30,162 nt of DNA, taken from the IMG/VR virus record IMGVR_UViG_3300020043_001170, positions 1 through 30,162 of that record; one strand, written 5' to 3'. Each line of letters starts with the position of its first letter. Within the stretch, counting starts at the first letter, position 1. Source of the DNA: a virus (lineage: Duplodnaviria; Caudoviricetes). The position numbers and the translations under genes are program-made. This document shows positions 1 through 30,162 of the stretch, piece by piece. Under the pieces are notes generated by a model. That model was not told where the DNA came from. It saw only the letters and a list, made by a program, of their open reading frames with translations, and did no database searches.

Positions 1-1
1 G

Positions 2-36
2 AGTGAGTTTGTTAATGTGGATAAATTGATTAAGCC
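2..36. repeat. Terminal direct repeat (circular assembly overlap), left copy
   Basis: AGTGAGTTTGTTAATGTGGATAAATTGATTAAGCC (35 nt) is identical to 30128-30162; implies a 30,126-bp circle. Confidence 0.95.
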
Positions 37-295
37 AAGTTTATTAAAGGCTCAAGAAGAAGCTAAAAAAGCGTTTACATTATTAAATAAATATATCGAA
101 AATATAGAAAATTCAAAAGAAACTATTGCTAAAATAGAAGCGCAAATAAAAGAATTAGGATTAGACCCAAAAACAGCCTTAAAAGAAAAATATGCTACTA
201 TTGAAAAAGTAAAAGCATTAAACTTAAATTCTTTTAATACTTGGAAAAATAATTACAATTCTTTTGTTAAAATTCAAGCGCCAAATATAGATTAA
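17..295 (+). CDS. 3' part of a 143-aa helical protein that starts at 29990 across the junction; putative head-associated/internal protein
   Basis: Frame is continuous through the terminal repeat (...LYSEFVN-VDKLIKPS...); paralogous to 678-1085 (KELGLD vs KQLGLE). Confidence 0.85.
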   Translation: MDKLIKPSLLKAQEEAKKAFTLLNKYIENIENSKETIAKIEAQIKELGLDPKTALKEKYATIEKVKALNLNSFNTWKNNYNSFVKIQAPNID

Positions 296-299
296 TTAA

Positions 300-434
300 A
301 TGGCTAAACAAGTTGCAACTTCTAACCACGTTCAAAAGCCGAAGATTAAGCGCCCAAATGTACACGCTAAATCTAAAACGAGCCAATTAAAAACGTCAAA
401 GAATTATAAAAAACTAAATCGCGGTCAAGGATGA
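300..434 (+). CDS. Small very basic protein (44 aa) ending KNYKKLNRGQG; possible DNA-binding core peptide
   Basis: Manually translated MAKQVATSNHVQKPKIKRPNVHAKSKTSQLKTSKNYKKLNRGQG; fills the gap exactly, with ATGA overlap onto 431. Confidence 0.75.
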   Translation: MAKQVATSNHVQKPKIKRPNVHAKSKTSQLKTSKNYKKLNRGQG

Positions 435-640
435 AAAATTTAGGAAACGAAAAGCGTAGCAGTCCAAGGGGTGGTAAACGTGGTTGCTTATGTAAAGACG
501 GAAACTACCACCGTAAATGCTGCAACGGAGATTTACAAAACCAAGGAATCGGAAGCACTTACGACCAAACACAAGGAAGCGGAACTACTAACGTTCCAAC
601 AACCCATACCACGACAAATTCGGGAACGGGCGGTAACTAA
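431..640 (+). CDS. Small Cys-rich hypothetical protein (GCLC...KCC...QGIG)
   Basis: ATGA-coupled to the upstream ORF; four clustered Cys; Thr/Gly-rich tail. Confidence 0.7.
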   Translation: MKNLGNEKRSSPRGGKRGCLCKDGNYHRKCCNGDLQNQGIGSTYDQTQGSGTTNVPTTHTTTNSGTGGN

Positions 641-644
641 AAAT

Positions 645-680
645 GCAACAAAACTTTTTAACCTTAATTATAATAATATG
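645..680 (+). promoter_or_regulatory. Putative late promoter, GCAACA-N14-TAATTAT-N6-ATG
   Basis: Same spacing as copies at 3365, 21244 and 29071. Confidence 0.6.
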
Positions 681-1085
681 AAAACAATTTTAGACAAAAT
701 CAACAAGGCTGATGAAATCCAAGCTAAAAAAGTTGAGTTAGGTACACACGAAGTCGAGTTGGCTTCAATTAAAGATTTATTAGAAGCTATAAAAATTATA
801 AAAGGTTCGGAAGGTTCAGCCGATAAAGTAGCAAATGTTTTTGAGCAAAAAGTAGCTGAAGCAAATAAAGCATACACGGCATTAATGAATGAAAGAAATG
901 CGATTTACAAATGGGCGAACAATGAAGCGCCTGCAAGACTTGCTGATTTTGAAAAGGCTGCAAAGCAATTAGGGTTAGAAATAAACAATGTACCCGAAGT
1001 TGTTGCATTAAGAAAAGAAATACAAAACGGAAAAGAATTAGTTAAGGCTTTAGATGGTTATAAGAAGCCTAACGATGTTTTTTAA
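678..1085 (+). CDS. 135-aa helical protein with N-terminal leader (MKTILDKI...KVELGTHEVELA); putative head-associated/internal protein
   Basis: ATG at 678 preferred over the listed start at 471, which would overlap 431-640; N-terminus paralogous to the 29990 ORF. Confidence 0.8.
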   Translation: MKTILDKINKADEIQAKKVELGTHEVELASIKDLLEAIKIIKGSEGSADKVANVFEQKVAEANKAYTALMNERNAIYKWANNEAPARLADFEKAAKQLGLEINNVPEVVALRKEIQNGKELVKALDGYKKPNDVF

Positions 1086-1108
1086 TAATAAATTATAAAT
1101 AAACACAA

Positions 1109-1708
1109 ATGAAAAATAGCACACTATTAGAAAAAATCAAGGCGTTGTTATCTAACGAAATTAAGTTAGAGCAAATGCTTATGGGCGACGGAGTAACCAA
1201 AATCGAAGCGGATTCGTTCGAAGCAGGAAAAGAGGTTTTTGTCGTAACTGAAGACGAACAAAAGATAGCTGTTCCCGTTGGAGAATACGAATTAGAAGAC
1301 GGACGAATTTTAGTTATTGTTGAAGAAGGTATTATTTCCGAGGTTAAAGAAAAGGAAGAAGAAGTAGAGGAAGTTGAAGAAGAAGTGAAAGAGGAAACTA
1401 CCGAGCCTATGCCCGAAGAAGAAATGAGCGCACCCGTATCTACTCCTAAAAAAACAATCGAATCCATCGTTAAAGAAACATTCTTTAGCGAAATGGAAAA
1501 ACTTAAAGAAGAAAACGAAGCGTTAAAAGTTGAACTAGCTAAACTTTCCAAAGTTGACGAAGTCTTAGAAGAAAAGACCGAACTTAGCGAAACACCCGAG
1601 CCGATCGCCTTTAACCCTGAAAACGAAGCTAAAATCGAATTTAACAAAATCGGTTCTAAAGCACCACGCGGGATTATTGATTCCGTACTAAACAAAATGT
1701 ATAAATAA
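1109..1708 (+). CDS. Putative capsid scaffolding protein
   Basis: Highly acidic, coiled-coil segment, PVGEYELEDG motif, directly upstream of the capsid gene. Confidence 0.7.
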   Translation: MKNSTLLEKIKALLSNEIKLEQMLMGDGVTKIEADSFEAGKEVFVVTEDEQKIAVPVGEYELEDGRILVIVEEGIISEVKEKEEEVEEVEEEVKEETTEPMPEEEMSAPVSTPKKTIESIVKETFFSEMEKLKEENEALKVELAKLSKVDEVLEEKTELSETPEPIAFNPENEAKIEFNKIGSKAPRGIIDSVLNKMYK

Positions 1709-1723
1709 TTAAATTAAAAAAAA

Positions 1724-2668
1724 ATGCCAACTAACACTAACATTACTACATCTTACGCAGGCCAATGGGCAGGTAAGTATGTTTCAGCCGCTTTATTAAG
1801 CGCACCAACTATCGAAGGTGGCGGTGTAACCGTTATGCCTAACGTAAAATACAAAGCCGTTATTCAACGAGTAGAATCTAACGACATTCTTAAAGACGCT
1901 ACTTGCGACTTTACTCCAACGTCTACCGTAGATTTAACCGAGCGCGTATTAGAAGTAAAAGACCTACAAGTAAACCTTACATTTTGTAAGTCTCAATTCC
2001 ACTCAACTTGGCAATCAATCGAAATGGGTTATTCTTCTTTCGACACTTTGCCTAAGTCTTTTGCTGATTATTTAATAGCTTACGCTGCTGAAAAAGTTGC
2101 GGCTGCTAACGAGGTTTCTATTTGGCAAGGTTCTTCTGCTACAAGTGGACAATTTGACGGACTTTATTCTACTGCATTGGTTGACCCTAACCTTCCTGCA
2201 GGTCAATTGATTCCTTCAGTTGCTATTACTTCTGCTAACGTTATTGCACAAATGCAATTAGCTTATGACGCTATACCTGCCGCTCTTTACGGAAAGCCTG
2301 ATTTGAAAATTTACGTTTCTCAAAACGTTGCTAAAGCATACGTTGCTGCATTAGGTGGTTTTGGTGCTGCGGGTGCGGGTTCACTTGCTAACGCGGGTTA
2401 TAACAACCAAGGTTCAATGTGGTATACTAACGGCGCTTTGTCTTTCAACGGATTGCCAATCTTTATGGCGAATGGTTTGCCTGCTGATGCTATGATGATT
2501 ACGACTACTTCTAACCTTTACTTCGGTTGTTCTTTATTGAGCGACACTCAAGAAGTTAGAGTAATTGACACTTCAGCAACTTTAGGAGATGATAACGTTC
2601 GTGTAGTTATGCGAATGGCTGCAGGTGCGCAATACGGAGTTATTGAGGATATCGTAATTTACGGATAA
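1724..2668 (+). CDS. Major capsid protein
   Basis: 314 aa; follows scaffold; strongly biased codons (GCT/ACT/TCT); followed by a strong terminator; resembles Bacteroidota phage capsids (TTSYAG..AGKY.SAALLS). Confidence 0.85.
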   Translation: MPTNTNITTSYAGQWAGKYVSAALLSAPTIEGGGVTVMPNVKYKAVIQRVESNDILKDATCDFTPTSTVDLTERVLEVKDLQVNLTFCKSQFHSTWQSIEMGYSSFDTLPKSFADYLIAYAAEKVAAANEVSIWQGSSATSGQFDGLYSTALVDPNLPAGQLIPSVAITSANVIAQMQLAYDAIPAALYGKPDLKIYVSQNVAKAYVAALGGFGAAGAGSLANAGYNNQGSMWYTNGALSFNGLPIFMANGLPADAMMITTTSNLYFGCSLLSDTQEVRVIDTSATLGDDNVRVVMRMAAGAQYGVIEDIVIYG

Positions 2669-2686
2669 TAACTAACCACTATATTG

Positions 2687-2721
2687 AAGGGTGGTGGAAT
2701 CAAACTGCCACCCTTTTTTTT
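2687..2721 (+). terminator. Intrinsic terminator after capsid gene
   Basis: AAGGGTGGTGG-loop-CTGCCACCCTT followed by a T run. Confidence 0.85.
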
Positions 2722-2747
2722 GTTAAACATTAAAAAAATAAAATAAA

Positions 2748-3317
2748 ATGAGCTGCGATATTTCACACGGAAGGTTAGAAGTTTGTAAGGACGTTGTAGG
2801 TGGTTTAAGAAACATTTACATAATTAATTATGGTGCATACGATCCACAAGCGGACGTTACTTACGACCCTGCGGTAGATTACACCGATGTAATTACAGGT
2901 ATTACTTTATTGCCTTCAACCGATATTTACAAATTCGAACTTAAGGGTACAAACTCGTTCGAAACTACAATTACAAGTTCACGCGAAAACGGAACTACTT
3001 TTTTCGAACAAGTGCTTTCAATTCAGTTGAAAAAACAAGACCAAATTACACACAAGCAAATTAAATTACTTGCTTACGGAAGACCGAATATCATTGTTGA
3101 AACAAATAACAACGATTTCTTTATTGCAGGTTTAGTAAGAGGTATGGACGTAACTGCAGGAACTATATCTAACGGAACTGCGTTAGGTGATATGACGGGT
3201 TATTCTTTGACTTTCACGGGTCAAGAAGCCGTACCTGCGAATTGGTTAGATTGTACAACCGAAGCGCAATTAGTTTCTTTACTTGGTATTACTGCAGGTA
3301 ACGTAATTAATTCATAA
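2748..3317 (+). CDS. Major tail (tube) protein
   Basis: 189 aa, beta-rich; MSCD..GR...CKD.VGG and ENGTTFFEQ pattern typical of Bacteroidota siphovirus tube proteins; own terminator. Confidence 0.7.
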   Translation: MSCDISHGRLEVCKDVVGGLRNIYIINYGAYDPQADVTYDPAVDYTDVITGITLLPSTDIYKFELKGTNSFETTITSSRENGTTFFEQVLSIQLKKQDQITHKQIKLLAYGRPNIIVETNNNDFFIAGLVRGMDVTAGTISNGTALGDMTGYSLTFTGQEAVPANWLDCTTEAQLVSLLGITAGNVINS

Positions 3318-3363
3318 GAACTTTGTTTCATAACGTTAAGGGGGTGGCGACACCCCTTTTTTT
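3318..3363 (+). ncRNA. Candidate 3'-UTR-derived antisense RNA plus intrinsic terminator (GGGGTG-GCGA-CACCCC-T run)
   Basis: Terminator hairpin is clear; upstream TTCATAACGTTAA is the reverse complement of several start regions; sRNA role is inference. Confidence 0.45.
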
Positions 3364-3364
3364 A

Positions 3365-3400
3365 TGCACAAAAAGTAAGATTAATAGTTATATAAATATG
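3365..3400 (+). promoter_or_regulatory. Putative late promoter, TGCACA-N14-TAGTTAT-N6-ATG
   Basis: Lies directly after a terminator, where a new promoter is needed; conserved spacing. Confidence 0.6.
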
Positions 3401-3730
3401 ATAGTAGTTAACGAAACTAACGTAAGCCAAACCTTTAACTTTATTCCACGATACGGAACACCCGTAACGTTGGAGTTAACAGGCGAAAACACAAACGTAA
3501 CTCAAGTAGTTGCAGGAACGTTTACCGCAGGGGATTACGTTTACAACTTTAGCGGAGTTTTACCCACGGAAGAAAATCAATTTTATTGGGTAGTAATTAA
3601 AGACGGAAGCGGAAACCTACTATTAAAAGAACGTATGTTTTGCACTAACCAACCAATAGACACGTTCTCGGTTAACGACGGCCAATACATAAGCAACCAA
3701 ACAACTAATGACTTTATAATGTATGAGTAA
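3398..3730 (+). CDS. Small beta-rich virion protein (110 aa), possibly neck or decoration
   Basis: ATG at 3398 preferred because the 3323 start runs through the terminator; overlaps the portal start. Confidence 0.65.
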   Translation: MIVVNETNVSQTFNFIPRYGTPVTLELTGENTNVTQVVAGTFTAGDYVYNFSGVLPTEENQFYWVVIKDGSGNLLLKERMFCTNQPIDTFSVNDGQYISNQTTNDFIMYE

Positions 3731-5528
3731 GAACGTCCACGTTTTACAATTAGCGGAATATAAACAACCCGTACTTCAAGAAAACTCCCGCGATGCGTGG
3801 GTTGGTTGGGGTGAAGATAACGATTACTTCGACTATTTAATAGATAGATACACCAAATCAACAACAAATAGCGCGATTATAAACAACGTTTCTCGGTTGA
3901 TTTACGGAAAAGGGTTAAGCGCCTTAGACGCTTCGCGTAAACCTAACGAATACGCGCAAATGATGACCTTGTTTAGTTCGGATTGCGTTCGTAAAATGGT
4001 TTTTGATCGTAAGTTATTCGGTCAGTTTGCTATGCAGATTCATTACAACGATAAACACGATAAAATTCTAAAGGCTTACCATATGCCCGTAAACCTATTA
4101 CGTGCGGAAAAATGCAACGACAAAGGCGAAATAACGGGGTATTTTTACTCGGATAATTGGAAGGAAGTACGTAAGTTCCCACCTATGCGGATTCCCGCGT
4201 TCGGACATTCAAAAGAAAAAATCGAAATCTTATTCGTTAAGCCTTACGGGGTTGGTATGAAGTACTATGCTTATCCCGACTACCAAGGCGCTATACCTTA
4301 CGCAGTTCTTGAAGAAGAAGTAAGCGACTATTTAATAAATGAAGTTCAAAACGGATTCAGCGGAACGAAAGTCGTAAACTTTAACAACGGAGTTCCTTCG
4401 GAAGAACAACAAGACTTAATTTCTCAAAAAGTTTTAAGCCGTTTAACAGGTTCTAAAGGACAAAAAGTAATAGTTGCGTTTAATGCTAACCAAGAATCAA
4501 AAACAACGGTTGACGATATTCCATTAAACGACGCACCCGACCATTATACCTACCTAAGCGAAGAATGTTTACGTAAAATAATGCTTGGTCATAACGTTAC
4601 TTCACCTTTACTTTTCGGGATTGCTTCGGCTAACGGGTTTTCAAGTAACGCGGATGAGTTGCAAAATTCGTTTATATTGTTTAACAATATGATTATTAAG
4701 CCGTTTCAAGACGAAATCTTAGAAGCGTTTGATAAAGTGTTAGCTTATAACGGAATCGCCTTAAAACTATTCTTTAGAACGTTAAAACCGCTTGAATTTA
4801 CGGACTTAGAAAACGCGCAAACGGAAGAACAAGTAACCGAGGAAACGGGCGCGGATGCAACGGAATTAAAGTCCCAAAGCGTAGAAGAACAAATCGCGTT
4901 AGCCTTACAAGAATTCGGAGAACAACCCCAAGAAGATTGGTTATTAATAGACGAAGCACCCGTAGACTACGACACGGACGAAGAAGAAAATAACGCACTT
5001 AAAGGCGAAAAAAGTTTATTCTCACGTTTGGTAGAATTGGTAAATACAGGAATGGCTTTCCCGAACGCTAAGTCCGAACAAGACGAAGTTATCGAAGGAG
5101 TTAAGTTTATTACTAGATATGTTTACGAAGGCGAAGACGGCGGTAAAAGTGGTAAGACACGTCCGTTTTGTAAGTTAATGAAAAGCGCAAAGAAGATTTA
5201 CCGCAAAGAAGATATTTTACGAATGAGTAAAAGCGTAGTTAACGGGTTTTACACAAACGCAGAAGGCCGTACAATCGGATTCGGTAAAGAAGGCGCATTA
5301 ACTTACGATATTTGGCTATACAAAGGGGGTGCTAATTGCCACCACCGTTGGAATAAACAAGTTTACGCTCAATTCGATTCACGCTTTGGAATAGACGTTA
5401 ATAGTCCTAAGGCGAAACAAATAGCCGTAAAAAAAGCGGAGAAATTTGGTTACAAAATTAAAAACAATGCACTCGTAAGCACTCGTCCAATCGATATGCC
5501 GAACCGAGGATTTATAAACCCAAGATAA
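3723..5528 (+). CDS. Portal protein with C-terminal Cys/His (MuF-like) extension
   Basis: First ~360 aa portal-like (WGEDNDY, GMKYYAYPDY, IMLGHNVTSPLLFGI, IIKPFQ); acidic linker; then RPFC...YKGGANCHHRW. Confidence 0.8.
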   Translation: MSKNVHVLQLAEYKQPVLQENSRDAWVGWGEDNDYFDYLIDRYTKSTTNSAIINNVSRLIYGKGLSALDASRKPNEYAQMMTLFSSDCVRKMVFDRKLFGQFAMQIHYNDKHDKILKAYHMPVNLLRAEKCNDKGEITGYFYSDNWKEVRKFPPMRIPAFGHSKEKIEILFVKPYGVGMKYYAYPDYQGAIPYAVLEEEVSDYLINEVQNGFSGTKVVNFNNGVPSEEQQDLISQKVLSRLTGSKGQKVIVAFNANQESKTTVDDIPLNDAPDHYTYLSEECLRKIMLGHNVTSPLLFGIASANGFSSNADELQNSFILFNNMIIKPFQDEILEAFDKVLAYNGIALKLFFRTLKPLEFTDLENAQTEEQVTEETGADATELKSQSVEEQIALALQEFGEQPQEDWLLIDEAPVDYDTDEEENNALKGEKSLFSRLVELVNTGMAFPNAKSEQDEVIEGVKFITRYVYEGEDGGKSGKTRPFCKLMKSAKKIYRKEDILRMSKSVVNGFYTNAEGRTIGFGKEGALTYDIWLYKGGANCHHRWNKQVYAQFDSRFGIDVNSPKAKQIAVKKAEKFGYKIKNNALVSTRPIDMPNRGFINPR

Positions 5529-6028
5529 TGGCAGAAGCATTATTAATAACACGAGACGATTTAGTTCGATTTACCGCTACCAACGGAAATATGGACACGG
5601 ACACTTTTATTCAATGGATAAAGGTTGCTCAAGATATTCACATTCAACAGTACACGGGAACGGAACTATTAAACAAAATAAAAACGGATATAGTCGCAGG
5701 AACTTTAATAAACCCGTATCTTGACCTTGTAGAAACCTACTTAAAACCTATGTTGATACATTGGGCAATGGTTGAGTTTTTACCTTTTCAGGCCTACACT
5801 ATCGCGAACAAAGGAATCTTTAAGCACTCAAGCGAAAACGCTTCTAACGTAGACAAAAACGAAGTGGACTTTTTAATAGAAAAACAAAGATACTTAGCGC
5901 AAAACTACACCGAGCGGTTTATTCAATATATGGCTTTTAGTGGTAATACGTTTCCCGAATACTACACAAATAGTAACTCGGATATTTACCCGAACTCGGA
6001 TTCAAACTATATGGGATGGGTAATATAA
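5528..6028 (+). CDS. Putative head-tail adaptor/connector
   Basis: 166 aa, helical, coupled to the portal stop; AQDIHIQ..GT.L motif. Confidence 0.6.
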   Translation: MAEALLITRDDLVRFTATNGNMDTDTFIQWIKVAQDIHIQQYTGTELLNKIKTDIVAGTLINPYLDLVETYLKPMLIHWAMVEFLPFQAYTIANKGIFKHSSENASNVDKNEVDFLIEKQRYLAQNYTERFIQYMAFSGNTFPEYYTNSNSDIYPNSDSNYMGWVI

Positions 6029-6111
6029 AGAAACCATACACGCCTAAAAAGGCAAACGTAATTAAATTAAAAAAACTTCTAATTAAATTAGAAAATGATA
6101 AAAATAAGTGA
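6016..6111 (+). CDS. 31-aa basic peptide MGNIKKPYTPKKANVIKLKKLLIKLENDKNK
   Basis: Manually found; bridges the adaptor and tail fibre genes, overlapping both. Confidence 0.45.
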   Translation: MGNIKKPYTPKKANVIKLKKLLIKLENDKNK

Positions 6112-7657
6112 ACTAACCCCGAAGGGCGCTAATCTTGAAGCAACGGACTTACTCGAAATTTCGGAAGCTACCGCAGACGGATATACAAGTAAAAGCATAA
6201 CAGGCGAAGAAATTATTAATGCCGCTCAAAGTGGATTACAAGCTGAATTAGTAAGCGGTACTAACATTAAGACGATTAACGGAAGTTCGTTGCTTGGTTC
6301 AGGTGATTTAGCTATAACTGCTTCGGCTTCGTGGGGTTCAATTACGGGTACTTTGTCAAGTCAAACCGATTTACAAGGTGCGTTAGATTCAAAACAAGCT
6401 ACGTTAGTTAGTGGAACGAATATCAAAACAATTAACGGAAGCTCGTTGTTAGGTAGCGGTGATTTAACAATAAGCGGTTCAAACATTTATAACGCTGATG
6501 GAACACTAACGGGCGCGAGAACGTTAACTTTAGGCGGTGTTTCTTTGACTATTGCAGGAACAACTTCAAGCCGTTTTCAAGCTAACGGAAATGTAGGAAT
6601 CGGAACAACAACAGACGCAGGATTTAAGTTAGATGTGAATGGTACTGCTAGGGTTCAATCAGATATGATTGTTAATGGTATGACGGTTGGCAAAGGATTA
6701 AATAATCAAGCAAATAATACAGCTGTTGGTACAAATGCATTAGCAGCTATTACAACGGGACAAGAACACACAGCGTTAGGTTCTCAAGCCTTTGCTTCAC
6801 TTCGTTCAAGTTTTTCAGGTGTTGCTATTGGGTTTAACGCAGGCAATGCTATAACAACTTCAGGATTTAATACTATCGTAGGTGGACGGGCAATGCAAGC
6901 AGGAAACGGTGCAAATAATACAATAGTAGGTAATTCATCAGGACTAACAAATAACGGTTCGTTTAATACATTTATTGGTAACTCGGTAGGTAGAAACATC
7001 AGCGGTAGCTATAATATAGGAATAGGAGATAGTTCATTTTCAAATGCAACTGCAAATACAGGTACTTCAAATATAGCAATAGGTAGAAATGTTATGACTG
7101 CTGTAGTTAGTGGAACGAATAACACTTGCATACAAGAAGGTGCGTTTGCTAATAATACTTCAGGTAGTTGGAATGTTGGGGTAGGTTTTACCGCAGGACA
7201 AAATAACACAACGGGAAGCAATAATACTTTTGTTGGTACAAAAAGTGGACTTGGCACAAATGCAAGTTATAATACATTTATCGGTTCTTATTTTAATACA
7301 GTATCAGGAAATGGAATAACAAGCGGTTCATTTAATACAATCTTAGGTTCACAAATAAGTGGTTTATCTGCAAGCCTTTCAAATAACATAATCCTTTCGG
7401 ATGGACAGGGTAATATGCGTTTAGTGTTTGATAATACGGGTAGTGGGTTTATTGGTGCAACTACTTCATATCCTACATTTATAGCTTCATCGGTTTTAAC
7501 TTTAGATTCAACAACAAAAGGCTTTCTACCACCACGAATGACAACTTCGCAAAAGACCGCGATTGCTTCGCCTACCGCAGGATTGGTAGTTTTTGACACG
7601 ACACTAAATAAACTTTGCGTTTATACGACAACTTGGGAAACAATAACTTCAGCATAA
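6095..7657 (+). CDS. Tail fibre / receptor-binding protein
   Basis: G/S/T/N-rich; duplicated LVSGTNIKTINGSSLLGSGDL; GNVGIGTT motif; many N-x-x-(I/V)G YadA-like repeats; C-terminal STTKGFLPPRMTT. Confidence 0.85.
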   Translation: MIKISELTPKGANLEATDLLEISEATADGYTSKSITGEEIINAAQSGLQAELVSGTNIKTINGSSLLGSGDLAITASASWGSITGTLSSQTDLQGALDSKQATLVSGTNIKTINGSSLLGSGDLTISGSNIYNADGTLTGARTLTLGGVSLTIAGTTSSRFQANGNVGIGTTTDAGFKLDVNGTARVQSDMIVNGMTVGKGLNNQANNTAVGTNALAAITTGQEHTALGSQAFASLRSSFSGVAIGFNAGNAITTSGFNTIVGGRAMQAGNGANNTIVGNSSGLTNNGSFNTFIGNSVGRNISGSYNIGIGDSSFSNATANTGTSNIAIGRNVMTAVVSGTNNTCIQEGAFANNTSGSWNVGVGFTAGQNNTTGSNNTFVGTKSGLGTNASYNTFIGSYFNTVSGNGITSGSFNTILGSQISGLSASLSNNIILSDGQGNMRLVFDNTGSGFIGATTSYPTFIASSVLTLDSTTKGFLPPRMTTSQKTAIASPTAGLVVFDTTLNKLCVYTTTWETITSA

Positions 7658-7668
7658 AACAAATAACA

Positions 7669-7917
7669 ATGGTACAAATACAACCACTTACAATCGCGAT
7701 AAAAGGAACTGCAACACAAATGAATGTATTGGTTCTTAACTTCGCAACTAACGCAACAACCGCCGTAACTTATTGGCAATTATTCAACGAAAACAACGAA
7801 TGTTTATTAGACGGAAATTACACAATGACCGAGGAAGAATTTAATTCGTGGGGAACGGATAATAGCGTAGTAAATGAATACGTTGCGGAAGCAATCGGAG
7901 TAACTATAATTAAATAA
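7669..7917 (+). CDS. Small tail-fibre-associated protein (82 aa)
   Basis: ATG 7669 just after the fibre stop; position typical of fibre chaperones. Confidence 0.6.
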   Translation: MVQIQPLTIAIKGTATQMNVLVLNFATNATTAVTYWQLFNENNECLLDGNYTMTEEEFNSWGTDNSVVNEYVAEAIGVTIIK

Positions 7918-7919
7918 AG

Positions 7920-8048
7920 ATGAATTTAACTGAAGAACAATTAAAAGAAATTTTGGCTTACTTACAAGAGTTGCCAACTAAATACGCTTTGCCTTTGATT
8001 CAGTATTTAGATAAAATCGCAAACGAACAAAAGACGGAAAATGATTAA
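7920..8048 (+). CDS. 42-aa helical peptide, possible fibre chaperone
   Basis: Manually translated MNLTEEQLKEILAYLQELPTKYALPLIQYLDKIANEQKTEND; tightly packed between neighbours. Confidence 0.65.
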   Translation: MNLTEEQLKEILAYLQELPTKYALPLIQYLDKIANEQKTEND

Positions 8049-8208
8049 CCACTTACGCGGACTTTCTTTACTTTATTACATACTATCTTACACGGGTGTT
8101 TTGATAGCCTTATTCGAAGCGCCCTATATTTTTTTCAAACTATTTGCTTTAGGTTATGGAACGTATATAACGTTTCAACTTTTGAACTATTACCACAATG
8201 AAAACTAA
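8041..8208 (+). CDS. 55-aa hydrophobic membrane protein upstream of holin
   Basis: Manually translated MINHLRGLSLLYYILSYTGVLIALFEAPYIFFKLFALGYGTYITFQLLNYYHNEN; overlaps both neighbours. Confidence 0.6.
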   Translation: MINHLRGLSLLYYILSYTGVLIALFEAPYIFFKLFALGYGTYITFQLLNYYHNEN

Positions 8209-8617
8209 ACTACTTTTACTTTTAATTTCGCTATTATCTATTCTTGCTCCTGTTAAAGGAATGGTATTAATTACAATTCTTTTTATATGGGTTGATTTAT
8301 GCGCAGGGATATGGCGAAGTAAAAAGTTAAAGTTGCCGTTACGATCACGTGGCTTCGCACGTACGATTTCAAAAACCTTACTTTACGTTGGTGCGATCGT
8401 TTGCGTTTTCTTCCTTGAGAAATACGTTCTAGAAGATTTAATCGGATTGTTTGTTAGTGTGGATTTAGTGTTAACCAAGGCTTTTACGTTTTACTGCGTT
8501 TTCACGGAGTTAAAATCAATTAATGAAAGTTATTACGATGTAACAAAGAAAGACGTTCTAAAATCATTTAAAGAGTTCATAACGGCTAAAAAACAAGAAT
8601 GGGATGAGTTCAAATAA
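8198..8617 (+). CDS. Holin (Phage_holin_4_1-like)
   Basis: Several TM segments; D...GI..S, S.G..RT..K...Y and E.KSI.E pattern; precedes the endolysin. Confidence 0.8.
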   Translation: MKTKLLLLLISLLSILAPVKGMVLITILFIWVDLCAGIWRSKKLKLPLRSRGFARTISKTLLYVGAIVCVFFLEKYVLEDLIGLFVSVDLVLTKAFTFYCVFTELKSINESYYDVTKKDVLKSFKEFITAKKQEWDEFK

Positions 8618-9260
8618 ACTAGACATTCAAAAGATAGTCCAACACCGACTAAAAAAAGGTCAATTCTTCGAAGAAGCAAGCGACAAAACACAAATATATT
8701 TACACCATACCGCAGGGAACGGAAACGCTGAAGGAGTTGCACGTTTTTGGAATAGCAACGAATCGCAAATAGCAACCGCATTCGTGGTAGGAGAAAATGG
8801 AACGATCGTACAATGTTTTTCTTCAAAGCATTGGGCGTGGCACTTGGGTATTGATTCCGAAGACTTTTCGCGTATGGGTTCGAAATATAAAAACCTAAAT
8901 AAATTAAGCGTAGGTATTGAAGTTTGTAATTGGGGAATGCTCAAAGAAAAAAACGGCAAATTTTATAACTACGTTGGTGGGGTTGTTAATCCGTCTTACG
9001 TTACGACATTAGAAGAACCTTACAAAGGTTACAAACATTGGTATAGATACACGGACGCTCAAATAGAATCAACGCGCCAACTTGTTGAGTACCTTTGCGA
9101 AACTTACGACATACCTAAAGAATATAGAAAGGAAATTTGGAGTTTAGATAAAGCAGCCTTTGACGGAAAAAAAGGAATCTTTACCCACAACTCAGTAAGA
9201 AAAGATAAAGCGGATATTTACCCGTGTCCACGTATGATTAAAATGCTTCAAAGTTTATGA
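8604..9260 (+). CDS. Endolysin, N-acetylmuramoyl-L-alanine amidase (Amidase_2)
   Basis: IYLHHTAG, WAWH, SVGIE, YTDAQ and THNSVRKDKADIYP motifs. Confidence 0.9.
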   Translation: MSSNKLDIQKIVQHRLKKGQFFEEASDKTQIYLHHTAGNGNAEGVARFWNSNESQIATAFVVGENGTIVQCFSSKHWAWHLGIDSEDFSRMGSKYKNLNKLSVGIEVCNWGMLKEKNGKFYNYVGGVVNPSYVTTLEEPYKGYKHWYRYTDAQIESTRQLVEYLCETYDIPKEYRKEIWSLDKAAFDGKKGIFTHNSVRKDKADIYPCPRMIKMLQSL

Positions 9261-9724
9261 AATATCTAATAGTCATTTTAAGCGTTTTAACGCTGTTTTC
9301 GTGTTCAAGTGAACGCAAAGCACAATACCACTACAAAAAAGCGCTTAAACACGGCCTAAAGGTGGTTAACGATAGCGACACGATACGGATAACTACTTTG
9401 GATTCGTTCCCCGTAATAAAAAACGACACGATAATTTGGGAAAAGTTTATAACTACTAAAGACACAATTATAAATTTTCGAAACGTTTATGTTCCAAGAA
9501 CAAAATTTCAGGAAAGAATCGCTTATAAGGAACGAATTAAAACGCTTCGGATTGAAGGTAAGACAAAATGGAAGACCGCGAAGGCCGTTCAGGTTGTTAA
9601 ATACCGCACAAATTGGTGGGTAGTTTTGATTGCTTTTGTACTCGGATTCGTTCTTAGATTTATCTTGAATTCTACTTTTATTTCGCGAGTTCGATTATTC
9701 TTCCGATATTTCGGGCAAATTTAA
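9257..9724 (+). CDS. Lipoprotein with C-terminal TM helix; putative unimolecular spanin
   Basis: Signal peptide plus lipobox LFSC; C-terminal WWVVLIAFVLGFVLRFIL; follows the endolysin. Confidence 0.6.
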   Translation: MKYLIVILSVLTLFSCSSERKAQYHYKKALKHGLKVVNDSDTIRITTLDSFPVIKNDTIIWEKFITTKDTIINFRNVYVPRTKFQERIAYKERIKTLRIEGKTKWKTAKAVQVVKYRTNWWVVLIAFVLGFVLRFILNSTFISRVRLFFRYFGQI

Positions 9725-9728
9725 CGTT

Positions 9729-10595
9729 ATGAATTTAATTAAACACGGACGTAACGTCCACGAACTGCAACTTGAAGGCAAACAAGTTCACGTAGCTATG
9801 TTATCGGACTTACATTGGGATAACCCTAAATGCGATAGGCAGCTACTCAAAAAACATTTAGACTTTTGTAAAGATAATAATATACCCGTAATTATAAACG
9901 GGGACTTCTTTTGCCTTATGCAAGGACGCGGAGATAATCGCCGAAATAAATCGGACATTAGGCAAGAACACAACAACGCAAGATATTTAGATTCGATTGT
10001 AGAAACGGCTTCGGAATGGTTCAAACCTTACGCGGATATCATTAAGGTAATAGGCTACGGAAACCACGAAACGGGAATAATAAAATATCAAGAAACGGAC
10101 TTACTCCAAAGGTTTGTAGACCTACTTAACTATAAATGTGGTTCAAGTGTTCAAACGGGCGGTTATGGCGGTTGGGTAATTATTCGGCAAACATTCCATA
10201 GCAACGCGCAAATAACAACTAAGGTAAAATACTACCACGGAAGCGGTGGAGGTGGTGTAGTTACCAAAGGCGCATTAAACCTTACTAGAGCGTTAGAAAT
10301 GTACGAAGACTTTGACGTGTTCACTATGGGGCACATACACGAAAATAGTTCACGTAACGATGTTAGGGAAACAATTAAGCACAATTCTAAAACGGGTTAC
10401 TCAATTAAACAAAAGCAACTCCACTTAATGTTAACGGGAACGTACAAAGAAGAATACGGCGAAGGCGCATACGGTTGGCACGTTGAACGTGGCGCACCAC
10501 CAAAGCCATTAGGCGGTCGAATTCTTAAAATCGAATGCAAAGAAGTTGATAAGTTAATAGTAAAGAATATCGATAGTTTCAAATTTCCGTTGTAA
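9729..10595 (+). CDS. Calcineurin-like metallophosphoesterase
   Basis: SDLH, NGD, GNHE, YHG and GHIH motifs in canonical order. Confidence 0.9.
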   Translation: MNLIKHGRNVHELQLEGKQVHVAMLSDLHWDNPKCDRQLLKKHLDFCKDNNIPVIINGDFFCLMQGRGDNRRNKSDIRQEHNNARYLDSIVETASEWFKPYADIIKVIGYGNHETGIIKYQETDLLQRFVDLLNYKCGSSVQTGGYGGWVIIRQTFHSNAQITTKVKYYHGSGGGGVVTKGALNLTRALEMYEDFDVFTMGHIHENSSRNDVRETIKHNSKTGYSIKQKQLHLMLTGTYKEEYGEGAYGWHVERGAPPKPLGGRILKIECKEVDKLIVKNIDSFKFPL

Positions 10596-10644
10596 GTTTG
10601 CGCATAGCGTTTTTAATTAGGGGGGGTAGTAATACCCCTTTTTT
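10593..10644 (+). ncRNA. Candidate small antisense RNA with possible own promoter (TAAGTTTG) and terminator (GGGGTA-GTAA-TACCCC-T6)
   Basis: CATAGCGTTTTTAATTAG is complementary to start regions at 10815, 13046, 15851 and 16137; terminator clear; sRNA role is inference. Confidence 0.5.
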
Positions 10645-10747
10645 CGTTTATAGGCTTGTTTTATTAGGCTTTCCGTAAGTTTATACGCTTATTTCTTATT
10701 TAGAATCATTATAAATTATTGAAAAGTGAAAAAAATTTGTTCAAAAG

Positions 10748-10779
10748 TTTGGTGGATTGAAACTTAGTATTTATATTTG
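10748..10779 (+). promoter_or_regulatory. Bacteroidota housekeeping-sigma promoter (early)
   Basis: TTTG-N20-TATATTTG matches the -33/-7 consensus TTTG...TAnnTTTG. Confidence 0.85.
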
Positions 10780-10814
10780 CGTATGATTATTAACGAACAA
10801 AAACAAAAAACGCT

Positions 10815-10994
10815 ATGGAAAAACAAGAAATGATTAACGAGATTTTAGCTTACGAACAGGAGTTAAAATTCATTTACGAAGAATGTAAAAACGCATTCGG
10901 CCATTTAGACAATGACACGCAAAGCGCATTCAAAGAATGGAACACAATAGATATATTATTAACACGCTTAAACTTAAAAAATGAAACGATTTAG
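10815..10994 (+). CDS. First early protein (59 aa), hypothetical
   Basis: Manually translated MEKQEMINEILAYEQELKF...; A-rich initiation region after the promoter. Confidence 0.7.
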   Translation: MEKQEMINEILAYEQELKFIYEECKNAFGHLDNDTQSAFKEWNTIDILLTRLNLKNETI

Positions 10995-11118
10995 AGACTT
11001 TTATAACGAGTTAGACAACGAAGGAAAATTATTGCTTATCGCGATACGCGATTTTATTTTACTATTCGGAACGCTTTTTATTTCACTTTTATTAATCGCT
11101 TATTTTATAATCTTATGA
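10981..11118 (+). CDS. 45-aa single-TM early membrane peptide
   Basis: MKRFRDFYNELDNEGKLLLIAIRDFILLFGTLFISLLLIAYFIIL; ATGA-coupled to 11115. Confidence 0.65.
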   Translation: MKRFRDFYNELDNEGKLLLIAIRDFILLFGTLFISLLLIAYFIIL

Positions 11119-11426
11119 GAATAGAAACTCACTACCCGTTAGCGTACTTTTACGCAGATACCTTTGAAGGCGAATGTACCTTCGAATTATCAGTAGACGA
11201 AGACAATGATTTAATAGTAACAATTTGCACGGCTATTGCTTACCGTTCGGACTTGGAAATCGAATTAGAACACTTGCTAACCGAGTACGACTTGCAGTTG
11301 ATCGCAACGGAAATTTACCACGATTTGTTAAACTCGGATTTACACGAAGAATTTATACAAGCAGAATACAACACCAAATTACAAAACGCTTATGACAACG
11401 GAAAGAACTCAAGAAGGGAATATTGA
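11115..11426 (+). CDS. Acidic hypothetical early protein
   Basis: 103-aa ORF in a coupled operon. Confidence 0.7.
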   Translation: MRIETHYPLAYFYADTFEGECTFELSVDEDNDLIVTICTAIAYRSDLEIELEHLLTEYDLQLIATEIYHDLLNSDLHEEFIQAEYNTKLQNAYDNGKNSRREY

Positions 11427-11619
11427 TTTACTAGACCAAGTTCGTTGGTGGGTAAGTGGCGGTGGTGCTATACATAAAAACGGACACTTCGATTTTAACC
11501 ATTATTGTAACATTATAAAAATAAAAAATGAAAGAATACGCTATAACACATTGGTTTCAGGAAACCCCGAAATCAAAACGCAAACAACGAACAACAATAG
11601 TTCAAGCCTACGACACTAA
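11392..11619 (+). CDS. Hypothetical early protein
   Basis: 75-aa ORF overlapping both neighbours. Confidence 0.55.
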   Translation: MTTERTQEGNIDLLDQVRWWVSGGGAIHKNGHFDFNHYCNIIKIKNERIRYNTLVSGNPEIKTQTTNNNSSSLRH

Positions 11620-11686
11620 CCACGCTATCTTGGTATTGGATATTTGGAAACCTTTAATAATTAAAATCAATGCAACTAAAAAATAA
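11528..11686 (+). CDS. 52-aa hypothetical protein
   Basis: Manually translated MKEYAITHWFQETPKSKRKQRTTIVQAYDTNHAILVLDIWKPLIIKINATKK; A-rich start context. Confidence 0.55.
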   Translation: MKEYAITHWFQETPKSKRKQRTTIVQAYDTNHAILVLDIWKPLIIKINATKK

Positions 11687-12077
11687 ATTTACCACACTAA
11701 TCGAAGACAACGATTTACGCAAACGTAGCAGAAAACGAAAGTACGTTAACCAACGAGGTTACATAATTAAGTTGATGAGACATTACGGATTCAGTTACAT
11801 AGAAATCGGAGAAATGTTAGGACTTAACCACGCGACTTGTATACACGCTTTTAATAACGCTAATTTGTGGGAATCAATAAATGACCGACACTTCTTTAAC
11901 GATACGGAACACCTACGCGCAGAAATGAATAATTACAAAATAACGCGATCATTAAACGATTTGTACCTAGACGTTAAAAGCGCAGGTGGATTAAAAGACC
12001 TTGAGAACATTCAGGAACGAATGCGAAGAGGAGAATACCAAATAAATTTTATTTACGAAGAACATAATTTGAATTAA
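11670..12077 (+). CDS. DnaA C-terminal-like HTH DNA-binding protein
   Basis: SRKRKYV..R...S..EIG..LG.NHAT.IH resembles the Bac_DnaA_C HTH. Confidence 0.7.
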   Translation: MQLKNKFTTLIEDNDLRKRSRKRKYVNQRGYIIKLMRHYGFSYIEIGEMLGLNHATCIHAFNNANLWESINDRHFFNDTEHLRAEMNNYKITRSLNDLYLDVKSAGGLKDLENIQERMRRGEYQINFIYEEHNLN

Positions 12078-12090
12078 ATAGTTATATTTG
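12062..12090 (+). promoter_or_regulatory. Promoter: TATATTTG (-7 box) overlapping an ACA-N14-TAGTTAT motif
   Basis: TATATTTG at 12083-12090; ACA at 12062-12064 and TAGTTAT at 12079-12085; no clear -33 box. Confidence 0.6.
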
Positions 12091-12093
12091 TAC

Positions 12094-12185
12094 TATGGTT
12101 CGGTCTCACAATATAGAACATAAAGAAGTTATTAACCCTGCTAATGACGTGGACGTGAGACCCTGCGAAGTTAGTGGGGTTTTTT
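12094..12185 (+). ncRNA. Structured leader RNA: two hairpins with complementary loops, ending in a terminator
   Basis: GGTCTCAC (12102-12109) pairs with GTGAGACC (12155-12162); stem AACCCTGCTAA/TTAGTGGGGTT followed by a T run. Confidence 0.7.
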
Positions 12186-12205
12186 ATTTATTAAAAATTT
12201 AAGTT

Positions 12206-12379
12206 ATGATTTACTTACAACAAAAAATTGTTTTTGAAAATTGCGAAATTTTTGTTACTGTTAATGAAAAAGATAAAAAGGTAGTAATTGAAATTAATAG
12301 CCAAGAAGCCGAATTAAGCTACGAAGAATTTTATCAATTTGTTAGTATTCTAGAAAAAATCAAACCCGTAAAAGGATGA
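12206..12379 (+). CDS. 57-aa hypothetical protein
   Basis: Manually translated MIYLQQKIVFENCEIF...; ATGA-coupled to the initiator gene. Confidence 0.65.
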   Translation: MIYLQQKIVFENCEIFVTVNEKDKKVVIEINSQEAELSYEEFYQFVSILEKIKPVKG

Positions 12380-13032
12380 GCGGTTGGATTAAATTACATA
12401 GGTCGTTAAAAAATTGGGAATGGTATAGCGACCATAGCGCAACCCGTTTATTAGTTCATTTACTTGTTTCGGTAAATTACGAAAATAAGATGTGGAAAGG
12501 TCAAGAAGTTGAAGCAGGAACTTTAATAACAAGTTGGGAGAATTTAGCTTTAGAAACGGGACTTACTGTTAAGCAAGTTAGAACGGCAATGGCTAAATTA
12601 GAAAAGTCTAAAGAAGTGGCACGCTACGCGACAAACAAATGGCAGGCTATAACCCTTGTAAAATGGGACAAAATGCAATGCTTAGATACTAAGGAAGGGC
12701 AAGCAGAAGGGCAAACAAAGGGCAGGCAAAGGGCAACAACTAAAGAATATAAAGAAATTAAAGAAGAAAAGAATAATACATTCAATTTTTATGATTCGAT
12801 GGTTTCTTTTGGATTCGAGGAACAACTTGTTAAAGATTGGATACAAGTACGCAAGGTTAAAAAGGCTACAAACACCGAAACCGCGTTTAACGGATTTATA
12901 CGCGAAGTAAATAAAAACGAAAATAGTCCTAATTTTATACTAAAGAATTGCGTTGAAAGGAATTGGAGTGGATTCAAGTCCGAATGGCTACCTAAAGAAC
13001 AAACTGCCGAGAATACATTTTGTTGGCGCTAA
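12376..13032 (+). CDS. Replication initiator (lambda O / DnaD-like, winged HTH)
   Basis: N-terminal GWIKLHR motif; HTH LALETGLTVKQVRTAM..L; internal iteron-like repeats; upstream of helicase. Confidence 0.75.
   Translation: MSGWIKLHRSLKNWEWYSDHSATRLLVHLLVSVNYENKMWKGQEVEAGTLITSWENLALETGLTVKQVRTAMAKLEKSKEVARYATNKWQAITLVKWDKMQCLDTKEGQAEGQTKGRQRATTKEYKEIKEEKNNTFNFYDSMVSFGFEEQLVKDWIQVRKVKKATNTETAFNGFIREVNKNENSPNFILKNCVERNWSGFKSEWLPKEQTAENTFCWR
12695..12780. repeat. Putative replication origin: 4x AAGGGCA iterons plus A-rich tract
   Basis: Copies at 12695, 12707, 12718 and 12729 (12/11/11 spacing), followed by ~40 nt of A-rich sequence. Confidence 0.6.
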
Positions 13033-13045
13033 TTAAAAACGAACT

Positions 13046-13936
13046 ATGAAAGGATTTAAGATAACAAAAGCACACGAAGTAATTGACGATTTATTTCGAT
13101 ATAGAAATAACTACCACGAAAAAGGTAAATACTTAGGCTTCGAAGGAATGGACGAATACTATTCGATGAGTTTAGGAAATTGCACGGATTGGACGGGATT
13201 TCCGATGTCGGGTAAAACTCAAGTTCTTATGGAATGTTTAATGAATACAAGCCGTTTTTATGGTTGGAAACATTTAGTATATTTCCCTGACGTAGGTTCG
13301 AACGTGGAAATTATCGCGGACTTGATCAATAAGAAAACAGGTAAAAGTTTCGACCCAAGTGCGTACAATGTAATTACGGATGATGAAATTTTACAAGCTA
13401 TCGAATGGATAACGCATCATTTTAAGGTACTAACGCGAAGCGATATTAAGGCGAAAATGACACCTATCGAGTTTTGGGATTACGCGGTGCAACTAAAAAA
13501 AGACGAAGGACTTGAAACGGCTTCGATAGATTCTTGGAAGGACTTAAACCACCCTTACAACGATTACGGTGGTTATGCTCAATATTTAGAGTTCGTGTTG
13601 CCGTATCGAAACCAAATCGCAGAAGACAACGACTTACACTTACATACAATTATTCACCCAAAGCTAACGGAAAAGGAAAACGGAAAACGAAGCGCGCCCG
13701 TTCCTTATGACTTAAAGGGTGGTTCGGAATGGTTTAATTCGGGAAAATGTATGATAACAGTACACCGAGATGACCCAACGTTTTACAAAGCGGAATTGTA
13801 CTTCAATAAGATTAAACCGCGCTCAAACGGGAAGATAGGTAAACACGAAATCTTTTTCGATAAAGAAAAATTAGTTTACTTTGAGCAAGAACAACACGGG
13901 AACACATTAATTAAAAAATACGCTAAAGCAAAATAA
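13046..13936 (+). CDS. Replicative helicase, RecA-fold SF4 (DnaB/Twinkle-like)
   Basis: Walker A TGFPMSGKT; ASIDSW; IHPK; YDLKGGSEWFN; ITVHR. Confidence 0.8.
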   Translation: MKGFKITKAHEVIDDLFRYRNNYHEKGKYLGFEGMDEYYSMSLGNCTDWTGFPMSGKTQVLMECLMNTSRFYGWKHLVYFPDVGSNVEIIADLINKKTGKSFDPSAYNVITDDEILQAIEWITHHFKVLTRSDIKAKMTPIEFWDYAVQLKKDEGLETASIDSWKDLNHPYNDYGGYAQYLEFVLPYRNQIAEDNDLHLHTIIHPKLTEKENGKRSAPVPYDLKGGSEWFNSGKCMITVHRDDPTFYKAELYFNKIKPRSNGKIGKHEIFFDKEKLVYFEQEQHGNTLIKKYAKAK

Positions 13937-14226
13937 TGGACGATTTCACAACACTACGAGCGCAAGTTTTACTTTCTCACACTTACTTAAAGATTCAGGG
14001 AAGTTTGAATGAAATAAAAGCGAAGAACCCTAATAGAACCGACTTAATAGATAGTATGGAAGAAACTTTAGAACATTTACAAGAATGTAAAGTTTATTGG
14101 AATCAACTCGAACAAGAATACCGAGCGTTGCGCCAAAATGCGTATAGATTAGAATTAGTTAACTTGGACTTAAAGACGGAAAATAATCGCTTAGAATCCA
14201 TTAATAAAGCCTTAAATTACGAATAA
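13936..14226 (+). CDS. Coiled-coil hypothetical protein
   Basis: 96 aa, coupled by TAATG on both sides. Confidence 0.7.
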   Translation: MDDFTTLRAQVLLSHTYLKIQGSLNEIKAKNPNRTDLIDSMEETLEHLQECKVYWNQLEQEYRALRQNAYRLELVNLDLKTENNRLESINKALNYE

Positions 14227-14853
14227 TGAAAATAACAAACGAAGATAATATAGAATTGATGTCAAGGTATCCCGACAAATACTTCGACTTAGCAATAGTT
14301 GACCCACCGTATGGTATTGGAATTGACGGTCAAAAGAAAAGTATTAATAAAAACCCTAAACATAATCGAAAAGAACATTCAAGAAAAAATTGGGATAAAG
14401 CAATACCTGAAAAAAATTATTTTGACGAACTTTTTAGGGTTAGCAGAAATCAAATAATATGGGGGGGGGAATTATTTTACTGAATTCTTGAAGCCAACAA
14501 AAGCGTGGATTTTTTGGTACAAAGGACAAAATGACTTAACTATGTCTGACGGAGAAATGGCTTGGACTTCATTCGAGACGGTTACACGTCAAGTTGAAAT
14601 AAACCGAGCGCAATTAATTTTACAAAATACATTCCACCCAACTGAAAAACCTTATAAACTTTACAAATGGATTCTTGACAAATACGCTAAGCAAGGGGAT
14701 AAAATTTTAGACACTCATTTGGGTAGTGGCTCAATCGCGATAGCGTGCCACGATTACGGATTTGATTTAACCGCTTGTGAATTAGATTCGGAATACTACG
14801 AAAAAGCGATGAAAAGAATAAATAACCACATTTCGCAACAAAAATTATTTTAA
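14226..14853 (+). pseudogene. N6-adenine/N4-cytosine DNA methyltransferase (beta class), frameshifted at a G9 tract
   Basis: DPPY in the first ORF; HPTEKP and LDTHLGSGS in the second; removing one G at 14461-14469 restores IIWGGNYF and a 208-aa ORF. Confidence 0.85.
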
Positions 14854-15368
14854 TGAAGTGTAAGAACTGCAAAGCCGAATTCACTCCCGTTCGATTTAAT
14901 CAAAAGTATTGCTTTAATACTGATTGCGTCCGTGTTTGGGTAGAACTTGAAAAGGAAAAACAATGGAAGAAGAAAAAAAAGGTACTAAAAGACGAACTCC
15001 AAACGGTTCAGGAACTAACTAAACTTGCCCAAGTAGTGTTTAACAAGTACATAAGGCTACGAGACAAGGATAAACCTTGCGTAAGTTGCGGTTCTAAACT
15101 CGGTTCAAAGTTTGACGCAGGGCATTATTTTAGTAGTGGTGGACACAAAGCCGTTACATTCGATGAAAACAACGTCCACGGGCAATGCGTAACGTGCAAC
15201 CAACATAAACACGGAAACTTATTAAACTACCAAATAGGAATACAACAAAGAATAGGCGCGGATAAATTAATAGAACTCCACGCAAAAGCACACGAAACAC
15301 GAAAGTACACACGGGAAGAACTTAAAGAAATAATAAAAACATACAAACAAAAAATAAATGAGATTTGA
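14853..15368 (+). CDS. ninG: NinG/Rap-like recombination endonuclease
   Basis: N-terminal CxxC...C; FNKYIRLRD..PCVSCG; DAGHY; FDENNVHGQCVTCN. Confidence 0.85.
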   Translation: MKCKNCKAEFTPVRFNQKYCFNTDCVRVWVELEKEKQWKKKKKVLKDELQTVQELTKLAQVVFNKYIRLRDKDKPCVSCGSKLGSKFDAGHYFSSGGHKAVTFDENNVHGQCVTCNQHKHGNLLNYQIGIQQRIGADKLIELHAKAHETRKYTREELKEIIKTYKQKINEI

Positions 15369-15765
15369 AACGCTTAAAGACCTACAAAACGAATCCGAAG
15401 CAATAGCAATTTTTTGCGATCAATACGAATTAAGTTGCAGAAAACTAGATGAAAACGATATAGATTTTGAACTAATTAAAGACGAACGAATAATAGGTTA
15501 CGCAGAAGTAAAAGGAAGAAATAAAACAATACAGGAAGCATACCCTTTACCAATAGCCGTAAGAAAATTAGTTAAGCTAATGGATAAAAAGATAAACCCC
15601 GTAATTATTTGGAAGTGTTATGACGGCATTATTTACGGAAAACTAGAAAAACTTAAAGGAGAAATAAGAATAGGAGGTAGAAAACCGCGTGAACATTCCG
15701 TTAACGATATTGAGTTAATGGCCTATTTTGATAGGTCAAAGGAATTAATCGAAAAGAAATTTTAA
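15358..15765 (+). CDS. PD-(D/E)XK-fold nuclease-like protein
   Basis: IDF...YAEVKGR pattern. Confidence 0.55.
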   Translation: MRFETLKDLQNESEAIAIFCDQYELSCRKLDENDIDFELIKDERIIGYAEVKGRNKTIQEAYPLPIAVRKLVKLMDKKINPVIIWKCYDGIIYGKLEKLKGEIRIGGRKPREHSVNDIELMAYFDRSKELIEKKF

Positions 15766-15795
15766 CATTTTTTAACAAATAAATTATATCGAAGT

Positions 15796-15826
15796 ATTGT
15801 TAATTGAAATATAATGTTTATATTTG
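15796..15826 (+). promoter_or_regulatory. Bacteroidota housekeeping-sigma promoter
   Basis: ATTG-N19-TATATTTG. Confidence 0.75.
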
Positions 15827-15850
15827 TATATAATTAAAAACGAAAACGCT

Positions 15851-16084
15851 ATGAAAAAATGCAGAACCAAAAAAGATTTAATGAATAATCCTTATGTATC
15901 GAGTATACATACCGAATATCAATATGGAGTATTTGATAATTACGACGATATATTTATATTATCGTTAAAAGGAGGTTATTGGTTTAAGGAAGAACAAGTT
16001 GGTTGTTTACACGAACCAACGATTAAAGCTTTATGTGATAGGTTTAATTCAATGACAATAAGCAAAAGAACAGACGAATTTTAA
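15851..16084 (+). CDS. Hypothetical protein (77 aa)
   Basis: ATG 15851 preferred because the 15824 start lies inside the promoter. Confidence 0.7.
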   Translation: MKKCRTKKDLMNNPYVSSIHTEYQYGVFDNYDDIFILSLKGGYWFKEEQVGCLHEPTIKALCDRFNSMTISKRTDEF

Positions 16085-16093
16085 TAAAAAAAA

Positions 16094-16119
16094 CGAGGGG
16101 TGCGACTCGGTTAACGCAC
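16094..16119 (+). promoter_or_regulatory. Compact H-type RNA pseudoknot upstream of ERF
   Basis: S1 CGAG/CTCG, S2 GTGCG/CGCAC, loops GG, A and GTTAA. Confidence 0.6.
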
Positions 16120-16136
16120 GTTTTGATTTATACGCT

Positions 16137-16655
16137 ATGAAACATTTATTTAAGTCGTTGGCAGCCTTCCAACAAGAAGTACCCGTAATTCACAAAGGGA
16201 CACAAGGCTACGGTTATTCTTACGCAGATTTACCGAAGATTTTTGAGGTGGTTAACCCGCTTCTAAAGAAACACGGATTAGGCTTTACGCAATTACTCGA
16301 TACTAAAGAAGGGATCGACTACATTTGTACGGTTATTTTTCACGTTGAAAGTGGCGAAACGTTAGAATCAAAGGTAGCTATTCCGCAAGTAGAATTAAAG
16401 GGAATGAACGATTACCAAAGTTTTGGTAGTGGTGTTACTTACTTTAGAAGATACGCTTTAAGTTCCGCGCTTGGATTAGTTACTGACAAAGACACGGACG
16501 CTTCAGGCGAACAAGTAAAGAAAAAACCTACGATCGATAACAAACGACTTGGTAAGGCCTTAGAAATGATCGCCGAAGGTAAATACACCAAGGAAGAACT
16601 AATCGAAAAGTTTGAGTTAACCGAAGGTCAAACTAAATTACTAGAAAACGTATGA
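16137..16655 (+). CDS. erf: ERF-family ssDNA annealing protein
   Basis: YSYADL..I, GL.FTQ, FHVESGE and Q..GS..TY.RRYAL....G...D.D.D motifs. Confidence 0.9.
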   Translation: MKHLFKSLAAFQQEVPVIHKGTQGYGYSYADLPKIFEVVNPLLKKHGLGFTQLLDTKEGIDYICTVIFHVESGETLESKVAIPQVELKGMNDYQSFGSGVTYFRRYALSSALGLVTDKDTDASGEQVKKKPTIDNKRLGKALEMIAEGKYTKEELIEKFELTEGQTKLLENV

Positions 16656-17323
16656 AAGTCCGATGTTCTCAAATTGGTAAGATAATGACTAACCCCCGTA
16701 AGTCGGGGGAAGTCTTATCGCAAACGGCTAAGTCTTACGTGGAAGAAATCGTATTGAAAGAAAAGTACGGAATTCGAAAAGAATTTAGTTCGCGTTACAC
16801 GGATAAAGGAAACGAAGTCGAAGAAGAATCGATCGCGCTTGTTAACGATGTTTTGAATTTTAAGTTTATTTACAAGAACGACGAACATTTTACAAACGAT
16901 TGGGTAACAGGAACTCCCGACGTAAACACGGACGAGGTATTAATAGACGTTAAAAGTTCTTGGGACGCTTCAACGTTTCCTTGGTTCGAAACTGAATTAC
17001 CTAACAAAGATTACTATTACCAACTTCAAGGTTATATGTGGTTAACGGGTAAAAACGAATCAATCTTAGCTTATTGCCTTATAGACACTCCAAGCGAAAT
17101 GGTTGAAGACGAAATTCGTAGAGCGCATTGGAAGTTTCATTTAATAGACGAATCGCAGGAACTACGCGAAGAAATCGAAGCTAAGCACAAGTTTAGCCAT
17201 ATTCCGAAAAACCGCCGTGTAAAGTATTGGTTTGTACAAAAAGACGAATCCGTAATTGAGCAAATTAAAGAACGTGTCGAACTATGCAGAGAATACTATA
17301 ACTTATTAATGCAAACGTTATGA
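16652..17323 (+). CDS. YqaJ / lambda-type exonuclease
   Basis: RCS, KGNEVE, TGTPD, DVKSSW and YYYQLQGYM motifs; adjacent to ERF. Confidence 0.85.
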   Translation: MKVRCSQIGKIMTNPRKSGEVLSQTAKSYVEEIVLKEKYGIRKEFSSRYTDKGNEVEEESIALVNDVLNFKFIYKNDEHFTNDWVTGTPDVNTDEVLIDVKSSWDASTFPWFETELPNKDYYYQLQGYMWLTGKNESILAYCLIDTPSEMVEDEIRRAHWKFHLIDESQELREEIEAKHKFSHIPKNRRVKYWFVQKDESVIEQIKERVELCREYYNLLMQTL

Positions 17324-17535
17324 ACATAACACACGATCAAGAACCAATTAAACACGAAGACACTATTTTAATTTCCGTAATGACCAAATACCACGAACGA
17401 AGTAAACGAGGGATACGAAAATACGGAACTAACCTAGACCGAAAAGACGTGGATTTAATTGGGTGGCTTAACCACCTGCAGGAAGAACTTATGGACGCTA
17501 CTCTTTACATAGAAAAACTTAAAAAAGAAATATGA
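17320..17535 (+). CDS. Small all-alpha protein, MazG-like EE-x-x-D motif
   Basis: GIRKYGT.L.R...WL.HLQEELMDA.LY. Confidence 0.55.
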   Translation: MNITHDQEPIKHEDTILISVMTKYHERSKRGIRKYGTNLDRKDVDLIGWLNHLQEELMDATLYIEKLKKEI

Positions 17536-17753
17536 AAGCAACACTTGAATTTAACTTACCTGAAGAAGACGCGGAATACTATTGCGCAACTAAAGGACAA
17601 GCTATGTTAAACGTTCTTTGGGAAATGCAAACGGAACTACGTAAGCTATGGAAATACGAAGAACTAAATGCAGACGAATACCAAATGGTTGAACGCATAC
17701 AAGAAACGTTTTTTAATAGCCTACAAGAACACGAAATAAATTTAAATAAATAA
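17532..17753 (+). CDS. Hypothetical protein
   Basis: 73 aa, ATGA-coupled. Confidence 0.7.
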   Translation: MKATLEFNLPEEDAEYYCATKGQAMLNVLWEMQTELRKLWKYEELNADEYQMVERIQETFFNSLQEHEINLNK

Positions 17754-17756
17754 CAA

Positions 17757-17996
17757 ATGGAAACAAAAAACAACACGGGAGCGATTTTTAAAAACGACAA
17801 AAAGACGAACGAAAAACAACCCGACTACCGAGGAAAAGTAAACGTAAACGGAAAAGAAATGGAAATAGCCTTATGGCTTAAAGAATCTTCGAAAGGAACT
17901 AAATACTTTTCGTGTTCATTTTCCGAACCATACGTGAACGAATCCCCGAAACAAGTCCACACGCAAATAATTGAAAAAGACGATTTACCTTTTTAA
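17757..17996 (+). CDS. Small ssDNA-binding protein (DUF736-like) with SSB-type acidic tail
   Basis: GAIFKN..K...PDYRG, W.K.S.KG.KY.S; C-terminal DDLPF. Confidence 0.7.
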   Translation: METKNNTGAIFKNDKKTNEKQPDYRGKVNVNGKEMEIALWLKESSKGTKYFSCSFSEPYVNESPKQVHTQIIEKDDLPF

Positions 17997-17997
17997 T

Positions 17998-18213
17998 ATG
18001 TTTATAGACGATTACTCCTTACGAGGTTACTTGCGCAAGATTCTCGAAACAAAAACACGGAATCAAATAGTAACCGAAATAAAAGAACGAGGACACAAAA
18101 TGCACCAATACAACTTAGATAGGTTTTTACTTGGTAAACCTGTAAGCCTTGAAACTGCAAAGAAGTTAGACGCGTTTGTTTATCGTTTTTACAATGGATT
18201 GCCACCCGAATAA
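17998..18213 (+). CDS. Small HTH-like protein (71 aa)
   Basis: ATG 17998 just after the SSB stop; QYNLDRFLLGKPVSLET..KL resembles a Cro/XRE fold. Confidence 0.55.
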   Translation: MFIDDYSLRGYLRKILETKTRNQIVTEIKERGHKMHQYNLDRFLLGKPVSLETAKKLDAFVYRFYNGLPPE

Positions 18214-18227
18214 GGTGGCTTTTTTTT
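18201..18227 (+). terminator. Intrinsic terminator ending the recombination operon
   Basis: GCCACC-N7-GGTGGC-T8. Confidence 0.85.
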
Positions 18228-18231
18228 ATGT

Positions 18232-18264
18232 TTTGTTGTGATTAAAAATTAATCATTATATTTG
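18232..18264 (+). promoter_or_regulatory. Bacteroidota housekeeping-sigma promoter for the sigma-factor gene
   Basis: TTTG-N21-TATATTTG. Confidence 0.8.
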
Positions 18265-18280
18265 ACAACAAACTAAGCGT

Positions 18281-18811
18281 ATGGAATGGCTTAAAGACGT
18301 GGCAAAAGACCACAAAGAATGGGTAAAATTAGTAAAGAGTTTCGGCGAAGATTTATACGCTGAGGACTTGGTGCAAGAATGTTATCTAAGATTATACAAA
18401 TACACGAAACCTGAAAACGTAATAACAAATGGGCAAATCAACAAAGGATTTATGTACTTCACTCTTCGTAATATGTACCTTTATGCTATTCGTAACAAAG
18501 GAAAATTTGAAGGCTTTGATATTGAGGCGATACAAATAAAAGATGAACCAAGCCAATTAGATAAACACGAAGCCTATCTAAAGATATTGGGTAAGATAGA
18601 AAACGAAGTGGACTCGTGGCATTGGTACGATCAAAAATTATTTGAACTCTACCGCGACACGGATTTAAGTATAAGGGATATTGCAGCCGAAACTAAAATA
18701 AGTTCAAGTAGTATTTTTAACACGCTCAAGAACTGCAAACAAAAAATAAGGATAGCCGTTGGGGAAGATTACACGGACTACAAAAATGAAGATTTTGAAT
18801 TAATTAAATAA
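18281..18811 (+). CDS. Phage-encoded ECF-type sigma-70 factor (probable late activator)
   Basis: Region 2 AEDLVQE.YLR...Y..LRN; region 4 SIRDIAAETKIS.SSI.NT. Confidence 0.8.
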   Translation: MEWLKDVAKDHKEWVKLVKSFGEDLYAEDLVQECYLRLYKYTKPENVITNGQINKGFMYFTLRNMYLYAIRNKGKFEGFDIEAIQIKDEPSQLDKHEAYLKILGKIENEVDSWHWYDQKLFELYRDTDLSIRDIAAETKISSSSIFNTLKNCKQKIRIAVGEDYTDYKNEDFELIK

Positions 18812-18815
18812 CTTT

Positions 18816-18998
18816 ATGAAACACGTATTAAAAGTATTAAACGAAGAATTAAAACAGCGCAAAATAAGAGCGGCTGAATGGTATGATAGATATAATAAAC
18901 TTTACGAAGATTACCACGATTTAAAAAAAGAAAACGAAATTTTAAGAAAAGATTTATTCGAATTAAGTCAAGAATACTTTAACAATAAAAATAAATAG
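18816..18998 (+). CDS. Coiled-coil hypothetical protein
   Basis: 60-aa ORF, tightly packed. Confidence 0.65.
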   Translation: MKHVLKVLNEELKQRKIRAAEWYDRYNKLYEDYHDLKKENEILRKDLFELSQEYFNNKNK

Positions 18999-19000
18999 TT

Positions 19001-19396
19001 ATGGGAAGACCAAGAAAAAAACAAGCGGAAGGATTAGGAGATACCGTTGAAAACATTTTAGAAGCAACGGGAATCGCAAAGGTAGCTAAATGGGTAATGG
19101 GCGAAGATTGCGGATGCGAAGAACGTAAAGCAAAACTAAACGAACTTTGGAGATACAAGAAACCTGAATGCCTAACGGAAGACGAATACGCATACTTAGA
19201 TACTTTTTACAATCGCGGTAGAAGTAGTGTAAGTCCAAGCGAACAACGCGAAATCTTAAAGATTTACAATCGAGTTTTACACGAAAAACAACAACCTACT
19301 TCGTGCGGTTCGTGTCTACGTGAAATAGTAAACAAACTTAATCAACTTTACGCCGTTTATAAAGCCGAACAAGATGCCAATACCGAAGCCGAATAA
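19001..19396 (+). CDS. Cys-containing hypothetical protein (possible Zn binding)
   Basis: GLGDTVE...DCGCEERK...SCGSC; N-terminal GRPRK AT-hook-like motif. Confidence 0.75.
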   Translation: MGRPRKKQAEGLGDTVENILEATGIAKVAKWVMGEDCGCEERKAKLNELWRYKKPECLTEDEYAYLDTFYNRGRSSVSPSEQREILKIYNRVLHEKQQPTSCGSCLREIVNKLNQLYAVYKAEQDANTEAE

Positions 19397-19556
19397 AGAC
19401 GAATCTAAAAAAGAATTCGTACAACGTTGTATGGTAGACGATGTAATGGTAAAAGAATACGATAACACCGACCAACGTTTGGCTATTTGTTCGTCTACTT
19501 ATGAAGAAAACTTATCAAAACACGAAAACAATGGGAAGACCGTTAGGAAGCACTAA
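19374..19556 (+). CDS. Small hypothetical protein (PIPKP..DE...F..RC...QR.AIC)
   Basis: 60-aa ORF directly before the terminase small subunit. Confidence 0.65.
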   Translation: MPIPKPNKDESKKEFVQRCMVDDVMVKEYDNTDQRLAICSSTYEENLSKHENNGKTVRKH

Positions 19557-19980
19557 GATACAATCCCCCGAACACCTATGGGATTTATTCACTGAGTACA
19601 AAAGACAAGTAAAGCAAAACCCAATCCTTAAACATACTTTTGTCGGTAAGGAAGGAAGAAGCGAATATAGCGAATTAGAACGTCCGTTAACAATAGAAGG
19701 CTTTGAATGTTACTGCGCGGACTTGGGCGTTATAGGCGATTTAAGCCACTATTTCGCAAACACGAACGGAAGGTATAAAAGATTTTTAACTATCGCTACA
19801 CGCATACGCAAGGAAGTTCGTAACGACCAAATCGGTGGCGGTATGGCAGGAATATATAACTCAAGCATTACGGCGCGTCTAAACAACTTGGTAGAGAAAA
19901 AAGAAATTACAAACGTAGAACAACCATTATTCCCCGATGTTCAGGAAGACAACGGCAATCAAGAAGATACTGAATCTTAA
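19531..19980 (+). CDS. terS: Terminase small subunit (P22 gp3-like DNA-packaging protein)
   Basis: MGRP start; P.TIEGF..Y; Q..G.M.G.YN..I..R; immediately upstream of terL; 19501 is an alternative start. Confidence 0.75.
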   Translation: MGRPLGSTKIQSPEHLWDLFTEYKRQVKQNPILKHTFVGKEGRSEYSELERPLTIEGFECYCADLGVIGDLSHYFANTNGRYKRFLTIATRIRKEVRNDQIGGGMAGIYNSSITARLNNLVEKKEITNVEQPLFPDVQEDNGNQEDTES

Positions 19981-21097
19981 AAAACGAATTAAGATTATTC
20001 AAGGTGGAACTTCGGCAGGTAAGACGTTTGGAATTCTACCCGTATTAATTGACCGAGCCGCACGAACCGAAGGAATAGAAATAAGCGTAGTTGCAGAAAC
20101 AATCCCCCATTTAAGACGGGGTGCGTTAAAGGACTTCTTAAAGATAATGAAGTGGACGGGCAGATTCTTCGAGGATAGGTTTAACAAATCTTTACTGCGT
20201 TATGAGTTCGCAAATGGTTCGGTAATTGAATTCTTTTCAGCGGATGACTCAAGTAAACTCCGTGGAGCGCGTCGCGACATTCTCTATATTAACGAATGTA
20301 ATAACGTAACGTTTGACGCTTACAACGAACTTGCTATAAGAACACGAAAGGAAGTTTATTTAGATTTCAACCCTGCTAACGAATTTTGGGTACACACCGA
20401 ACTAAAAGACGAACCCGATTCGGACTTTTTAATTCTTACTTACAAAGATAACGAAGCCTTAGACCAAAGCATAGTAGAACAAATCGAAAAGAACCGCGAC
20501 AAAGCAAAGACCTCAAGTTATTGGGCGAATTGGTGGAAGGTTTACGGCGAAGGTCAACTTGGAATGCTAGAAGGTGTTGTTTTCAGTAATTGGAAAACTA
20601 TCGACACTATACCAAAAGAAGCGCGGTTATTGGGAATCGGACTTGACTTCGGTTATACAAACGACCCTACCGCAGTTATAGAAGTTTACGCATACAATAA
20701 TCAAAGAATAGTAAACCAAATTGTTTACCAAAACGGCTTAGTAAATAGCGAGATAGCGAAGCGTCTACCGAAAAACGTAATAGTATATGCTGATAGTTCC
20801 GAACCGAAATCAATCGAAGAAATAAGACGTTTAGGAATAACGATTAAAGGAGTAACAAAGGGTAAGGATTCGATTAACTACGGAATCGATGTAATGCAAC
20901 GACAAAACTATTTAGTAACAAGTCAAAGCGTGGATTTAATCAAAGAACTTCGTTCGTATATTTGGGATACGGATAAGACAGGAAGAAGGTTAAACAAGCC
21001 AATCGACTTTAATAACCACGCAATAGATGCACTACGTTATCACGAAATGGAAACTTTAGGAATAGGCGCAACATACGGAAGCTATGCAATACGATAA
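19937..21097 (+). CDS. terL: Terminase large subunit (PBSX-like)
   Basis: QGGTSAGKT, LRG, ILYINE, DFNP, GLDFGY.NDP, ADS.EP and NHAIDALRY motifs. Confidence 0.95.
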   Translation: MFRKTTAIKKILNLKKRIKIIQGGTSAGKTFGILPVLIDRAARTEGIEISVVAETIPHLRRGALKDFLKIMKWTGRFFEDRFNKSLLRYEFANGSVIEFFSADDSSKLRGARRDILYINECNNVTFDAYNELAIRTRKEVYLDFNPANEFWVHTELKDEPDSDFLILTYKDNEALDQSIVEQIEKNRDKAKTSSYWANWWKVYGEGQLGMLEGVVFSNWKTIDTIPKEARLLGIGLDFGYTNDPTAVIEVYAYNNQRIVNQIVYQNGLVNSEIAKRLPKNVIVYADSSEPKSIEEIRRLGITIKGVTKGKDSINYGIDVMQRQNYLVTSQSVDLIKELRSYIWDTDKTGRRLNKPIDFNNHAIDALRYHEMETLGIGATYGSYAIR

Positions 21098-21266
21098 AAC
21101 CAACGATATGCAAGTAATGATTTCTCGAGTAGAATCTTACATATACGAACGAACGGGCAAACGAGTTCGAATAGTGTTTAACAATATGGCACGATTTACC
21201 GCTCACTTTGATATGCTTATTAAGGCACACGAACACGTTATGAATTACAAAAACACGAATAAATAA
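21084..21266 (+). CDS. Hypothetical protein
   Basis: 60-aa ORF overlapping the terL end. Confidence 0.6.
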   Translation: MQYDKTNDMQVMISRVESYIYERTGKRVRIVFNNMARFTAHFDMLIKAHEHVMNYKNTNK

Positions 21267-21279
21267 TTATAACTATATG
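21244..21279 (+). promoter_or_regulatory. Putative late promoter, ATTACA-N14-TAATTAT-N6-ATG
   Basis: Same spacing as the other copies; heads the tail operon. Confidence 0.55.
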
Positions 21280-22014
21280 AAGTTAGAAATAACCGTACCG
21301 AGTTCAATTAGCGAAATCCCTTTAGTGAACTATCAAAAGTTCCTGAAGTTGCAGCAATCGTCAAACGATGAGGAATTTATCGCTCAAAAAATGATTGAGA
21401 TATTTTGCGGTATAGAACTAAAGGATGTTGTTAAAATGAAACTAACAAGCGTTAACGACTTAATAATTCACTTTAAAAATATATTCGCGGAAAAACCAAA
21501 GTTTAAGCCTACGTTCAAAATTAAAGATATTGAATTTGGGTTTATTACCGATCTTGAAAATATAAGTTTCGGGGAATACGTCGACTTAGACAACTACTTA
21601 GCGAAATGGGACGATTTCCACAAAGCTATGGCAGTAATGTATAGACCTATTAAAATTAAAGACGGAGAAAAATACGAAATAATAGAGTACAATGGCGCAG
21701 GAGAATACGGCGAGTTAATGAAGTTCGCGCCAATGGACGTAGCAATTTCGGCTTCGGTTTTTTTTTGGACTTTAGGAAGCGAGTTATTAAGCGCTACCCT
21801 AAATTATTTAGAGATGGAGTTGAAGAAGATGAGCGAGACCGAACAAGCGACTTTAGCGCACGAACTCAATTCGGTAAAAAATGGGGTTGGTATAGTTCAA
21901 TCTACGGACTTGCTAAAGGCGACCTTACACGATATGACGAAGTTACTAAATACGGATTATATAAATGTCTTACCTATCTCACGTTCGAAGCAGAAAAAAA
22001 CGAAATCGAATTAA
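21277..22014 (+). CDS. Virion assembly protein, possible tail assembly chaperone (0-frame product)
   Basis: 245 aa; ISFGEYVDLD and MAVMYRP motifs; contains the G-T9 slippery site at VFF. Confidence 0.7.
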   Translation: MKLEITVPSSISEIPLVNYQKFLKLQQSSNDEEFIAQKMIEIFCGIELKDVVKMKLTSVNDLIIHFKNIFAEKPKFKPTFKIKDIEFGFITDLENISFGEYVDLDNYLAKWDDFHKAMAVMYRPIKIKDGEKYEIIEYNGAGEYGELMKFAPMDVAISASVFFWTLGSELLSATLNYLEMELKKMSETEQATLAHELNSVKNGVGIVQSTDLLKATLHDMTKLLNTDYINVLPISRSKQKKTKSN

Positions 22015-22040
22015 TGGAAATTAAAAAGAATAACAAATGA
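21765..22040 (+). CDS. -1 frame extension of the 21277 gene (~254-aa fusion)
   Basis: Begins at the T9 run in the -1 frame; protein-like KWGWY..IY.LA.GD...DEVT; its stop is ATGA-coupled to 22037. Confidence 0.7.
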   Translation: MDFRKRVIKRYPKLFRDGVEEDERDRTSDFSARTQFGKKWGWYSSIYGLAKGDLTRYDEVTKYGLYKCLTYLTFEAEKNEIELMEIKKNNK

Positions 22041-22492
22041 ACGGATACTACTCACTATTAAACGAACTTAATACCCACTTTACTTCCGACCCGTTAGTGA
22101 ACACGATAACGCAGGGTTCGATATTTAACGTGGACTTAGGCAAACAAAACTTATTCCCGTTGGTGCATATAATGGTTAACCAAGTTACGTTTAATGACAA
22201 CGTAATAACTGCGAACGTAACGTTAATGGCTATGGATAACGTAAGCCAACGAAAAGAAGAACCTACCACAAAGTTCGAAACTGCGGACAACGAAATAGAT
22301 GTTCTAAATACGCAGTTAGCAATCTTAAACCGAGCGTTTGAAATGCTTAAACACGGGAATATATGGGACAACCTTTACCACTTAAATGGTTCTCCTGTAT
22401 GCGAACCTTTTATAGAACGCTTTGAGAATTACTTAGCAGGTTGGGCAATGACTTTCGACGTTGACTTCCCTAATGATATGACACGCTGCTAA
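22037..22492 (+). CDS. Putative tail terminator / completion protein
   Basis: 151 aa acidic; FPLVHI and EPF.ERF...AGW motifs; position in the tail operon. Confidence 0.6.
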   Translation: MNGYYSLLNELNTHFTSDPLVNTITQGSIFNVDLGKQNLFPLVHIMVNQVTFNDNVITANVTLMAMDNVSQRKEEPTTKFETADNEIDVLNTQLAILNRAFEMLKHGNIWDNLYHLNGSPVCEPFIERFENYLAGWAMTFDVDFPNDMTRC

Positions 22493-23025
22493 TGGAAAAG
22501 GAGTTACAACTTAAAGCACTCGAGGAATTTCGCGACTATGTAATAGCCAAGGCGAAAAGCAACCTACGCAGTAAAAACGCTTCGGGTAAACTTAAACAAT
22601 CGTTAGGCGCAGAAATTAAGGTAATGCCGAATTCAATTCGTTTCTTTTTTGAAATGGAAGAATACGGATTTTATCAAGACCAAGGAGTTCGCGGTGTAAA
22701 AAGCGGACGAAGTTTAAGCGGATTTAAGTTCGGTTCGGGAACGGGTAAAAAAGGCGGGTTAACGGAAGGTATTAAAAAATGGGTTAAGCAAAGACGAATC
22801 CAATTCCGAGACGACAAAGGAAGGTTCTTAAGTTCTAACGCTACGGCAATGATTATAACGCGATCAATATGGCAAAAAGGTATTAAGCCTTCGATGTTTT
22901 TTACCAAGCCGTTTAAGTACGCATTTAAGAACTTGCCTAACGAATTAATAGACGCTTACGGACTTGAGGCACAAGAAACTTTTGATACGATAATGAAAGA
23001 AAATTTTAAAAATTATGGCTACTAA
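22492..23025 (+). CDS. Putative tail completion protein (HK97 gp10-like)
   Basis: Basic; ASG.L..S, Y....DQG and I...GIKP..FF patterns. Confidence 0.6.
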   Translation: MEKELQLKALEEFRDYVIAKAKSNLRSKNASGKLKQSLGAEIKVMPNSIRFFFEMEEYGFYQDQGVRGVKSGRSLSGFKFGSGTGKKGGLTEGIKKWVKQRRIQFRDDKGRFLSSNATAMIITRSIWQKGIKPSMFFTKPFKYAFKNLPNELIDAYGLEAQETFDTIMKENFKNYGY

Positions 23026-24100
23026 TATTTACGCACGTTCCCCATTTATAATTGAGGTTAACGAAGTAGGACAAAGCGGAAGTAAAGTCGAACTTTACAT
23101 TTATCCGAACGGAACAACCCCACCGACTTCGCCAAGCTACACACTTGAAAAGTTGATTCCTGCGAGTAACAATACACAAACACTTTATAACATTTCTCCG
23201 TATTTACTTGAGAACATAACCCACGATGCTTTTATAAACAATTACGCAACTGATTCGGCTTTACTGAATGTTAATCAATACGTAATGGTTGACGTAAAAC
23301 GATATAAGTTAGTTTTAAGTACTTACGTTTTGTTGGATACGTTTACGTACCGAGCATTTGACGGCTACGGATATTATTCGGAAGGTATGAACCCAATGCA
23401 GTTGGAAAATTACCACCTAGAAGAAAAGAATTATTACTATTGGGCAGACACAAATAACAACCCTTTGGTTAATCCACTTGAACGCGCAGGAACGTTTACG
23501 GCTTATTTACCAACGGGTTACACCGTAGAATACGAGCAACTTCAAACGGGTTTAACGCATTCGTATACAATTACTTCGGATAACGTTTATAATCTTTACC
23601 GAGTAAGACCCGCGTATTATTTGACGGGTAATATCTTACGAATTAAATTAGGCGCTGCGATTGTTTGGGAATCTACTTTTTACCCAATGGAAGAATGTTT
23701 GTACACTCCCGTAGTGATTGACTTCATAAACAAGTATGGCGCTTGGCAGCGTGAATTTATGTTTAAGGCTTCGTTTGAAAGTTTAACTACTTCGGCAACC
23801 GAGTTTAACTTAATGCAAGAATTCTCAAGTCCGTTTGCAAGTTACAACACGAACCTAAACCAACGACAAACGTTTAACACAAACGGGTTAATATCTTACC
23901 GTACTAACACGGGTTGGGTTGACGAATCTTTTAACTCAAACATTCAGCAATTACTTTTAAGCGAACGAATTTTATTAGACGGAGTTCCTGTTAAAATGAA
24001 AACAAAGGAATTCGAAAAACAAAAGAACATAAACAACAAGAAAATAAATTACGTTCTTGAGTTCGAAAGTTCAACCGACCTTATAAATAACGTTATCTAA
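23015..24100 (+). CDS. Minor tail / distal tail protein
   Basis: 361 aa, beta-rich; F.NKYG.W, NTGWV.E and LLLSE motifs. Confidence 0.6.
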   Translation: MATNIYARSPFIIEVNEVGQSGSKVELYIYPNGTTPPTSPSYTLEKLIPASNNTQTLYNISPYLLENITHDAFINNYATDSALLNVNQYVMVDVKRYKLVLSTYVLLDTFTYRAFDGYGYYSEGMNPMQLENYHLEEKNYYYWADTNNNPLVNPLERAGTFTAYLPTGYTVEYEQLQTGLTHSYTITSDNVYNLYRVRPAYYLTGNILRIKLGAAIVWESTFYPMEECLYTPVVIDFINKYGAWQREFMFKASFESLTTSATEFNLMQEFSSPFASYNTNLNQRQTFNTNGLISYRTNTGWVDESFNSNIQQLLLSERILLDGVPVKMKTKEFEKQKNINNKKINYVLEFESSTDLINNVI

Positions 24101-26478
24101 TGAAAAGACAAGTTCGCATTTTTGTTGAGGGCAGGGAGTTAGATTTATTCAACGATGAAACAATCGAAGTAAATTCGACTATCCAAAACATTCAAGATAT
24201 TAGTAAAACCTATACGGACTTTTCGCAGTCGTTTACAATACCAACGAGCGCACGAAATAACGCGATTTGGGAATACTTCTACGAAAACGCGGTTAATAGT
24301 TCGATCAACTACCAAGAACGCTTAGACGGCTATATTGAGATAGATATGACGTTTTTTCGTAGGGGTAAAATCCAAATGGAAAAGTCGCAACTAAAAAACG
24401 GACAACCTAATTCGTACACGATTACTTTTTACGGAGATGTAACCACGCTTAAAGATATTATAGGCGAAGACTTATTAAGCGACCTTGACTATTCAACCGT
24501 AAACCACAACTACACATTTAACGAGGTGTTTGATAGAGTTAGGGATATTGTAACCGATTATGACGTATGTTACCCTTTAATTACTTCTAATCGAATATGG
24601 GAGTATTTATCAACCGCACCCGTTGCGAACGTGCCTAATTGGCTTATTCCGTTTTTAGGCTCAACTTCAAACGATATACATACGAATTCAGGCGCGATAG
24701 ATTACACGGAGTTATTTCCCGCATTACGGGTAAAAACAATTTTTGATATTATCGGACTTCAATACGGGGTAACTTTTAACGGCGCATTCTTGACCGACCC
24801 GAAATTTACGCAGGCTTATATTTGGTATAAGAATAAAAACGACTTTGAATTTAGTGGACAACCGCAACAACTTGACTTAGACACTATTATAAGTTCTTAT
24901 ATTCCTACGTACCCACTTAACCTTTATGTTGACGCTTCATTAAACCAAATTACAACCCCGTTTTTTAATGGCGCTACGTGGATGAATCACGTAATTACGT
25001 TAGACGTTACTTCGGTAAGTTCGCCTACTACAACTTATTGGATAGATACGTATAGAAATGGCGCTTTGTTTTCTACAACTCAAGGAATAGGAACGGCTAT
25101 TTACGGATTAGCTAACGTTACAAATGTTCAAGGCTTAAATGATGTTTGGGAGTTTTATATTCGTTCTAATTTCCCGTTAACGTTTGATTCCGAAATTCAA
25201 TACGAAGTTACTTACATAACTTCAGTGAATCCAATTCCGACAACGGAGTACATTCGTTATTCAAACATAACATTAAACCTTACAGCGTTTACCGACTTAG
25301 CGCAACTCGCGCCACAAATGAAGGTTCAAGATTTTATCGCAGGGATATTAAAACAATTTAACCTAACGTGTTTTGGTAGCGGTGTAAATGCGTACACGAT
25401 TATCCCTTTAGACGATTGGTATTCTTCAGGCGCAATAATTGACATAACCGAATTTACGGACAAAACCGAAATCGGAATAGACCGCGTAAAACTTTACAAA
25501 AAAATAGGTTTCGCGTTTGAGCAATCGAACTCATTAATGAATAAAGCCTACTTCGAGCAAGGCTTAAAAGAATACGGAAACACGGAATACCAATACCCTT
25601 ATGACGGCGGAGAATTCACAATAAAAGTACCTTTTGAAAACTTACTATTTAACCAATTCTTTGATTCAGGAAACCCAACGGGTTTACAAGTCGGATATTC
25701 GTTAGACCAAGCCTACGCGCCTTACATACCTAAGCCGTGTTTACTTTACAAGTATGGCGGTGTTAATTTAGTTGACCATATACACTTCACGGACGGAATT
25801 AGTTTATTTCAAACAAACGACTATACGATGTTCGGACAGGATTTAACGGACAACGGAATAAAGTACTCAACAAACTTCGCGCCCGAAACTTCTTCTTATT
25901 GGTTAACTCCGATTCAACAATCAATTTTCGCAACGTATTACTTTCCGTATTTAACTAACTTATTCAACCCTAAGAACCGACTAACAACGGTTAAAACCAA
26001 TTTACCCGTTTCGATTCTTACGAGCCTTCAACTTAATGATAGGTTAATAATTCGAGATAAGCGTTACCTAATTAACGAAATGAAAACGAATTTAGTAACA
26101 GGAGAAACTACGTTCCAACTATTGAACGACTTTATGCCGTTGTTTCCTGTTAGGGTAATTCAAACAGGCGAAGCACAAGACGAAGTAACCGTTCCAATTA
26201 CGCTACCTAATTTCGCAACCTTAGTTAATTTTAGTTCTTCTACTACGGGTGTAATTTTTACACCAAGTTCGATAACGTATTCACAAACTTTAAGAATAGG
26301 ATTGCCGCCTGTAATTGGGGATATAGACCGAGCAACGCAAGACGGACAACTAAGGATAACGGAAGACGGAATACAATTAGAAACCGAAGGTAAAAACGAT
26401 GTTATAACGGTTGACTGCGAATATATTTACCAAGACGGAAGTACACAAACAAGCCAAATAGTAATTTTAAGAATATGA
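24100..26478 (+). CDS. Tail tip / baseplate hub protein
   Basis: 792 aa; LDLF.DE...IQDISK..TDFSQSFTIP....N N-terminus; located in the tail module. Confidence 0.65.
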   Translation: MKRQVRIFVEGRELDLFNDETIEVNSTIQNIQDISKTYTDFSQSFTIPTSARNNAIWEYFYENAVNSSINYQERLDGYIEIDMTFFRRGKIQMEKSQLKNGQPNSYTITFYGDVTTLKDIIGEDLLSDLDYSTVNHNYTFNEVFDRVRDIVTDYDVCYPLITSNRIWEYLSTAPVANVPNWLIPFLGSTSNDIHTNSGAIDYTELFPALRVKTIFDIIGLQYGVTFNGAFLTDPKFTQAYIWYKNKNDFEFSGQPQQLDLDTIISSYIPTYPLNLYVDASLNQITTPFFNGATWMNHVITLDVTSVSSPTTTYWIDTYRNGALFSTTQGIGTAIYGLANVTNVQGLNDVWEFYIRSNFPLTFDSEIQYEVTYITSVNPIPTTEYIRYSNITLNLTAFTDLAQLAPQMKVQDFIAGILKQFNLTCFGSGVNAYTIIPLDDWYSSGAIIDITEFTDKTEIGIDRVKLYKKIGFAFEQSNSLMNKAYFEQGLKEYGNTEYQYPYDGGEFTIKVPFENLLFNQFFDSGNPTGLQVGYSLDQAYAPYIPKPCLLYKYGGVNLVDHIHFTDGISLFQTNDYTMFGQDLTDNGIKYSTNFAPETSSYWLTPIQQSIFATYYFPYLTNLFNPKNRLTTVKTNLPVSILTSLQLNDRLIIRDKRYLINEMKTNLVTGETTFQLLNDFMPLFPVRVIQTGEAQDEVTVPITLPNFATLVNFSSSTTGVIFTPSSITYSQTLRIGLPPVIGDIDRATQDGQLRITEDGIQLETEGKNDVITVDCEYIYQDGSTQTSQIVILRI

Positions 26479-26666
26479 GTTACATAAACCAAATAGTTCA
26501 ACTATTACAAGTATCGGATTTCGTAGGCGAACACGAATATATTGAAATCGCAAAAGGTAAGTACAAACTACACGACAAAATTAAACCCGCGTACAAACAA
26601 ATGCTTCGGGAGTTATTAATAAAGAAACTAGAAAAAAATGGCGGAAAAACGAACGATAGAACTTGA
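26475..26666 (+). CDS. Small protein preceding tape measure
   Basis: 63 aa; IEIAKGKY motif; ATGA-coupled. Confidence 0.6.
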   Translation: MSYINQIVQLLQVSDFVGEHEYIEIAKGKYKLHDKIKPAYKQMLRELLIKKLEKNGGKTNDRT

Positions 26667-29082
26667 AGTAAAAGACAACGTAAAATCATTAAAGGCGCAA
26701 TATAAAGAAGCGGTAGTAGAACTTCAAAGAGTTTCCGCAGCGTATGGAGAAACTTCGGACGAAGCAATACGAGCAGCAAAGGCAGCCGCACAACTAAAAG
26801 ACCAAATCGGATTTACCAACGATATGGTAAACTCATTTAACCCCGATGGAAAATTTAACGCGTTAAGTAAGTCGTTCGGTGGAGTTCTTGACGGATTCCA
26901 AGCGGTTGAGGGTGGCTTAGGTTTAATCGGAGTTGAAGGTGAAGCGGTACAAGAAGCTATGTTACGCGTTCAAAGCGCTATGGCCTTTTCTCAAGGTATT
27001 CAAGGTGTACTCGAAGCAAAGGATTCATTTAAGCAACTTGGAAGCGTAGTTAAAGACGTTGTTTTAGGATTATTCAAAAAGAATGCCGTAACGGCAGCAG
27101 GCGCAGCGGTAGACAAAACAAATGTAATTACAACGGGCGCTCAAGCGATTGCTTCAAGTGGTTTAGCTACGGCTCAAACGGGTGTAGCAGTTTCCACGGG
27201 AGTAGCGAGCAACGCGATGAAGTTATTTAGGATTGCTTTGATTTCTACGGGTATTGGTGCGATCGTTGTGGCGGTTGGTTTATTAATTGCGAACTTTGAT
27301 AAATTAGTTGAGGGGGTAATGTGGGCGCGAGAAAAGTTTGAGAAATTAGGCACGGGGGTTAAAATTTTAATATCCGTAATGTTTCCGTTTATTGGTTTGA
27401 TTTACGGAACTATTAAGGCGCTCGAAGCTATGGGGTTGGTTGACGATGTCAAAACGGCCAAAATGAAAAAGAACGCTCAAGACCATACGGAAGCGGTAAT
27501 AAAAGGCGCAGACAAACGAGCAAAGGCAATTAAAAAAGAACAAAGCCAAAACGACGCTAAGGCACAACGCGAAATTGAATTAGCAAAGGCTTCAGGAAAA
27601 GCCACCTACGAAATGGAATTAGCTAAGGCTAAAGCGCATTTAGCAAGTGGACGTGTTTATTTAGAAGTTCAAAAGTCCAAAATGAAGGCTATTAAGGCGG
27701 AAATGGATTTATTGTTAGCAACCGAAGACCAAGATTCCGACCGATACAAAGAATTAAAGAAACGAGCGGACGCAGTTAGAAAAATAATGGACGAAACCTA
27801 CAAAGATAACGTAGACACTAAACACGCTATCGCAGTAATGGAAGCCGAGCATAACAAAGAAATAGCAGACCAAGCAAGCGCAGCGGCAAGCAAAGGAAAA
27901 CAAAATGCGGAACAAACTCGAAAGGCTTACATAGACAACCTTAAAAAACAATACGAAGACCAAGCGAAGTTAGAAGAAGAAGCCGAAAACCAAAAGTTAG
28001 CCTTAATGGCGGACGGAATAGAAAAAGAAAAGGCGGTACGTCAAGACGCTTATAACGATTACCGCGATAATTTCTTAAAAGAACGAATAGCAGATGAACA
28101 AGCGGCTTTAGACAAACAATACGAATCAGGCAAAATAAGTCGAGAGGAATATAACAAGCAACTCGAAGCGCTAAGGGTAAACGCGGAATCTAAACTAACC
28201 GAACAAGAACGGCAAATTTTAATTAACGCTAAAGACCTTTTGAACAAAGACTTGTTAGCAATAGACGAAAAATACCAAGCCGAAGTTCTTAAGCGAACTC
28301 AAGACTTCCAAAAGAAAATTCAAGACGAAGAAAAAAAGCGTCAATTAGATTTTGATATGCAAGTCGAAGCATTACAAGAACAAAACTACCAAGCGAGTTT
28401 AACCGACCAACAGCGCGATATTTATTTGATAAATGAAAAGTACGCGGAAATGGAACGAATGGCGAAGGGTAATGCAGATGCGGAAAAAACAATAGCCGAA
28501 GCCAAAGGGCGTGAACTTGACGAAATAAATAAGAAATACGCAGATGAAGAAGCGAAAAGACGGAAGGAAAACATAGATAAAGGGTTAGACTTAGCACGTG
28601 GACAATTTGCGGCGTTAGGAGATTTAGCGGCTTCGTTTAACTTTAAGAGCAAGGCAGCGGCAAAGGCAGCGTTTAACGTTAAAAAAGGCGCAGATATAGC
28701 AGCGGCTACAATAGACACTTACAAAGCGGCAACGGGTGCTTATTCTTCGATGAGTTCGATTCCTGTTGTTGGCCCTGCATTGGGTGCGGTCGCGGCAGCT
28801 ATGGCGGTAACGGCAGGTTTATTAAACGTTAAAAAAATTGCTTCACAAAAGTTTGAAGGCGGTGGCGTTCCAAGTGGCGGTGGTGGCGGTGGTGGCGAAG
28901 GTGCATTAAGCGGTGGAATGTCGGGAGGTAGTCAAGCACCTGAGTTTAATGTTGTAGGTAATAACGGACTAAACCAACTTGCACAACTTCAACAACAACC
29001 TACCCAAGCATACGTAGTTAGTGGACAAGTAACAACGGCTCAAAGTTTAGACCGTAACCGAATACAAAACGCAACACTTTAA
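26638..29082 (+). CDS. Tail tape measure protein
   Basis: 814 aa Ala/Lys/Glu-rich helical protein; hydrophobic segments (STGIGAIVVAVGLLI; IPVVGPALG); long coiled coil; Gly linker. Confidence 0.85.
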   Translation: MAEKRTIELEVKDNVKSLKAQYKEAVVELQRVSAAYGETSDEAIRAAKAAAQLKDQIGFTNDMVNSFNPDGKFNALSKSFGGVLDGFQAVEGGLGLIGVEGEAVQEAMLRVQSAMAFSQGIQGVLEAKDSFKQLGSVVKDVVLGLFKKNAVTAAGAAVDKTNVITTGAQAIASSGLATAQTGVAVSTGVASNAMKLFRIALISTGIGAIVVAVGLLIANFDKLVEGVMWAREKFEKLGTGVKILISVMFPFIGLIYGTIKALEAMGLVDDVKTAKMKKNAQDHTEAVIKGADKRAKAIKKEQSQNDAKAQREIELAKASGKATYEMELAKAKAHLASGRVYLEVQKSKMKAIKAEMDLLLATEDQDSDRYKELKKRADAVRKIMDETYKDNVDTKHAIAVMEAEHNKEIADQASAAASKGKQNAEQTRKAYIDNLKKQYEDQAKLEEEAENQKLALMADGIEKEKAVRQDAYNDYRDNFLKERIADEQAALDKQYESGKISREEYNKQLEALRVNAESKLTEQERQILINAKDLLNKDLLAIDEKYQAEVLKRTQDFQKKIQDEEKKRQLDFDMQVEALQEQNYQASLTDQQRDIYLINEKYAEMERMAKGNADAEKTIAEAKGRELDEINKKYADEEAKRRKENIDKGLDLARGQFAALGDLAASFNFKSKAAAKAAFNVKKGADIAAATIDTYKAATGAYSSMSSIPVVGPALGAVAAAMAVTAGLLNVKKIASQKFEGGGVPSGGGGGGGEGALSGGMSGGSQAPEFNVVGNNGLNQLAQLQQQPTQAYVVSGQVTTAQSLDRNRIQNATL

Positions 29083-29106
29083 AACAAATCAAATTATTTA
29101 GATATG
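29071..29106 (+). promoter_or_regulatory. Putative late promoter, GCAACA-N14-AAATTAT-N6-ATG
   Basis: Same spacing as the other copies; heads the protease operon. Confidence 0.6.
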
Positions 29107-29988
29107 AGAATTATTGAATTAATCATAGACGAAAACGATGAGCAAAGCGGAATAGACGCAGTAAGCGTTGTGCATTCCCCTGCAATCGAAGAAAACTTTG
29201 TAGCCTTGAATAAACACGAAATCGAACTAAAAGAAATCGACACGGAGAAACGTATTTTAATGGGTGCGGCTTTAGTTCCTAACAAACAAATCTACCGAAG
29301 AAACGCAAAGAACGAAGAATACTATATTTATTTTTCAGCGGACACTATTCGAAAAGCAAGTGAATTATTTTTAATGCGATCCAACCAAAACAACGCAACA
29401 TACGAACACGAAAAAAAGTTAAAAGGTTTAAGCGTAGTTGAATCTTGGATAATTGAAGACGAAAAAAAGGACAAGTCGAACCTATACGGATTCAGCCTAC
29501 CTAAAGGTACGTGGATGATTTCGATGAAAGTAAACAACGAAGAAGTGTGGAACGATGTTAAGGAAGGCAAAGTAAAAGGCTTTTCGATAGAAGGTTACTT
29601 CGCGGATAAATTCGAAATGAGTAGCGAAGAAGACGAAGCCACGGAAGTAATAATGGAACTTAAAAAACTTCTTGGAATCGAATTAGAATCTTACACGGAC
29701 TACCCTAAACAAGCCATTGAAAACGCAAAGATAGCAATTAGATACGCCGAAGAAAACGGGTGGGGGGATTGCCTAGAAGCAACAGGAAAACAACGCGCTA
29801 ATCAGTTAGCAAATAACGAACCGATTTCCGAAGAAACGATTTCACGAATGGCAAGTTTTGAACGCCACCGACAAAATTCTAAAAAAGAACTTGGGGACGG
29901 TTGTGGAAGATTAGCTTGGTTAGCTTGGGGTGGAGACGAAGGTATCGAATGGGCGCAAAGAAAATTAGAACAAATTAAAAATAAATAA
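29104..29988 (+). CDS. Prohead maturation protease (XkdF-like) with extra C-terminal domain
   Basis: SVV.SPAIE, G.ALVP...IYR, YEH, VESW, GTW and KGFSIEG motifs; added ~100-aa domain ending AWLAWGGD.G..WA. Confidence 0.8.
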   Translation: MRIIELIIDENDEQSGIDAVSVVHSPAIEENFVALNKHEIELKEIDTEKRILMGAALVPNKQIYRRNAKNEEYYIYFSADTIRKASELFLMRSNQNNATYEHEKKLKGLSVVESWIIEDEKKDKSNLYGFSLPKGTWMISMKVNNEEVWNDVKEGKVKGFSIEGYFADKFEMSSEEDEATEVIMELKKLLGIELESYTDYPKQAIENAKIAIRYAEENGWGDCLEATGKQRANQLANNEPISEETISRMASFERHRQNSKKELGDGCGRLAWLAWGGDEGIEWAQRKLEQIKNK

Positions 29989-29989
29989 A

Positions 29990-30162
29990 ATGAGTAACTT
30001 AAACACAATCCTAAACAAGTTAGGAAAAATCGAAGAAATCGAACAAACGAACTTAGCTAAACACGAAGTAGAATTAGCAAATATAAATGAATTAGATAAA
30101 TTAATAAATAATAATAACAGTTTATATAGTGAGTTTGTTAATGTGGATAAATTGATTAAGCC
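29990..30162 (+). CDS. 5' part of the junction-spanning 143-aa protein
   Basis: MSNLNTILNKLGKIEEIEQTNLAKHEVELANINELDK...; continues in frame to the stop at 295. Confidence 0.85.
   Translation, partial: MSNLNTILNKLGKIEEIEQTNLAKHEVELANINELDKLINNNNSLYSEFVNVDKLIK
30128..30162. repeat. Terminal direct repeat, right copy
   Basis: Identical to 2-36. Confidence 0.95.

Follow-up and report, generated by a model that had tools for sequence, protein, structure and literature searches.

A conserved pre-terminator spacer in a phage virion-gene 3′ UTR is complementary to start codons of the same genome

In a phage of the class Caudoviricetes, the short spacer between the stop codon of the gene that follows the capsid gene and its intrinsic terminator (element A) carries an anti-AUG CAT, and the reverse complement of its sequence resembles the start of several distant genes of the same genome. 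This raises the question of whether the likeness is a by-product of composition or ancestry, or whether the 3′ end of a virion transcript is addressed to the start codons of other phage genes. We examined it in the window, which is the whole phage contig (30.2 kb, with a 35-nt end repeat), and in related genomes. All called genes lie on the + strand; the stretch from about 19.5 kb through the contig ends to 10.6 kb holds the virion and lysis genes, and the rest holds replication and recombination genes and a sigma-like gene. The nearest cultured relatives are the Nonlabens phages P12024S and P12024L (28-36% protein identity), and these relatives, together with TATATTTG boxes before the non-virion operons and A-rich starts, indicate a host that is probably of Flavobacteria type. 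The phage group is common and of freshwater type, with an estimated 1,800 or so stored stretches.

The gene that carries element A is likely to encode the tail-tube (major tail) protein, given that it follows the capsid gene and shows a weak structural likeness: the model of an orthologue (pLDDT 68) is beta-rich, and Foldseek ranks neck, baseplate, and tail-tube proteins highest for it, with no match at E<=0.001. A PDB sequence search of the gene gave nothing useful. We infer late, strong expression and an abundant transcript for this gene, which lies behind the capsid terminator. Metatranscriptome contigs (X1-X4) cover the capsid and tail genes of relatives and stop short of the spacer, none of them covering 3294-3600, and assembled contigs cannot show a small RNA. 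The terminator is GNRA-capped, as described earlier from the letters of the window (the sequence-only reading), with a fold z of -2.7. Upstream of it, element A provides a single-stranded stretch, although in a longer fold (3290-3365) its 3′ end is able to pair with the end of the coding sequence. The sigma-ABfr promoter box has the consensus TAnnTTTG; 3201-3335 contains no such box, and no promoter of its own was found for element A.

Table 1. Features of the window discussed in the text
Feature	Position	Strand	Remarks
Gene carrying element A, 189 aa	2748..3317	+	follows capsid gene; PHROG of unknown function
Element A, stop-to-terminator spacer	3318..3337	+	anti-AUG CAT at 3329-3331; unpaired in fold of 3315-3365
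Intrinsic terminator	3338..3363	+	stem 3338-3346/3351-3359; GCGA tetraloop 3347-3350; T run 3357-3363
Predicted target: phosphoesterase-like gene start, ATG 9729	9721..9733	+	13/13; kept in G005, lost in L001 and L014 with the same spacer
Element B, sister spacer and terminator, end of lysis operon	10596..10647 (spacer 10596-10620)	+	complementary over 12 nt to start 10815 and over 11 nt to start 15851; CAT at 10603
ACGCT-ATG tag, first gene behind promoter-like box 10772	10806..10817	+	predicted target of B and, weakly, of A
ACGCT-ATG tag, first gene behind promoter-like box 15819	15843..15853	+	predicted target of B and, weakly, of A
Predicted target: ERF start, ATG 16137	16132..16144	+	12/13; best net energy, -9.9 kcal/mol; best-conserved target
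Weak predicted target: exonuclease start, ATG 16652	16647..16657	+	one base bulged; outside the 12 best after accessibility correction
Predicted target: ORF 17320 start	17314..17324	+	11/11; match absent in G003, G004, G008
Predicted target: ORF 18816 start, behind sigma-like gene	18809..18823	+	14/15

Other elements of this genome are recorded here in their own right. A two-part motif, ACAAAA ... TTATA, precedes virion genes at 648-677, 3368-3397, and 21247-21276, with a looser copy before 29104, and is probably the late promoter of the phage sigma-like gene 18281-18811. At 12083-12192, a promoter box is followed by about 95 nt upstream of the replication genes. The RNA of this stretch is predicted to form a terminator or, during its synthesis, a competing hairpin that captures the terminator 5′ arm; the unit looks like an attenuator, and similar units are found in G016 and G017. 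A DNA methyltransferase lies in two frames, 14226-14483 and 14488-14853, both halves with methyltransferase family matches, which may reflect a frameshift, a broken gene, or an assembly error. Two alike charged, helical-type ORFs (2-295 with 29990-30160, and 678-1085) stand between the protease and scaffold genes, and a family search with the latter found no match.

Matches between element A and start codons

The reverse complement of 3321-3340, a 20-mer whose last three bases (3338-3340) fall in the base of the terminator stem, matches the five starts that the sequence-only reading had listed, the exonuclease start with one bulge (Table 1). Its statement that every match covers an initiating ATG is true of these five and passes over two non-start ATGs that element A also matches, 21240 (10 nt) and 24155 (9 nt).

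In several comparisons, starts are matched more often than chance would give. When the reverse complement around each of the 184 coding-strand CATs was aligned with 51 hand-picked starts under two scores, the CAT of element A ranked first on both, and first again with automatic gene calls. Exact runs of at least 9 nt with element A occur at 6 of 424 ATGs, and four of those six are starts (hypergeometric p 0.0023); at a run length of at least 7 nt, 11 of 20 ATGs are starts (p 2e-6). In a position-free energy scan, start-covering sites make up 3 of the 10 best and 5 of the 20 best, and none of 60 dinucleotide shuffles reaches either count (maximum 2), so the enrichment of best matches at start codons over shuffles, on which the earlier proposal depended, is borne out. 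The other 15 of the 20 best-energy sites are internal, not starts. As a mean over all starts, the energy of element A shows no advantage over that at non-start ATG windows of this phage (p 0.88); an advantage at p<0.01 is seen in 3 of 22 genomes only.

Chance would seem a natural source of such matches, as TATGAA is a common Bacteroidota start (99/709 starts of host-type genomes), and a 36-codon antisense frame open at element A would allow the CAT to be the start codon of a small antisense protein. Taken together, we give these two readings very little credence. Chance is ruled out by the ranks and shuffles, and a conserved antisense ORF beginning at the CAT is refuted by 21 distinct spacers, among which the frame varies (10/7/4) and the ORFs range from 2 to 68 codons.

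The matched starts are mainly those of non-virion genes. After correction for accessibility, the ten best starts for element A belong to nine non-virion genes and one tail-region gene (24100), with net energies of -5 to -10 kcal/mol, and runs of at least 7 nt are found at 8 of 23 starts in the host-promoter arc vs 3 of 28 in the late arc (p 0.048). Capsid, tail, and portal starts share runs of only 3-5 nt with element A. Across genomes (G010 and G037 left out of this count), predicted targets fall in the non-virion arc in 78 of 120 cases vs 60.8 expected; for CAT-bearing spacers the count is 36/50, and for other spacers it is not significant. The targets had been called early genes, which agrees with this lean except for the phosphoesterase gene, the last of the lysis operon and probably a late gene; for that reason we speak of non-virion genes. 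Wobble-type mismatches are not in excess (36 vs 35.9 expected), so this count does not distinguish pairing between RNAs from mere likeness of the DNA.

Relatives, element B, and the start tag

The spacer is conserved beyond its surroundings. Of 80 related loci, 78 gave a 3′ UTR and two without a stop were dropped; across 20 relatives (L001 left out of the mean) spacer identity is 81%, whereas four-fold sites of the gene that carries it and the filler of the adjacent promoter each give 57%. The terminator hairpin and T run are kept in relatives while loops have changed. Of 42 distinct tail spacers, which are related to one another, 17 contain TCAT (in shuffles 6.2 on average and at most 15) and 20 contain CAT (13.4 in shuffles), the latter not a clear enrichment. 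Many relatives have only a U-rich spacer without CAT, and the close relatives G004, G006, and G007 have lost the CAT from the tail spacer. In G006 and G007, the CAT-less replacement spacer can pair without interruption over 12 bases immediately before the start of another gene (protein MDD...), possibly a target switch.

Loss of the CAT in some relatives would fit if element A were a functionless inverted leader copy or the relic of a lost minus-strand gene, and two further observations lend themselves to this reading: the early leaders are repeats of each other, and P12024S has a minus-strand gene directly after the orthologous gene. However, that gene starts on the far side of the terminator, not ahead of it, conservation of the spacer exceeds that of four-fold sites, and 12-13 of 26 lineages show the pre-terminator anti-start pattern again in other letters. 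We therefore regard a relic as improbable.

The recurrence can be seen by ranking CATs as start mimics within each genome. Over 48 genomes, 33 of 52 pre-terminator CATs lie in the top 5% of their genome vs 84 of 1,152 other intergenic CATs; when each cluster is represented by a single genome the counts are 16/27 and 56/749, and without the cluster of this phage 14 of 24 pre-terminator CATs remain in the top 5%. Just behind terminators, the count is 3/26. As stand-ins for the host, 800 kb from four low-GC genomes of the same phylum showed no such effect (1/24 pre-terminator CATs in the top 5%). Since, in addition, the start tag described below is found at only 2 of their 709 starts, the pattern is not a general property of the terminators of these four genomes.

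Spacers also fit the genome in which they are found. Each tail spacer was paired with the start windows of every genome, contigs under 23 kb being left out and starts in relatives being taken from a simple ORF caller (47 of 51 starts common to the curated set in this phage). Among 10 lineage representatives, spacers prefer the starts of their own genome by a mean of -1.4 kcal/mol (1/50,000 permutations). Seventeen control sets were null, namely the reverse complement, the reversed spacer, the capsid spacer, the 23 nt downstream, the last 23 coding nt, and 12 random intergenic 23-mers, and the signal is gone when target windows are shifted by +60 or +150 nt; a weaker signal persists at -60 nt (584/100,000). 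Out of sample, in 16 later clusters, the effect is -0.5, about a third of the first (1,718-3,703/100,000, p 0.02-0.04), and it is absent from 6-7 of the 16, P12024S among them. In this later sample, 7 of 37 long new contigs fell outside, G039 and G042 were omitted for want of a terminator, and the spacers of G031, G037, and G044 were set by hand. Of the covariation of seed and targets, which the sequence-only reading had proposed as a check, a fit to the own genome is seen at the lineage level; pairwise covariation was rejected for the phosphoesterase start, the best match, as L001 and L014 have an identical spacer and have lost the 13/13 match. Likewise, ACGTT and ACGCT tags do not track the seed variant.

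Some of these results bear on whether a protein, rather than RNA-RNA pairing, reads the motif, either a DNA-binding protein that recognizes it in both orientations or an RNA chaperone bound to the U-rich 3′ end. The null wobble count, the palindrome TAACGTTA within the seed, and the many relatives that keep just a U-rich spacer without CAT could all be so explained. Against this, the reverse-complement control is null, relatives do not preserve TAACGTTA, enrichment is far lower for CATs just behind terminators than for those before them, and every start-covering copy in this phage is in the sense orientation whereas the top-ranked inverted copies all stand just before terminators. We consider recognition by a protein unlikely, if less so than a relic.

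The second-ranked CAT of the 184 (tied on one score) belongs to another pre-terminator spacer, element B, which ends the lysis operon and is kept in relatives; a TAAGTTTG box at the stop of element B is not kept in them. Its predicted targets are the first genes of two early operons, and its net energy of -13.8 kcal/mol to both is stronger than that of element A to any target. Both starts carry an ACG(C/T)T-ATG tag, which is found at 2-5 gene starts per genome in all seven genomes of this cluster and at one gene in 2 of 41 others. A complement of the tag stands before a terminator in 6 of the 7 cluster genomes, all of which form one clade and so count as one event; G007 keeps two tags, with neither element A nor element B intact.

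Near the late/early border, where element B lies in this phage, many relatives carry free-standing units of a promoter box, an anti-AUG seed, and a terminator (about 55-70 nt in G016, G017, G024, G031, G044, G045, G050, G053, and G055), which resemble the Bacteroides FopS RNAs and are sub-threshold for that family where tested. The box lies 5-12 nt before the CAT in 9 of 14 units examined. These units are better sRNA candidates than element A. Across 81 genomes from the phylum to which G059 belongs, a promoter-plus-TTTTCATA pattern had 187 matches and its reversed control 186, and the pattern was thus too loose to be informative.

How the spacer might act

The complementarity of the spacer to start codons of its own genome is a real, selected feature. 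Our favored account of it, held with a little more belief than doubt, is that the spacer, a conserved complement of the ACG(C/T)T-ATG-AA start context of several non-virion genes, serves as a trans-acting antisense seed that lowers translation of non-virion genes late in infection. As no promoter box was found for element A, the late mRNA would act through its own 3′ end or through a processed fragment of that end, which would measure about 45 nt for a cut close to the stop. Initiation in Bacteroidota proceeds without Shine-Dalgarno pairing and depends on the bases just upstream of the AUG (PMC6847099, PMC7366714). A seed RNA that covers about -7 to +8 around the AUG could block initiation there. 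In this way, element A would damp the ERF, 17320, 18816, and phosphoesterase genes and element B the first genes of two early operons, while the A-rich capsid, tail, and portal starts would escape. The two elements may together provide late-to-early feedback on recombination and other non-virion genes after late transcription begins. Net energies of -7 to -10 kcal/mol fit damping better than the shut-off of translation in the earlier proposal, which overstates the likely effect.

An antisense seed could also act in cis, with the 3′ UTR folding onto the start of its own mRNA or onto a gene in a read-through transcript. The phosphoesterase gene is downstream on the same strand, and element B is 200 nt before one of its targets. 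Starts of its own operon, however, share only 3-7 nt with element A, and the nearest good target of element A is 6.4 kb off and behind a terminator, which makes cis action very improbable.

A different question is whether the seed is aimed at the phage at all. Element A could be a FopS-like repressor of host mRNAs, for example those of outer-membrane transporters that are possible receptors, with the phage matches as side effects. FopS itself occurs in a phage, and its core, TTTCATA, equals that of element A (PMC11697453). Element A shares at least 7 nt with 96 of 709 host-type starts and at least 9 nt with 6 of them; these leave room for host targets, and over a whole host genome such sites would outnumber those in the phage. 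Matches of at least 9 nt are nonetheless about nine times denser in the phage (4/51 vs 6/709, the latter from the four stand-in genomes), the ACG(C/T)T part of the seed fits a tag that is rare in host-type starts, and seeds follow phage lineage. Host repression as the main role is thus an unlikely reading, though we put it slightly ahead of the protein one.

In its broadest form, the antisense reading is that anti-tags at the 3′ ends of late mRNAs read address tags at start codons, so that virion transcripts close the early/middle program, and that this code has been rewritten lineage by lineage across the phage family. We offer this generalization tentatively, as one that may well prove wrong. 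If true, it would describe a protein-free early-to-late switch encoded in mRNA ends and would show how sRNAs choose gene sets in a phylum without Shine-Dalgarno sequences. It would also fit the suggestion that phages spread FopS-like RNAs. Our literature search, with most subscription journals outside its scope, found no published case of a phage late-mRNA 3′ end that targets the start codons of its own genome.

Comparison with known systems

A parallel on the side of the targets comes from Cluster K mycobacteriophages, in which start-associated sequences reportedly form a short motif common to the starts of non-virion genes. We know of no antisense counterpart to them, and their hosts use a different translation system.

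Among antisense regulators of initiation, the icaR 3′ UTR of Staphylococcus aureus is similar to element A in that a 3′ UTR motif is complementary to a translation-initiation region, there the Shine-Dalgarno sequence of its own mRNA (PMC3868564). As far as that account goes, icaR pairs with its own mRNA, whereas the own-operon starts 678, 1109, 1724, and 2748 give only the short runs noted above. In phages P1 and P7, the c4 antisense RNA prevents phage genes from being translated through a short pairing with the initiation region (PMC12197685), and so resembles element A as a phage RNA with known, here predicted, action on phage genes. In contrast, c4 as described there is structured, presents its seeds in loops, and acts on one target operon (ant) in immunity; the window has no c4 match in an Rfam scan.

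The closest parallels are from the same phylum. In Bacteroides thetaiotaomicron, FopS RNAs (RF04319) consist of a single-stranded 5′ seed followed by an intrinsic terminator and block the start codons of several targets, a block of initiation by pairing that was shown for FopS-10; the consensus begins with the TTTCATA core, FopS-14 is 3′ UTR-derived, and a copy was noted in a phage (PMC11697453). Element A has the same core, the unpaired seed and terminator, and several predicted start-codon targets, and its 3′ UTR position is like that of FopS-14. Compared with FopS as presented in that report, element A lacks the rest of the R1′ seed and a promoter box, only the 7-nt core being common to both, and it lies in the 3′ UTR of a phage virion gene with phage genes as predicted targets, whereas FopS targets are host PUL mRNAs; RbpB binding and repression of susC-type mRNAs are further traits of the family. 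With the FopS covariance model (gathering threshold 56 bits), none of five genomes had a match above the cut-off, and element A was not among the matches at E<=10; free-standing units scored 20.5 bits in G029 and 19.3 bits in G026. The best match in this genome, 613-687 on the minus strand (24 bits), is the mirror of the start region of gene 678. It follows that the FopS likeness is partly generic, since reverse-complementing an ordinary start region already yields something close to FopS. An Rfam scan of the window had no FopS or GibS match at E<=5 and only two weak unrelated ones, and five stretches of relatives had nothing at the gathering score.

GibS of B. thetaiotaomicron places an unstructured seed across the start codons of its targets in this phylum without Shine-Dalgarno sequences, as element A is predicted to do. 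Unlike element A, it is described as a free-standing sRNA of 145 nt that has its own promoter, carries two seeds, and acts on metabolic targets of the host (PMC7366714). By analogy, element A would work like FopS and GibS while being a member of neither family.

Follow-up and report, generated by a model that had tools for sequence, protein, structure and literature searches.

Introduction

Translation initiation in Bacteroidota is driven by A-rich leader positions. Within the same phylum, the host RNA GibS of Bacteroides thetaiotaomicron is described in PMC7366714 as repressing by pairing at the start region, with a single-stranded 5' seed of 30-50 nt laid across start regions without Shine-Dalgarno sites and with metabolic targets. 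Among phages, the C4 RNAs of P1 and P7 act with short seeds on their own initiation region, seed and target co-varying between the phages (PMC5320573, PMC8198154), and C4 is outlined in PMC5320573 as an RNA of a temperate phage that folds into three stem-loops, is processed by RNase P and uses two loop seeds against a single target operon. According to the review PMC12197685, the small phage antisense RNAs P22 sar, lambda OOP and aQ tune developmental genes and are cis-encoded and fully complementary to one gene, and StxS/lambda 6S is a short terminator-ended RNA tied to late transcription, which arises from the late operon 5' leader and has gained toxin and host mRNAs as pairing targets. The closest described target-side motif, as far as the account in PMC3203893 goes, is that of the start-associated sequences of cluster K mycobacteriophages, a private motif at the starts of some non-structural genes with rare reverse copies; in that account the binding partner was left open by the authors and no RNA partner was identified.

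In this study, the window, a stretch of 30,162 nucleotides of viral DNA, was analysed for a short element (element B) encoded directly behind the last late gene of a tailed phage. Like GibS, element B would lay a single-stranded 5' seed across start regions, but it is phage-encoded, ~41 nt in total and directed at the phage's own early genes. It shares with C4 the short seed and the co-varying initiation regions and differs in that it has a single terminator hairpin and a linear seed and would address three or more distant target families; membership of C4/CI was rejected, because element B has no Rfam match and lacks the three stem-loops with loop seeds given in PMC5320573. A cis-encoded RNA of the sar/OOP/aQ type was likewise rejected, since the element and its several imperfect targets lie at separate sites on the same strand. 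Unlike StxS, element B closes the late operon at its 3' end, and unlike the cluster K motifs, its reverse copy lies within a promoter-terminator unit and co-varies with the motif. Judged from its sequence, the putative RNA B has the marks of an sRNA, being encoded apart from its targets with short, imperfect complementarity to several mRNAs, and its modelled fold has an accessible single-stranded seed and an intrinsic terminator. A description of element B was not found in the literature searched, which was mostly open-access; a term search of the text of PMC12197685 gave no mention of Bacteroid or Flavobacter, and the seeds are absent from six supplementary files of PMC10690425 (three further files, outside this search, possibly list the hairpin). 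Early-gene shut-off in phages without recognisable repressors is mostly unexplained, and element B bears on this question, as well as on the regulation of start regions without Shine-Dalgarno sites in Bacteroidota.

Results

Genome organisation

The window is a near-complete tailed-phage genome of ~30 kb, and 100% of its recognised genes lie on the + strand. Up to 10595 the gene order runs through head, portal, tail, amidase and a metallophosphoesterase-like gene (hereafter phosphoesterase), and after 10595 through small early genes, replication initiator, helicase, NinG, ERF, exonuclease, SSB, a sigma-like gene and terminase, with early units headed by Bacteroidota-type TATATTTG boxes at 10772, 12083, 15819 and 18257. 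The nearest relatives are uncultured viral contigs, and no cultured close relative was detected among 50,697 phage records (best 34% identity). Since the genome-collection matches are split between Flavobacterium/Flavobacteriaceae bins (several) and unrelated bins, the host is a presumed one. The first-pass annotation had pictured an RNA-only switch in a phage with no visible repressor; this description is not supported, as protein regulators are encoded (a DnaA-C-type HTH at 11670 and the sigma-like gene at 18281). No antirepressor was recognised in the ORF scans.

Layout of element B and its predicted RNA

Element B runs from the stop codon with its box, through the seed, to a hairpin and T6:

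9729..10595, + strand: phosphoesterase gene, the last late gene (phrog_7339, E=1e-17); the 3' end of its mRNA carries the seed too
10593..10600, + strand: sigmaA-type -7 box TAAGTTTG on the phosphoesterase stop codon, the predicted promoter of element B
10603..10619, + strand: antisense seed CATAGCGTTTTTAATTA, single-stranded in the predicted RNA
10604..10644, + strand: predicted 41-nt RNA B, with a 5' end placed at 10604-10606 from the box position
10620..10644, + strand: intrinsic terminator with G-rich stem, GTAA tetraloop and T6, which also terminates the late operon
10772..10779, + strand: early promoter box TATATTTG before target 1, with TTTG ~19 nt upstream

The stretch 10603-10620 reads CATAGCGTTTTTAATTAG, and both this sequence and its four target matches lie where the first-pass annotation had placed them. 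The hairpin is GGGGTA-GTAA-TACCCC at 10623-10638, with T6 at 10639-10644. As reported in PMC9723704, the F. psychrophilum promoter box occupies -12 to -5, which would set +1 of RNA B at 10605±1, likeliest at A10604 or A10606. A start at 10604-10606 leaves the C opposite the G of AUG out of the window's RNA B; the pairing of all 18 nt claimed before is thus present in the DNA and not wholly within an RNA made from this promoter. A start near 10604 would also remove a small self-hairpin and free the seed in the predicted fold (unpaired probability 0.99 when the RNA starts at 10604, vs 0.62 otherwise), and would explain the varying C of CAT in the window's lineage; in other lineages CAT falls within the predicted RNA B. 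Promoter-like boxes of this study are TAAGTTTG, TAATTTAG and TAAATTCG. Element B boxes are followed by CGCATA/CGTATA, like the sequence after the phage's early promoters (n=17: CGTATA 5, CGTATG 5, TGTATA 4). In Rfam, the window gave no match at gathering score, and 10400-12400 no credible match at E<=1. Two metatranscriptome runs (0.09 share) supplied contigs only, mostly 85-95% alike and partial, with none over 10506-10913.

Pairing with gene starts in the window

Four start regions on the same strand are complementary to the seed:

10806..10817, + strand: target 1, start region of the first early gene (10815-10994, 59 aa); strongest duplex, -19.6 kcal/mol
13029..13048, + strand: target 2, replicative helicase start (gene 13046-13936); -14.9 kcal/mol, 2-nt bulge
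15831..15853, + strand: target 3, start of the recombination operon's first gene (15851-16084); -17.3 kcal/mol, 6-nt bulge
16132..16139, + strand: target 4, ERF start region (gene 16137-16655; ERF = PF04404)

The protein of target 1 has no PHROG, no Pfam match above cut-off and only hypothetical proteins as Atlas matches, and the PHROGs matches of the target 2 gene are primase/helicase. The target 3 gene sits behind TATATTTG at 15819, and near relatives have the same leader. The ERF start, ~5.5 kb from element B and behind its own promoter, points to action in trans. Three copies of ACGCTATG occur on the + strand, all three at gene starts, and the single copy on the - strand is element B. When 10596-10619 was paired with 48 ATG starts, the strongest five duplexes were at 10815, 15851, 13046, 17320 and 16137, all early. 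The genome-wide complementarity statistics proposed earlier as a check favour the element: the sum of the best four duplexes among the 48 starts has p=0.001 against 1000 composition-preserving shuffles, and again p=0.001 with CAT fixed, so that the pairing is not a product of A-rich leaders, against which the first-pass annotation had cautioned. Taken as a class, early starts differ marginally from the rest (Mann-Whitney p=0.088 with the full spacer, 0.025 from the predicted start), which indicates that matching is confined to a subset of early genes. If the RNA is taken to begin at its predicted start, duplexes in the window are of modest strength (-9.7 to -12.9).

Conservation in relatives

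Loci of element B were collected by three scans via the phosphoesterase, which gave 213 loci besides the window, and statistics were computed on distinct sequences, because some contigs were retrieved twice. A terminator lies within 60 nt past the phosphoesterase stop in 140/214 loci, with 70 distinct spacers; the other 74 are incomplete, have another gene next, have no terminator or carry a longer cassette. CAT seeds before terminators, which had been suggested as a feature to look for in relatives, are indeed frequent: CAT[A/T] occurs in 59/70 distinct spacers vs 18.2±3.6 expected from shuffles, a count that, like the box counts below, comes from related and hence non-independent genomes. 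Other stop-terminator spacers of the same loci have CAT[A/T] in 22/70 vs 16.5±3.3 expected, and these are mostly element A (see below). In 400 kb of the Flavobacterium bin G001, 3/18 stop-terminator spacers contain CAT[A/T] (4.8 expected) and the box lies on 3/316 stops, so that, within this small n, the seed is no general host 3'-end feature. The proposed -7 box overlapping the stop codon was upheld as a relaxed motif, TAnnTTnG lying on the phosphoesterase stop in 50/70 relatives vs 19/900 other stops and 0/70 other stop-terminator spacers; the canonical TAnnTTTG was found in only 11/70 spacers, and the -33 TTG is present in 5/88 and absent in 83/88.

CAT is retained in 56/64 classed spacers while its flanks turn over, and hairpins of differing sequence occupy the terminator position. 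Seven of the eight non-CAT variants keep G-U pairing; four of these are changed at the predicted -1/-2 promoter position, leaving three informative. One locus (L016) has a seed mismatch and another (L018) lacks the C.

Some relatives are arranged otherwise. Directly past the phosphoesterase stop, L164, L168, L169, L173-L175, L181 and L186 have another putative RNA in the promoter-terminator slot, with a 5' hairpin (CAGGTCTC...GAGAC) and no clear anti-start seed. L076, L078-L080, L146-L160, L220 and L221 show no terminator or seed after the phosphoesterase, and several of this group have a CCTTTCATAA seed at the position of element A.

Covariation of seeds and start regions

The seeds fall into the classes CATAGCGTT, CATAATACGTTG, CATA(G/A)TTGTT, CATATACTTG, CATTAGCGTGTG and C(A/G)TAATTGTTTT, and the leaders of the first early gene by lineage include AAACGCT-ATG, AAACAATTTATT-ATG and AACAAC-ATG. 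The protein of this gene belongs to a small helical family of 50-62 aa, placed at or near the early-region head in 113/140 element loci, and is a candidate host-takeover or regulatory protein. Exact ungapped matching disclosed targets in the window's lineage only and missed bulged ones elsewhere, and it was replaced by duplex energies. With eight seed classes, the pairing of each seed with its own first early gene was the best of 40320 permutations, several C5 rows in which the second ATG was taken as the start being left in. With six classes, p=0.0014 was obtained for first-1.2-kb and promoter-proximal starts and p=0.0028 for starts 1.2-9 kb away, and the absence of the effect at late starts (p=0.80-0.89) and internal ATGs (p=0.15-0.63) argues against genome composition. 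These six- and eight-class values overstate independence, since a tree built by a quick method contains ~4 independent lineages, which also makes 0.042 the smallest exact p per family.

Thirty families present in at least four seed classes (17 early, 13 late) were compared one by one. Three of the 17 early families co-vary with the seed, namely the first early gene (p=0.001), ERF (p=0.003) and the 799-aa primase/helicase (p=0.042, its floor), vs 0/13 late families, and these three are gene types that the first-pass annotation had named beforehand. ERF shows the largest effect (mean residual -4.3 kcal/mol), with p ~0.08 after Bonferroni correction over the 30 families. Across the four lineages, own pairing ranked 1/24 for the first early gene, for the replication helicase (helicase/primase-helicase) and for ERF, vs 14/24 for exonuclease and 16/24 for phosphoesterase as controls; the covariation of seeds with start contexts that had been put forward as a check was therefore found.

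Individual loci display double changes, such as seed CATAACGTGT with start ACACGTTATG in L100 and seed GTGTGTG with ERF leader CACACAC in L117. The three unrelated families share the seed-complementary core only, and its spacing to ATG differs. Twelve more-distant loci were compared as well. In L212 and L190, where the TATATTTG box is canonical, the two best matches are the first downstream gene and one 4.3 kb away; the other ten gave no clear early target, two of them having <200 nt downstream. G-U wobble bias on the sense strand showed no consistent direction.

Element A

A second candidate of similar build lies among the structural genes:

3318..3363, + strand: element A, made up of seed CATAACGTT (3329-3337) and a terminator, following the probable major tail gene

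The label "major tail" rests on gene position, the PHROGs category being unknown function. Element A reaches p=0.003 for its best four duplexes in the window. The likeness of the two elements claimed earlier holds for seed and terminator and breaks down at the promoter, as element A has no TAnnTTnG box. In relatives, CAT[A/T] occurs in 29/56 distinct A-position spacers vs 15.2±3.1 expected, and several relatives have no CAT seed there. The A seeds resemble the leaders of their own lineages (CATA(A/T)GCGTT-type in C1, CATAGTTGTG in C6), and in L220/L221, which are without element B, the A seed has an 11-nt match to ERF (-13.7 vs -6.1). We regard element A as a paralogue of B for which the evidence is weaker.

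The window's best A match, with the phosphoesterase start (-15.3), was set aside as chance, because relatives that share this A seed carry different leaders there. As a further lineage-specific pair, the A-position seed TATTGGTTAA of L256 (4199-4260) finds its best match among 27 starts (-15.8) in a 58-aa early gene with the leader TTAACCA-ATG.

Discussion

On the comparative sequence evidence, element B is a real, conserved and co-evolving regulatory element. Its probable role is that of a minimal trans-acting antisense RNA which represses early translation with feedback or late timing. RNA B would consist of a free 5' seed and a terminator hairpin, ~41 nt in all, encoded directly behind the last late gene, and would block translation of the first early gene, the helicase and the recombination operon/ERF by base-pairing to their A-rich leaders and start codons. 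It may be made from a weak host-sigmaA-type promoter within the last late gene's stop codon, and the 3' end of each late mRNA that stops at the terminator would be a second source of the seed. Both sources would rise with genome multiplication and the onset of late transcription, so that the likeliest job is a feedback shut-off of replication and recombination at the early-to-late transition, for which element A, at a structural gene end, may serve as back-up. The transcription, start site, pairing in vivo, repression and timing of element B are points that we infer. Masking of the start region had been called plausible as a mode of repression in Bacteroidota, and GibS, as presented in PMC7366714, supplies a precedent. 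In favour of the reading in trans, the covariation with distant ERF and helicase starts, which lie behind their own promoters and a terminator, calls for a diffusible partner, and the antisense orientation between box and terminator suits an RNA better than it does a decoy or operator.

On read-through RNA the seed may also fold onto the first early start in cis, and it is conceivable, though unlikely, that this is all it does: the seed on read-through late transcripts would fold onto the start ~200 nt downstream and lock it. Such a lock, in which only early-promoter RNA is translated and no free RNA is made, follows a principle known from IS10/IS50. The read-through fold does pair the seed with the 10815 start at a probability of ~1, and it is predicted, for own seeds only, in 63/69 relatives within 620 nt; it leaves unexplained why ERF and helicase starts, 2-6 kb away with other promoters and a terminator in between, co-vary with the seed, does not account for the box on the stop codon and fails for A-type seeds matching ERF. 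The cis fold may thus operate alongside repression in trans. Another rather unlikely reading makes element B an immunity or carrier-state RNA, made constitutively by host sigma, that silences early genes during non-integrated persistence or blocks superinfecting kin. Its box belongs to the type found in the early promoters, which the host reads, and could hence fire without phage proteins, the targets include replication, and the seeds are lineage-specific like immunity types. The molecular mechanism is the one proposed for repression in trans and the timing differs. Against this reading, no integrase or partition gene was found among the 48+13 ORFs scanned, which leaves the immunity switch of the first-pass annotation unsupported; 0/17 genome-collection hits were shown to be integrated, on a cursory view of the flanks, and element A stands without a box behind a structural gene. 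A wider picture, in which a large group of freshwater Bacteroidota phages tag their replication, recombination and first early gene starts per lineage and one or two 40-nt RNAs, one of them made from the promoter within the stop codon, silence these starts together, giving lineage-specific superinfection immunity or a dormant carrier state without a repressor protein, is doubtful.

The remaining explanations fare worse. We consider it very unlikely that the matches form a DNA-level site, either an operator for a phage protein such as the 11670 HTH or an inverted repeat for promoter inversion. A 12-bp inverted repeat (10603-10614 / 10806-10817) does flank the early promoter, the HTH family is found in all six seed classes and the wobble test pointed in no consistent direction; the matches nevertheless go with an ATG and in many cases contain a bulge, the antisense copy is in every case flanked by box and terminator, none of the 140 element loci showed an inverted arrangement in a search of fixed orientation, and no recombinase was recognised among the window genes. 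The early region visibly contains repeats of promoter-leader cassettes, which would suit an inverted early-leader copy without function whose likeness is maintained via duplication or gene conversion; this is most unlikely, given that the three unrelated families have only the core in common, at differing distances from ATG, and that CAT outlasts its flanks with the seed rebuilt per lineage. A minus-strand micro-ORF with an early-type leader (MRKLTTEI in the window) is scarcely credible and was rejected: the reverse complement makes a good start context for Bacteroidota, but frame, length and start codon are not kept across the 64 spacers, which show all three frames, lengths of 1-67 aa and eight cases without ATG.

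If it acts in trans as proposed, element B is minimal and testable, has natural compensatory variants in at least four lineages, suggests a possible role for phage start-associated motifs and could be developed into a programmable off-switch of 40 nt for translation in Flavobacterium and Bacteroides.

Other features of the window

The window ends (2-36 and 30128-30162) share ~35 nt, which fits a circularly permuted near-complete genome. A candidate DNA-binding regulator is encoded at 11670-12077 (DnaA C-terminal HTH, E=3.5e-8) and another candidate regulator at 17998-18213 (a 71-aa viral family that is conserved and gives a weak HTH_3 match), and DNA methyltransferase matches are split across two ORFs (14226-14483 and 14488-14853). 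At 12083-12190 a TATATTTG box stands before a leader, its 5' GGTCTCAC being complementary to GTGAGACC within a long terminator-like hairpin; this leader precedes the replication genes, is attenuator-like, has a similar counterpart in L256 and may resemble the P4 CI/C4 leaders. A hairpin GTGCG...CGCAC at 16093-16121, upstream of ERF, is a possible processing or antitermination signal. In relatives, a GTAACGCAC-like repeat sits before many early starts.
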